Assembly: GCA_010093815.1 (NCBI GenBank)
Contig: ML996573.1
From: Pseudovirgaria hyperparasitica
Taxonomy: Eukaryota
Length of the DNA: 64,000 bases
Direction: 5' to 3' (one strand)
Shown here in pieces: positions 1 through 64,000 of this stretch; positions within the stretch are counted from its first letter, which is position 1; each line of letters starts with the position of its first letter. Made by a program: the position numbers and the translations under genes. Below the pieces are notes generated by a model. That model made no database searches and had not been told where the DNA came from. It saw nothing but the letters and a program-made list of their open reading frames with translations.

Positions 1-1039
1 ACTAAGAGAGTCCTACATGTAAGATTCCAGGACAGTATGAATCACCACACGTGACGCGTGCTCAAACGGGGGGCACAATGATGACTTGGTACGCGAGCTC
101 GCCACGATGCACATGGAGAAACAGCAGCCACTTCACGTAGATATGCAAAAGGTACAGAATAGGACTTGCGAGATTTCCATTTGCTAAAGCTCGACGCCGG
201 CCTCGCAGCCTCGGATGAGGTAAATATGCACTGCGAGTTCCCCCGACGGAGCGCTTGAATGTATACACTACATACCAAGCATCGTGCGCCACCACCGAAC
301 AACAAAACACCAAAACAAAACAGTCCCGAAATAGGACCAAACCAAGCCGAAAGCGAAAGCGAATGCAAGCGCCTGTCCATGAAAAAATGCCAGATTTATC
401 CCAATTTGTGGCACCGCGAGACTTTGACGACATGAAAGGCCGTGACGTCGTGAGAGAGTGGGTATACCAGCTAAAATGCAGTAGCATGCAGAATGGTGCT
501 AGGACGCATGCTGTGTACAACAAACGAGAGAAAAAACTTTAATTCCGGTAAGAGGATGTTTCTTTTTCTTTTTCCAAAAAGACCCTGTGAACTTGTGTTG
601 GATTCTCCGGTGGGTGAGACAGTGGGAAGCGACTGAAGGGCGCCAGGTCCTGTTCGCGTGGAGATGAAATGAAATATATGCTGTTGAAAACACCGTGGGC
701 CTGGCCTGAGTATGCATATAACCAAGGGAATGATGCGAACGGAAGGAGACGAGATTGCGGTCGACTGAATCATACCCCGGATCTATCATCTAGATTGGTC
801 CTAAGAAATCGCCGTCTTGGTGTTTTTTCATCTGTATGGTGATTGTTCCGCTGGTTGTGGCAGAAATTTATAGGCAAACCGTACATGCCAAAGGTATCGA
901 TGAGGCCCGAATGTCCCAGCCAATGCAACGGCTGTCGACATGCAAAGATAACGCCGAGATGCTTACACTGAACCAGTGTGCGATGCACATGTGGAAGCCA
1001 TGATGAAACGCCGCCATGTATGATGTCTTTTCAGATTTT

Positions 1040-1041
<2 letters not shown>

Positions 1042-1123
<82 letters not shown>
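1042..1123. repeat. (GT)41 perfect dinucleotide microsatellite
   Basis: Uninterrupted GT run of 82 bp ending 5 bp from the stop codon of the minus-strand ORF at 1129. Confidence 0.98.
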
Positions 1124-1125
<2 letters not shown>

Positions 1126-1128
1126 GCA

Positions 1129-1704
1129 TTAGCGGCTGGCGACTGGCCTAGCACGCATCTGATGTCCCATATCACCACGACGTTGAGCTTCTTCTCTGAT
1201 CAATTTTTCGACGAGGTCATTCTGGGAGGTTTTAGTAGGCGGAGCTCCAGTGCCAGCAAGAAAGTAGCCACCGGCATGCTGTTGTTGCTCAAGTTCCAAC
1301 GGCGTAACTGGACCGGGACTGCCTAGAGGACAGAGACGAGGGCTCGCGGGATCCGGGCCATCGGCAGATTTGTGGTTCCTGGCGTTGGCAGCAATGAGCT
1401 CACGTTGGTAGATGTAGAGCTGGCGCTGGGCGTCAGAGTACTGCTTGTGCTGCATCCGGGGCGAGACGGGAGCGGTCGGAGTATTGGAAACAGTCGGAGG
1501 AGTATTGCTGGCGCTGCTATTCTGGTTTGATGGAAAATTCGCCGGATGGAAGCGAGGCAGTGATGGTAGCTTCAACTGTCCGACTGGTTGTCCCGAACCA
1601 TGAGATCGGACTGGCCGACGCTGCTGCGAGGGGATCTGTAAGGACTCCATTCTAGTGGGAGAGAGCGGCTGCAAAGGAGAGCGAGGAGGACCTCTTGGAG
1701 ACAT
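1129..1704 (-). CDS. Pro/Ser/Gln-rich conserved-looking fungal hypothetical protein (may have additional upstream exons)
   Basis: 191-aa ATG ORF with protein-like motifs (LKLPSLPRFHPANF; SPRLCPLGSPGPVTPLELE; GYF); the 5' end is not certain. Confidence 0.7.
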   Translation of the reverse strand: MSPRGPPRSPLQPLSPTRMESLQIPSQQRRPVRSHGSGQPVGQLKLPSLPRFHPANFPSNQNSSASNTPPTVSNTPTAPVSPRMQHKQYSDAQRQLYIYQRELIAANARNHKSADGPDPASPRLCPLGSPGPVTPLELEQQQHAGGYFLAGTGAPPTKTSQNDLVEKLIREEAQRRGDMGHQMRARPVASR

Positions 1705-3036
1705 TTTTCGAGAATTGAGATATCAAAATGCGAAATCGAAACGCCGAGGCGGCCGCAATCGGCGATTGGGCTTCCTCACCGCACAGGAATGTTTAGCACC
1801 GGAAGACGGAGGGTGAAAGTGAGAGCGGTGATACGGGAGTGTAAATTTATTGGAGAAGATCTGTCTTGCAGCGGGTGGTGAGTGGCGTCCTGATGCGAGA
1901 AATGCAGGTAGAAGGATGTAGTGTGTTGTGTTTGGTGCAGTTAATTGGGAGAGTTTGAGGAGGATCGACTGCCGATGACGCCTTGCCGTGGGGAGTTCTC
2001 TGGGCAAGGTACCGCGACACTGCTTATAAGTCGATTGACAGAAGCTCCAGAGCAGTCTGGCAATGACGAGGCTGTGCTAGCGGAGAGTTGTAGGGGCAAT
2101 GGAGCTGGAAATGTAGGAGAAATAGGCCGGAAGTAGGAGAAGTCGAGTTGTGCTGCGCAGCCACTCGAATGAACCATGGATGGTACAAAATGCAACAATC
2201 TAAGGTGAAAGCAGTTGGCAGCCGGCAGCCCTAAGTACAGTTTAACGAGTATTAGAACAATAGAGCGGTAGCGGTGTTGGCGGTAGCGATGCAGGGGCCA
2301 GTTGGGTCTGTTGGGTCTGTTGAGTGTTGGTTCGTGCTGGTATTATTACTGGACCCTTGATAGAGAAGATGCACAGTTCAAGACTTCTTTAACTTTCTAC
2401 TGTAACTTCTGACTTCAGGCGGAGAATATTCTAGCATTGATGCTACTAATGCCACGATTCGGTGCCTGAGAGGTTCGCAATGAATAGCAAATCCTCCGTT
2501 GCTGCTAGTCTTCCACCGGATGGTGTCGAGTTTCGAAAATGTGCTGTTTTTGTTGGTTGCGGAACTGAAAACAGCGGAGAACGGCCCATAGACGTCTCCA
2601 ATTATGATTTATGATTCCCACACAGCTGGTTCGGTGGAGCTGCGAGCTGTGAGCTGCGAGCTGTGTCGGGAGCAGGACGGTGGACTGTAGACTATAGACT
2701 GTTTGCCGTGGTGGATGTGATGTGATGTGATTAATGCGATGTGAATGGATATACTCCCTGTGAGCCTTGTGCATTTGGTGGCGCCATGCGATCATTCCAC
2801 GCCGGACGAACCGACAGCTGAGACGATGACGCTGTTTGGACTTGTCCTGACTCCCAGCTAATAGTATCAATACACACATTCAGAGATCGGCTTAATACGA
2901 CCAATAACAATTTACAACAGGGGGCGACTTTGACACAACAGTTGCCGTTCCCGTTCCCGTCAGTCACACTCGCACTCGCATCCTTCACCGCATTCAGTCT
3001 ACATGACTAGTACCAGGGATTGGCAGCGTCCTTTAC

Positions 3037-3084
3037 AGTCAATCATGGAGTAGAGTCAATCATGGAGTAGAGTCAATCATGGAG
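3037..3084. repeat. 17-bp tandem repeat AGTCAATCATGGAGTAG x2.8
   Basis: Exact copies at 3037-3053 and 3054-3070, partial copy at 3071-3084. Confidence 0.95.
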
Positions 3085-4027
3085 GGGAGTGGACTCGGTG
3101 TAGTACATGATATTATTATGCGAAGGCATGCCGATGGATGCAGGTCACAAAAGAAATTCCGTTCCGTCGTCACGGACATGAACCAGCACTGCAAGGACCT
3201 CGGTGGACTGACTATTACTGTACCTAAGCCTTTCTACATTACCATGCCCGGACAATGCCATTCTGTGATTGACATCCATCTGACTTTGCTTATGCCTGCA
3301 TAGCATTTAACTCTGCACTAGCGCCTCATCGTGACCGCCATCAATACGCAATAACACACGATGCATCATCCAACGGTCTTCTGCACTGTTATTGATCCGA
3401 CATGTACTGTATCAATCTCAGTATTACCATCGCACATAGTACCTTGGTAGCATGGCCCCCCCTCTGCTCGAGCGCATCCGCGTATCATGCGTGCGCTGGA
3501 TGTGACGTAGGCCCGGGTATTCTAGGGATGGGGCGTGCCTAGATACTACTAGTACGTACTACGTACTGAGTGGTATCGTGGTAAGCTGGCTGAGTAGACG
3601 ACTCCGCCAATCGTTGTCTGCCACCCCGGCCCTGATATGATCTTGATCGATTCCTGTGGCCGTCTACCATAATTACCTGTCATTTATTGGAGGCGTCGCC
3701 CACATACTTCTACATAGTATATGTAGGGAGCACATAAGATGGTGGGGTAGAACACGCCCAAGCCAATCATCTATTTTTCCAGACGTCAATCCTCCTTGAC
3801 CCAGGATTGCGTCGCGTATGCTTGCCGTGTCCCGATTGACGGCTGCATGTGAATTATATGTTTAATGGAGGGTGGCTGGTATGCGTGAGGAGCAAGAGCA
3901 AGTTGAAGCATTCTGTCCATCTCGAGAATGATTTTACGTCTTCTATTGTCGCTATCATGCCTAGATGTAATTTATTTTGATACCATAGCTCTGCCATTTG
4001 GGATGCCTATAGAGACACATGTCATAT

Positions 4028-5492
4028 TTATCTGGCTCCAAGCTTGTCCAGCGCTCGAGCTCCCTGCTCCTCCCACTCCGCCTTCGTTACCCACATATCC
4101 TCCTTGTCTGCCATCTGCAACTGCATTAGCACCGCCGCAACTGTGAAATTATACCACACTTACAATGTTGGCAAGCACAGCACCACCAAGGAACACCATA
4201 TGCCGTCGTCGTGGTGGATCTTCTATGCGGACCTTGAATTTCTACTGAAGCATCAGCACCATCACGTCTATTAAGCTCTCCAACATTACTCACATTTAGC
4301 CTCTCAGGATTGCCCCCAAGCACTCTAGTAAGCCATAGCTGCTTCAATTCCTTCTCCAGTCGGCTTGGCAGACCGGGATACATACTGCTCCCACCACTGA
4401 GCACAATAGCCTTGTACAAGCTGCTACGAACGTCCACATCTGCCGACTGAATCATGTTAAACAGCATCTCGGCGATTCCGGGCTTCTCGTTATCAACCAG
4501 GTGGGGTTGAAACAGGCACTCCGGCGCTTCAAACCTCTCGCTCCCTACTCGAATAACGCGCCCGTCCGGTAAGGTGTAGGACTCTACTAGTGTGGTGGTC
4601 TCCTCGCTGAGCCTTTGGTCGAGCTCAAGATCGTACGAGACATAACACAGCTTCTCTTTGATCTGACGAACAGTTTCAAAATCTGCCGTACGGTTCAAGG
4701 CGTAGCCTCTGCGAAGTAGGAGTGCGATCAAGTTCCTGGTGATGTCTCTTCCTGCCACGTCCAACCTTCTCGTCAGATGATTTAGGACTGTGCTTTCGTA
4801 CACCGGAACGATATGCGTGACACCATCTCCTGAGTCGACCACTACACCAGAGGAGAGACCTTGTGCATAGAGCGCCAGCACCGCTTGGATGGCCACGTAG
4901 ACCCCGCCGAAATCGTATCGTTCAAACATGACTTCTGCCATTTGCTCGCGGTTCCGAACCGGATTCATCGGGGGCTCTGTTAGAAGGATCTTTCTACCCT
5001 GTGGATTTATGCGTAGTTTCTCGAAAAAAGTGAAGTCCCATAGGTGTTGCATGTCCTCCCATCCACTCTGTCTCACGATGCCATTCTCCATCTACAAGAA
5101 GCAGTATATTAGCTTCTGTCTTGGTACGAGTACTGTTTGATGACCCAGCCAGAATATCTGTCTTTGATGTTTTCATACCGGGTACGTTATTTGCAGCATT
5201 GACCGGGCCGCAGCAGCCTCGTCGCCGCACATAATATCCTTGACTACAATATCGCCATCTCTTTCTTCGGACCGGAGAATTGGTCGACCGACAATGGAAG
5301 GAAACTGGTGATCTGGGAAGTTCTACAACGATGAGTCGCTGGCACTCAAATACAATCTTATATACTGACCGTTCCTGCATAACCGACTTTGAGGAACCCA
5401 GTCCCGCCATCAAGGACTATGCATTGTCATTAGCTCTGTGTAGTGCGGTAGCTCGATGCCTGGTATGATTTACCAATGGGTACCTCCGCCAT
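4028..5492 (-). CDS. ARP2: Actin-related protein 2 (Arp2/3 complex)
   Basis: Six exons (5492-5474, 5416-5370, 5322-5179, 5091-4294, 4241-4164, 4114-4028) joined by GT-AG introns give [21 protein letters not shown]...LLTEPPMNP...[11 protein letters not shown]...[13 protein letters not shown]...W. Confidence 0.97.
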
Positions 5493-5806
5493 TGCCGAAA
5501 TATTTGCTGAATGGTCTCGAGTATCGAGTGCTCGCAGCTCAAGATCGCGCAACTGTCACAGAGTAACCTGATCGTAGCGTATGCCTGGAGGGGTTGGACC
5601 GTTGCGTGTACCATTGGCGGTGGGCCGTGCGAAAGTCTTGGATGCCTGAGGCAGCCGTAACCCACGTTCTTTCTTGGAGTTCGACCAAAATTCGCTTAAG
5701 CGATATCTCGCACTTTTCGAGCGGCCCACCGAATCTCGTCCTCAACCACCACCCTTTCGACAATCTACGGCAGAGTACCAGACGGCAACGCCGCAACACC
5801 GCCAAC
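5493..5806. promoter_or_regulatory. Short (314 bp) bidirectional promoter region between ARP2 and RPL5
   Basis: Head-to-head start codons at 5492 (-) and 5807 (+). Confidence 0.7.
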
Positions 5807-6913
5807 ATGCCTATGGTAAGTCCGACCTGAAGTTCCGCCTCTGGGACTTTTTCTGCACTGCGCGAAGCAAGTCCAGTCTGTCCTATCCCATCGATAGAGT
5901 CACCGCAAGTTGCTTCGAGTGGGAATTGAAGCGTTAATTGCTGACTCGGCTTGCACTTATAGTCAAAGTTGCAAAAAAATACTGCGTACTTTTCGTGAGT
6001 CTCTTACCGAGTCCTTCTATGATCTGTCTGCTAATATCTCAGGCGGTACCAAGTAAAGTACAAGCGCAGACGCCAGGGCAAGACCGATTACTATGCTCGC
6101 AAGCGCCTCATCACTCAGGCCAAGAACAAGTACAACGCTCCTAAGTACCGCCTTGTTGTACGCTTCACCAACAAGGACATCATCTGCCAAATCGTGTCCG
6201 CCGAAATCGTCGGTGACAAGATCTTTGCTGCAGCCTACGCCCACGAACTCAAGGCCTATGGTATCACACATGGCCTGACCAACTGGTCTGCTGCTTACGC
6301 CACTGGTCTCCTTGTTGCTCGTCGCGCCCTCAAGAAACTCAACCTTGACGAGGACTTTACTGGTGTTGAGGAGGCTGATGGCGAGTTCACTCTCACCGAA
6401 GCCGCCGAGGGTGATGATGGCGAATCCAGACGCCCCTTCAAAGTCTTCCTTGACGTCGGTCTTACCCGTACCTCCACTGGAGCCAAGGTCTTCGGTGCTA
6501 TGAAGGGCGCTTCTGACGGTGGTCTTTACATTCCTCACTCCGAGAAGCGTTTCCCCGGTTATGACATTGAGTCCAAGGAGCTCGATGCCGAGACCCTACG
6601 CAAATACATCTTTGGAGGCCACGTCGCTGAGTACATGGAGACTCTCGCCGACGACGACGAGGAGCGCTACAAGTCTCAGTTCCAAGGCTACATTGATGAT
6701 GACATTGAAGCTGATGGCCTTGAGGAGCTGTACGCTGAGGCACATAAGCAAATTCGTGCGGACCCATACAAGAAGGACCCCGAGGCACCAGCCCCGAAGT
6801 CCAAGGAGGAGTACAAGAAGGAGTCGCTGAAGTACAAGCAATACAAGCTCAGCAAGGAAGAGAAGCTCGAGCGTGTCAAGGCCAAGATGGCGCAAATCAA
6901 GAGCGACGCATAA
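5807..6913 (+). CDS. RPL5: 60S ribosomal protein L5 (uL18)
   Basis: Exons 5807-5815, 5963-5994, 6043-6913 give [36 protein letters not shown]...; strong C-ending codon bias. Confidence 0.97.
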
Positions 6914-7792
6914 AACGACTCTCTTGCATGTTCATGGTATTGGGTGGCGTCTTAGGAAAACTGGTGACTTGTGAAGTCTTCACACGAGTATTACGATAGG
7001 TTGTATCTTCCTTCGTAAATGTCCAACCAACGAATTCAAAATAAAGCATTGCCAATACCATGGCTTCTAGTGACCAAATAGCAGGCCACCGTGAACGTAT
7101 CGAATCAGCCGTGGTCGCGTGATAGATCCATGTATCCATGTAGTGCTCAGATGTACGTAGTCGGTTTTCATACTGCTGTCGAGAAATTCATACAGCTGGT
7201 GGACAGTTGGTGTGACACTTCGACAATGGATTAAGCATCTTGCCTGGCCTTGCTCAAGCGTTGAGGGTGTTGCAGACGAACAAGTATGAACGTGAGTTCT
7301 CTAGATTGGCATGTTGAGCTGCCAGGGCATGAGTTCGGTGTTGACTCGGCTGGTCTGATGAGTTGTGTTACCGTATTGAGTTCACTCCGACGTGCACGAC
7401 CCACCCGAACATGACACCGACCGCGCCGGCAATCGTCATAGGGTTTGGTTTGGTACGTGCCGACCACTGCGCGGTAGCACTTATCTTGATCATTGCTTAT
7501 AATTCACTCAGTATCTCTGGTATCACTGCTCAGCTGCAACAAATGTAGCTTATGCAATATTTCTAATGCCAGTTGGTCATTCTCAGCCGCGACTTCTACT
7601 ACTAATCATTACGCTACGAGTTCGCCGCTCTAGACCCGGCTCCCCTCGTTCCTCGTGCTTCAGAACAGCCCTATTAGCCGGGTCAGCTCGCGACCTTCTA
7701 TGTATTCCGATCTGTGTCATATCTCTATTCACGACTTATAACCTACCTGCGATATCTTCCTACCGAAGTTCGTCTGTTCTGGCGTTTTCTGG

Positions 7793-10700
7793 ATGATGGA
7801 AGACATCCATGGGGTTGACGTCTCATGGGTGCATCATTCGAACAAAGGTCAGCGACGCCCGGGCACGCCTGTGATCCCGCGATGCCAACCCACAATCACA
7901 TTATCCGCGCATGCGCTCTTTCATCAGTGATCATGTCTAAATATTCATACAGGGCCACATCAGCGACAGCGCGCACATTCTTCGCCCGGCCTATCCAAGG
8001 ATGTACCGCCGAAGACCTCATCTCATGGCGGCTTGCCCTCTCCGCCACCCGAACTATCACCACCGGAGTCACCCTCTCAAACGATACCAGAGCCTCCAGA
8101 TGAACTCACAACTTCATCTACCACACCTCCAATGCCTGTCCCACTAGGAGGCTTGAAATTGCAGGGCAAAAGACCAGGCATGTTGTATCGCAACAGTTCG
8201 GACAAAGAAAAGAACACGTCGCTGCCGCATGATAAGTCGCCGAAACGTCCTTCATGGATCTCGAGTATCAGCTCCAAGTTCTCTCAGACGTCTGTTCCCC
8301 AGAGCGATCAATTGAATGTTGCATCGTCAAGTGTTCAGACAACGGCCAGCTCAAACACAACCGGCAAAGTACAAGAAGCCTCAGAAGAAGTTGATTCCAG
8401 TCCTCAGCAATCACCAAAGTCCGGGGGAGCTTCGTTCTTTACAAGTGCGCTGAGACGGTTGTCTTCTGGGACACCTATAACTGGAGCTGGCAAGGCCGTG
8501 CCTAATGGCGGAGTTTGTCCTCGTCGAGTCCTCAACGTCGATCCGAATCGAGAGAGATGTGTAATGCCGGAGCTTAACAATGCCAAGCTGAGAAAAGTCG
8601 CGTTTTGTGTAGACGTTGAAATTGCGGGTGGCCCGCGCTACAAGGATGAAGAGGAAGAGCTTGGTAGAAAGAAGAAATTCAATGAGAAAAAATCGAAGGA
8701 TTCTGGCGAGGGAGAAGCTCTGAAAGACCCCGGAAATATGGTAGAGAAGAAGGATGCGTATATAGCGGAACACGAAAAGAATGCAGCTGCAACTACCCTT
8801 CAGCCTTCAGCTGCTCAGCAAGTTCCCCACGCGACCGAGGACAAGAAAGATGGGAACAAGAAGAAGGAGAAGAAAAAACGCTCAGAAGCTGAACGTAAGG
8901 AGAGGAAGGAAAAGAAACGTCGTAAGGCGGAGGAGAATGGACAGATACCCATGGAAATCAACCAGGAAGATTCAAGTGGAACCTCAACACCCGCCGGTAC
9001 AGCACCTGCTCGACCTCAGTCACGGCCTACTACCGATCCACTAAGAATATACCGTCGCTGCTGCCAGCTTAGAGAAACCCCGATCTTGAAGAGAATTACC
9101 GAACAACTTGCTCAGCCGTCCACCTGTCCGATTGAAACACCTGGAATCGTCTCCTGCCTGGACCTGACAGGATCGAGACTGCAACTAGCTGATGTTTTTA
9201 CTCTCAGTGACTGGTTGGCCATAGTCCCAGTTAAAAGACTTCTCCTCGAAGACGCCGATCTGGGTGATGAGGCTGTTCGTGTGATTCTAGCAGGTCTTCT
9301 AGCAGCGCGACATCCGGAATATCCTAGGCGCAAAATTGGAAGCTCTTCGCGAGACAACTCTATACGGTCGACGTTGGGAGGATACCAAGAGCGGTCAGGA
9401 TTCGTTGAGAAGATCAGCTTGAAGAACAACCCCAAAGTCGGCAAAGAGGGCTGGAAGCATATTAGTCTTTTCATCTACATGTGCAGATCTCTCCGGGCGC
9501 TCGATGTCTCCATGATTCCCTTTGGCCGTGAACGTCCGAAAAAGAATAACGCTCCCGGAAAGCGTGCTTCAATGGAGTTTCACGCCTCCCACTCAGAACT
9601 GGCTGACATATTCTCGAAGGCTATCTCTGAACGACTGGGTGGTTCAAGATTTGAGGAATTGATCATGGCTGAATGTTCCTTAGACACAGAGGACGTTAGG
9701 AAGATAGTCGACGCGATCACCTGGAGTGGCCTCAAGCGATTAAGTCTTGCTAGCAACAACCTTAGCGATGCTGCTCTTGAATACGTATGTCGATACATAC
9801 GTTCAGGAGTTCCTGATGGGCTTGATTTGGGGGGTAATGACATGTCAAACCGCCTAGACCACCTTTGTTCCGCTTTCACCGGATCTTGTCAAATCTGGGC
9901 ACTCAGTCTTGCGGATTGCAATCTGATGCCAGATTCACTCAGACCGCTCTTCCAATCTTTAATCACCTTACCCAACGTGCGATTCTTGGACTTGTCCCAC
10001 AACCGCAAGCTTTTCTCGCAAGACCCAAGCGCTCTCACGATATTGCGCAAGTATCTTCCACAATTCACTACGCTTAAAAGAATCCATCTGAACGATTGTT
10101 CGATGAAGCCGGCGCAGGCTATTGGGCTTGCAGAAATAATCTCAGAAGTTCCTCATCTCGCTCACATAAGTCTTCTCGAGAATCCACAACTGTCAGCTCT
10201 AGCCAAGGCAACAGACGAAGCTGGTCAGGAAGAAGCTTGTGCCCTTTACGCGTCACTGATGTGCGCTGCTAGAGTCTCGAGCTCCGTCATATGTATTGAC
10301 ATTGACGTCCCTGCGCAAGAATCAAGTGAAATCGTTAAGGCTCTGGCAAAACAGGTTGTGGCTCACTGTTTACGCAACATGGAGTCATGGACTGCGGCGG
10401 ATGCTGCCCAAGCTGGCGAGCAGGGCTTATCTCTGGAAGGTGTCAAGGATACGCTCTCTGATAGGCAAGTCGAAATCCCTGAAGTCCTGCTTCATCTCGT
10501 CGGTAATGCTGAAGGCGGTGACTACGATACTGCACCAGACGATGACTACATCGTAGGTGGTACTGGTGTTGTGAAGGCGCTCAGTTACTGTCTTCTTGAG
10601 AAAGCCTCGGACTCGCGGCGGTCTTCAGTACCAGTCAGCGGCACAGCTTCACCGAAGAATGCAATCGAGCAGCGTACAGGAGGTGTCAAGGCAAAGAATA

Positions 10701-11443
10701 TGTCCAGAGATCTTCTCGGCAGTGCACGAAAGATTCGAGAACGTATACAACCCGCCATAGTTCGAGAAAGTAAAGGCACTGACGAGATGGCTTACAAACG
10801 CCTACTATTCCTCGACCAGACGCTCCAAGGCATTATAAGACGCTTCGAGACCGAATACCCCGACACGCGCATCGAACATGATACTCCGCCTGACCCTGAC
10901 ACTGCATCCGAGAAGTCGTCTCCTCCATCTTCACTCGCTGAGTCCGCCGCCAAAGAGCTTTCCGTTAATACAGAAGCTACCACATACGAATCCGAGTCAG
11001 ATGATGGCCGTGTAGCATCACCCGCCCTCCTATCACGCCACAATTCTGACGTCTCATTCGCATCGCGGGCTCTCGGTAAAGAAGAGGGTCACATCCACCG
11101 CCTGAGTCAGAAGGTCCGGCGCGACATTCTGAAGAACTCCTCACCCTCACAGCCACTTCCAGGCGAAGCCGGTGGATATGAGCCAGCCCATATATCTGCT
11201 CTGCGGGCCAAGTTTGCTCAAATTCCTGGCGATGAGTTGCTCCGTGGTATACAAAAGGAGGGTTGGGACGCTACATTCAAGCGTATGGGCGAGAATGCGG
11301 AAGAGCTCAGACGCCTACAGGAGGAGAACCCAGAAGACTTCCAAGCGTTCAAGGAGGCACAGCTTGCGGCGCTGGAGAACGTTGGCCATCAAGACGCGGA
11401 GGCTGTGAGGCAAGGTGGTAGCAACGTTGCTGTCAAAGACTGA
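7793..11443 (+). CDS. Mhp1/Gip3-like RNI-type leucine-rich-repeat protein
   Basis: Exon 7793-7847 (MMEDIHGVDVSWVHH), intron 7848-7952, then a long exon in frame with the 1136-aa ORF; LRKVAFCVDVEIAG (RVxF-like), YRRCCQLRETPIL and LRR repeats. Confidence 0.85.
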
Positions 11444-11861
11444 GTAAATCATGATGGTTTACGCTTTGTTGTGTACTTTGCCAGCTCTCTCATGGAGTTG
11501 AATGAATTTCTTTTCTCTACTCGCTCGATACCACTGTACATTTACAGTCTTTACTGTTAGTAATGCTTGTTAAAACTATGGGATTTTTGGATGTCATTTC
11601 TATGGAAAGCGGAGCTAATGGAATCACGATGTATATTATTTGACTCAGAACCTAGGATGCAGTCAGTCTCAACCAAAGTCTCTTTCTTGGAACAGGTTCT
11701 GTTCAAGGTGCTTGACCGTTGTATATGCTAATACACTACTATGAAATGTACGTATGCCCCACTAGCCCAAATTGACCATGCGGCGCACCGTACCTCCTGC
11801 TATCGTCTGGCCCCTCTATTCCTCGCCTGCCCACACCTACAAACCCTCAAATCCATTGACC

Positions 11862-12236
11862 ATGTCCCATCTAATTGACGTCCGCACACCCGAAGAGTAC
11901 GCTACCGGCTTCCTGGGCAATGCCATCAATATACCTTATCAAGACATTGCGTCTCTCGTCGCGCGGCCAGACACCAAGAAGAGCGATGACATCACACTTT
12001 ATTGTCGGTCAGGACGCAGGTCGGGCATTGCATTGGGCGTGTTGAAAGAGTTGGGGTTCGTGAATGTGCGTGATATTGGGGGCCTGGAGGAGGCGAGGGA
12101 GGTGCTTCGGATGGAAGCTGAAGCTAAGCAGATTGAGGAAAGAGAGAAGGGAGGTAGAGAGAAGAGGGCTGATAGAGAGGGCATGAGGGAAGCATCGAGG
12201 AGGTTGATGGAAGGATTGAGGGACTTGGGGGAGTGA
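11862..12236 (+). CDS. Single-domain rhodanese (PspE-like thiosulfate sulfurtransferase)
   Basis: IDVRTPEEY, GNAINIP, active-site loop LYCRSGRRS, GFVNVRDIGG; intronless; charged C-terminal tail. Confidence 0.85.
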   Translation: MSHLIDVRTPEEYATGFLGNAINIPYQDIASLVARPDTKKSDDITLYCRSGRRSGIALGVLKELGFVNVRDIGGLEEAREVLRMEAEAKQIEEREKGGREKRADREGMREASRRLMEGLRDLGE

Positions 12237-12306
12237 TGATGACTAGAGACCATGGTGAAAATTTGAACGATCAACGCGCTATGAGGGCATTGCGAACGTC
12301 TTGCCG

Positions 12307-14073
12307 TCAACCTACGCGAACTCGCAGCCCGTTACTGTCCAGCTTCGACTCTGGGATAAAGAAATCGTGCTTGAACGTCACGTCGCTCGCGTCTGTCTCG
12401 AACATCTCAAAGTCGAACGATCGGAATATGCTACCCATTGTAAGAAACAGCTCCGCCCACGCCAGGCTAGAGATTTTGTCAGTCAGCAAAGTTCATGTGC
12501 ATATATGATGGGACTTACTTTATGCCGATACACGCTCGCGGACCTTTGCCCCAGGAAACGAGATAGTGATCAAGTGCTTCGCCATCAGGTGCACGTGGAC
12601 TATTAAGCCAGCGCTCCGGTATAAACTTGAACGAGTCCGGAAAGATGTTCTCATCATGGTGCACGTCTATTGTCGTCATCGAGATTGTCGTAAAAGCTGG
12701 AATGGTCCATCCGTGGAGATGCATGGGACGATCATGCTGTCGTGGATTTCTCGCGGTAATACCGTATGATAGACGTACGGCTTCCTGGATGCAAGCCTTG
12801 AGATACGGTATTTTCTCAAGTTCAAGTAGGTCAGGAACGATATCGTCCCCAGGTAAAGCGCTTTTGAGCTCCTGCTTGAGAGTCCGATGGATAGCCGCGT
12901 TGTTGATGATGTGGAATGCCCCGACCATGAGAGTAAAGGCAACTGTTGTGACACCAGCTCCGACGATGCCGAATGCCTCGTCTGTTAGGCGTGCCTTTGT
13001 CTTTTCTTCTGGAGGAAGGTCGCTGTTCAAGATCTCCTGAAATACTGTGCGCTCATATCGTTTTTCATGTGGATGGTTGCCTCGGATCACACGATCCAGC
13101 AGATCCGACAGGTTCTGTGGTCTCGTCAGTGGGATTGCTTGCTGGCTTCAGATTGAGCTCACCCTTCGAAATAGTAACAGACTTGACATCTTCGACTCCA
13201 TCATTTCGATCACTGGAGCTGGCAAGGAGAACGCAAGTGAAAAGAATGTTGGAAAGAACGTTCCGATGTGCCCCATGTCACCACTAGTCATCAATGCTTC
13301 CCGAAACGACTCGAAATTATCCTTTCCTACGTGGTTGTAGTTGAAACCGAACGCATAGTCCATGATGATGTCTCCGGTCACGGCACAGAATCCATCGCTC
13401 AGAGTGACTGGCTTACCAGCCCTGCGATATTCATGTATTCTCTCTACGAGGTGCCGAACATGTTGCTGAACGATGCCCTGAAATTCAAGGATCGACCGTC
13501 GAGAGAACCTATCGATCATGAGATGGCTAACAAAGATTGTTTTATTGTAAACCCACAGTGGATTCAACACCGCCCGTCTCTGTCGATGTATCACGTGGGA
13601 TGGCGTGGCAATCATAGCCCCTGGATTTCCAAATCGATTCTCCCAACCTGGCCTGATGACTCTCTGGTTCTTTGCGTAAAGCTCGTCATAAAATAAACTG
13701 TCTCTGACGTGCTACTCAGGGGTCAACTGGAATACATTTGCGTAGGTGACTCTATTGCAGACGCACCAACTCATCTGGGCCCACGCGTACAACAGGACCT
13801 GGTCGACAGTGAGTGTTATCATCTAACTTTGATATTATATTTCATCATACCATACTGGTCATGAAACTCCTGTATCTTTTCATAGTACGTGCCCTTTCTC
13901 ACTATCTCATAGTATGCCTCGTACCATCGTGAGACTGCTACGATCTTGTGACCAGGAAACTTGGAAAGAGGATGATAGTATAAGCGCCATACTATCATGT
14001 ACGCAACGTATGCTGCCCAGACTAGAAGCAACGATGTTGCACAGACCACTGGAGTAAGAGATATCTCTACCAT
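12307..14073 (-). CDS. Cytochrome P450 (trichodiene oxygenase/CYP58-like), multi-exon
   Basis: N-terminal TM helix + HPLSKFPG, I-helix GAGVTT, EAVR (ExxR), PERW, heme motif WGKGPRACIG; several GT-AG introns. Confidence 0.92.
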
Positions 14074-15943
14074 GGCTCGATTTCGTTCTGTCGAACGTCG
14101 CTGTGCTCGACTAGATGTACTGTGTGGACTTGATATTTGGCTGTTTCGGTTCGATTTCACAAAGCCATTCGCCAGTCATCAAACCGTACATACGATCTAC
14201 AGCGTCGTTTAACGGCAAACGAATAGTCGAAACCCCATTTCCTGCATCCGCAGACCTCTCACTCTTTATACACTCCTCGTGCACCACCTGTGGCGCCTCC
14301 GAAGAGACCGTCCTGGCAACGTAGCAGTACGTATCCAGAAGTAGCCCACCATCGGACCAAATCACGTCTACGCCATCTCTCCACCACCGAGATAAGACTA
14401 CCAATCATGACTTTGGTCCGCAGTACAGTATCTGCGCACCTATTGTGACGCGGGCGGTGGCTGTAAACCGCACTCCACTGCGCGCGCCAGACGCACCAAC
14501 CGGCCAGCCCGTCCGTGGGTCGTGCCGCATGGCTGCATAGGGATGCATGTCAAAAACGAGCTCGAATCCGCAGCAGCAACATCGACAGCGGACTGTTTGT
14601 TTTGCGGTGTGGAACCTCGATACGATGGCTGTGGGTATTCCTATGCAAGGCCAAAAATCGCGAAGGATTGCTTTGTGTCGGGACGCAGGCATGCAGGATT
14701 CGATCCGATCTGCAGATATATGCATGCACGCATGCGGACTCGCGCACGTCCTGGTTCAATGAAATCTCACGAATATATCACCACCAACACACCGGAACTC
14801 TATTTACACACGGTCTGGTCTTGGAGGGTGGTTGCCTGGCTCTGGGTTCTGAGACCGGATGTGTTTGTGAGCTTCATCTCCTATTTGCCATTGAGCCTGT
14901 CATACCCGCTCAGCTAACATCTATCTCAAATCAAACAAGGCAACTCCTTACTGCCTTGGCTATCAAATCATGTCTTCTGCCCCTTGCCTCTCCGGACCAG
15001 AAGCAAGTAAGTCAGCGCAACCTGCACTGGCCGCCCGTGCCCTTACGGACCAGTCTCCGTATAGTCCAGCTTGCATTCCACACCGCAGTGAAAGTCTGAC
15101 AGTCTTTGGTACGGGGAAAAAAATCGGCATGCCGTGACAGGGGTCCATCCCTTTCTCTCTAATGTGGCGCAATGTGTAATGTATGTATGTGTATTTGTTT
15201 TATTGTATAGACATACCTCTATCATATACACGATATGCATAGAAAGTGCTCTCTTTCTCTTTCTCTCTCACACAAACAAACAAATAAACAAATAGGACAG
15301 ACAGACAGACATAAGCGCAGACCTGTATTGTCAATATCGTAAACTGAACCCAAATCGTACGCGAAAATAGTTGATTAAGCTTTAATTGACTTTGTCAATT
15401 TTCGGCATTACTCAGCCTTGCACATTCATATGATTTTTTGTCCTCACGTGTCTCGTGAACTCTTAACTGTTGCTATCACGCACTTTTAGCTCTTTTTCCG
15501 GCGACTTACTCGGGGGCTGCGGGCTAACAGCTGTATTGGACCGTACCGTATGCTGTCCGATAATATTATGTGTGATGTCTGTTCAACTCTGACAGGCATG
15601 GTCATGTTTTAGCTTCTGGGGACTCGAGACATTAAGTATATTCAGGACGGGCGGGACGTATCTCGCGCCTCGGATTGTTGGGAGATGAAAAGCAATGTAA
15701 GGACGCTCAATCAGTGACTGCTACTCCTGGGTACTAGAAAGGCCGGTTAGTTCCACAACCTACGAGTTCTTTGATATTCTCGCTATGTTGTGCCGAGAGC
15801 TATGTAGCCGCTCGAATCTGCAGAGGGCCATTATGGAGAGTCATCATAGTCGCACAGGTAAAGCAGGATTGAAATGGTTCTGATTACCATCTATGGGGCA
15901 TCTATTGGTGTGGATATATCTATGGCTCTGCTAGTTCTCCGTA

Positions 15944-18860
15944 CTATGTAGTCCATCGTGCATTAATCTGCTTCCTTTTAACCTGGTAGTTGTTAGTATT
16001 TTTTCCGCAACATCCATGAATTATTACTCACCAGCGGCGCTACCACCAACACGCCAACGCCCAAAGCAGCGACAGTGAGTAGCATTTGCGGCTTGTTAAA
16101 GTCTTTCCCGAGGATGTCAAACGTAAAGCTTGGGGCTACCCGTGTTCCGAATACATCCAATCCGTATGCGAACACAAGACTGGTACTTTCGAGGGAGGAC
16201 GGTGTGGTGATGACATTCTTGATGCCAAATACCTCGCGCTTGTGGTTAAGATACCACTTTGGGTCAAACTCAAGATTAGGCGCATACTTCATAAGGCCTT
16301 CGCTGGCCTCTGACGCGGTGGGATCCCTTCCTATGGGACGGCGAGGATCAACAATCTGGCGCGGGATTCCCACCACTGCATGCGATTGTGGAAGGACAGC
16401 CAGAATTTGACGCGAAGATATTCCTTGTTTAGTGTGTGTGACGGACATGTGCGAGATCTCCTCTGGGATGTGGTAGGTTTGAGATTTGGCGTACGGCTTT
16501 GAGATGTCTCCGACTGTTGACGAAGGATCAGTGCTTGAAAAGTTACCGGATGCTGCGAGCGGTCCACGATCGTTGGGAAGGGACGATTCGAATAGTTCAG
16601 CAATTACCAATTGATGACCTCGAGAACCAACCGACGAGGATGCAGACGTGAAAGAATACGCCAGCCAGTTTTCGGACACCGTCGAGGCAATGAACCTTGT
16701 TGTGTCGACATCCCTATGGCTAGCGGAATATAGTACATTACCAGAAACTGAGTCGAGTAGGTAGACGGACGCGGTGCTGGTAATCTCTGACACTCCAGTG
16801 ACAAGAACGAGGTTAGCGTTGAGATACTTGTACAGCACGCGACGATCTCCAAGAACTTTACCAATAGATGCAACAGGGTCGTCTAGAGGCCTAGCTGCGA
16901 TTCCATGGATGCGTTCGCCGTCCAACGGTTTAAACTGCCATACCACCTCGTCAGGTCGGCCAAAAATATGGCCTTGCAACTCGCCATCCTTCAAAGTGTA
17001 CTCGACAACAGTGCTAAACTGACCAGTGGGCACTGTCGTCACAATATCACTTTGCAAATTATTTGATTCTCCGGTCAGAGCGTTGACGATGATTGGGGTG
17101 CTTAGACGTGGATCAGTGATCTGTACACGGCCGTTTGGAAGTGAGGTCAGCTGTGGAGCTGTGAGCTTGGAGCCCGGTGCTATACTTGAAACATCGACAT
17201 TCCATAGAACTTTGCCTTGGGCTGCAGTATCTAAGGCGATGAGACGATTTCGAGCGGTTGCCAATATCACTATCTTCCCGAACCCAAAGGAGTCCTTCTT
17301 GATGCTGTCAGGTGATATGGTCGCTCCGCCAAAGCTGGCCATCAGATTCGTTGGTAAGCTTTGGAACCATGTGGGAAGATGGCGTAGGTCATCAATATGT
17401 CTCATCAGACGATGAATAAACGCTGACACCACGTTCTGATGACCTTCAATGTCCAACTGCTGGGCCAATGTTTCTGCTTCTGGGTAACTGGTAAATACGG
17501 CGGATAAAGTGCTAGCTAGAGCTTCTGGTCGGGTCCATAGTGATTCACCATTGCGAAGCAGAGACCAGTCTCCATTAGAGAAGAGTATGGCAGATCGCAC
17601 AGCTTGCGCTGTATTCGAGCGAACGACTGCTTCTGTTACACCGTATAACGGATAGGCGTCGCCCTCAGTGGAAGCGCCTAGAACCTTCCGGTTCCATCTC
17701 CCTACAATACCGTGAGATGCGGAAGAGTAGATGATCATCTCCTCAGTCGTCACCCTCGTGAAGTATACGTTAGCATCAACGGTGCTTGTGGAGAAGGCAC
17801 CATTTCCAGACATGTTGGGAATGTCATATGCTTTCGAAATAGTACCCTTATTTACATCAACATGATAGACCTCCGCCCATTGGCTCAGCGAGGTCTGATA
17901 TTGGACCAAGAAATGAGGTAATGATGTTATTCTTGAGGGCGCGTGGACGGTGACGCGCTCGATCTCTCCAGATCCTTTGTTCTCGATGTTGAAAGAAGCA
18001 ACCCCTTTGGTGCCTATGATGTTGATCTTGAGAACTTTGTGGGCCTTATCCGCCCATACAAGCAGCGGTGATGCAGTGTTGGCTCCGGCGAACAGAATCG
18101 ACTCCGGAGAAGATACTTCGCTGTCGGAGCTCAGCGTGTACGAGTCCAGCTTGTCCCCGTTCACCGGACTCAATGACGAAACCTTGATCTTGTACCCGCC
18201 CAGAAACGTACCGTGATGCGCTATATAGTAAACGCTGGTCGCGGAAGAGGAAAGTTGGAAGGGCACGTCTCCACTGTGGAATGTGTTAGTTATAATAAGC
18301 GTTTGAGCTCTGTAGGCGTACCTGGTGTCTGCAAATTGCCATTTGGTTTTCCCAGTAGCACCATTCAGCCGCATGACAGTAGGTGTTTCGCCTTCCATTA
18401 GCACTATGGCATCTTTGCTTGTTGACGCCTGCTTCCCATCCTCGAAATCGATAATTTCTGCGTCTTTAATTCTTGAGGTACCAAGCTGTTTCTCCCACAC
18501 CATTCGACCATCGGATGAGCTCCATGCTGCTACCTGCCCATCCACCGCGCTTATAAGAGTATCTTGACCCTCACCAGCCGCGAGAAAAGTTTGCGAAGAG
18601 TTGGTGCTGGGTGTCAGCAATTGCCTCCACACGACGGACCCATCTTTGGGATTTATAGCCGCCAACACATTATGGGCTGATAGGGTGTATATGAGAGATG
18701 CCTTGGAGCCGGCAAATGGCTGCTGGAAGAAGGTTGCGTGTTGTTGAGGCTGGCCTACTAGAGCCCAGTGGTAGTCGACGTGATAGGCGTCATCAGCGAA
18801 GATGGCTTGCACGGTCGGAATGAGTATAGCCGGGAGGAGGAGTAATTCTTGAAGGCGCAT
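15944..18860 (-). CDS. EMC1: ER membrane protein complex subunit 1
   Basis: Signal peptide, PQQ-like propeller N-terminus, VLGDRRVLYKYLNAN, LESTSLVFAYGLDVFGTRVAPSFTFDIL, C-terminal TM; in-frame intron near 18.3 kb and last intron 16031-15983. Confidence 0.93.
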
Positions 18861-19971
18861 TGTTCATGGGTCGCGAAGTCGGGGAGACAACGCTGTTGCA
18901 GATACAACCATTATGCTATGCCACCAAAAGTTCACGTAGAGCCGGAACTCGGCCAATCGTTACCCCGAAACTACTTACTACTCACCAGCCTCAATCATCG
19001 TTACTTCTACGTCTAAATACCTTCCGCAGGCCTCGAAACTTCAGAACTGACACTTGGTGACACCCTCGCGTAAGAAGAATGGAATCCCATAAAGAAAGAT
19101 GGTCTGTCAGTATACATCAACAGGACACGCACCGTCCTACTAGAGTCATCGGCGGCATTCGAAACGCAGGCCGCTAAAATCAGTCACGCATTGGCCGATA
19201 GAGTGCCCGTCACGCTACAAATGAAACTGAGACGTCAGCTTTGCTCTAGAAGTCCAGCGCCCCATTGGTAATGTGATTGTGAAACACAGCCGGCCCCAGG
19301 CATAGAATGCCCGTCCTATGAAACGCTATCTGAGTCGCGAGATGTCTATGAACCCTTCTCTGAAGAAAGCTGTATGTCATGATTTGTGAAGCCGCAAATA
19401 TGACGTGTGACGGAATGTGCGTGTGTAGCAGCCACAAGACAAACAGTACCGCACGACTTTCGTAAAGCTTGAATGGTCCATTGTTACTGTGTCTTTCCAA
19501 TACCAAGGGTGATAGACGTTATTTGAGACGAAGCGAAACACAATCTGTCTGACCGATTTCCACATACTTGACGTGTGTGATTGCAACACTGAGGACGACG
19601 CTGTTAGAAAGCAATAAAGACGTCGTCAGCCAACCAACAGTAGACGGCTCAAGGATCATCTTCTAGCTACGTCAGGCATAGCTTTGCGAGGCGCATGTTG
19701 GTAAGGCAGACGCCAGTCGTTATATTGGTGAGATACGTAGCGGCTAAAATAGTGGACAGTTCCACTTTGGGGCGTGTGGCGCTAGGCTCCAGGCCATCGG
19801 TCATCATTCCCATTCCCTTGGCCCCTCGCCGCCTTCCACAGCATCTCTCGCTCTCTCTTACATACCTCACGACCTCCCTCATACTCCTCTCCCTTCTCTC
19901 ACCACCACTTTTAAACCCACTGACTGACTTGACGACTTCATTTTATTTTATATCCCAACTCTAGGGCCATC

Positions 19972-21231
19972 ATGCCTTCCTTCCCTTTTGTCGTTGACGG
20001 AGTTTCGAAGCTAGCCGTTCGCGGTTACAGCTTCGGCGCCGAATACTTGAACAACAACGCTCTCAACAAGCGTGGAGATGAGCCTCCAAAGTTCCCTGAG
20101 ATGCCCGCCTGGGGCGCTGCCATCATCGGAGCTACTGCGCTCTTCTTCGTCTTTTTCTTGGCTTCTGTACGTTGACTACTCTGTGATGAAGCTCCATAGC
20201 GTGCCTGACTCTATTATTAGATCCAATACACCATTGGCGATGTCATCAGCACCCTAGCGATGATCGAAACACCCGCTGCTGAAGTCACCTTTACTGAGTC
20301 CGACGAGCCGGATAACACGCTGGACAAGGAGCAGAAGGAGCACCTTCTCGAGACCTCCCCAACCGTCACCATCGCCCCTATCAAGCCGATCACGTCCAAT
20401 ATCAGAGGCACAATCAAGCACCTCAGGTCCCAAGCAGGTCGAACATCCAGGTGGCGTGGTATCGTACCAGCTGTCATCTACAGCTTTCTCGTGTCAATCT
20501 CTTTCAACCTCGTACAGGCGATTATCCCGGGAGAGTTCGGTCTTCTTCGCATGCCTATCGTGAACTCCCTTGCCGCGCTGCCTCTCGCTCGTCTACACAT
20601 GGCCTGGACCCACGCCATGATCTCTCAACCATCCAACCTCCGCTGGTACCAACGCATCCAGCCCCTGTCCTCGTACAAGCAGCTTTGGCTTCCAACCATC
20701 GTCTCGCACTCTGCTGCGATATACGCTGTCTACGCCACCGGGTATTTCGCCGTCTTGATCAGCCAACTGTTCCTCAGCGATACCATGGATGCACTGACCG
20801 AAGGTAAGGCCGTATCTGGAGCTGCTATTACTGGCTCAATCCTCAGCGTGTTCGCCATCTTCTTCTTCGCCGTATTCGCTGGACTTTTCATAGTACTCCC
20901 AGCACATGTCACACTAGTGCGGATCGAGGCATCGCTTCTCCCTGAAGATCAGGACACCATCGTACCTTTCGATCGCTCTTTTGGTGGAAAGGTTGTTCCC
21001 AAGGTTCTTGGGGGATCCGGTGCTGTCGGCTTTCTGGACGCATGGAAGACCTTTAACTGGGAGGCCCGTCGCCGCTTGATCAAGCTTTACGTCAAGAATG
21101 CTGCTATCCAAATGATGACGGTCTTCACCTTCGTGCATTTGATAGCCTTTGAGGCACTTGCAATCATGGGCAAGGATATCAAGCACTACATGTGCAAGAT
21201 GAACAAGTATCAAAAGGAGCACTCTCAGTAA
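19972..21231 (+). CDS. Conserved fungal multi-pass membrane protein of unknown function
   Basis: Exons 19972-20166 and 20221-21231 join in frame; motifs HMAWTHAMIS and LVRIEASLLPEDQDTIVPFDRSFGG; several hydrophobic helices. Confidence 0.85.
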
Positions 21232-22291
21232 ATCACTGAGTCTCTGGCATAGCTAACGTACTTACTGCACCGGTTACATTGCTCCTTGGTCGAACCAATC
21301 TGTACTACTACGACAATCCTGTAGAACCGTAACAGAATGAATCGTGTAAGCGAATACTGTCCTTGTTTTACGACTCTGCACCAGGAATTTGGGATGTGGT
21401 GGCAAATTATTGCAATTAGAATGACCATGTCTCATCTCTGCTATTGATGTGATGTGTGCAAAACGTTTACTAATTAACGCCCCCATTGATCAACATTGTT
21501 CATTCAAGGCATTACATGATGACCATAGATGTTGCCGTCCACATTATACTAGTCATTCCCTTCGCGAGCAGTTAGCCAGCTTCGACTCATATGTAGTATT
21601 GCCAATGCTGCGCCTAATCATTTTGTGCCGACCTGGACAGCACCGAACAGTAAGGGTTGGCGAGGTGAGGCGAGGGTGAGAGGTCGAGGTTGTGGAACAA
21701 TGGAATGTTGGATCTTCAGATTCGGCTTGTCCTGATAGGCTAGGATATTCTGAATAATAGTATTCGCACTCGGTCAAAAGGGGCTCTTTCTATCAAGCAT
21801 TGCTATTCGTTAGACAAGCCATCCTTTCAGAATGGTTGTGATGTTCAGCTGTAACATGATATCAGACACAGTTTCGTTGCACACACGAGGCTCTGTGAAT
21901 AGCTTAAGAATAGGAGAATCCATATATTAGCTTCCCATTATCCCATTCCATTCCATTCCATCCTATGTCTTTCACGAAAACCAAAACATAAGATGTCGCT
22001 CATAATCATGTTCCATGCCGGCTTTTCAGAGATAAGGAAATAGGGACAACCCGTGTAAGAGGATAAGAGGTTAAGAGACTGCAATGTCGCAATGTGAGCA
22101 AGCATGCATTAATGGGTCTAAACGAGAGGTGAGAGTCGCGTAGGTATCGAGATGACTCGCAGAGCCAGGAACAGTGGTCGAGTGCCAGATACGCTGCCTT
22201 TGAGGCTCTCAGACGCTACCATGAGGCTGCAATAAACTGATGTGTCGACTATTTGGCAGTCTCATAGCACAGTCGTAGCGGTGACATGCAT

Positions 22292-23881
22292 TCACAAGGG
22301 CTCCGCAACCGGGTGAACGGCCGGCTTGGCACCAAGAGGCTCGATTGGAGTGGAACTCGGAGCGGAAGGCAATGGGTCTTGTTTTGGAGCTGATGGGAAA
22401 TCTTGCTTCTTCGGAGCTGGGTTTGGCGAAGTAGCGCGGCCCATTATTCCTTGCGCCTTGGAAGAATACTCCCCAGCATAGTTCTTGATGGTCTCTGAAG
22501 CTCGGCCAGTGTGCTGAGCGGCAAGATCCTTAAATTGACTGGCCTGCGCTCCGACAACTTCACGCCCCTTTGCCAGTTGAGAATCGATAAGCTCCTGGTT
22601 TGAGATGTAGATCAAAGGTCCCATGTACAAGACAGTAGTTCCGATCAAAGAGAGGCCCCAGAGCGGTGTGAACTTGATGAGCCAGTATGCGAGGAGAGCG
22701 GACACAAAGGACTAGATTGAGTTGTTAGTAATAAGAACAAGGCTTCGCATGGGTGTACAGCATACAGCACCAGTAGCATAAAGATTCTCAGCGAAGACTA
22801 TTCGCTGGAATTCAATGACGAAGAAGTTGATGAACTGCTCAACATCGTCTAGAAGGCGCTCAAGGGAAGCCTTGGGGATGGTAAAATACTTCTTCGGGCG
22901 CATCTGTGAGGTCAACCCATTGCCGAAGACAAGTTTTCCAGCACCTTCTGCAGTCGCGGTCACTATTGCCATTAGTCAAGTCCTTTGCTATTACTGCCTC
23001 CACACTGAACATACAGCCAAGAACGATGTAGATTCCCTTGAAGATATAGCGGAAGATAGGAAGATATCTGGCCATGAAGATGAAGGTGACAGCGGCGGCA
23101 TACGAGATGGCGGTAGCACGAGGATTCTTCCACTACCCCGAGTTAGTGATATATGCTAAGTTGCCTATAACTATGACCACTTACGCTCAACAGACGGTAG
23201 AACATGGAGTGGTAGTCTAAAGATTGGTAAGCTGGTGTGACCATAAACAGCACTTCATTTGTGGCTCACGAGTCAAGGGCTGTCCTGTAGCTGCCGGCTG
23301 ATCAGGAGTTTGACGCGAAGCTGCAAGATCCGCAAATTCATTCTTGGTGATAGCGCTTTGCTCCTTGACATTCTGGCCAACAGGACCTTTTTTCAAATCA
23401 GTATATGCACTACGAAATTTGGTAAAGGCAATCTGAGAACCATTGTCAGCTTGGGCTCGTATGAAAGGGTATATCCGTTGCATGAACATACCTCACCGCC
23501 AACAATGGCATCCTTCGCGCTCTGCGTGGTTGGGTGGTTGTTTACGGCACTCATGGTCGACTGGGCGGCTGGGTTGAGGGTTAATGAGATTCAAAAGGAG
23601 AGGTCGTCGGAGAGGTGCAGATAAGACTGTGATGCAACCGGAGTTAGCTGGGGCTCGGCAAGTAACAACAGGGATAATGGAGCTCTCACCTCACAAGCTA
23701 ACAAGCTGTCTTTGAAGTTTGTGACACCGTTCGAGGAGGAGGTAGCACCGTCAAGTTGAGCAGGAGCAGGAGTAGAAGTGTTGGTGATGGAGTCGGAGGA
23801 AATTGTATCAGATGGGACTGTGTCGGAGGGAACTGTGTCGGATGTGTCGTGGACGTCCACGTCAGGACGAGGTTCGGCCAT
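22292..23881 (-). CDS. Reticulon-like protein (RtnA/Cwl1-type)
   Basis: Exons 23881-23695, 23568-23497, 23386-23270, 23216-23185, 23132-23015, 22962-22766, 22711-22292 give ...GPVGQNVKE...GQPLTHYHSMFYRLLSWKNPRAT...NFFVIEFQRIVFAEN...PLIYISNQELID (reticulon domain). Confidence 0.92.
23387..23496 (-). other. Predicted [D5,6] stwintron 2 of the reticulon gene
   Basis: GTGAG|GTATGT..GCTGAC..CAG|A: removing the 59-nt internal intron (23491-23433) creates donor GTGAGA of a 51-nt external intron (ACTGAT..AAG ending 23387). Confidence 0.72.
23569..23694 (-). other. Predicted [D5,6] spliceosomal twin intron (stwintron) 1 of the reticulon gene
   Basis: GTGAG|GTGAGA..GCTAAC..CAG|T: removing the 63-nt internal intron (23689-23627) creates donor GTGAGT of a 63-nt external intron (ATTAAC..CAG ending 23569). 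Confidence 0.8.
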
Positions 23882-24681
23882 AGCTAAGAACGGCTGTCAA
23901 GGTGCAGTCGGATGATATCCACAGGAAGTCGAGACCGCAACAGCAACGTTGAACTTGCGATATAAGGCAAGGGTATATGACAGAGGTTAAAGTTGATGCT
24001 GTAAAAGAGCAAGAAGTGGGCACGGAATCTATTATGACCAAAAGATTTTGATCGAAGGGGGGTCGCGTGCTTGGTGCCTGTGAAATTCAGGTCTATGCAG
24101 GAATGACGAAACACTTGCCAACATTATTATGGGGAGCTCGTCACTACTAACGTACATAGGTGCCCGCCCGCCGACCACCTAATAGCTACCTCACTACCCT
24201 CTGCCAGTAATTGTTCGGATTCCAAGATCCACCATAGCTGTCAAACTTGTCAAGGATTAATTAAAATGAATCCCCGGCTCACGCTCTACAGCCAATTTCT
24301 TGTACCTCTGACCAACTGAACTGTCGATAATCGCAACACGCACACACGATTTTGGCAGATGCCAACTTTTCAGGCGCCATGTTTCCAGTGGGTGGCTTGT
24401 ACTAGTTCCGCATGTGGGAGTCGCTTATCGGAGTAGTACTATGTTGCTAAGATGGATCCATCCATTCCTCTCCTATTGGCTATTTGAGGGCAAGCACCAC
24501 GAACGTTTGTTTGGGAGACGGAGAGGTGGACCTCAACGCTGTCAGCCTTGTTTATTACCTGACCATTCAAAGCCACCCTCTACCAAAGCTTCGCTATGAA
24601 TCGCACGATAATAGTTATATACAGGCCAGGTCTACACGTCTATCGAGATTTGCCTAGTAGCTTACACGCGTCTAGCGATTT

Positions 24682-26095
24682 CTAAGCTACCACATCATTG
24701 GCAGCTTGCTCTTTCTCTTCTTGATCGCCACTGACTTTGCTTCCGGTGTTGTGAATGCTGCTCAGGACACTTTTCAACTCCACTAGAAACCGGTCCACCT
24801 CTTGCTCAGTCCCAACCGTGATTCTCAATGCACCTGTGCACCCGTGCTCCTTTCCTCTGAAACGAACAACCACACCTTTCTGCTCCGCCAGGGCTTCATA
24901 AACGCCTTGTGCCGTGACGTTTGAGGGCTTCCCTTCTGGCCCATCTAGCATTTCGACAAGAAGAAAATTTGCGTCTGTCCCCCCAAGAAACCGGCCGACA
25001 CCAGCGATTTTTGGCATCTCTCTCAATAGCCGCTCTCTCTGGATCATGATCTTCTCTCTGTTCTCTTGCATGACTTGCAGATGCTCGGGACTGAGCGCAG
25101 CTGTAGCTATCTGCGAGGTTGGACTGGAAATGTTGTAGGGAGCTTTCAGAGAGTTCAGAAGGCGCGCAATGGGAGTGGAGGTGAATGCAGCACCGAGCCG
25201 TATGCCAGCGAGGCCGAACGCTTTGCTCAGCGTCTGCATTACAACAAGATTAGGAACTTCGAGAACCCATTCTGCTAGAGAAGCTTCTGGTGGAGAGAAA
25301 TCAATGTACGCTTCGTCGAGGACTACTATGCCGTTCCAAGTGGGATGATGGACAATTTCCATGATTGCGGACTTCGGTAGAGTTGCGCCGGTAGGGTTGC
25401 CTGGAGTACATAAATATACGAGCTTGATGGTTGAATCTTCGGATAATGCCTGTTTAATGCCTTGGACATCCAGTGCAAAGTTTTCTGATGCTATCAAGGG
25501 CACATTCACAATGGAGACATCATTGACTTGTGCCGATACGGCATACATGCCGTAGGTTGGCGGGCATGTAAGAATCTTGTCCTTGCCTGGAGCGCAAAAA
25601 CAGCGCAGCAACGCATCGATCGCTTCATCAGATCCAACTCCTACAAATAGATTCTCCGGGGTGAGAGTCTTTGTTGTATGAAGCTTGGCATTGCGGAGGT
25701 TGCATAGAAGCTGCTTTAATGTAGATTGGTGTCTTCAGCTTGTCAGAGAGAGACGTGACATGCATGTATGGGGGAGCGGACTGACGGATCTGGGTATCTG
25801 TTCAATCCACGCAGATCAAAATCTAGTGACCGCACTGGTGTCCCATCCATAGCCTGCTGTAAAACACCTCCAGCTTTGTTCAAAGCGAGCCCAGGGCCAT
25901 ATGCGTTCTCGTTCGCGTCGAGGAGGACATTTGTCCCGTCATCTTTGTAATCACTATCCAGTCAGCCATGGCACGGTCGAGATCGCATGACAAAATGTGT
26001 TTTACTCACTCTCTCGCACATCTGTATGGTTGCAAATGTAGAATGTTTGGCCGGGCACACTTCTCCAGATCGAATGCGGAGTTAGAGTGTGTCAT
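24682..26095 (-). CDS. HIS5: Histidinol-phosphate aminotransferase
   Basis: CARPNIL..PYRCAR, LLDANENAYG, NRYPDP, GVGSDEAID, PPTYGMY, PGNPTG, VLDEAY, TLSKAFGLAGIRLG (PLP Lys); two introns. Confidence 0.96.
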
Positions 26096-26563
26096 AATGT
26101 AGGATGCGAGAATCAAAAGTGCTGGCGGGGTTCGCCCATCTTTCGAGCTTTGGCCCGGCCTTGGCAATGATAAGATCTACAAAAGCCCATGAAAAGCGAG
26201 CTACTTGAGATCAGCATTCATTTCATTCTCCCATCAATTGTCTCCAGGAACAACATTCCTGACTATCGAGCGTAAACCCATCATGATCAGCGCGAGTCAA
26301 TGGCAAAGTCTCAACGTAACATATAATACAACACAATACCATGATTTGACATAAACGGAATATTTGTTCGCAGCCGAAGTAGGCTGAGAGAAATATGCTC
26401 TGATCATTACAATGTGGCTAACTTGCTAAAATTATTGAATGGACGTCTTCGTATGAAGCCGACTTCAGCCATCCACACAGTGGATGTTGCCTACAAGCCT
26501 CACAGTCTCGCTTCCCCCAGTCGAGCTGAGTGACATCGAAAGAGTTCCTCACCCTTGCTCAAT

Positions 26564-28262
26564 CTAACCTAAGTAGTCGAACCAAATCTTCTTAGACCCC
26601 ATTTCGGCTTCTAATGTAAGCCCAACCTGACTAGGACGGCCATCAGGCCCGATCCGGAATTCTGCCTCGAAATACTGGTAGTCAAAGCTCGCTGCCGGTG
26701 CGAAGCTCGGACTCATAGTCCTCGCGATGAAATAGTCGCCGCTGACGTGCTCGAAATCAAGTGTATACTTCCACGTCTTTTCAAATGTATCCATATGCAG
26801 CACTGCCTCCGCATCCCGAAGCCACCATGCAGGTGACTCAGCCAGCCTCAGGGTGAGGTTCCGATAGCCAGGGTTATGGTACGTTCCGACGTACTTTGAC
26901 AGTTCCAGTGTGGTTTGCAATGGTGGCGAAGGCGCAGATGGATATGCATTCTTCCGTGCGCTCTTCCAGTTGTTCTTCCACATCTCCTCATCTTTCGTAT
27001 ACTTACCCATCCAATCGAATCTTTCCTTAGCAGGGATCTCAAGCAGGTTATCGAGTAGCTCGAAGCAGACGATGTCGATGGCCCAATCACTGTACATGTC
27101 TGTGTTAGACATGAGAGCAAGAGTCCAGTTCTTTTCCGGGATGTACATCATCTTGGCTGCGTATCCAGGCACGGATCCATCATGGTAGAATAATTGATGA
27201 CCTTTGTAGACAGTAATCTCCCAGCCGAAGCTGTAGCCTACTGGGCCAGTGAAAGCCGAGTGCTCGTCTGCAGACAGGAACGTACGAGGCTTTCGGAGCT
27301 CCACGTAACTCTCGTGTGAGAGTATACGGGGGTCCTCATTCATGATCGCGCGTAAGTATTTGGCGTAGTCAACGACATTGGTAATCATTACACCTGCCCC
27401 ACTTACTTCTGGAGCATCGAATGGCCTCATTGGAACAAACTTTGCTGTGGTTTCGTTGTAGAAATATGACGTAGCAAGAATTTCGTTCCCGTCTGCCTCG
27501 GCCTTTTGGGCGTCTGTAAGGCTAAAGAAGGTTGAAGTCATACGTAGGGGTTTCCAGATGTTCTTCTTGAGGAAGTCGCCAAGCGACATGTCGGTGAGCT
27601 TCTCTACAACGTAACTCAGTGTTATAAACATCAGGTTGCAGTACTGGAACTTTGTCCGCACTTCAGCGGTCATTGGCAGATGCCGAAGACCTAGCACTAT
27701 GTCTTTCAGTGTGACGTTGGCGCCCCCATAACTGGAATCATGCCGAGGCATACCAGTACGGTGCGACAATGCATCCTCAAGAGTTACATGGAGTGTGGCG
27801 TAGTCATCCGGTAGAACAAATTCCTCACGAATAAGGGAGGATATTGGGGTCTGGAGGTTAATTGGGTCAGATGAATTAGCGCTCCGCTCCATCAACATCA
27901 GCAGACTGGCTGCAGTAAAAGATTTGGTAGTGGATCCACCAAAGTAAAGAGTTTCGGCAGTAGCGGCAGTGTTGGGAGTTCTCGATATCCCGTATCCCTA
28001 CACCATGTCAGCGCCATTTCTTGGTCGATTGAGTGTTGTCTACCTTTGCGTATGTTGTTGTGCCGTTGGAGAATGATATCGAGATACCTGGCACATGAAA
28101 CTTGGATAATGTAGTCTCGATGAATGAGCTCATCTGACTGTCAAACGGGCCATCTGATGAAAGACCGGCTGTTTCTGCTGTATGATCGGATGTGATTGCC
28201 TGGTCGTTGGGGAATGTAGCAACCACACAAGGCAGAATAAGCAGGCTTCGTATAAGCCTCAT
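26564..28262 (-). CDS. Secreted beta-lactamase/transpeptidase-like serine hydrolase (AmpC-like fold with C-terminal extension)
   Basis: Signal peptide MRLIRSLLILPCVVA, HVPGISI, SxxK (GSTTKSF), LSHRTGMP, FQYCN, YHDGS; one intron near 28.0 kb. Confidence 0.9.
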
Positions 28263-30072
28263 CGTGAGCGGGACGGACCGTTGCAATACGGGACAATATA
28301 TCTTTCAATGTGGTGGTGAGAGATACGAAGATGTTTTCCAGGAGCAGCCGACGGTCTTTACATTAGAGAGTGCTAGATCTAGTGACAGACCACTGAAAAT
28401 CGATTGGTTATTCTCTTCCAACGCTAAGCTTAATTGAGCCTGAAACTAAGCTCCAATTGGCTACCAGCAGTATACCCTACCGATATCTAGTGGAGTCGCG
28501 TTCACTTTTCGATTCCCATTGTATCTTATATTAGGAAGCGCGTAGATAGACGTGTATACAAACCTCACTAGTTACTTTGTATGTAAATGACTTAGGCTAT
28601 CAGGCTAATAGATCTTTCCCTAGCTAAATAAGAGCACTGCTTTAGTATTATTGCCTAGTGCAGCATGGCGGGTAGTAAGCCCCTTTCTTTAAGCCAATAA
28701 TTATTGACTTCTAGTTGACCTTTAAACTTCGCTTATCTCTTCGCACGTTCGTTCCTTAGCCAACTAGAGCTCTTGAACTCTCTTCCTTCCCCTCCCCCCC
28801 TCCCCTTCAATTTAACGCTAAAATTAGCATTGTCCGAGTACCCTTTTACTATTAAGCCAACCGTTAGGGGCTCATGGCGGAGAAAGAGATGCAGGTTAAA
28901 GAGTGTCCGCTGGGCGGACGATCTGCGGTGCTAAATTTTCCGCCGGCTCTTTTCCGCTTTTCACCGAATAAATTCGCTATAAGAAAGAAAGTTCCTAGAA
29001 CAAGTCTATACGTCGATTCTTATGTCCCTACTATAGACAGGGCTTAGACCAAAAGCTATTTATTATAGATTCTATCTATGCTAGTAAAGCTAGCAGGAAA
29101 GGACTGGCCGAGCGGCTAGTCAAAATCGATGGAACCTAATCCGGTTAGTTCGTCGCTATGCCATTACCCACTTAGATAATCTCTAGATCTGACCGCGAAC
29201 AAACTTGACCAACAAGCGAACTCACTTCATCGTACCCTTGCTCAGATATCGTGTCACTCTCCATAGTTTCAATCAGAGCTGATATTTGAGAGTCGAGGTT
29301 CCACTCTCAGCGCCTTTAAGACCACAGATATCGTATCAAGTGGGCCCCTGATCACGGCACAGTATGCGTTCGTCACAGCCTCCTCCCAGCATCGTCTTTG
29401 AGGAAATATATGCTTCCCTTAGAGCCATACACAGGGTCTCCATGCATTTATCTTGCTCGACGACACTTGAAGGTTACACTTCCATGCATACTTTGTCATA
29501 AACCGTTACATTACTGACACTGTCTACCTGAATGGCTATTCCTAAAACGGCGCGGAGAGGCCGTAATCTGGACAACATACATGAGTTCAGCCTGCTTCTG
29601 CGTTGTCTCACGAGGGTCTAGAATGAGTGTGAGACAAACGTGCCAACTCTTTGCCTGATGCGGCGCAGAAAGCATCATCCTCGCTTTCGCTAGCAAATGG
29701 GACTACAAGACTGCGAGGCTGGAGTCGAAAGAGGCCAAACATACACAAGGTATGCATCCTGATCCTCGTAAGTGTCTTCAACTCAGCTTCACATGGAGCA
29801 CTTCACCCATGAGCCTCGTGCCCTATAGAACACTTTCTGTCACTGGTTGCGTAGAGTAGGACAAGGAGGCAATGGTTCTTGAACAGTCGGCCGTAGGACT
29901 CTTTCTTGGACATGGGGAGTGCTTCCTTGTATTTACTATGCTTAAAGCTTGCCTAAGTCTCTCGTTATTATCTTCTCTCTATCTTTACAGCCAGGCCGAT
30001 AAGCTGACCATCATCTAACGTTCCTTTTTCGTATACTATTGCTCTTGCTTGCTACATACCTTTATCTTACTT

Positions 30073-31962
30073 ATGGCAGGCTGCAATGGTCTTTCACTTC
30101 TCTCCCTGGGTCTTTATGGGTCAGCGCTTCTTACCGGCCCAGTCATGCATCTTGGACTCTGGATACGTGGCGAGTGGGATCGTTATGTGAATCACATACT
30201 CTTCCTCGCCTGCTTCATTCATAATGCCGGAATACTGATACTTCACTATCTTACTGGGGCCGACCTTCTGGATGCTTTAGCTATGACTGTAACACTTGAG
30301 GGTGCACACTTGCTGGGCCTTATGTGTAGCATTGGCTTGTACCGAATCTGCTTCCATCCTTTGAGGTTCTTTCCTGGGCCTCTGTCCTTCCGAATATCCA
30401 TATGGGGGAGAACGTGGGCCACGTTTCACAAAGGAGAAAGAGGAGCTATATTGATCGATGAAGTGCATCGTAGGTACGGTGACTATGTTAGGATCGCGCC
30501 GAATCACATATCCGTCAGGAGTGCCTCGTAAGTCTACGCTATTTCTTCACGACATGTATGCTAATGTATGGCAGGTCTATTCCATTGATTCATGGTACAG
30601 GGAAAACCACAGTGTGTCATAAGTCCGCAGCATACCTCAATCCAGTCAATTTCGGTAGTGTGAACGCTACGCGAGATCCCAATGAGCACGCTATCTACCG
30701 CAAGAAGTGGGACAAGGCTCTAGATCCGAAAGGTAATAAAGATCATCACAATCAGTCTCAGCGCATCACTGACTGTGAAAGCTGCTTCTTCATATCTTCC
30801 TGCCATACACCAAGTTGTTCTTGCCCTTGTCAGTCGATTAAGGTACTATCAAGGGCGTCCGATCGTAGCTAACCATGAATACGCTCTGTTCGCATTCGAC
30901 ACAATGGGCAGAATTGGATTTGGCCTCCCTAATGGGTTCAATTCAATGCCCTCAGGAAGACTTCCGCGAGCTATCGCTGATGTCGTTGCTACGACCCGTA
31001 TTGGGGTCTACATGGTAAATGCTATTGATATCTCTGCTGCTAGTTTCATTGTTTCTCACCACGGTCAGATGTTCATCCCTTGGCTACACATGATCACTGG
31101 TATCTTGCCTACATTTGGTATCATATACAAACCAGATGTCAAATTCCGTGAGTTTATAGGTGCAGCCATCCAGGAAAAATCCACAACCGAGCTTCCCGAA
31201 AAGCGACAACACCAAGCCCACAAAGACGTCATCAGCCACCTCATGGATTCCTCCGACGGCGTCAAGCTGTCACACTCCCAACTTCTTTCCAATGGCTTTA
31301 TCATTGGCCTTGCCGGCTCGGACACAACAATCAGTACCATTACTCACATGACCTACCGTTTCGCCCGCCATCCCAACATCGCACGCACTTTACATCAAGA
31401 AATATCCTCAGCACTTTCTCATAGAGGTACCCCAGCTGACTGGCCCGCCATCTCCAAATTGCCTTATCTGGACGCTTTCATCAACGAAACTCTCCGCCTT
31501 CACCCACCCAATCCATCCCCTCTCCCTCGTGTTACACCCCCAGAGGGTCTGTACCTTGACGACGGTGTGTACATTCCAGGTGGCGTCAACGTGTCCACTC
31601 CTGAGTGGAGTCTCCACCACGACTCACGCTACTTCTCTGAACCAGAAGTATTCATGCCAGAACGGTGGATTGCACATGATGTAGCGCGGACCTCAGGGGC
31701 GTCGTTCACGCCACGACCGGAGTGCATATTTGATCGTCGCGCGTTCATACCGTTCCTTAGGGGGCCATATCGGTGCGCTGGCATCTATGTGGCATATATG
31801 GAGCTTAAGATGTGGACGGCGGCTGTACTGATGGAATTCGATATTGTGTTCCCTGAGGGCGTGGATGTTCAGGAGGTCGATCGTCGAGTGAGGGATGAGT
31901 GGAAGGACTATACGATGACACAGGCTGCACCGATTGAGGTTTGCTTTAGGGAGAGGTTATAG
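30073..31962 (+). CDS. Cytochrome P450, multi-exon
   Basis: FHPLRFFPGP, YGDYVRIAPN, AGSDTT, ETLR, PERW, FLRGPYRCAG; introns 30528-30574, 30733-30781 and probably 31015-31068. Confidence 0.92.
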
Positions 31963-32967
31963 ATCAGCTTGTGTGCTCGAACGGAACTTCTCTCTCCAAG
32001 GTAATAGACGGAAGCGATTTTGTTGCGGATCTGTTTGTTCTCAATATTTCCTTGGACTCTGTAAGCTATAAATTTCTCTTCTTTAGTGTCATTCTTTAGG
32101 CCGTATTCGAAATCTTGAAATAACATTATTCCAAAGTCGAGCTAATACATCAGACGATAGCATTCGTATCAAGTGACATTTCTCTGCAGTGTGATGCCTC
32201 TGCAGCCTTCTCGTTCCACAAGCGTTTGACGATCCTCAGTTTCGAGACTATGATATACAACAGATTTCCGTGACCTCAGTCACTTCACAGAACTAAGTTC
32301 AATGTTAACTTTGCAGTGTAGGTCCAAATTAGCCGAGACCTATAGTGCGCGTTCAGTACGGAAGATCACCCCTGAACAAACACCTTAGAGCCTCAGGCGC
32401 AACAGAGAACGCGATCAGACCGACTTCAAATACTGCGTAATCACAGAATCCTGTTCGTTTCCGTCTTATGGATAGACATAATTAGCATACCAACAAACAA
32501 TTGTGGCATTCTCCAATGATATGTAGAGCCAAGACAAACGACGCGCGTCTTTGCTGCATGTTGCAGGTGTGATGCCTTCATGTGCAACACAGTCCCGTCA
32601 AGCAAACATCATCCCACAAGGGATGCAACACCCTAGAGATTCTAAGTGTACTTCCTACTGTCTGTAGACACACTACGATCGGATTTCATCGGGGGTGCAG
32701 CGACAAATCGCGTCCGCGTGGCTCGACAGGCCCAATCAGAGACCTCGCATCGAGTGCCCAACGTAGACGCTAAAACGACGTAAACAGAGAGCTACAACAG
32801 AAGCATATACCGTCCCGCAAGGCTAAATTCTGGTCTGTTGTCTTATTAGTATACATAGATACATACCCGTGGCACATCGAGTACTAGGCTGCTGTTTCAC
32901 TTCAGCAACACTACCATCACGACGTTCAATTGCAGCCCGATCCACAATCCCTAGGGACGCCTTCAAG

Positions 32968-33699
32968 ATGACGCCCTTCTCTGTCTTTGCGACAGACACC
33001 ACCAATACCAGTCTCAAGGTCCGCATCGCCATGCTTGCCATCTTCCCCTTCCCATTCACGTTCTTGACCGTCTTTGGCGCTGTCGCCAACGCTATCCTTC
33101 CAACGCTTGGTGATATCCCGCTCGGAATCTCGGCTCTTCTGAGCGCGGCCATTATTATCGATGCTGTTAGATATAGATGTGTGTGCAAGACACAGGCCAG
33201 CACGGTGGTGCTGTTGACAGACATCATGCTTGCGGCAAGCCATGTCACCATGTTCGTCATCACACAGGTCGTGATGGGCATGGAATCGCAGTGTCGGCGT
33301 TACCATTGCTACAATAAGGAGGGTCTGGTATTGCTCGCGGGATATGGCAATCTGTTCTTCCTTGTCTTCGCGTACGTTGCCCGGGACTCGGCCCATTAAT
33401 TGGAGGGTTGAGCTGACGTTGATAGTGCGGCTCATGTATACCTGGCTATCAAAAGCATATATGCAGGCTACCGTAGAAATGAGTACGCAGATCGTTGCGA
33501 GGATTGCAATTCGATCGCTATGCCTCGTTTCAAGTCTTTCAGAGGCCTAGGGTACTTTGGAAGGCGCGCTGGAGGCAAGGAATACGCTCAACTGTCGGTA
33601 CAGGATAATGAGGATCCTGATAAGGGCAGGTTTTGCAACGAGGATGCCGAGGGGGAGGACGAGGCTATGCTCAAGCCCTCGACAGAGGAGCACGTGTGA
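32968..33699 (+). CDS. Hypothetical four-TM membrane protein
   Basis: ATG in CAAGATG context, hydrophobic segments, GTACGT..GCTGAC..TAG intron near 33372-33425 joining to an open second exon ending TGA at 33699. Confidence 0.7.
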
Positions 33700-34004
33700 G
33701 TCAAGGCAGTCGGGGTGGCAATAGACACCGATGTCAAGGACGTACATGCTAACAGCCGCGACGTTTCCTCGGTGTTTGGTGGAATGCGTACCGTTGATGT
33801 GATTCCTGGTACGAACGCAATAGGTCGCAGGACTACTTTGTAGTGCTGGGCCTCATTTCACTCCGAAGTGGTTTCACACGATCAGATTTTATGTATCGAA
33901 TAGTGAATATCTAACATATACCGTCTTTGTTATTCTATAATGCGCTTTCAATATGTGAAGAATGAAGTAACTGGAACATTAAAAGCTTGAAATTTTGGCA
34001 GCAC

Positions 34005-36348
34005 TTAGCTTTGAGAATCTGGGTTCCACAAGAGCCCCCTAATATCCGGATCTTCTGAAAGGGACGGCCTCAACGAGGTCTCCGGGTGAGAAGGTGTTAG
34101 GAGACTATCCGATTCTCCTTTCCCGCCCGAGCGGGTAGATATGGAACCGTCAATTCTGGAAGCACCCCTGTCTGGGACATGCAAGCGACCGACCACAAGA
34201 CGTCCCGGGAGGTCTTCCTCAATACGGTCACCAGGCAGCGGAAACAACTCATTATTCGCCGTATGTACCAGGAACTCGCTTTGCCTCTTCGGTATGCCAA
34301 CCCAGCGCATTTCCGGCTTCTCCGTTACCGGCGCAGCGTCTAGTCGTTTTCTCCAGGGAACGATGCCTCTCAGTTCGAAGACAGCACGCTGTAGCTGGAG
34401 GGTTCCCGTCTCGATCCATTCGAGCATTGGATAGGCTCCAATGTCGAACCTCGTGCTGATCCACTTGATTATGCTAGCAAGAACGCAATTCAAGAGGATA
34501 ATGAATCCACCGAGGGAGAGTACTATCTCGATGGCGAGCATGGAGAAAGACGCAAATTCAAAGTCATGAACTTTGATCCGGCCACAAAGTCGTGCAGCAG
34601 ATGCAATCTTGCCGTTGGACACTTTGTCGATAGGAGACATGAATTGAGAAGTGTGGTAGACTGTACCATTAGAAAGGGTGGCAATGTTGCGTGGTGAAGG
34701 CAGCTCGACGATCTTGTGTTGCATTATGGCGAGGGAGGTGTTGTGCATATTCTCAGCTTCTAGTAACCATTGCGTGTCCGGAAGTTGCACACTGACGGCG
34801 ACTTCCAGTGAAAGCAAGAAACCATGGGCAAGGAGGATCTCTCGTCCCAGAGTATAAGTGAGTGAACGCATGTTGGAGAAGTAGGCTGCTTCAGATAATA
34901 GTGCTAGGACATCTTTCTGTTCATCTGTGAAATTATCCCATGCGGGTTCTGAAAAGTCTCCGAAGTAGTTGCCCGTCAGAGTCGAGCACTGTGTCTCATC
35001 TGATGATGAACAGTACTGATACTGTTCCGTTACAGCCAACACTGAGAATTGTTCATCAGCCTTATATAGAGGTGTTCCCTCAGCTCTTGAGTCATTATGA
35101 CCAATTGTTGCGCGAAACCATGGATCATTAACGGGTGTCATGTAGTTGACGAGATTAGACTTCCTGATCAACGTGATGTCGGCATCAGTTCTAGCAAGCG
35201 CTCGTATAGGGGTCCATTCAAACTCAGGGTTACCTGAGTAGAAAGCCATTGGCCTTCAGTCACTATTAGTCCGGTCGACCGTGTGTTCTTACAGTGAACT
35301 TACACAATCTCATAGCCACTATCATAGTGGCCGGTAAAGTTCGATGCTGCAAATGTCCAATTAACGTCGTGACCTAGGAGGTCGATATTTCCAAGCCAGT
35401 AGAGAGTAAACATCTCTCCAGGGAACCCAGCCTCTCGTTCGGCTTCGGTGCCGATGAGATCTGCACGGTTGGTAGTCGTTGTTGTATGGTTCTGCGTGTT
35501 GATCGGACTCCATGTGGTAATCTTTCGAAACCAGACACGTTCTTCCGGCTTAGTGTTCATGCCGAAATCTTCTGAAGATATTAGGCCAGTATCCAAGGAA
35601 AGCGCCAATCCATGATCGCACATCGATTTTTCGAACGGACATGTAGCACTGGTGTTCCGCTGATATAGTCCGATGGTGCGTTTAGGGAAACCGGCGCATC
35701 CACGACCTCCAGAGAAATCCGAGTCGCTTTGCGCGTAGCATGATCTTGCCCACGAGGAGCTTGAAGTTGCTAGAGCCGAGGTGTACTGGTAGACGGCATC
35801 ACCAGCAGCGGCGAACGAAGTATGCTTCATAGCAGCAGTGTCGAAAATACCACACTGTCGCGATGCGAGCAACACTGCGCCTCCTGTTTGAGTTACACGG
35901 GAAGAGAAGATGCCTGCAACTGTAAAACCTACTAAATGTAGAATTGCCACGATGAGAAAGGGGAGTGATCGTAGTGTTACATTATGCCCTCTGCGCTTCC
36001 AACTCCAGAATAGATGTATCAAACTCCATATCGAACCTCCTGCCGTTGATGAGTTGCGGAGGATAGCTTGTCTCCCGTGGTGAAGTCCGTCCTGAGGGTC
36101 TCGAGTCGAATAGCAGCGATGAGCAATGAGCTGTATGATACCCCACAGATGGCCAGCTGCCCATGTAACGAACACGGCGAGGAAGGCAACGAAAAGATAT
36201 GCCCATTTGGGTGAAAGTGTGAGGACTTGACGATCGTTTGCTTGCCGACCTGTTATGGTAAGAATTAGGCTGATACCCGACAACATACGGTCAACTTACT
36301 CCAGTCGATCCAAAAGCCTTCATAGATTCGATCTAGCTGATCTGACAT
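34005..36348 (-). CDS. Fungal membrane glycoprotein of unknown function
   Basis: Short first exon (IYEGFWIDWS), then 328-aa and 414-aa ORF segments joined by GT-AG introns; motifs DGLHHGRQAILRNS, CPF, LDTGLI, EQYQYC, DTQW..E. Confidence 0.8.
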
Positions 36349-37391
36349 AACTGATGGTACTTCGTGTTCTTGAAGGGGATAGAACAGAATATCTTGTCAC
36401 CAGTGTCTTTCTGGCACAACCTGAATGGTTATGTTGAAGCAAGGCCCATAAGAGAGCCATGCCACGGCTAGAACTTATAGCGATGCCATGAGAACAGACA
36501 CATCGACGCTCAGATCATCCTAGAACGCCTGGAGGGGGGCTGTGTGTGTTGTGGAATGAGGCTTTTTCTCGAGAAGGCGTCAAGCCCCTGTATAGGATGA
36601 AGAACATGCGCTTCTCAGTTCAAGGTCGATACTCATTGGAGCCTAACGATAGCCCGAGGAATCTTCACCGATGAGCCCGTCAGTGAGCCGAGAGATGGCA
36701 CCCTATCTCCAACAGGGGAAGCACTGTCGACACCCACTTCGAGACAGGGATGTATCAGTGATGGGTGCTTCATGGCGGATAGGGACTGTTCGAAGTAGAC
36801 CGATACTGGTTCACTGGATATGTGGCTTTTCCATCTGTTCAAGCTTACGGCTGTTCCCGTCACTGATATGGCCAAATGCCAGGGTGCTTTCACCAGCTTC
36901 AAAGCATATATTGAGCCATGTCCTCATGAAGAGCACTGCGCTAGATCAAAGCAACCAAAGTACACACACCTCACCTCAGCGAGATGACATGGGTAGATAC
37001 CATGAGGGAAGGTGTTTGGTTGAAAGTTATCAAATCTTATCAATCTCCGAAGCTTGGGCGAATCAAATGGATGTGGCTGCAGGGTTATGCGTCAAACACG
37101 AAGTGGTGGCAGTGAACGCGCCAATCAGGTGATAATTAGCGGCGAGCAGAGGAACAGTGGAGCTAGACCATCATCCACGGCGGCAGTAACTGGGCAGTGC
37201 AGAATCTAATCTGATCTGATTTGTGAAGACGATCCTGCCTTGATTGACGTCGTGGCAGCCAGGTTGAGCCGCCTCGCCGACGATGGATAGTCACCAAAGT
37301 ACTGGCTTGGCATCCACATACTGAGTCGTGTTGGGCTGTTCGAACATCTAAAGCTTCCCACATCATCGTCAAACCTTTGCCACATCATTTC

Positions 37392-40300
37392 TTAGGCTTT
37401 TGGAAGAACTGTGAAGGATGGCGTCTCCCAGAGGTCCCAGTCAGTGGACTTGGTAGGATCACCAAACGGCAGCAAGGCGGCAATACGAAAGCTGTGAATA
37501 CTCGTCAGTATATTTGTGATGAGATCGGGTCTCAAGGCAGTAGCGTACTTGTACATCCCAGGCACAACCTGGGAGCCATTCGCAAAGCGACCCAGCCAGT
37601 ATGACCGCTCTACGTAATTCAGCATATGGTGATACTGCGGAAATGAATAAATGTCATTCTCGCTAGCTCCAGCTTCCGGATCGAAGTACTGCGAGTTCAT
37701 GGTGCCATTCCATGCGGTTGCTGATCCAACAAAACCATTCTGGCCGATGACTGGAGGATAGACCCAGTCTGCTTCGGTATAATCCTCGTCGAAGATCTGC
37801 TATGTAAGTAGAAACTTAGTAAACTGGGGTGGGATCGATGGCTTACATCCCAGCGAAACTCTTCTGTACCCCAAGTGAATCTCGTTAACAACTGGGGAAA
37901 GTCTTGCGCGCTCTTTGAAAAGTTGAACGAGAAGCTAAAAGTTGTCAGTCTTTGTCGAATATGCGATCAAGATTGACGCGCACTTAGATTTCTGGTCGAT
38001 GGTAATTCCATTTATTCCGGACATTAGCATGGGATAGTATGAGCCGTGGTCGAACACTTTCTGGATCTGTTCTTGGATAGAGGCTGCAACACCTAGGAGC
38101 ACATCAGCATTGAAGACAAGTGTGGGTCGCAGATACAAGGGGGCTTACCAAAATAAGGGATACCGAGCTCTTCGTCATTGGAGCCACGGACGAGTATCTT
38201 ACCACCATAGACTGGGATGTTGGTTTCATTGGCGCCTGAAGGAGACTTGAAAGAAATCCTAATACGATCAGGTATTCATCTTCATAGGTCTACTCTGCAT
38301 ACTCAGCTGAAATAGTCTGCCCTGCCTTGACAGTCAGACTTCTCGGTAGAGCTATCTCAGGATCGAATTCAACTAGTTCGACCTCGGAGTAGAAGGCTGT
38401 TCGTGGAAGGGCGTATAACTGTTGACCCGGAGGAAGTGGAATCCAGGAGTCGTATCCCCCAGCGGGTTGGATCTCGAAATTATATGCTACAGTTTCCTTC
38501 CCATTGTTAGTGATTTCCACAGTGTGGACGCCCTGAAAGTGTGCCGTGTCGTTGAGCTCAATTTTACGACAATCAAAACCAATGTCAGTGGTATATCCCA
38601 GAACAGCCTGAGCATCGATAAGACCAGCACCGACTTGTGACGGTGGAGACCAGAATTTGTACACTGTATCGCTGGTAGACCAGTCTGCCCAAGGCATTGC
38701 ACGACCAGTAGAGGTGATGCGTGATATCAGTCTCTGGGCCCAAGCGGGATCATTTGAGTGCGCTGCTCGCCCACCGAACTGGCTGACCCAGAGGGCTGCC
38801 ACTCCCGCAATATAGGGAGTTGCCATGCTCGTTCCACTAAGAATCCGGAATTCGTTGGTAGGATAACTACTGAGTATTCTTGTACCGGGTGCTGAGATGT
38901 CTGGTTTCAGGGCGAGGTCATAAGTCCCACCCCACGAGCTGTAACGGGCCGGTCTGCCTGCCCCAGAGTTGTAGACACCAACGTAATGATTCGCGTCGAC
39001 GTTGAATGATGCCGTGACATTTCCACCTTTTTGGATAGCCTCAATGATAGTCTGTCCAGCTTGAGCTTCTATGACAGCTATCGGATTCTGGGACACGGTA
39101 CCTAGTGGGGGCATAATTGGTGCATCAGTGTTGTAGAAGAGAGCGTACTGAGCTCCGCGCGCCGCAATATTAATCCACTTTGCATCAATGGTACAGCCTC
39201 CGAGCCGAACAAGTACCACAGTTTCGTTCAGCTGTGGTGTATCTTGAGGCAGAGGGCTACACGCGTCGCTTTCCACTGATATGTTCAACGTCAATGGCTT
39301 GATAATTATGTCCAGTAGGGTTTTCGGAAAAGAACCTTGTCCCAAAAGATAGGCAATCTCGGTTTCCTCGACAATGCTATTTGTGATAAACTTTGCATTG
39401 AAAGTATTGGCTGGGAGAGCGCCTGCCTCTGCTGATGCTACTGTGAGCGAGTGCTTCCCGGAGGCACCATTTGAGGCTGCAAAAGGACCGTCCTGAAATA
39501 GCGTGAGTAACTTATTGATAAAAGCTGAAAGTTGTTAGTAAAGTCAACACTTACTATGCCATCATTACCGGCCGCGACAACCACGACTACTCCAGCATCT
39601 ACAAGTCTTGATGCAACTACTGCAAGAGCGTTAGTTGTGAATCCGCTTCTTTCGCCCAGACTTGCGCTGATGATGTCAGCCTAGGATGTTACTTGTCAGC
39701 AAGATTCAAGATACCACACCGTCCACACGTCAATCACACTACATACCCCAGACTCATATGCCTTCAGAAACCCTTCGATCACTGTTGCTTCATCCGAGTA
39801 TCCTGAGCTGCCAAAGACTTTGACACCAAAAAGATTGGCTTCAGGCGCGACTCCCGTAAACCTGACACCGATCAGCAGTCTGTTCACAATTCTTCGAAGG
39901 ATCAGCCATACTGTTCACTCTTACCAGCGATTATACCAGCACAATGTGTACCATGCCCAAAAACATCGTAAGGGTCGTTGTCAGGCTCGGGAGCGGTGGC
40001 TGGCCAAGCTATAATCCTATCAGCGCGAGACTTTAGGCTATGATGCTACGCCAAACACTAACAGTCACCCACGAGATCGAAGCCACCAGATACCGTGAAG
40101 CCTTCTCCAATACCACCTCCAAGCTAAAGAGGGGGACTGTTAGCCACAGTTGTGACATTCCACAGTCGTGAAAACTTACTGCAGGGTGTGTATACTGAAT
40201 GCCACTGTCGACAAGAGCAACTAGTGCGCCCTTACCTTTGATGCCAGCCTCATGGAGCTTATCAACACCAGTTTGTCCATGGACAGAATAATTAACAGCT

Positions 40301-40683
40301 CTTGTATCATCCGCGAAGGATTCTCCCTCGACAGTTGGCGGGATCTGCATTGGGCGAGATTTGTAAACGGCGGCCACAACCTCGTGTCCAAACAACTGGT
40401 TGATAGTAGCTTTTAGCGATGATTGGTCGCAGTGAGCCTCGCATTCGATGCTCAGAGCTGGGAATACATCCCAGTTGAGCTCCTTCACGATGCCGAGACC
40501 TTCATACTTGGTCAACTCCTGACTAACGTCCATAAACTCACTGTGCGATTTCAGTTCCACAATATAACGCCTAGGCGTAGCATCTGACAAGACAGTTGTG
40601 CTATCCGAAGCACGAGAGATAAACCGACTTGCCCAGCTGCTTGCCACAGTGCTAAGTAGGGCAACGGTGTCGAAGACCTTCAT
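37392..40683 (-). CDS. Secreted subtilisin-like serine protease (S8A, PA domain plus Fn3-like C-terminus; Pr1C/pyrolysin-like)
   Basis: Signal peptide; triad VDSG, GHGTHCAG, SGTSMATP; AAGNDG; LKPDISAPG; many introns; C-terminal YWLGRFANGS..ALLPFGDP. Confidence 0.92.
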
Positions 40684-41913
40684 CTTGAATCGAAGTTTCT
40701 ACTGTTGGCTGCCCAACATATGATTGCAATGAATGCTAACGGCTGGAACTGTTCCATCACTAGCTATATATCCGTCCTCAATGCGGATATCCGGATGACT
40801 TTGAGAACAAATATTATAAACCCTTGCAGACTTCAAGTTCGAGCTATTGGTGACAAGGTCCAGGGTGGTGTCGCTTACGGTCGATTCGTGCTTGCGCTCG
40901 CTGTGCATGGGTTTAATCGGTATCCCAGCAAAATGACCGTCTCGGAATTGCCATCTTGATCATGCCAATCCAAGGATGTAAACGGCATGCTAGCGCCGGT
41001 AAACGCGTAGGCGTCATGATTCGCCAATCGGTGTCACTTGGCAGACTTTATCAATGCCCTGCAAACAAATTAAGCATCAAAGCAACAGAATGGTCGATGG
41101 AAGGAGAGCTCGTGACGGAATGAGCTATTGTTATCTACCCCATGCACCTTGGCACTATGCTCACCTTCTCATCTAGTACTAGTATTTATATTCGTTTCGT
41201 CACTAAAGAGTTCCCTATCAATGCACAGTGTCGTCTAGAGAACGCATGAGACAGCTGCCGCAAAGCCGCCAGATCTTCTATGAAAACATAGCGTGTAGTT
41301 CCGAACTAAACAAATGCTGTCGGATAGGTAACAGCCAACTGTCACTTGGAAGCACCACTATGGCGACGCAATTGTAGTGTATTGCAGTGCATAGTCAGCT
41401 CTGTCACTAGATGGCTTATACACACCATCTTTCGCCTCGTCGGTCACGTTTCCTTACGGACGGTGCAAATGCTCGAATTTTCGAACTCTCGAGAAACATC
41501 GTTACATAGAATATTTCCCAAAAGTTGAAGGTAGTTGAATCGGTAGCGAACAGTCGGAGGGTCGATTATGTTGTGTGGTGGTGAAGAGAGTCTTCCGAGC
41601 AGAAAGCTAGAGTTCACGCTCCGCTTATTGCGACGTTTGCAATGAATAAACATCAAAGAAGAATTATGCAAAGCTCTTCTAGATGCATTAGTAGCGCTAG
41701 ACGACAGAATTACTCGGAACGTGAACGTTGATGACACAAAGAAGGCTACGAGTTAAACACGTACTATAGAATAATTGGAAGATTGCACGTGCCATGGATT
41801 TTCATCAACCTGGAAGCCTTGGTGCCTCAGGCAGAGAACATGGGGTTGCAATTCGTTCAAACACACACATACATTATCGGTATTTTGTTACCACCATTCA
41901 TTCAGCCGATTAC

Positions 41914-42670
41914 TCAGCCAGCAAAAACACCCGGGCCCGGACTAACATACTTGAAGCTGGAATCATAAATCGACGTGCTGAACAACGGGTCGCTCTTCTT
42001 ATACGCCCCTGGAAAGCTCACACCCGCTGGTTTCACACTCCCTCCACCCACAACATTGACCTGAAAGCAGCTCACATATGGTTGTGGGTTACCCGCGCCT
42101 GCATGCAACGCAATCGCCTCTGAACGCACAAGATAGTTGCCGCTTGCAATAGATTTGGGCACAGTGAATGTCCGCTTGCCACAGTTAGCATTGAGTACCT
42201 CAGTACCCCAGGAAGCTGTTGTGCCAGTGTAGCCGTCCTCCACGACCTTGAACCAACTTGCACTGCTTCCGACAGCAGTTTTTGCGTCGTTGACAGGAGC
42301 CATGTATACCAGCACCGGGCCGTAGTGATTGCCACCGATAGCGGGGTTAGAGCAGGACCGGTCGCCGGGCTGTTGGTGCATTTCGACAGTCAGGGTGGAA
42401 CCCGCTATGTATGTATGTTAGTTGAGATGCCCTCTGCGGATTCCGAGGTGGTCGATAAGGCATACCGGTGACCTCACAGACTCCTGAACTAGTGGCTGGC
42501 CCTCGTCCGCATGCCATTGTTGCATCTTCCACACTGGCGACGGGTGAGTTGTCTTGCACCTTGCGTACGCAGGTGCCGGACATGTCGGTACTACCGACCC
42601 AGAGTTGTTGCCAAGTAGCATGGGCAGAGACAGATACCACGAAAAAAGCGAAAACGGTGGACCACATCAT
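41914..42670 (-). CDS. AA9 lytic polysaccharide monooxygenase (no CBM1)
   Basis: Signal peptide ending SA then N-terminal His (HATWQ), EMHQQPGDRSC, HYGPV, YLVRSEAIALH, QPYVSC; one intron. Confidence 0.95.
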
Positions 42671-43302
42671 GTTGATGGCTTATGTCGAGGTTGGCGATCC
42701 GGAGGTAACGAAGAGATATCGGGCAGGAGAGAAGGGTTGAGGTGAAGTTGTATGGTCAGACAGTATGGTTATATAGCCGCGATGCCACGCTCGCATATAT
42801 GATACGTCTTAATGGAGGTTATTGCTGTGAAACAGCCTGTAGATGATTTCATACTTACCCATAAAGGTCGATTTAGCCGGAGGAGCACAGCGGGCTCATT
42901 GGACAGGGATCGATCTTGAAACTTGCCTGAGGAGGTTCAAATATACATCTCAAGACTGATTAGGAGAAAAAACTGGCTAATCGTGTTACTGTTCTTCGAG
43001 GGAATGCTGCGTTGCAATGTAAAACTGACACGCAGGATCGGAGCACGGCCCGTGTTTTCCGAACCATTGGCAAATTGACGAATGTCAGATGACGGAGGTA
43101 GGAGATAGATATTTAGATCATGTGTATAAAGATCTAGGATGGCTATAAATCGTGCGAATGCGCTGTAAATTGCTGATATTAGACTGAAGTATTGAGAGCA
43201 TCCATCGTTATAGCCGATTTGCATCAATGCTCTACCAAGCAGAGCTTTCCTCACATTAAAGACATGGCATGCATATCACGCGCTCCCTCAAGCATCTATT
43301 GC

Positions 43303-45327
43303 TTACAATTTTGCACCCTCCTTTGTGCGTCTCTCCTTATCCTTGTCACGTAGAAATCTGCGCAAGATCTTCCCACTCGGGCTCTTCGGGATAACATCGA
43401 TGAATTCGACGCCACCAGTAATCCATTTGTACTTTGCCTTATGCTTTTCGACATGTCTCTGAATGTCACGTTTAATATGCCTATCATTTTCTTCAAGGCC
43501 AACAGACGGCGACTTGACGACGAAGGCCTTGGGTATTTCACCGGAGTGAGCATCTGTATGCATTAGTATCCTATCAAATTACAGAATCGCACACCATAGA
43601 GGTACCTACCTGGGACCTGGATGACACAGCAGTCAGCAACTGCAGGATGGGTCAGGAGATGGGCTTCAAGTTCTGCGGGCGCCACCTGATGACCCTTAAC
43701 CTTAATAAGCTCCTTGATGCGATCGGTAATAATGATATGCTCGTTGCCAGAAGGAGCTTTACAGACCATGGCTTCATCGCCAGTCCGCATCCAACCATCG
43801 ATGTACGTCTCCTTGGTTGATTTCTCGTTATGCAGATAACCCAGAGTCACAGAGGGCGATTTCACAACAAGCTCCCCGCGTTCCTCGTAGCCTGTGCACT
43901 CAACACCCTCGACTGTGACAATCTTGGCTTGAACTCCCGGTATGAGTGATCCAGAGGAGCCGAACCAGACATCATGACCAGATGTTGTACAGACGACTGT
44001 ACAGGTTTCGGTCAAACCTGATACCAACGTTAGCCAAACACCACGCCAGCATTGATGATGGATATCGTTACCATAGCCTTGGCGAATGCACCAGGATGGG
44101 AACTGATTCTGTAGCTCCTGGGCTGTTTCCGAACCTAATGGCGCTGCGCCCGTGAATATATTATCTACGCTACTCATGTCGAATTGAGACACCACGTCTT
44201 TTTGCTTTGTCATGAGAATGATGATAGGTGGGACCTAGAACGGTTACTCCAATGATTCGATGTAGAGTAGACATGAACTTACGAGGTATAGTGTGGCTAT
44301 TTTATACGTTTGGATCGCATTGAGATATGGCTTCATCTCGAACCTAGGTAGCACAATCACGCCATCTCCCCTGTAGGTACCGACGTGACAGATAACAATA
44401 AGACCATAAATGTGGCTCATCGGAAGTAAGCCGAGCCCATTCTCTGTATATTCAGACTGATTATTGAGACTTTTGTCACGCTTCGTGTCTCGGTAGTGCT
44501 TTTCAAATGTCGTGACTTGTAGCGTATTAGCGATAACATTGCGATGCGATATCATGACACCTTTCTGCGTCTGATCAGTCTTCGATCATAGATCCACGCA
44601 TGATTCTTACCGGAAGTCCTGACGTCCCGCTCGAATAGCAGAGAAACGCAACCTGACGAGCTCCTTGGCCCTTCTCCCATTTCAATGGTTCTAGTCGAGC
44701 TTCCTTGGAGCCAATCCTGATCAAATCATTCACTGTCTTGTAGCCTTTGGGCGATTCTTGGCCGCCAGTAGCTTCTTTCGACAATTCGAGCATATATATG
44801 TTCGTCTTGGGTATGCCAACGGTCTGTGCGGCACCCTTGGCAATGTCGAGGAGAGGTAGACAAGTGAAGATGTATTTCGCACCAGAGTCACGCAGCTGGT
44901 GCTCGAGTTCCTTTTGCGAGTACACAGCATTGGCAGGTGTAGCTATACCATTCAGCCTATGAATGGCCCAGTTGAGGACATTGTAATCGATCTACCACTA
45001 TATTAGTGCTACAACGGGTCAATATGTGTCCAAAGGATGTTTGCGCACAGTGTTGACACTGAATATATTGACAACCTTGTCCCACTCAGTACCATTGTTC
45101 GGTGACCATCCAAACTCTTTCGCCATGCCACGTGCGAGGAAGTCTATGCGCTCCTTGACCTCGAGAGCGTTGTATGTCGCGCCAGAGAGACCACAGGTGA
45201 AAGGGTTCTTCGCGTAACCAAGAGGATGGCGGCCATATTGCTCGTCGAAAAGAAAGTCGGGAATAGACACACTATCTGGAGGATCGAAGGGGAGTTTTGG
45301 CGCCCATGCCGGAGGACCAAAAACCAT
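43303..45327 (-). CDS. 4-coumarate/phenylacetate-CoA ligase-like adenylate-forming enzyme with PTS1
   Basis: YSSGTSGLPKG, QGYGLTE, GELVVKSP, RTGD, DRIKELIKVKG, PKSPSGKILRR; C-terminal AKL; multi-exon. Confidence 0.95.
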
Positions 45328-46179
45328 GATTGCGACGGTGAACGACGTAGTACGATCGGAAGATTATGCAGGAAGCTGGGGTAGAAGGGTGACAGGGCAG
45401 CTACAACTGACTGCTTCAGGTCAAACAATCAACAACTGGGAGCCTTAATGGAACATACCTCCGTGAATCGCCCGGGTTGGCTTGCTGGCTCACAAGGACT
45501 AAGGGAACCAATGCCGAGTGTGGACACTGTGGAGCCGGAAGCTTGCAGCAGCTGTGCCGTAACGCGGGGAAAACACCCGAGGTTAACATGAAAGAGGGCT
45601 GGTTTGGTTTTCTTGCGCCAAAAATGGTAATTAGCTCTCTTCACGCTTTGCCGTCTCGAAGCGAGTAGGCATACTGGTCAACAGGGGGTGTAACAAAAGT
45701 CCGAGAACACCATCGGCACAGACCACCAGTTTTACTAATGGCTATTGAACTACTTTGACTAAGTCTGTAAATATCTAGCATGGCCAGATCAAATTCAGCC
45801 TTCGTAGGGTTATAGAGCCGCGTTACTTCTCCTTACTTTCAGATTTATTGAGCCAGTCGGTTATAGTAAGCCGCTTGTTATACGTCGTGACAGTGGTGTT
45901 CGCAGATCTTTGTCACTAGGTATTAGGTCCTGGCTAAGGCCATGTACACTAAGCATGTACAGTATTCGGAGCAACAAGACAGCGTTCAGGGAATTGGCTA
46001 AGCGTCGAAAGCGAAAAATGATGGATGTCGGGGGCTCCTATAATTGTCGTGTGGAGCCTTGATGCATTTATAGCCAACTTTTTTATATTCAATCCCAAGG
46101 TACAGTTGGGTCGGCATATACATCTGCCATATTCTATATATACACTGTGTGTCTAACAAATCTATGCAAAAATATACTC

Positions 46180-47041
46180 TTACATGACTGTACAACATCC
46201 CTTGAACAGCTTGAGGACCTTGGGTAGATATTTCTTCACTTCCTCTTCGTATTGCATTTGCTCTGGCTGTTGCTGGTGTTGCTGTTGGCCACCATGTTGG
46301 CCTCCATGCTGTCCGCCGTGCTGCTGCTGGTGATGAGGATAGCCCTGCTGCGGTGGCTGATGGCCTCCACCATATCCGCTGTGAGGAGGAGGCTCCGCAG
46401 GGCCACCTTGTAAGTTTACGTAGATGCGGCCTGCATTAGGCTCGGTATGGTATTGCAGGCCGAGCTCGCGACATACTTGCTCAACTCGTGGCTTGATCTT
46501 TTGGACATGATTAACGGAGTGGTTTCCCTTGCCCACAATCCTGTGCAGATGGTCAGTACCGTATAGGTCACCGTGTGCTAGAGCTCAGACATACACATGC
46601 AGATGCGTCTGGCCCTGACTCCTGGCCGTCTTGATTCTTTGTTCCAAAATATCCTCTGCCTCTTCGACAAATTGACCATGTAGATCAATTGTATCTGACG
46701 CAACCCTTCCCTCAGCATTGTTTTCTCGGAATATGTACTCTGACGCCTGTTTGTTGTATCGCTCAACATCCGCGCCATGTCTCTTCCCTTCTTCGGAGAG
46801 ATTGTGCGCTGCGCTGCCGTCGCCGCTCTGGTAGGCTTGATGGGCACGGTCGAAGCATTGCTGGCGCTTGCTCTGGGCCTGACGCGCGAGGTTGCGGAGG
46901 CGATCGTACTCTTCCTCGGCGTTGTCGCTGCGGGAATGGTTAAACGCTGGGTAGGGGGTTAGCTTGCGACAGGGCTTGTTCAAATCTAGGCGGGCAGGTA
47001 CCTCCACCACCAAGTCGAGTACTGGTTCCTGGGTAAGACAT
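46180..47041 (-). CDS. DUF1771 + Smr-domain protein (Ypl199c-like) with C-terminal CaaX
   Basis: AFNH..EEEYDRLRNLA, IFRENN, IDLHGQFVEEA, HVIVGKGNHS, NAGRI; two introns; ends CCTVM*. Confidence 0.9.
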
Positions 47042-47292
47042 GCCGCCAATGAGGAATACTGTATAGAGAAGCGACCGTGGAATAATGTATACAGCGATTA
47101 TGAAATAGGAGAGATTGGATTTTGGTGACAATAAGTACCGTCGGAACGAAGATCTAAATGTAGGGCAGCGTGCAGGTGTAGCTCCCGTCCCGCGATCTGG
47201 GCCCCGGTGGCTGGCACTTGCATTGACGCTCAACTTGTAAATGATTGCCATTTATAGATTGAAATAAATTTGAGCTCTGCATCAAAGGTTCA

Positions 47293-47378
47293 TCCTCCGT
47301 GGCGCAATTGGCTAGCGCGTCCGGCTGTTATCATGACAGCCAACCGGGAGGTTCGTGGTTCAAGCCCACGCGGGGGAG
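47293..47378 (+). tRNA. tRNA-Asn(GTT) with 12-nt intron (47331-47342)
   Basis: Acceptor stem TCCTCCG/CGGGGGA, A box TGGCGCAATTGG, anticodon arm TCCGG-CTGTTA^A-CCGGG, T loop GGTTCAAGCC, downstream oligo-T terminator. Confidence 0.96.
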
Positions 47379-47867
47379 TTCTTTTTGCATTTTTACCTAT
47401 CTCAATCAATCAACCAAATGATTAGACAACAGTACGTGCGGGTACTGTACCTGGAATTGAGAAAAGCCGGCCTGAATTCCTTAGGGCTGTCTAGATGTTG
47501 GACGTTCTTGCCTGCTCAACTTCTAAATCTACAGCCAGAAAACTATGCAAGTCGGTAGGAATCACGATTCACGAATCATGCGCAGATCGCGGTGGGTGCC
47601 AGTCGCGGTATGCATGCACCAATCGTTTTTTCAATAGTACATACAAGATAATATATACAGTTTTGGTACAATGTGGTCTTACAAACTGTGGAGGACCATC
47701 CTGCCCAAGAGACCGATAGCCCGATGAAAGGAACAACAAAGGACCAGAAAACTCCCAGGGTATCGAGGCTGTATTGTATTCGTCATGCTACAATAGCCAT
47801 AGCGTGACTTTCATCGGCCAAACAATGTCCAATATTACAAGTGAACGAACAGTCTGGCCATCAGCCC

Positions 47868-48533
47868 TCAGTGTTCCTTCTTGCCCCCAAGAACTCTCTT
47901 GACCATTCCCCAAGCCATGAACATGCTATCTCCCAGTGATGGCCGGTCTAACGGTTCGTCGTGGTGAGAGTTATGGTGACGTCGGTGCTCATGTGAGTGA
48001 CTATGTTGATTGTGTCCGCCCTCAGAGCCGCGACGTACGTGCCCAACACTCTGATAATAGCTGGGATCGTAGTAAGGCTGAGCGGCCTGAGATCTGGGAG
48101 GAAGGTGTCCCTCAGAGTGGCTCCGGTGATGACCTGACTGACGCTGTCCGTACCAGGCGGGATCCTCGTAGTACGGGTAGGCCGAGGGATCTTGTGATGG
48201 TCTGCGGCTCATATTGACGGGAGTTGAGTTTGCATTCGAGGACGGATAGACTGGAATGAGGTTTGGATTCTGGACTGGGAGCGGCTGTCCGGACGGGATG
48301 GTTGCGAGAGAAGGGTCGAAGTGAACGGTGTGGGTATCATATGGGTTGGGCCCGACTAGGTTGGGGTTGCTTCGAAGCTGGTCGTCTGGAAAGGGTGGTG
48401 GTGGGTGTGACACCGCTCGTTTCGAACCAGCAAGAATTGGGGAATCTTGCTGTGACTGTGGAGGTGTTGGCGAGTAGTGTTGATGACTGAGAGGAGGGTG
48501 GGCGTGGTGTTGTTGATATAAGGTCGTCATCAT
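47868..48533 (-). CDS. Pro/His/Gln-rich hypothetical protein (5' end uncertain)
   Basis: 221-aa ORF with low-complexity body and an ordered C-terminal motif RPSLGDSMFMAWGMVKRVL. Confidence 0.6.
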   Translation of the reverse strand: MMTTLYQQHHAHPPLSHQHYSPTPPQSQQDSPILAGSKRAVSHPPPPFPDDQLRSNPNLVGPNPYDTHTVHFDPSLATIPSGQPLPVQNPNLIPVYPSSNANSTPVNMSRRPSQDPSAYPYYEDPAWYGQRQSGHHRSHSEGHLPPRSQAAQPYYDPSYYQSVGHVRRGSEGGHNQHSHSHEHRRHHNSHHDEPLDRPSLGDSMFMAWGMVKRVLGGKKEH

Positions 48534-50760
48534 AGGCGATCGTGGCCTGATATATATGATCGGTACGCTAATTCGGCGATCACTATGGGACCGGTGTGAT
48601 TAGAGGGCGTGGTGGTGGGTCGTAGGGTTCGCAGATAGGACAGCCTTGTTGTCGCGACTTATTGCTAGGCTACTTTGACCTTGATGGTACAACGACAGGT
48701 GCGTCCATGCAACGATAGGATACAGATCTTTGATTGGACTATTTTGACTTCGAACGATCATATGATATGTTTGGTCCGCAGAAGTTCGTTCGACTGTCGT
48801 TGTTGGAGGAAGATTATGTTACAATGGCTGTGTACGACAGGTGAGTAGAGGTCTTATATGACGTTCGCGAGCTGAACCTTACGGCTAATCGGAGTGATGG
48901 ACATGGGTAGGAGGCGAAAGAGAACAAATGACCAGCGGTAGGGATACGCTAGAAAATAGGAAAGCTGATGAATGATACACGGCAAAGGTAAGCCGTCAGC
49001 CTTGGAGGCGTATACAAGAAAATTGGAGGGCTCGGTCAGAAAGAAGGTTCTACATCCAATGACAGGAAGGAATCAATGACTCCATTCTGACAAGAGCCAA
49101 GATCTGGGGTTGACCTTGACCGTCGCAGACATCATCCGTGTGGAAAGGTGAGATCGTCCGTATTTTCGAATCATACTGCAAGCCAGGAGTCAGAATCGGA
49201 GTCGCATCCTCGAGTCAGCCTTGTCTGGACCGTTTGGTCGTAAACATTTTGCCACTGGTGCTTCGGCCTGCGGCTCTATCTAGCGAGCGACCTATTTGTG
49301 TACGGAACGCTAAAATCGGTCTGGTCATTGGACTGTCCGCAAGGGCTAGCGGATTTCCTACCTAATTAATTAAAATTTATCTAGACTTAAGAGCTCCTAA
49401 GTCATACAATCTAGGTAATTAACAGTGATAACTGCATCTAGGTCTTAGTCCGTTCGTTTAGAGAGACCATACTTGAAGAACACGCACCTTTGTGCTCGTC
49501 TGTCTATATGCATAGTGTCATTGTTTTTATGTAATGTTAGAAGCTTTGTGGATTTCGTATTTTCTCTCTCCAAGCATGCGCTATCGACGTAGGTGCTGCC
49601 ATCTCCACAAGCATCACGGAATCATATTCGATGGTTACTCGAATACTGCCCGCTGCGAACCGTCATGTTTGTTTAGATTTCAATCCTCCATGAATACGGA
49701 GGATGAGATATCTGAAAATGGATTTGGCATGTAGGATACTGAAGGACCGAGGTGTTGGGGTGCTCGCTGGTACTTGGACATGGCGACTACTAACGGACGT
49801 GAGAATGCCATGCAGCCTTGTTTTGTTGCGAAGCGGGTGGACGATGAATTCGGATTTACAGCCGCGCTAACCGACAACAAACGATCCATGCCGAAAGCAT
49901 ATGTCAATGAGCGTACATATCCATCAATAACCATATACCAGCTTACGATATGACGCCTATGTCGACTGTACACACCTCCTTACCCCGTTCATCTGCCTGA
50001 CACGCGTCCAGTCACCCCTCGCCCACTCGTTTGAATCCTTTTTGATTCTGTCTCGATCCGTTGTTAACTTACATCATGTAAGTCAAGATTCCATCAGGTG
50101 CTATGGAGAATGGACTGCTTTCCAAATGATACTCAATGCATACAGGCGCCGGTGCGCTGCTGCCTAGCTGGTGGCAAACAATCGCATTACTGTGTTTGTG
50201 ACCGATTTCCATGGGGTACGATCAGTATCGGACCTAAGAATCTGCTCATTCTAGCCAGGTAGTAGCGATAGGAAATGAACCTGGAACCCCTCTCTCAGTG
50301 ATATAGAACGGGTCTCTCTTTATAATAGTGACCATAGATCTAATCATCGAGCGACTGGTTATGAACTAATCAGTCGCGCGAGAGGAGGCCATCCAGAACC
50401 GGCCTCCAAGACCGGCCACGACTTTCTGTATCGACTCTCGGTATAAGTTCAAGCGATGTTGAACTAGCATTCTGGTGGTTGAGGTAAATGTTTACGTTGC
50501 TCTGTCTCAGCCGGCAGCCGGTAGCAAAGACGCAACGTTATCAAAGCCAGCAAGCTCTGTGGCAGTGCGTTATACCTAGGCTTCCTCTATTCCACTTTTA
50601 CTTCCACAGCCATAGCTAAGTTTGGATTATCTCCATCGTGAAATACAAGAGGGGGCCGCAATGATTATACAGGTGTAAGACCCTCGACTGTTCCGGATAG
50701 AGGGGAAAACACCATTTCCTCCGTGATGCGGGACACGAACTACAATGATTTTCCCCAAGA

Positions 50761-51519
50761 CTAACCGTTCGTCTTACTGAGACAAGCATGGATGCCCGCA
50801 ATAGCAGCTAGCGTGCCATCTGGGTCCTTCACTTTGACCGTCTTCAGGCCCAATTGATGAGCGGGGTAGTCATTACCACCAGGGAAGATAGCATCCCCGA
50901 TAAACATCATCTCCTCGAGGGGAATACCACTCTGGTCGCGCAGCCTCTTCAGGCCGTACGCCTTGTCGACACCCTTTTGGGTGATGTCAATAGAGGTAGA
51001 CCCGCCCATGTTGATGGATACTCCCGGTAATCGTTGTATAAGGTCTCGTTGTATCAATTTGCGTTTAGCGAAGTCGGGGTCCCAGAGCTCCTTCTCATGT
51101 ATCGGCGCTTCCTGGCCCAGGGCAGAGAAGGTAATCTGACTACCGCGGTCTTCGATGCGGTTCCCCCACGTCTTCTCAGGCTTAAAGCCAGTCTTCTCGA
51201 GGGAGAGGTCCAAGGCTTCGAGGATACTCTCCTTATCGGAGCTATTAAAGAGGTCGGCACAGACGCGATTCCATTGTCCCTCATTGTATGTATAGAGTTT
51301 GGTGCCAGTTGTCGGTAGGAGCCACAGTTTAGAACGGTTCGCCCGTGCTGGTAGGCGCGACACAATCTGCTTCTCGAATTGCGGCCAATCACCGCCGGAG
51401 ATAACGGCCACATGTGCGACATGGAGTAGGTCGGCCAGCGCCTCTCCCATGGAATCGAGGAGCGGCTGCTTGCTCAAGGCAAGGGTGCCATCGAGGTCGA
51501 ACGCGACGAGAGAAATCAT
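50761..51519 (-). CDS. HAD-superfamily subfamily IIB hydrolase, phosphomannomutase-like, bacterial type
   Basis: Intronless 252 aa; motif I FDLDGT, II ISGG, IEDRGSQITFSALGQ, III GVDKAY, IV FIGDAIFPGGND. Confidence 0.92.
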   Translation of the reverse strand: MISLVAFDLDGTLALSKQPLLDSMGEALADLLHVAHVAVISGGDWPQFEKQIVSRLPARANRSKLWLLPTTGTKLYTYNEGQWNRVCADLFNSSDKESILEALDLSLEKTGFKPEKTWGNRIEDRGSQITFSALGQEAPIHEKELWDPDFAKRKLIQRDLIQRLPGVSINMGGSTSIDITQKGVDKAYGLKRLRDQSGIPLEEMMFIGDAIFPGGNDYPAHQLGLKTVKVKDPDGTLAAIAGIHACLSKTNG

Positions 51520-54500
51520 AATGTCGTACCGACGGTACTTGGTGACGGCCGAGGACTTCAGTAGGGCAAAGCGCCAGCGAAGGAAAGTCGTCTACGTGCT
51601 AGCAAAGGATAGTAAGTAGATAGGGTGGGTGTGAAGGAAAGATGGCTGGCCATGATCGGCGTGTGTTCTATCCCTGCCGCCGCTCACCGCCCTAGAGGGG
51701 TGGTTCACTGTGGATCCGGGCACGCCTTCCTTAAATCTCGTCGGCTCCCCTGTTGCTCCTTCTCCTGCTGTTGCAATATTCTTTTAAATGGTCATCCCTA
51801 CGAAGATCTGTTCGACATGCGCGTATACGGGAAACCCCGTGAGGTGTGAGTATGTCGTAGGGCATGAACCGGGTATCGGCAAAAGACGCACTTAATGATC
51901 TCGGCCTGCCACTTCCCGCTGTACACCATGTCGAGCTCGTCTTAGGTCAAATGAAACTCCATGCGATCACGGCCGCCTTGGTGTGAAGGTCTGCTCGTTG
52001 AATTGGTATTGGCGCGTTCCCTGAGCAAATTACGGGATGAGGGAGAATGAGAAGAACAAGTCTACCGACCGCAATACATCAGGAGGCCAGGCAATAGAGG
52101 CTGTACTTGAGCCTCGAGCACTTCAGAGGTCGAGGAGGCCTTGGGTAACTTTGAAGGAGGTTGGTTTCATGATCATCGGAGCTGTTGCAATGTCAGAGAT
52201 GTAAACAAGGCGCCACAACACATTTTGTCCCTGCACAATAGCTTACCTGCCAGTCGATGCAAATGACCCTTCCGTGTACACAGTGCTGCTCGACGAGGGC
52301 AATGATCTCGGATAGGTAGTCCAGTACAACCTGGTTATGCGTATCCAGTCCTGCATCTTCAGAATGCTCGGCAGACAAATGGCAATTTGTCTGGTGTTTT
52401 ACAAACGCGAACCTTTCCGCGCCTAGACTCGCACCCGGCTTTTAGTCCCTCACATCATGGACTATCAACTCCGGGTTGCATGTGATATGCGCAATTGGTG
52501 AGCTTTGGCGTTGCTTCAGCGCCGGGCTTCAGCACGGCACCAAAAGAGCTCGTATGGCTGTTCCTCCTCAAACAACAGGTCATCGACAAGAACCTTGAGC
52601 GCAAGGTGCATCGTCTCTCTACAGCGATCCTGAGTAAGCGGAGCTGTGTTTGTCCATGCACGCTGTCTCAAACCATCAAACTTTTCGCGAGGTGGAGTAA
52701 AAAAAGAGGAAAAGCGTGAATATGGAATGTCAAGTCCACCTCCGCTCTCCGCTCTTCTATCCGCGGCAGTATCCCCCGGTGCGTGGTTGGGCGGAGTCCG
52801 CTAACAGCCTAGGCGCCAAGGATAACGTAGGCAGCCCACGACATCATCTATCTGTATAACCTACAGGAGAAAAAGCCACGGGGTAAAGTGTCTCGTGTGT
52901 TGCACGGGCAATTTCCTGAAGCACGCAGACATTACCGTGAATGGTCTGCTCTGAAATGCCCTCTATTTTGCGAAAGTAATCTTGCGGCACTACAAGTCTA
53001 CAATCACAAAAACTGTATCCTCTCTCTGTACCGCAGCTTGATATTTTGAACGACTCCATTCCTCGCCTGGGAACACCTCGATGTCGACAGCTTGATGTGC
53101 CTCCAATAAACCAGTCATCAACTTTGCTTTCACTTCCTCGTGGTGGGCAAACGGACTTCGTCCGTAGCACAGGACTTCGACAAAGCGCTTTGAGTATTTT
53201 TCTTCAGGTACGTGGGAAGATCGTTGTGAATGATGGGGCTGGGATCAATAGCTCTGTACTCATCGTCTCGGCTTATCGTCATTAACTCTTTAGCCCTGCG
53301 CTTGGATAAGTCCACTTTAGGATGGTTGACGAATTCAGTTCTCCTGTGATACGTCACGGAGGAGACGAGAACGGAGAGAGCATCCATGGTCAGCATTGCT
53401 TTCACCACTGCGGACGATTCGGCCGCCATCTGCAGGGCCACCACGACTGCCTCGAAGCCCGGGATGCTGTGCACTGGTAGATAAAATACATGAGAGACAG
53501 CGATGTTAGCCACTACACCAGTTCAGAAGATGGGGTCCTATACTAACCATTTTGGAGGTATAATGGTCTTTGAACAGGTAGGAAACGTGTCCTCTCCTTC
53601 AGTTCCAGCCGTATTCTAGTAATCATTCTTCATGCTAGACTCTTAACTTGCTCTCCTGAAGCTCACCACCAAATTTTATGAGACTAAAGACTGTAAGACT
53701 ATGTAATCTCAATACTGATCAGACCAGCGCATGTGTTGAGGACTTACGGGAGCTGTATTGTACGTAGAAGGGATTCAATCTGGGCTCGCATAAAGTACTA
53801 GGAGTCGTTCTACTTCGACCTACGTCGTATGCTGCTTTCGGACACGTATAAATGTGGATTTCCTCAAGTATATACACATCCAGGCCTCGAGAGTCAACAG
53901 CGGGTGTTCGACTTGATGCAATATCAAAAAGGGCGTCACGCATGGCGATCGTTGCGAGAAGACCAAGTTTGTCAAAAAGTCACCCTTGGCTGCCACAGCT
54001 GCGCCTTACTCTGCCCGGTTTCCTGTTACCAAAAACCGGTGAGACCAACTTACCGCCACTTAGATGGGGTGAGGTAGTCACACGTCCAAGCAAGCATTGT
54101 TCACAAGCGTTGTTTACAGCTGATTTGGAAACGCCTGCTGACTTTGTTAGTTTTGACAGTGAATCGCCCGAAGAGGCAGCAGGAGATCAGAGTAAATAAT
54201 GCCTATTCACACTGCGGGTCGGACCGCCTCGAGACCGCTTCGACGTATGCGACACATATGGTTCTTCCTTCAAGCGGTGTTCAGGGCTCTTGAACGAGCT
54301 TATGTCACGCTTGAAGAGACTCTGATAGCTACGATACGCCTTATAACCGCTTATGTCACGCATGAAGGGACTCTGATCGTTACAATACCCTCTATGACCA
54401 TTTACGGTAACGACTCAACGACCAGTGAATCGGTCCGTGAATCAGCAATACTTGCTCGTTCCGATGTGAGACGTCTGCACAGGTTCATTCCAAGTTTTGA

Positions 54501-54774
54501 CCCATGCCTGCACCGTCCAAATGCACTGTGAAGACATATCGGCTGACATAATTACTGCTACTGGCGTTGTGCTGAGCTGGCAGAACCTTTAGTATATCCA
54601 TATATGGACATACCTTCTGTTCCTACTCTGATTTCCTGCTCCCCACCCTTTTCCATTGCGATCCTGTTACATACCAGAGTTTCCAGGGCAAGATCTGATC
54701 AGTCCCATCATCGCCATCATACCTCCATCTCTACTCTATTCGTCTTGGACATATCAGTATTATAACCACACATC

Positions 54775-56772
54775 ATGAGTCAGGATCACTCAACTGCTAT
54801 AATGGAGAACTATGTCAGCATATCTCCCCCGTCAGCACTTCCGAAAGACCTCCAGAGACACATGCAGAAGGGAGGTACCAATAAGTTGCCGCCAATCCAA
54901 CATTCATCTCTAGCGGTCTCAGATGCCGCTCTAAAGGCATTTTCTATGAGAGGGCATCCCTTGCCATCGATAGGAGAGCAATTTCCAAAAATGGAAAAAA
55001 TTAAAGACATGGAAGACAGGATGTTGGCATCTCAGGTCTTGCTGAATATTAGTAGCAGTCACCGTCCTGTGGAACATGTGAGGCCTCACGTAGCTCCCAG
55101 ATCCCCGACTTCCACATTCACACCTATCAATCAGCCCGACAACGCTTCATCTACTGTCTCCAACTTCGGTCATGGAATGCACCTCGACCATCGGACCCTC
55201 GACTCTCAAGACATGACTCCGTCTCACGGGGATCAAGTGACAGGTACCGCTGTGGCTAGTGATGGACGCCCTTCTGCTCTCACATGCGTCAAACACAACC
55301 TTCATTCTGCTGATGAAGCACCTACACCTCCCAACCATGAAAGAAGACGTCGCCATGTCAAAACGAACGCGAAAAAGACAAAGAATGTGCTGGGGCCCAG
55401 GCCTCTGGAGAGATGGAAGGAATGGAACCCAGCGTTAGAAAAATCAGAAAATGAACTAGACAAAAAAGGTAGTGACAGTATCGAGAGGTACGAAAAGATG
55501 GGAGTGGAAGAAAAGGTCGCGTTCATGGACGGGCTCTCGACGGAAATCGTCAGGAACGCATGCATCTGCCAGTCAGCATGGAGACTGACCAAGTCCGAGT
55601 GCTACGCCCTCCCACCAGTGCCCCAGGGCGTTACTATGATTAAGAACGACGAGCAGATGTTCGGGAGCCCCGGACCGTTCCGCAGAGCTGTGTCTCATTT
55701 CTTCGGCCGAAACATGACGTCGACAAAGAAGTTGAACTTGCCAATCCTGACTCGTACATGCTATCAGAAGAGCAAGTACAGGGAGGACAAATATCCGGAC
55801 TTCATATATCGTTTGCTCCAGCTGGTTCTAGCCATCAACGACATGGACTTCCATTCTGAAGTCACATACAAAGTTGACCTGGTTAAGGAGGACCGAAACT
55901 GGTTTCAGGCCTGGTCAGAGAAGTCCGAAGGAAAGGAGGATGCCGAAGCAAAGAAGGACGGCGAACAAAAGAAGCATGACGGCCCGAGGCATGGTGGGCC
56001 AACGGCGCAGCTGTTCAAGTATATGCAGGAGACATATATCAAACCGCCAGTCCCAAGAGTCATGAACAAGCTGGAGTGCTTCAAGATGATCGAAGATATC
56101 AAGGAGAAGATCAAGGACTCTATTTATTTTGCCGACGATGAAGTGAGGAGAGAGGTTGAAAAGAAACAGGAAGCCGAGATGCAACTGAAGAAAACAGAGG
56201 GGACGGGACCAACGGACTCAGCGGAGAAACAGGTCGAGCAGGTGGATCCAACGAAGCCGGAGGGAAATCCGACCGACAAGAAGAAGACGAGCCGGATGCA
56301 CAAAGGAAAGGTAGAGCTTGCATCTTTGACTAGCAAGGAAGCGGCAAAGTACATTGAAGGATATTTCACCTTCCTACTCATCCCGGTCATCCCGGACGGC
56401 GCTACAGCTGCAGAACCACGGCCCACCAAGATCCCAGACGAGATTTACACAGCAATGTATGTAGAGCACTCCAAGAGGAATCCGAAGATCAAGTCCGAAC
56501 CAGCGTCTTCCGAACAGCCCGAAGAACAACTACCAGCCCGCAGATCCAACAAGCGCAAGCGAGCAAATGAAGCGAAACATACCGAGGCAGGCCTCGACGA
56601 TAGCAATAGCAATCCAGAAAACGAAGATGATCTCCCCGTGCTTCCAAAGAGAAGGAAGATAGCGGCGGCGCAGAAACCTCGTAGGCGTGCACCAGCATCG
56701 AAAACGCTCAGTCGGTCTCGCAGGAACCTTCCATTGAAGGTCGATATGGCAACCGACGCCATGGAGGAGTAG
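54775..56772 (+). CDS. Hypothetical nuclear protein with RxxxSHxFGRN motif
   Basis: 665-aa intronless ORF; FRRAVSHFFGRN...CYQKSKYR core and basic NLS-like clusters (KRKR, PKRRK). Confidence 0.75.
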   Translation: MSQDHSTAIMENYVSISPPSALPKDLQRHMQKGGTNKLPPIQHSSLAVSDAALKAFSMRGHPLPSIGEQFPKMEKIKDMEDRMLASQVLLNISSSHRPVEHVRPHVAPRSPTSTFTPINQPDNASSTVSNFGHGMHLDHRTLDSQDMTPSHGDQVTGTAVASDGRPSALTCVKHNLHSADEAPTPPNHERRRRHVKTNAKKTKNVLGPRPLERWKEWNPALEKSENELDKKGSDSIERYEKMGVEEKVAFMDGLSTEIVRNACICQSAWRLTKSECYALPPVPQGVTMIKNDEQMFGSPGPFRRAVSHFFGRNMTSTKKLNLPILTRTCYQKSKYREDKYPDFIYRLLQLVLAINDMDFHSEVTYKVDLVKEDRNWFQAWSEKSEGKEDAEAKKDGEQKKHDGPRHGGPTAQLFKYMQETYIKPPVPRVMNKLECFKMIEDIKEKIKDSIYFADDEVRREVEKKQEAEMQLKKTEGTGPTDSAEKQVEQVDPTKPEGNPTDKKKTSRMHKGKVELASLTSKEAAKYIEGYFTFLLIPVIPDGATAAEPRPTKIPDEIYTAMYVEHSKRNPKIKSEPASSEQPEEQLPARRSNKRKRANEAKHTEAGLDDSNSNPENEDDLPVLPKRRKIAAAQKPRRRAPASKTLSRSRRNLPLKVDMATDAMEE

Positions 56773-57083
56773 GCCAGATCTGATCTATGAAGGGCGAGTC
56801 TGATGTAAAGTCTTGTCCATATCTTGACAACCTTTTTCCACACTGTTCATGGTTTTATTTCGGGGTCTTTTGTCTTTCGGGGTCGGGGTTTATATACATA
56901 CATACTTCAGATGTGACTATCTTCTGAATGGCTTGTGACATAGGTTTTTATCATACTATACATGCTCTTGTTCTTACTGTCGTGACATTGCTCTCAACCC
57001 TGCTGCAAGACTTTTCGTAGATGACTCACTAACCCTTTGTGAAAACGAACAATGCGGACGTGAAAAGCCCCCCGAAAGCTCGT

Positions 57084-58350
57084 TCAATACCCAGTCCCGT
57101 CGCCATTCACAACATCCGCCATCCTCGTTTCGCCCGTCAACACCCCCGACTGGGGAAATACAGACCCATAAACCGGCAACGGCGTCTCCTCCCAAAGCCT
57201 CTGAATCCTCCTCGCACTCTCCCCGAACCTCTCCAGCACACTCCCCTCCTCCTCCTCCTCCTCCTCCTCCCCACCCCCCAGCACAAGCTTGAAATCCCTC
57301 TTCTTCCAACCGCCCATCCACAAGCACATGCTCGACATCCCCAACATTCGCATGCAGCAGCACCGCCGCAACCGCATTCCTCCACCCGACAAGATCCGGG
57401 CCCCGCGTATCAAACACCACCACATCCGCTTTCGCCCCGGGCACAAGCACCCCGACATCACGCCGACGCAGCGCCAGCCCGCCATTCCGCGTCGCCAGCA
57501 GAAACGCCTGGGTCGCCGCTCATCGGGGTTCGTAGTCGGGAACGAGCCAGTCCTGCAGCGCCTCGCGGTACCAGACAAGGCGGGTTTTCTGCAGCCGCAG
57601 GCGGGGGCCTGGGTGAGGACGTCGGCGGAGAAGGTGAAGTGGGTGTCGGCGCCGAGGGCGGACAGGTCTTGGAAGAGGTGTGCTGTTGGGTGGTTCGTGG
57701 CCGTAGTGCATTTCGCTTTCGGGGGTGATGGCGGTGTGTTGGTGGGTCTGGCGCAGGAGGCGGGCGTCGAGGGGGTTGAGGTTGGAGGCGTGGCTGGAGA
57801 TGATGGGGAGGGTGGTGTTGAGCAGGGCGTGCGAGTGGAGGAGAGATGGGGTGTTTGCGGCGCCCCAGGGGCCGGTTAGGAGGTGTGTTGTGTAGAGGGA
57901 TGGGGCTGTTTCGCTGTGGGGTGTCAGTTGGGGGGGGGGGGTTGAAGGGAGGTTCCGAGGGGAAGGGGGAAGCACTTGATGAGTTGTACCACGGCTGAGT
58001 TTATTTCTGGAGGGTTGGCAAGCCACGAGTCGTACGAGAGTCCAAGGCTTATGGACGTATTGTGGAAGCTTGCAGCAGCGACAATAATGGTGCGATAGTC
58101 GGTCATTTGCGCCGTGATGTCGTAGTACGTCAGGTTGTGCAGGGTGATGCAGTACCAAACACGCGCGCCGCTGTCGATACTGGAGTTCAGCCTGGCGAGC
58201 ACATGGTCGAGGGAGAAGGATGCTGAGGCGTGGTCGACGATGGACGTTACGCCAGCGTGGAGCGATTCCCGGATGCCGACTGTTTGGGCATGGTATATGT
58301 CTTCAGGGGTGTGAGATTCACCGTAGCGGTAGATATACTAATGAGGGGTT
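57084..58350 (-). pseudogene. Disrupted metal-dependent amidohydrolase (MTA/SAH-deaminase-like)
   Basis: AGVTSIVDH, DSGARV, ITPESEMHYGH, LGADTHFTFSADVLTQA, ATRNGG, PGAKADVVVFD, HANVGDVEHVLVDG found in shifting frames; N-terminal HxH region absent. Confidence 0.75.
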
Positions 58351-58548
58351 TCTCGTACCCGTCCCACGCACTTCGGAGTTGTAACCTCCGAATTCATTAT
58401 CCGGGGCGTGGACTCCAGCATGCTCGGAGTTGTGTCAGACGGACCAAACCTAGGTACACGTGGTGCCTTGTTAATTCTACTCGGATATGGATCTACTCAT
58501 CATCTGAGCGGACGAGTGCCAACACTGCCAGGAATATACCATGACCGC

Positions 58549-60320
58549 TCAAACCGGCACTCTCTTGCCCACCCTCCGCCAAAAGTCACACCTCTCCCGC
58601 AACTTCGGAACAGGAGCCTGACTAAAGCCCTCCGAACCAATGACAAACTCCTTCCCCTCACTAATCCGGGGCAGACCAGTAACATTCGCCGGCGTGAGTT
58701 TCCGTGCATTCGGATCCCCCGTCTGGAACAGACTCGCAAACGCCCCTGCATAGCCCCGATAGACGAGCGGATCAGCCGTCTGCACCGCATTGACCGAATT
58801 CCACTACATCACATCGCCGTCAGCATCCAAACAAACACACACACACTCTCTCTCAGAGCCAAAGAAGATACCAAACATCCACTTACCCACTTCGTATCAT
58901 CCGCATGCGTCGCCGGCAACCGCGCATACTCAGACAAATACCCCGCCCGCCTCGCCGCCCCCGCAACCCAAAAGCCCGCACAGCTCAGCACCGAGTCCCT
59001 ATATATCGCGCCGGCGCGCTCATACGTCGTACCATAAGCCGCCGTATCCGTGCTCCCAACGCCCGGATACAAAGCCTTCACATCCGCGATATCCGCGTCC
59101 GTGAAACCGGGCAGATACCCCCGGAGCCAGCCGTCGAAACTCGCCTCGGAGGAGTTATACCCCCCGCCGGCGGTCGTCGAGTTCGCCGTCCTGAGCCCCG
59201 GCGGCACAAACGTCTCGCCTTCGTGCTGGTTGAAGGTGGCCCATGCGACGTCTATGTCGATTCGTCCGCCGCTCACGGCCTCCGTCAGCGTCTCCCGCAG
59301 AAACGTGCCGTCGATGACCGGGCCCCAGTTGAATGTCCTGGTCGTGTACTTGAAGTCGTCCTTCATCGCGTACGCCGCCGTGCGGATGCGCGCGAAATCC
59401 ACCTCCTTTAAACACCGCAGCGCCGCGGCCTTGTCCATCCCCATCCCCATCCCCATCCCCACACCCGCATCAGCACACCCAACCAGCACCGCCAACCTCT
59501 CAAACTGCCCCTCCGCCTCCACCCCATCAAACGCCCCCGTCCTCCCCCAAAACGGACTCGTCGGCACCGCCCTCCGAAACAGTCTCTCCCTGCCCCCTCC
59601 CATCCCCGCAAGAACCTGCGCAACAACACTCCCCCCGCCCGCACTCTGCCCCTGCACCGTAACATCCCCCGCATCCCCACCAAAACCATGAATATACCTC
59701 CCTACCCACCTCAACGCCGCCCTCTGATCCAGCAGCCCCACGTTCAAATCACTCCCCGCATCCGCCGCGCCGACCGCGCTCCCGGCCAGGAACCCGAACG
59801 CGTTGACCCGGTAGTTCGGATACACGACTACGTAATCTGCGTCTGCGTCTACGCTGAGCACAGGATACAGCGAAGGCGGCACACCCAACGCCGCGCTTCC
59901 ACGGATGAAGCCCCCGCCGTAGAACACCACGACGACGGGTCTGCGCACGGTGGTGTCGGATGTGTTCCAGGGCCGGGAGTAGATGGATAGGAAGAGGCAG
60001 TTTTCGACGCCGGTGGTGGTGTCTTGTGGGCAGGTGGGGAAGGGGGTCGGGGAGCTGGTGTTGTGGGTGCCGGTGTAGGGGGGGAGGGGCTGGGGGCTGC
60101 GGAAGCGGTTTGGTGGGGCGGGGGAGGCGGCGTATTGGAGGGCGGGGAAGAGGGTGAGGTTGTAGGTGGGCGAGTAGGTTCCTGTTATGGTGGCGGTGTC
60201 GAGGGTTATGGTTGGGTTTTGGGAGGGGGAGGTTGCGTGGGTGAGGGGGAGGAGGGGGAGGAGGATGGGGAGGGAGAGGGAGAGGGAGAGGGAGAGGGAG
60301 AGGGAGAGGGAGAAGGGCAT
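58549..60320 (-). CDS. Secreted type-B carboxylesterase/lipase
   Basis: ENCLFLSIY, FYGGGF, NYRVNAFGFL, NVGLLDQRAALRWV, FGGD, GQSAGG, WGPVIDG, ATH; intron 58886-58804. Confidence 0.9.
60268..60312. repeat. (GGGAGA)n hexamer repeat encoding a Ser-Leu run in the esterase signal peptide
   Basis: About 7 tandem copies; translates as SLSLSLSLSLSLSL on the minus strand. Confidence 0.9.
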
Positions 60321-61435
60321 GCAGAGGTATGACTGCCGCATGCTTCGTGTCCTAACAATCCTTCTAATATCCCCGTTCCCGCAAGACAGATAATGCAAGA
60401 ACGTGAAGAAATATCAATGTCGCAAACGCAGCAGCATGTCTCGAGCAGGCTGCCTATGATATACTACACCTACCCGCGACGCCCACCTGCATCCTACACT
60501 CCCGTCTATAAAAACATGATGGGGCACCACAGCGGGTAGTTCCTCGATGCTCGGAGGAAGAAACGGTGGTGTTCCGTGCGTTTCGCTGCAATGTGAGCCG
60601 AGCCGCGAGCTACTAGGGGGGAATTTATCCGGCGACTACAACATCATGGATTGGGAGATGTCCTGGGTTGATATTGTCCGTCGTGGAGTATTGTTTGGGG
60701 CTGTGAGGGGGGAGGAAGGCTGGGTCTGTTCGAGGGGTCTTGGTGGTCTTGCTGTGGGGTTGGTGCATCTTGTTGTCGAGACATCAAGGTTCAGATACGA
60801 CATCAGCATCACTTCACTCATCCACCTCACGCTCACGCTCACCCTCTTCCCCCCCTTCCCACACCCCATCCCAACAATCCCGCACAAACCGTTCAAACCG
60901 TTCAAACACCAGCGCAAACACCCCCCCAAAATCTCCCAATCAACAGCTCGATAACTCCTAGATGCGGATGTGGATCGTAACGCCTGTCAGAACATCCATG
61001 CGAGATATAAAGTGAGCTACGCACGAGTGCCCCGCACGAACGCATCCATGATGTTCAATCTATAGATAGAACAAACGACCCGGTACTAGGTACAGTAGCT
61101 ACATTGAATGCCAGCCAAGCACAACTAGCGCTTCAACACGTCCGTCTATCTGAAAGAGCTCTAGGAGGTAATTATGAGCATCGTCGGATTTACTGCTTTG
61201 CACCGTCGTGGCGTGGAGACTTCAAGGTCTCAATATCGCCAAGTGGGAGTGGTATCTGCGAGCACGTGCATGGATGGCTAAATGGCCTCAAGAACGGGAC
61301 AACAGGAGAGCAGAAAGTACGAAAGACTTGAAACAACAAATGCTCGATAGTCTTTCACATTCGATCTCTATGTCTATCCCTTTTATATGTCTGCACCTAG
61401 CTGGCGTGGGTATCGTCCGGGTATCATGACTCTGC

Positions 61436-63027
61436 TCATGCTACAGGAGTCGAAAAGACAAGCGTGATATGACTGTGACAACATTAGCAATCAAGACAAA
61501 ACACTTTCCCATCCCAGGCCACCAGCAGCAGCAGCAGGAAACTTACTCATCACCGGCAGTCACAACAGACTTCTCCTCCTTGCCCTGCACAAAGCCCATG
61601 ATGCCGCCCCCGTCACCACCACCCCTGTGCCCCCTCCATTCGCCGACTAACCCTCTGGCAGCAGCAGTCGTACCCCCTCGTGCATCCCACCTCCTGACCA
61701 CGCCGTCATTCCCGCACGATGTGAGCAGCCAGCCGCCCTGGCCAGACTTCTTCGAGAACTCGACCTTGATGACTGCCTGGCCCTCGCCCTCATCCTCATG
61801 CGCGTTTTCGATCCGCCGCCTGGCGGCGAAACGATGTGCCACGTCGAACAGGACGATAGAGCCGTCCACGTTTCCGGCGGCCATGAGTGTGAGAGGCGGC
61901 TGGGCGAACGAAATGGTTTCTACGCTGTCGGAGCCCGCTTGGAGTGAGGCGAGGATCTGCCCGGCTTGTCCGCTGGAGCCAGCCTTCGGCCCACCGGCTT
62001 GCTTGCCACCAGCAGCTTTGCCTTTTTGCCCGGCACCTGTTGCGCTACTCGTTGCCGACGCATCTGCGCCTAAGCGTGGGAGCCCGACGATCCGTATCTG
62101 GCCCTCGGGTCCACCGACCGCAATCAAGGAGCCGTTCGGCGAGATGGCGATGCTGTATAGGCCCCCTTCAACCTTGAAACGCTCGTCGTGGCCAGTGAGT
62201 CCGACGACACTTTGGCTGCCTTGCGCCTCGACCAGTCCCGCCGCGGCAGCCTCTCCGAACACATCCCACACATATAGACTCGAGTCTTCCGAGACTGTTG
62301 CCAGTAGCTTGCCGTCTGGCGTCCAGGCCCCAGCCGTACATGATTCCTGGTGGATGTAGAACGTCTGGACAATACTCAAGGGCGATGTCTTGTCCGCCGC
62401 GTTGATCGTGTAAACCCAGACAGAGCCATCGTTTGCGCCCATGGCTACCGTGTTCGGGTACTCTGGGTGCGGACAAGCCGCCAGCCAGTTGATTTCCTCC
62501 ACCTCTTGCGCCTCCGCAATGAATCTCCACTTCAGCCCTGACGCGTCCGACTGCCATGTCCTCAGTTTTCCATCCAGTCCCGCCGACACCACATACTCTC
62601 CGCGAGGAAGTGTGAATGTGATTGCGTTTATGCTGTCCGTATGCCCCTCCAACTTGAAAATAGGCTTCAATCCCTCTCGTTCTACCGGTCGCGGATCGCT
62701 TTCGTAGCTCGGAGGAAGCACGGGCGGCTGTGGCGGGGTCGCGTCGAGTATATATCCCACATCATCGCCACCGCCTGTCGCGACGACGTTTGGATTTCGG
62801 GGATGGGAAGCAATGCAGAAGATCGAGTCTTTGTGCCCGTCAAAGTGCGCGACGCTGTCGTTGATGAGCTGAATCTCTTCCAACGTGGCCGAGGGGTCCT
62901 CGTCTGCGTCCTCATCCGAGTCCATGGCTGCGTCGTCGTCCGAGGGCACTTCTTCGCCTATCTCGTCTTCTTCCAGCATGTCGTCGTCCACGTCCTCGAC
63001 GTCATCGTGGGGTTGGTGGGCTGACAT
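61436..63027 (-). CDS. SQT1: WD40 ribosome assembly factor Sqt1 (uL16 chaperone)
   Basis: Acidic N-terminus, NDSVAHFDGHKDSIF, ATGGGDD, WD repeats, VVTAGD^DHITLVF; one 3' intron ending 61473. Confidence 0.88.
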
Positions 63028-63786
63028 TTGCAGGAAATGGCTGACAAGGTTTGAGGGTTGAAGGGAGCGAAAAAGAATTGGGAAATATGCTTTTAGTAGC
63101 AGGGTAAAGAGCGACTTTATTGTTTTATATAATTTGCTGCGAGGCAAGGTGAAGTTTCCAGAGTGCTTAGAAATTCATGCCAAAAAGTTGCCAGTCGATT
63201 AGCCAGGTTTAGCAGAGTCGGGGAGGGGTTGCGCCGACCTCATAGATTGATCCATACCTAAATGGCACAAACGAGCTCGCTTCGATACATTGAACAGGAT
63301 GAATTAGGACATTCGTACTTTATGGCCCAAAACATGACTTCACCACTCCACCTCAAATTTCAGTCACAGATGGATCAGTAGTAAACGGCGGTAAAGAGTG
63401 GGTAGAGACACTTTTGTTCTGAAGATTGCACTATCTCGCTAGCTAAATTGTGGATGTGGAATTGTGGGAGGGGTATAGCATCGAGACTGTATAGTACAAA
63501 ATCGTAAGCAAAGTGTAGTATAAGGCCAGATCATGGTTTAAATCCAACAGAGTTCCACCAAGACGCGTGCGTCGTACGGCCGGCCCATTTTTCCAAAGGC
63601 TGTTCTCAACCCGACACCCCTAGATCGTCGTATGTAGATAAATAGCCAGACCATCGTACAACAACAAAAGAAACAATAATAGATCATCGTACAACAAAGG
63701 GAAGAAGTGTCGGGCTTATATTTACATCAGAATGTAGAAGCTTGCATCATTAAAAGTCGTAATCTGTCAAGGCAGTCCGACAACAG

Positions 63787-64000
63787 CTAGACCTCGGTGG
63801 CCGCCCGCCTCTTCCAGAATTTCCACTCAGCTTTCTGGTTGTTCTTGTTCGCAGCACCGGTTGGCAGTCGCTGAGTAGCAGCAGGCGGTACTGGTGGTCC
63901 CGAGTTCCGTAGGAAGTCGGCCAAGTCGCCGGTTTCAGAATTGGTGGCGCCCTGGCGCGGCGAGACAACTCTCGCATCGCGTGCGCCTGTAGCCGACGAC
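63787..64000 (-). CDS. 3' end of a hypothetical protein entering from beyond the window
   Basis: Open frame (not the one in the ORF track) reading ...ARDAR...TGDLADFLRNSGPP...KFWKRRAATEV*. Confidence 0.65.
   Translation of the reverse strand, partial: SSATGARDARVVSPRQGATNSETGDLADFLRNSGPPVPPAATQRLPTGAANKNNQKAEWKFWKRRAATEV

What the first reader, a model, noticed from the sequence alone, without database searches (positions are those of the whole stretch)
23387..23694. Two tandem donor-disrupted nested introns ([D5,6] stwintrons) in the reticulon gene
Seen: both of the first two intervening sequences start GTGAG immediately followed by a second donor (GTGAGA; GTATGT), and each holds two branch-point/acceptor sets. 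Excising the inner introns (63 and 59 nt) fuses GTGAG to T or A, creating donors GTGAGT and GTGAGA for outer introns of 63 and 51 nt. Both are phase 1 and the final product restores ...LLA-S-AQSTMSAV...IVG-G-PVGQNVK. Removing only inner intron 1 hits a TGA after 11 codons, so a second step (or another route) is needed. Known: a donor-disrupted stwintron has been described in the reticulon-like gene of Aspergillus and other Pezizomycotina. Inference: here there are two in series, i.e. four ordered splicing reactions in about 300 nt, which gene predictors would miss. I cannot tell whether the double arrangement is already published.
Basis: partly seen in the sequence, partly recalled or inferred. 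Interest (0 to 1): 0.88.

Follow-up and report, generated by a model that had tools for sequence, protein, structure and literature searches.

The report
Two known-type nested introns, reticulon gene
The first two interruptions of this fungal reticulon-like gene are real intron-within-an-intron structures, but the same double arrangement in this gene was published for related fungi in 2019, so this is a new example and not a new phenomenon.

Summary
On the minus strand, the reticulon-like (rtnA) gene has two intervening sequences, IS1 (23694-23569, 126 nt) and IS2 (23496-23387, 110 nt). Each begins GTGAG followed at once by a second donor, and each holds two branch-point/acceptor sets. The published [D5,6] stwintron search motif hits the 64-kb window exactly twice, at these two elements. 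Spliced contigs in two runs from one sample join 23695^23568 and 23497^23386 exactly as predicted. The gene product matches a Pseudovirgaria hyperparasitica protein (Dothideomycetes, Acrospermales). Kavalecz et al. 2019 (PMC6616335) already report a second [D5,6] stwintron at this position in many Dothideomycetes. They confirmed both experimentally in Helminthosporium solani. Twenty of 80 metagenome loci show the same double arrangement. Two-step splicing was not shown for this species; it is inferred from homology. New here: the public 397-aa gene model keeps the 51-nt outer intron of IS2 as coding sequence, whereas the RNA-supported product is 380 aa. IS1 also carries deeply conserved blocks outside the splice signals. 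Verdict: a real new member of a known kind, of low novelty.

The parts
22292..23881 (-). Coding region of the reticulon-like (rtnA) gene, ATG 23881 to stop 22292. It has 7 exons of 187, 72, 117, 32, 118, 197 and 420 nt, and the RNA-supported product is 380 aa.
   Evidence: Gene model. All six junctions are joined in spliced contigs. PF02453 matches exons 6 and 7. The product is 100% identical over the last exon to P0001, which a source names as a Pseudovirgaria hyperparasitica protein.
23695..23881 (-). Exon 1 (187 nt); it ends ..TTAGCT T, phase 1.
23569..23694 (-). IS1: complete [D5,6] stwintron candidate, 126 nt, phase 1.
   Evidence: Matches the published motif over its full length. All 126 nt are skipped in the contigs.
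23627..23689 (-). Inner intron of IS1, 63 nt: donor GTGAGA, branch-point motif GCTAAC (23648-23643), acceptor CAG.
   Evidence: The donor and CTAAC are invariant in 15 of 15 aligned sequences.
23569..23626 (-). 3' part of the outer intron of IS1 (58 nt). With GTGAG 23694-23690 it forms a 63-nt intron: donor GTGAG|T, branch-point motif ATTAAC (23585-23580), acceptor CAG. It begins with the conserved block TCTTATCTGC (23626-23617).
23497..23568 (-). Exon 2 (72 nt), encoding (S)AQSTMSAVNNHPTTQSAKDAIVG.
   Evidence: The motif is conserved in orthologues.
23387..23496 (-). IS2: complete [D5,6] stwintron candidate, 110 nt, phase 1.
   Evidence: Matches the published motif over its full length. All 110 nt are skipped in the contigs.
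23433..23491 (-). Inner intron of IS2, 59 nt: donor GTATGT, branch-point motif GCTGAC (23450-23445), acceptor CAG. This is the only part of IS2 that the public gene model removes.
23387..23432 (-). 3' part of the outer intron of IS2 (46 nt). With GTGAG 23496-23492 it forms a 51-nt intron: donor GTGAG|A, branch-point motif ACTGAT (23402-23397), acceptor AAG. If retained it is in frame and free of stops (17 extra residues).
   Evidence: The insert is absent from 12 of 12 aligned orthologues.
23270..23386 (-). Exon 3 (117 nt); it begins (G)PVGQNVK.
22712..23269 (-). Remainder of the split region: canonical introns 3-6 (23269-23217 of 53 nt, 23184-23133 of 52 nt, 23014-22963 of 52 nt, 22765-22712 of 54 nt) with exons 4-6 between them.
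   Evidence: Skips of 53, 52, 52 and 54 nt in the contigs.

Best explanation
This is the rtnA (reticulon-like protein) gene of a Dothideomycete; a source names the identical protein as Pseudovirgaria hyperparasitica. Its first two intervening sequences are the orthologues of the two donor-disrupted [D5,6] spliceosomal twin introns described for rtnA in Dothideomycetes. In each, a short canonical U2 intron (63 or 59 nt) sits between the 5th and 6th base of the donor of a second short intron (63 or 51 nt). By intron definition the spliceosome first pairs the inner donor (GTGAGA or GTATGT) with the nearest branch point and acceptor. Removing the inner unit joins GTGAG to T or A and so creates a consensus donor (GTGAGT or GTGAGA). 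That donor is then paired with the distal branch point and acceptor. Shown here: the sequence architecture, the exact mature junctions, positional orthology and conservation. Inferred here: the two-step order in this species, by homology with species where intermediates were cloned.
For: (1) Both IS match the authors' own [D5,6] search motif over their whole length, and these are the only 2 matches in the 64 kb (motif read, scan).
(2) Contigs of runs X1 and X2 (one sample, one study; kind not on record) join all six junctions with GT..AG ends, including 23695^23568 (skips 126) and 23497^23386 (skips 110), with no other letters.
(3) The four other introns of the gene are 52-54 nt. The two IS are about twice that and divide into units of 63+63 and 59+51 nt.
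[quoted passage not shown] It states that a second one at position 2 is predicted in many Dothideomycetes, Xylonomycetes and Lecanoromycetes, and that both were shown experimentally in Helminthosporium solani.
(5) Of 80 metagenome loci, the start of exon 3 was located in 70. Of these, 20 carry two abutting-donor sites at about 100-114 and 291-318 nt upstream, 3 carry only the proximal one, 18 carry only a distal one, and 29 carry none (transcript-like or truncated).
(6) In alignments of the window with distinct loci, the outer GT, G5 and the inner GT are invariant. This holds in IS1 for 15 of 15 sequences. In IS2 it holds for 17 of 17 intron-bearing sequences.
(7) The base after the inner acceptor of IS1 is T in 14 of 15 by my parser and in 15 of 15 by the alignment.
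(8) Three transcript/genome pairs among the loci (L012/L018 at 100%, L026/L074-75 at 100%, L010/L076-78 at about 97%) lack both whole IS in the transcript.
(9) One otherwise spliced metatranscript contig, L008, keeps 48 nt GTGAG|A...CAG with in-frame stops exactly at IS2. It aligns to the outer introns of relatives with a gap over their inner intron.
(10) The mature reading ..DAIVGGPVGQNVK.. aligns without a gap to 12 orthologues.
Against: No splicing intermediate or lariat was observed for this organism, so the order of reactions rests on homology. In IS2 of relatives the base after the inner acceptor is G in 3 of 15 and C in 2 of 15. A GTRWGG donor is therefore evidently tolerated, and direct one-step use of the window's GTGAGG donors cannot be excluded from sequence alone. 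The strict published motif fits only 3 of 14 relatives' IS1 and 3 of 14 relatives' IS2, so the motif match of the window is not by itself diagnostic. L008 has no same-species genomic locus (best about 82% identity), so it could be plain retention of a canonical 48-nt intron. The spliced contigs come from one sample only. The Lipomyces paper (PMC7138796, passages) shows that abutting donors can also be handled by one standard reaction.
Confidence: 0.8

Rival explanations
1. Each IS is one long canonical intron (126 and 110 nt) removed in a single reaction from the 5'-most GTGAGG donor to the distal acceptor. On this view the inner splice signals are cryptic or vestigial.
For: The mature junctions are equally compatible with one step. 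A G at donor position 6 occurs after inner excision in 3 of 15 relatives' IS2, so such donors can work. L. starkeyi uses abutting donors alternatively in one reaction (PMC7138796 passages).
Against: The inner donor abuts position 5 in every intron-bearing relative aligned. The inner branch point CTAAC and the CAG|T junction of IS1 are invariant across diverged loci, which is hard to explain for unused signals. Intermediates were cloned for the orthologous elements in other species, including both IS in H. solani (PMC6616335). The other introns of this gene are 52-54 nt.
Confidence: 0.12
2. The public annotation is right for IS2: only the 59-nt GTATGT...CAG intron is removed, and the following 51 nt are coding, giving a 397-aa protein with 17 extra residues.
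For: P0001 (397 aa) equals exactly this translation. The 51 nt are in frame and free of stops.
Against: The contigs of X1 and X2 skip all 110 nt. None of 12 aligned orthologues has the insert, and the conserved ..NGPV.. motif is restored only by full removal. In the relative L008 the corresponding 48 nt carry in-frame stops.
Confidence: 0.04
3. The abutting donors are tandem alternative 5' splice sites 5 nt apart, giving two mRNAs, rather than nested introns.
For: Two donor-like hexamers lie 5 nt apart in both IS.
Against: Using the downstream donor with the distal acceptor would leave 5 extra nt and shift the frame. No such form is in the contigs, which show only the upstream junction. This reading also ignores the conserved internal branch-point/acceptor sets.
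Confidence: 0.03

Closest known systems
The two [D5,6] stwintrons of the rtnA (reticulon-like) gene in Dothideomycetes, confirmed experimentally in Helminthosporium solani (Kavalecz et al. 2019, Sci Rep 9:9940, PMC6616335; outline, section 4 parts 1-2, sections 15-16 and passages read)
   Same: Same gene family (PF02453). Same two intron positions (1 and 2) and both phase 1. The inner intron sits between donor bases 5 and 6. The gene has six intervening sequences in total. Both IS are absent from the mature mRNA.
   Different: The species and order (Pseudovirgaria hyperparasitica, Acrospermales) are not named in the main text of that paper (0 occurrences). Its Supplementary Table S1 could not be opened, so the species may or may not be listed there. 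Intermediates were not shown here.
The single position-1 [D5,6] stwintron of rtnA in Aspergillus nidulans AN5404 and other Pezizomycotina (same paper)
   Same: IS1 is the positional orthologue, with the same nesting and a two-unit size (75+76 nt in A. nidulans, 63+63 nt here).
   Different: A. nidulans has a canonical intron at position 2; here position 2 is also nested.
The [D6,7] 'stwintron sensu lato' of Lipomyces starkeyi rtn (PMC7138796; abstract and passages read)
   Same: Abutting donor elements at the 5' end of the first intervening sequence of the reticulon-like gene.
   Different: There the donors abut after base 6, so both are complete. The sequence is also spliced in one reaction, giving a 6-nt longer mRNA. 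Here the outer donor is completed to consensus only after the inner excision.
[D1,2] sister stwintrons of Hypoxylaceae (PMC9024468, PMC8469720, PMC12403724; search listings and abstracts only)
   Same: Nested U2 introns removed consecutively.
   Different: They are nested between donor bases 1 and 2, are sequence-similar copies spread over many genes, and are recent. The rtnA elements are ancient and position-conserved. I found no support that IS2 is a copy of IS1.

Membership tests
[D5,6] stwintron (Kavalecz et al. 2019) | An internal intron donor starts immediately after base 5 of the external donor (GTRWG|GTRWGH). | tested here: met
   GTGAG|GTGAGA at 23694-23684 and GTGAG|GTATGT at 23496-23486.
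[D5,6] stwintron (Kavalecz et al. 2019) | The internal intron has its own branch-point motif (DYTRAY) 4-24 nt before an HAG acceptor and is at least 42 nt long. | tested here: met
   GCTAAC...CAG in 63 nt, and GCTGAC...CAG in 59 nt.
[D5,6] stwintron (Kavalecz et al. 2019) | Removing the internal intron rebuilds a consensus donor GTRWGH for the external intron. | tested here: met
   GTGAG+T and GTGAG+A. Before excision, base 6 is G, which lies outside the H of the motif.
[D5,6] stwintron (Kavalecz et al. 2019) | The external intron has its own branch point and acceptor and is a viable length. | tested here: met
   ATTAAC...CAG in 63 nt, and ACTGAT...AAG in 51 nt.
[D5,6] stwintron (Kavalecz et al. 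2019) | The whole element separates coding sequence and is absent from the mature mRNA. | tested here: met
   Contigs of X1 and X2 skip 126 and 110 nt exactly. The frame is restored.
[D5,6] stwintron (Kavalecz et al. 2019) | A splicing intermediate exists with the internal intron gone and the external intron still present. | not testable with these tools
The only related evidence is a candidate intermediate at IS2 in a relative's transcript contig, L008.
[D5,6] stwintron (Kavalecz et al. 2019) | [quoted passage not shown] | tested here: met
   20 of the 70 metagenome loci in which exon 3 could be placed have both sites. Alignments A2 and A3.
Reticulon-like protein RtnA (Pfam PF02453) | Reticulon domain. 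| tested here: met
   Exon 6 scores 30.0 bits and exon 7 scores 30.3 bits, on consecutive profile parts 62-106 and 110-156; each piece alone is just below the 31.8-bit cut-off. PF02453 is precomputed for the identical full-length P0001 and for 40 further hits.

The most novel reading that the evidence does not exclude
The blocks of IS1 that are invariant across diverged Dothideomycete loci but are not splice signals are functional cis-elements. These blocks are TTGCCGAG, 23661-23654, upstream of the inner branch point, and TCTTATCTGC, 23626-23617, directly after the inner acceptor. They might enforce the order of the two splicing reactions, or they might act as an intronic regulatory site. From memory, the opposite strand of TCTTATCT reads AGATAAGA, which fits the fungal GATA-factor consensus. 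A weaker variant of this reading is that the in-frame, stop-free 51-nt outer intron of IS2 is sometimes kept, giving a 397-aa isoform.
Probability: 0.2. Interest if true: 0.5.

Novelty: new member of a known kind. Interest (0 to 1): 0.25.

Why it matters
The finding adds little to principle. Two [D5,6] stwintrons in series in rtnA of Dothideomycetes were published and experimentally confirmed in 2019.

What it does add:
- It adds an instance in an order (Acrospermales) that the paper's main text does not list. There the second stwintron is named for Pleosporales, Hysteriales and Botryosphaeriales.
- It corrects the public gene model, from 397 aa to 380 aa. The deposited model is the translation of the predicted IS2 splicing intermediate, a concrete example of how nested introns mislead annotation.
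- Environmental contigs show that the double arrangement is common and its signals are conserved.
- IS1 carries conserved non-splice-site blocks that the 2019 main text does not mention.

Tried and rejected
RNA evidence for intermediates:
- The look-up of sequencing runs listed no holder on record as RNA. The two listed runs, of unrecorded kind, were laid.
- Each gave one contig, carrying the mature form only. Contigs drop rare variants, so the lack of an intermediate says nothing.

Resources that were not available:
- No whole genome is held for this window, so no genome-wide intron statistics could be made.
I could not see whether this species is in Table S1, nor the H. solani sequences.
- The search of earlier findings returned nothing.

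Is IS2 a duplicate of IS1?
- Within-genome IS1/IS2 alignment scores exceeded all segment shuffles (sum 152 against 84.3 +/- 14.1; 0 of 300 shuffles reached it).
- Against a real-intron control, however, the excess is small. Inner1-inner2 scored 0.086, against 0.058 and 0.052 for the inner introns versus intron 3, and it was higher in only 10 of 15 related, non-independent genomes.
- The idea was rejected as unsupported.

Other checks:
- Conserved RNA structure in IS1: RNAalifold gave -1.01 kcal/mol, 7 pairs and 0 compensatory changes. Rejected.
- The other 4 GTRWGGTRWGH hits in the window (13855, 19870, 36974, 51839): the first is an exon end plus a simple intron of a P450-like gene, and the others lie in sequence with no open frame. 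None is a stwintron.
- A same-species genomic partner for L008: none found (best about 82% identity).
- My first model of intron 6 was 3 nt off; it was corrected from the contig joints and rechecked.
- My parser misplaced the inner acceptor of L018 IS1, and an earlier version misplaced that of L014 IS2. The alignments were used instead.

Full report
**What is in the sequence.** Read on the minus strand, an open frame starts at ATG 23881 and stops being readable at 23695. The text there is ..TTAGCT T|GTGAG|GTGAGA. Extracting the pieces by coordinate gives the following:
- IS1 is 23694-23569, 126 nt. It holds an inner unit 23689-23627 (63 nt, GTGAGA...GCTAAC...CAG). The outer unit is GTGAG plus 23626-23569 (63 nt, rebuilt donor GTGAGT, ATTAAC...CAG).
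- IS2 is 23496-23387, 110 nt. It holds an inner unit 23491-23433 (59 nt, GTATGT...GCTGAC...CAG). The outer unit is GTGAG plus 23432-23387 (51 nt, rebuilt donor GTGAGA, ACTGAT...AAG).

Both IS are phase 1, and full removal gives ..SLLASAQSTMSAV..DAIVGGPVGQNVK... Removing only inner intron 1 meets a TGA 11 codons past the junction. Removing only inner intron 2 stays in frame with no stop, adding 17 residues.

**Is it more than chance?** The authors of the [D5,6] class published the motif they screen genomes with (PMC6616335, Methods). Run over both strands of the 64-kb window, it matches twice, and the two matches are exactly 23694-23569 and 23496-23387. In 200 first-order Markov simulations of the window the mean was 0.135 matches, and 4 of 200 had two or more. 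The bare pattern GTRWGGTRWGH occurs 6 times against 1.72 expected. The four other hits are an exon end plus an ordinary intron in a P450-like gene, and three places without an open frame.

**What the gene is and whose it is.**
- Exons 6 and 7 hit consecutive parts of Pfam PF02453 (Reticulon), at E 5.8e-07 and 4.6e-07.
- The last exon is 100% identical to P0001, a 397-aa protein that its source names 'hypothetical protein EJ05DRAFT_501256 [Pseudovirgaria hyperparasitica]'.
- That species is placed in Dothideomycetes, Acrospermales.
- The next-best relatives are 44-58% identical and come from Dothideomycetes, lichen-forming fungi and Eurotiomycetes.

**RNA-level evidence.**
- Two coded runs, X1 and X2, hold 63% of the sampled words of the gene region. 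They come from one sample and one study, and their kind is not on record.
- Each run has one contig (3467 and 3692 nt) lying on the gene without a single differing letter.
- The contig skips six stretches with GT..AG ends: 54, 52, 52, 53, 110 and 126 nt.
- The last two are the predicted mature junctions, 23497^23386 and 23695^23568.
- I infer that the contigs derive from transcripts. This counts as one independent observation.
- It proves that each whole IS is removed. It does not show whether that takes one step or two.

**The public gene model.** P0001 equals, letter for letter, the translation in which IS1 is fully removed but only the inner 59 nt of IS2 are taken out. The RNA-supported product is 380 aa. 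The 17-residue insert is absent from 12 of 12 aligned orthologues, and the conserved ..N-G-P-V.. motif is only restored by full removal. Two other public models (P0025, P0028) carry unique inserts at the IS1 position, which probably reflects the same problem.

**Relatives.** A metagenome scan with the protein alignment returned 80 loci. I could place the start of exon 3 in 70 of them:

| Class of locus | Number of loci |
|---|---|
| Two abutting-donor sites, about 100-114 and 291-318 nt upstream | 20 |
| Proximal site only | 3 |
| One more distal site only (IS1; position 2 empty or canonical) | 18 |
| None (mostly spliced transcript contigs or truncated) | 29 |

I chose 14 distinct double-site loci after seeing this census and aligned them with the window.
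- IS1: the outer GT, G5 and the inner GT are invariant, as is the inner CTAAC. The inner acceptor is followed by T in all 15 by alignment; my parser gave 14 of 15 because it misplaced L018.
- IS2: alignment A3 holds the window, 16 genomic loci and the transcript L008. The outer GT and G5 are invariant, and the inner GT is present in all 17 intron-bearing rows.
- IS2 base after the inner acceptor: A in 8, G in 3, C in 2 and T in 2 of 15.
- Sizes in relatives: IS1 116-137 nt and IS2 101-115 nt.
- The strict published motif fits only 3 of 14 relatives for each IS, so relatives are often less canonical than the window.
- Three transcript/genome pairs (L012/L018, L026/L074-75, L010/L076-78) show both IS wholly removed.

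**A candidate intermediate.**
- L008 is a transcript-like contig. IS1 is gone, and the residues spanning introns 3 and 4 are contiguous.
- It keeps 48 nt, GTGAG|A...CAG, with in-frame stops, exactly at IS2.
- In the alignment it lines up with the outer introns of relatives and has a gap over their inner intron.
- That is what the IS2 intermediate should look like.
- No genomic locus of the same organism was found (best about 82% identity). Retention of a simple 48-nt intron therefore cannot be excluded.

**What is known.**
- A search for 'stwintron' plus 'reticulon' found 4 papers.
- In PMC6616335 I read the outline, section 4 parts 1-2 (not part 3), sections 15 and 16, and passages.
- It reports the position-1 [D5,6] stwintron in almost all Pezizomycotina among 754 mined orthologues.
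[quoted passage not shown] Within Dothideomycetes it names Pleosporales, Hysteriales and Botryosphaeriales.
- It states that both were shown experimentally in Helminthosporium solani.
- The double arrangement is therefore in print.
- Neither 'Pseudovirgaria' nor 'Acrospermales' occurs in that main text. Its Table S1 could not be opened.
- Searching 'stwintron' from 2019 on found 9 papers. 'Pseudovirgaria hyperparasitica' found 21 papers, 15 of them listed. No paper appears in both listings.
- PMC7138796 (passages) shows that abutting donors in a Lipomyces rtn gene can also be spliced in one reaction. This keeps the one-step rival alive.

**Mechanism and confidence.** I put 0.8 on two consecutive U2 reactions per IS, inner unit first, as in the experimentally studied orthologues. 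I put about 0.12 on mainly one-step removal from the GTGAGG donors. A few percent goes to the annotated 397-aa form being a real product, or to simple alternative 5' sites.

**Side observations.**
- IS1 is unusually conserved for an intron, with mean column identity of 61% across 15 sequences. It has invariant CCGAG and TTATC cores within the blocks TTGCCGAG and CAG|TCTTATCTGC.
- No conserved structure explains this.
- A test of whether IS2 is a copy of IS1 gave no convincing support once a real intron was used as the control.

**Verdict.** It is a new member of a known kind, so interest is low. The main practical yield is a corrected gene model.

Noticed in passing
window 23661-23654 and 23626-23617 (minus strand); alignment A2: IS1 has blocks conserved across 15 diverged sequences that are not splice signals: TTGCCGAG upstream of the inner branch point, and TCTTATCTGC right after the inner acceptor (CCGAG and TTATC are invariant). 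RNAalifold finds no conserved structure. From memory, the opposite strand of the second block fits a GATA-factor site. The strings cttatc and cuuauc do not occur in the main text of PMC6616335.
   Followed up: partly
window 23387-23432 (minus strand); protein P0001: The public 397-aa model of this gene translates the 51-nt outer intron of IS2 as 17 residues. Spliced contigs and 12 of 12 orthologues say the product is 380 aa.
   Followed up: yes
proteins P0025 (Pseudopithomyces chartarum) and P0028 (Plenodomus lingam), alignment A1 columns 75-100: Both public models carry unique inserts of about 20-26 residues exactly where IS1 lies. They are probably mis-called stwintrons in those annotations.
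   Followed up: no
L008:277-324: A metatranscriptome contig, otherwise spliced, keeps 48 nt GTGAG|A...CAG with in-frame stops at the IS2 position. It looks like the predicted IS2 splicing intermediate of a relative, but no same-species genomic locus was found.
   Followed up: partly
loci L014, L018, L036, L037, L040, L043, L044, L070, L074, L076, L079, L080: 12 of the 15 sequences with both stwintrons lack the intron at position 4 (between ..RLLS and WKNPRAT..). The window, L049 and L073 have it. L026 is a transcript contig that has lost both stwintrons but still holds intron 3.
   Followed up: no
L045:~390-590, L046, L047: In this group IS2 has abutting donors, but IS1 begins GTAAGAGTGGGT with no abutting donor. 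The TCTTATC block there lies before the CAG and not after it. This looks like a remodelled first intervening sequence.
   Followed up: no
window 13845-13855 (minus strand): GTATGGTATGA here is the end of an exon (..EFHDQYG) plus a simple GTATGA intron of a P450-like gene (..PVVRVGPDEL follows). It is not a nested intron.
   Followed up: partly
window 22150 downstream and 24050 upstream: The spliced contigs (3467 and 3692 nt) run on beyond both ends of the stretch laid. They extend about 1.9 kb past 22150 in the downstream direction of the gene, so they may merge with a neighbouring transcript.
   Followed up: no
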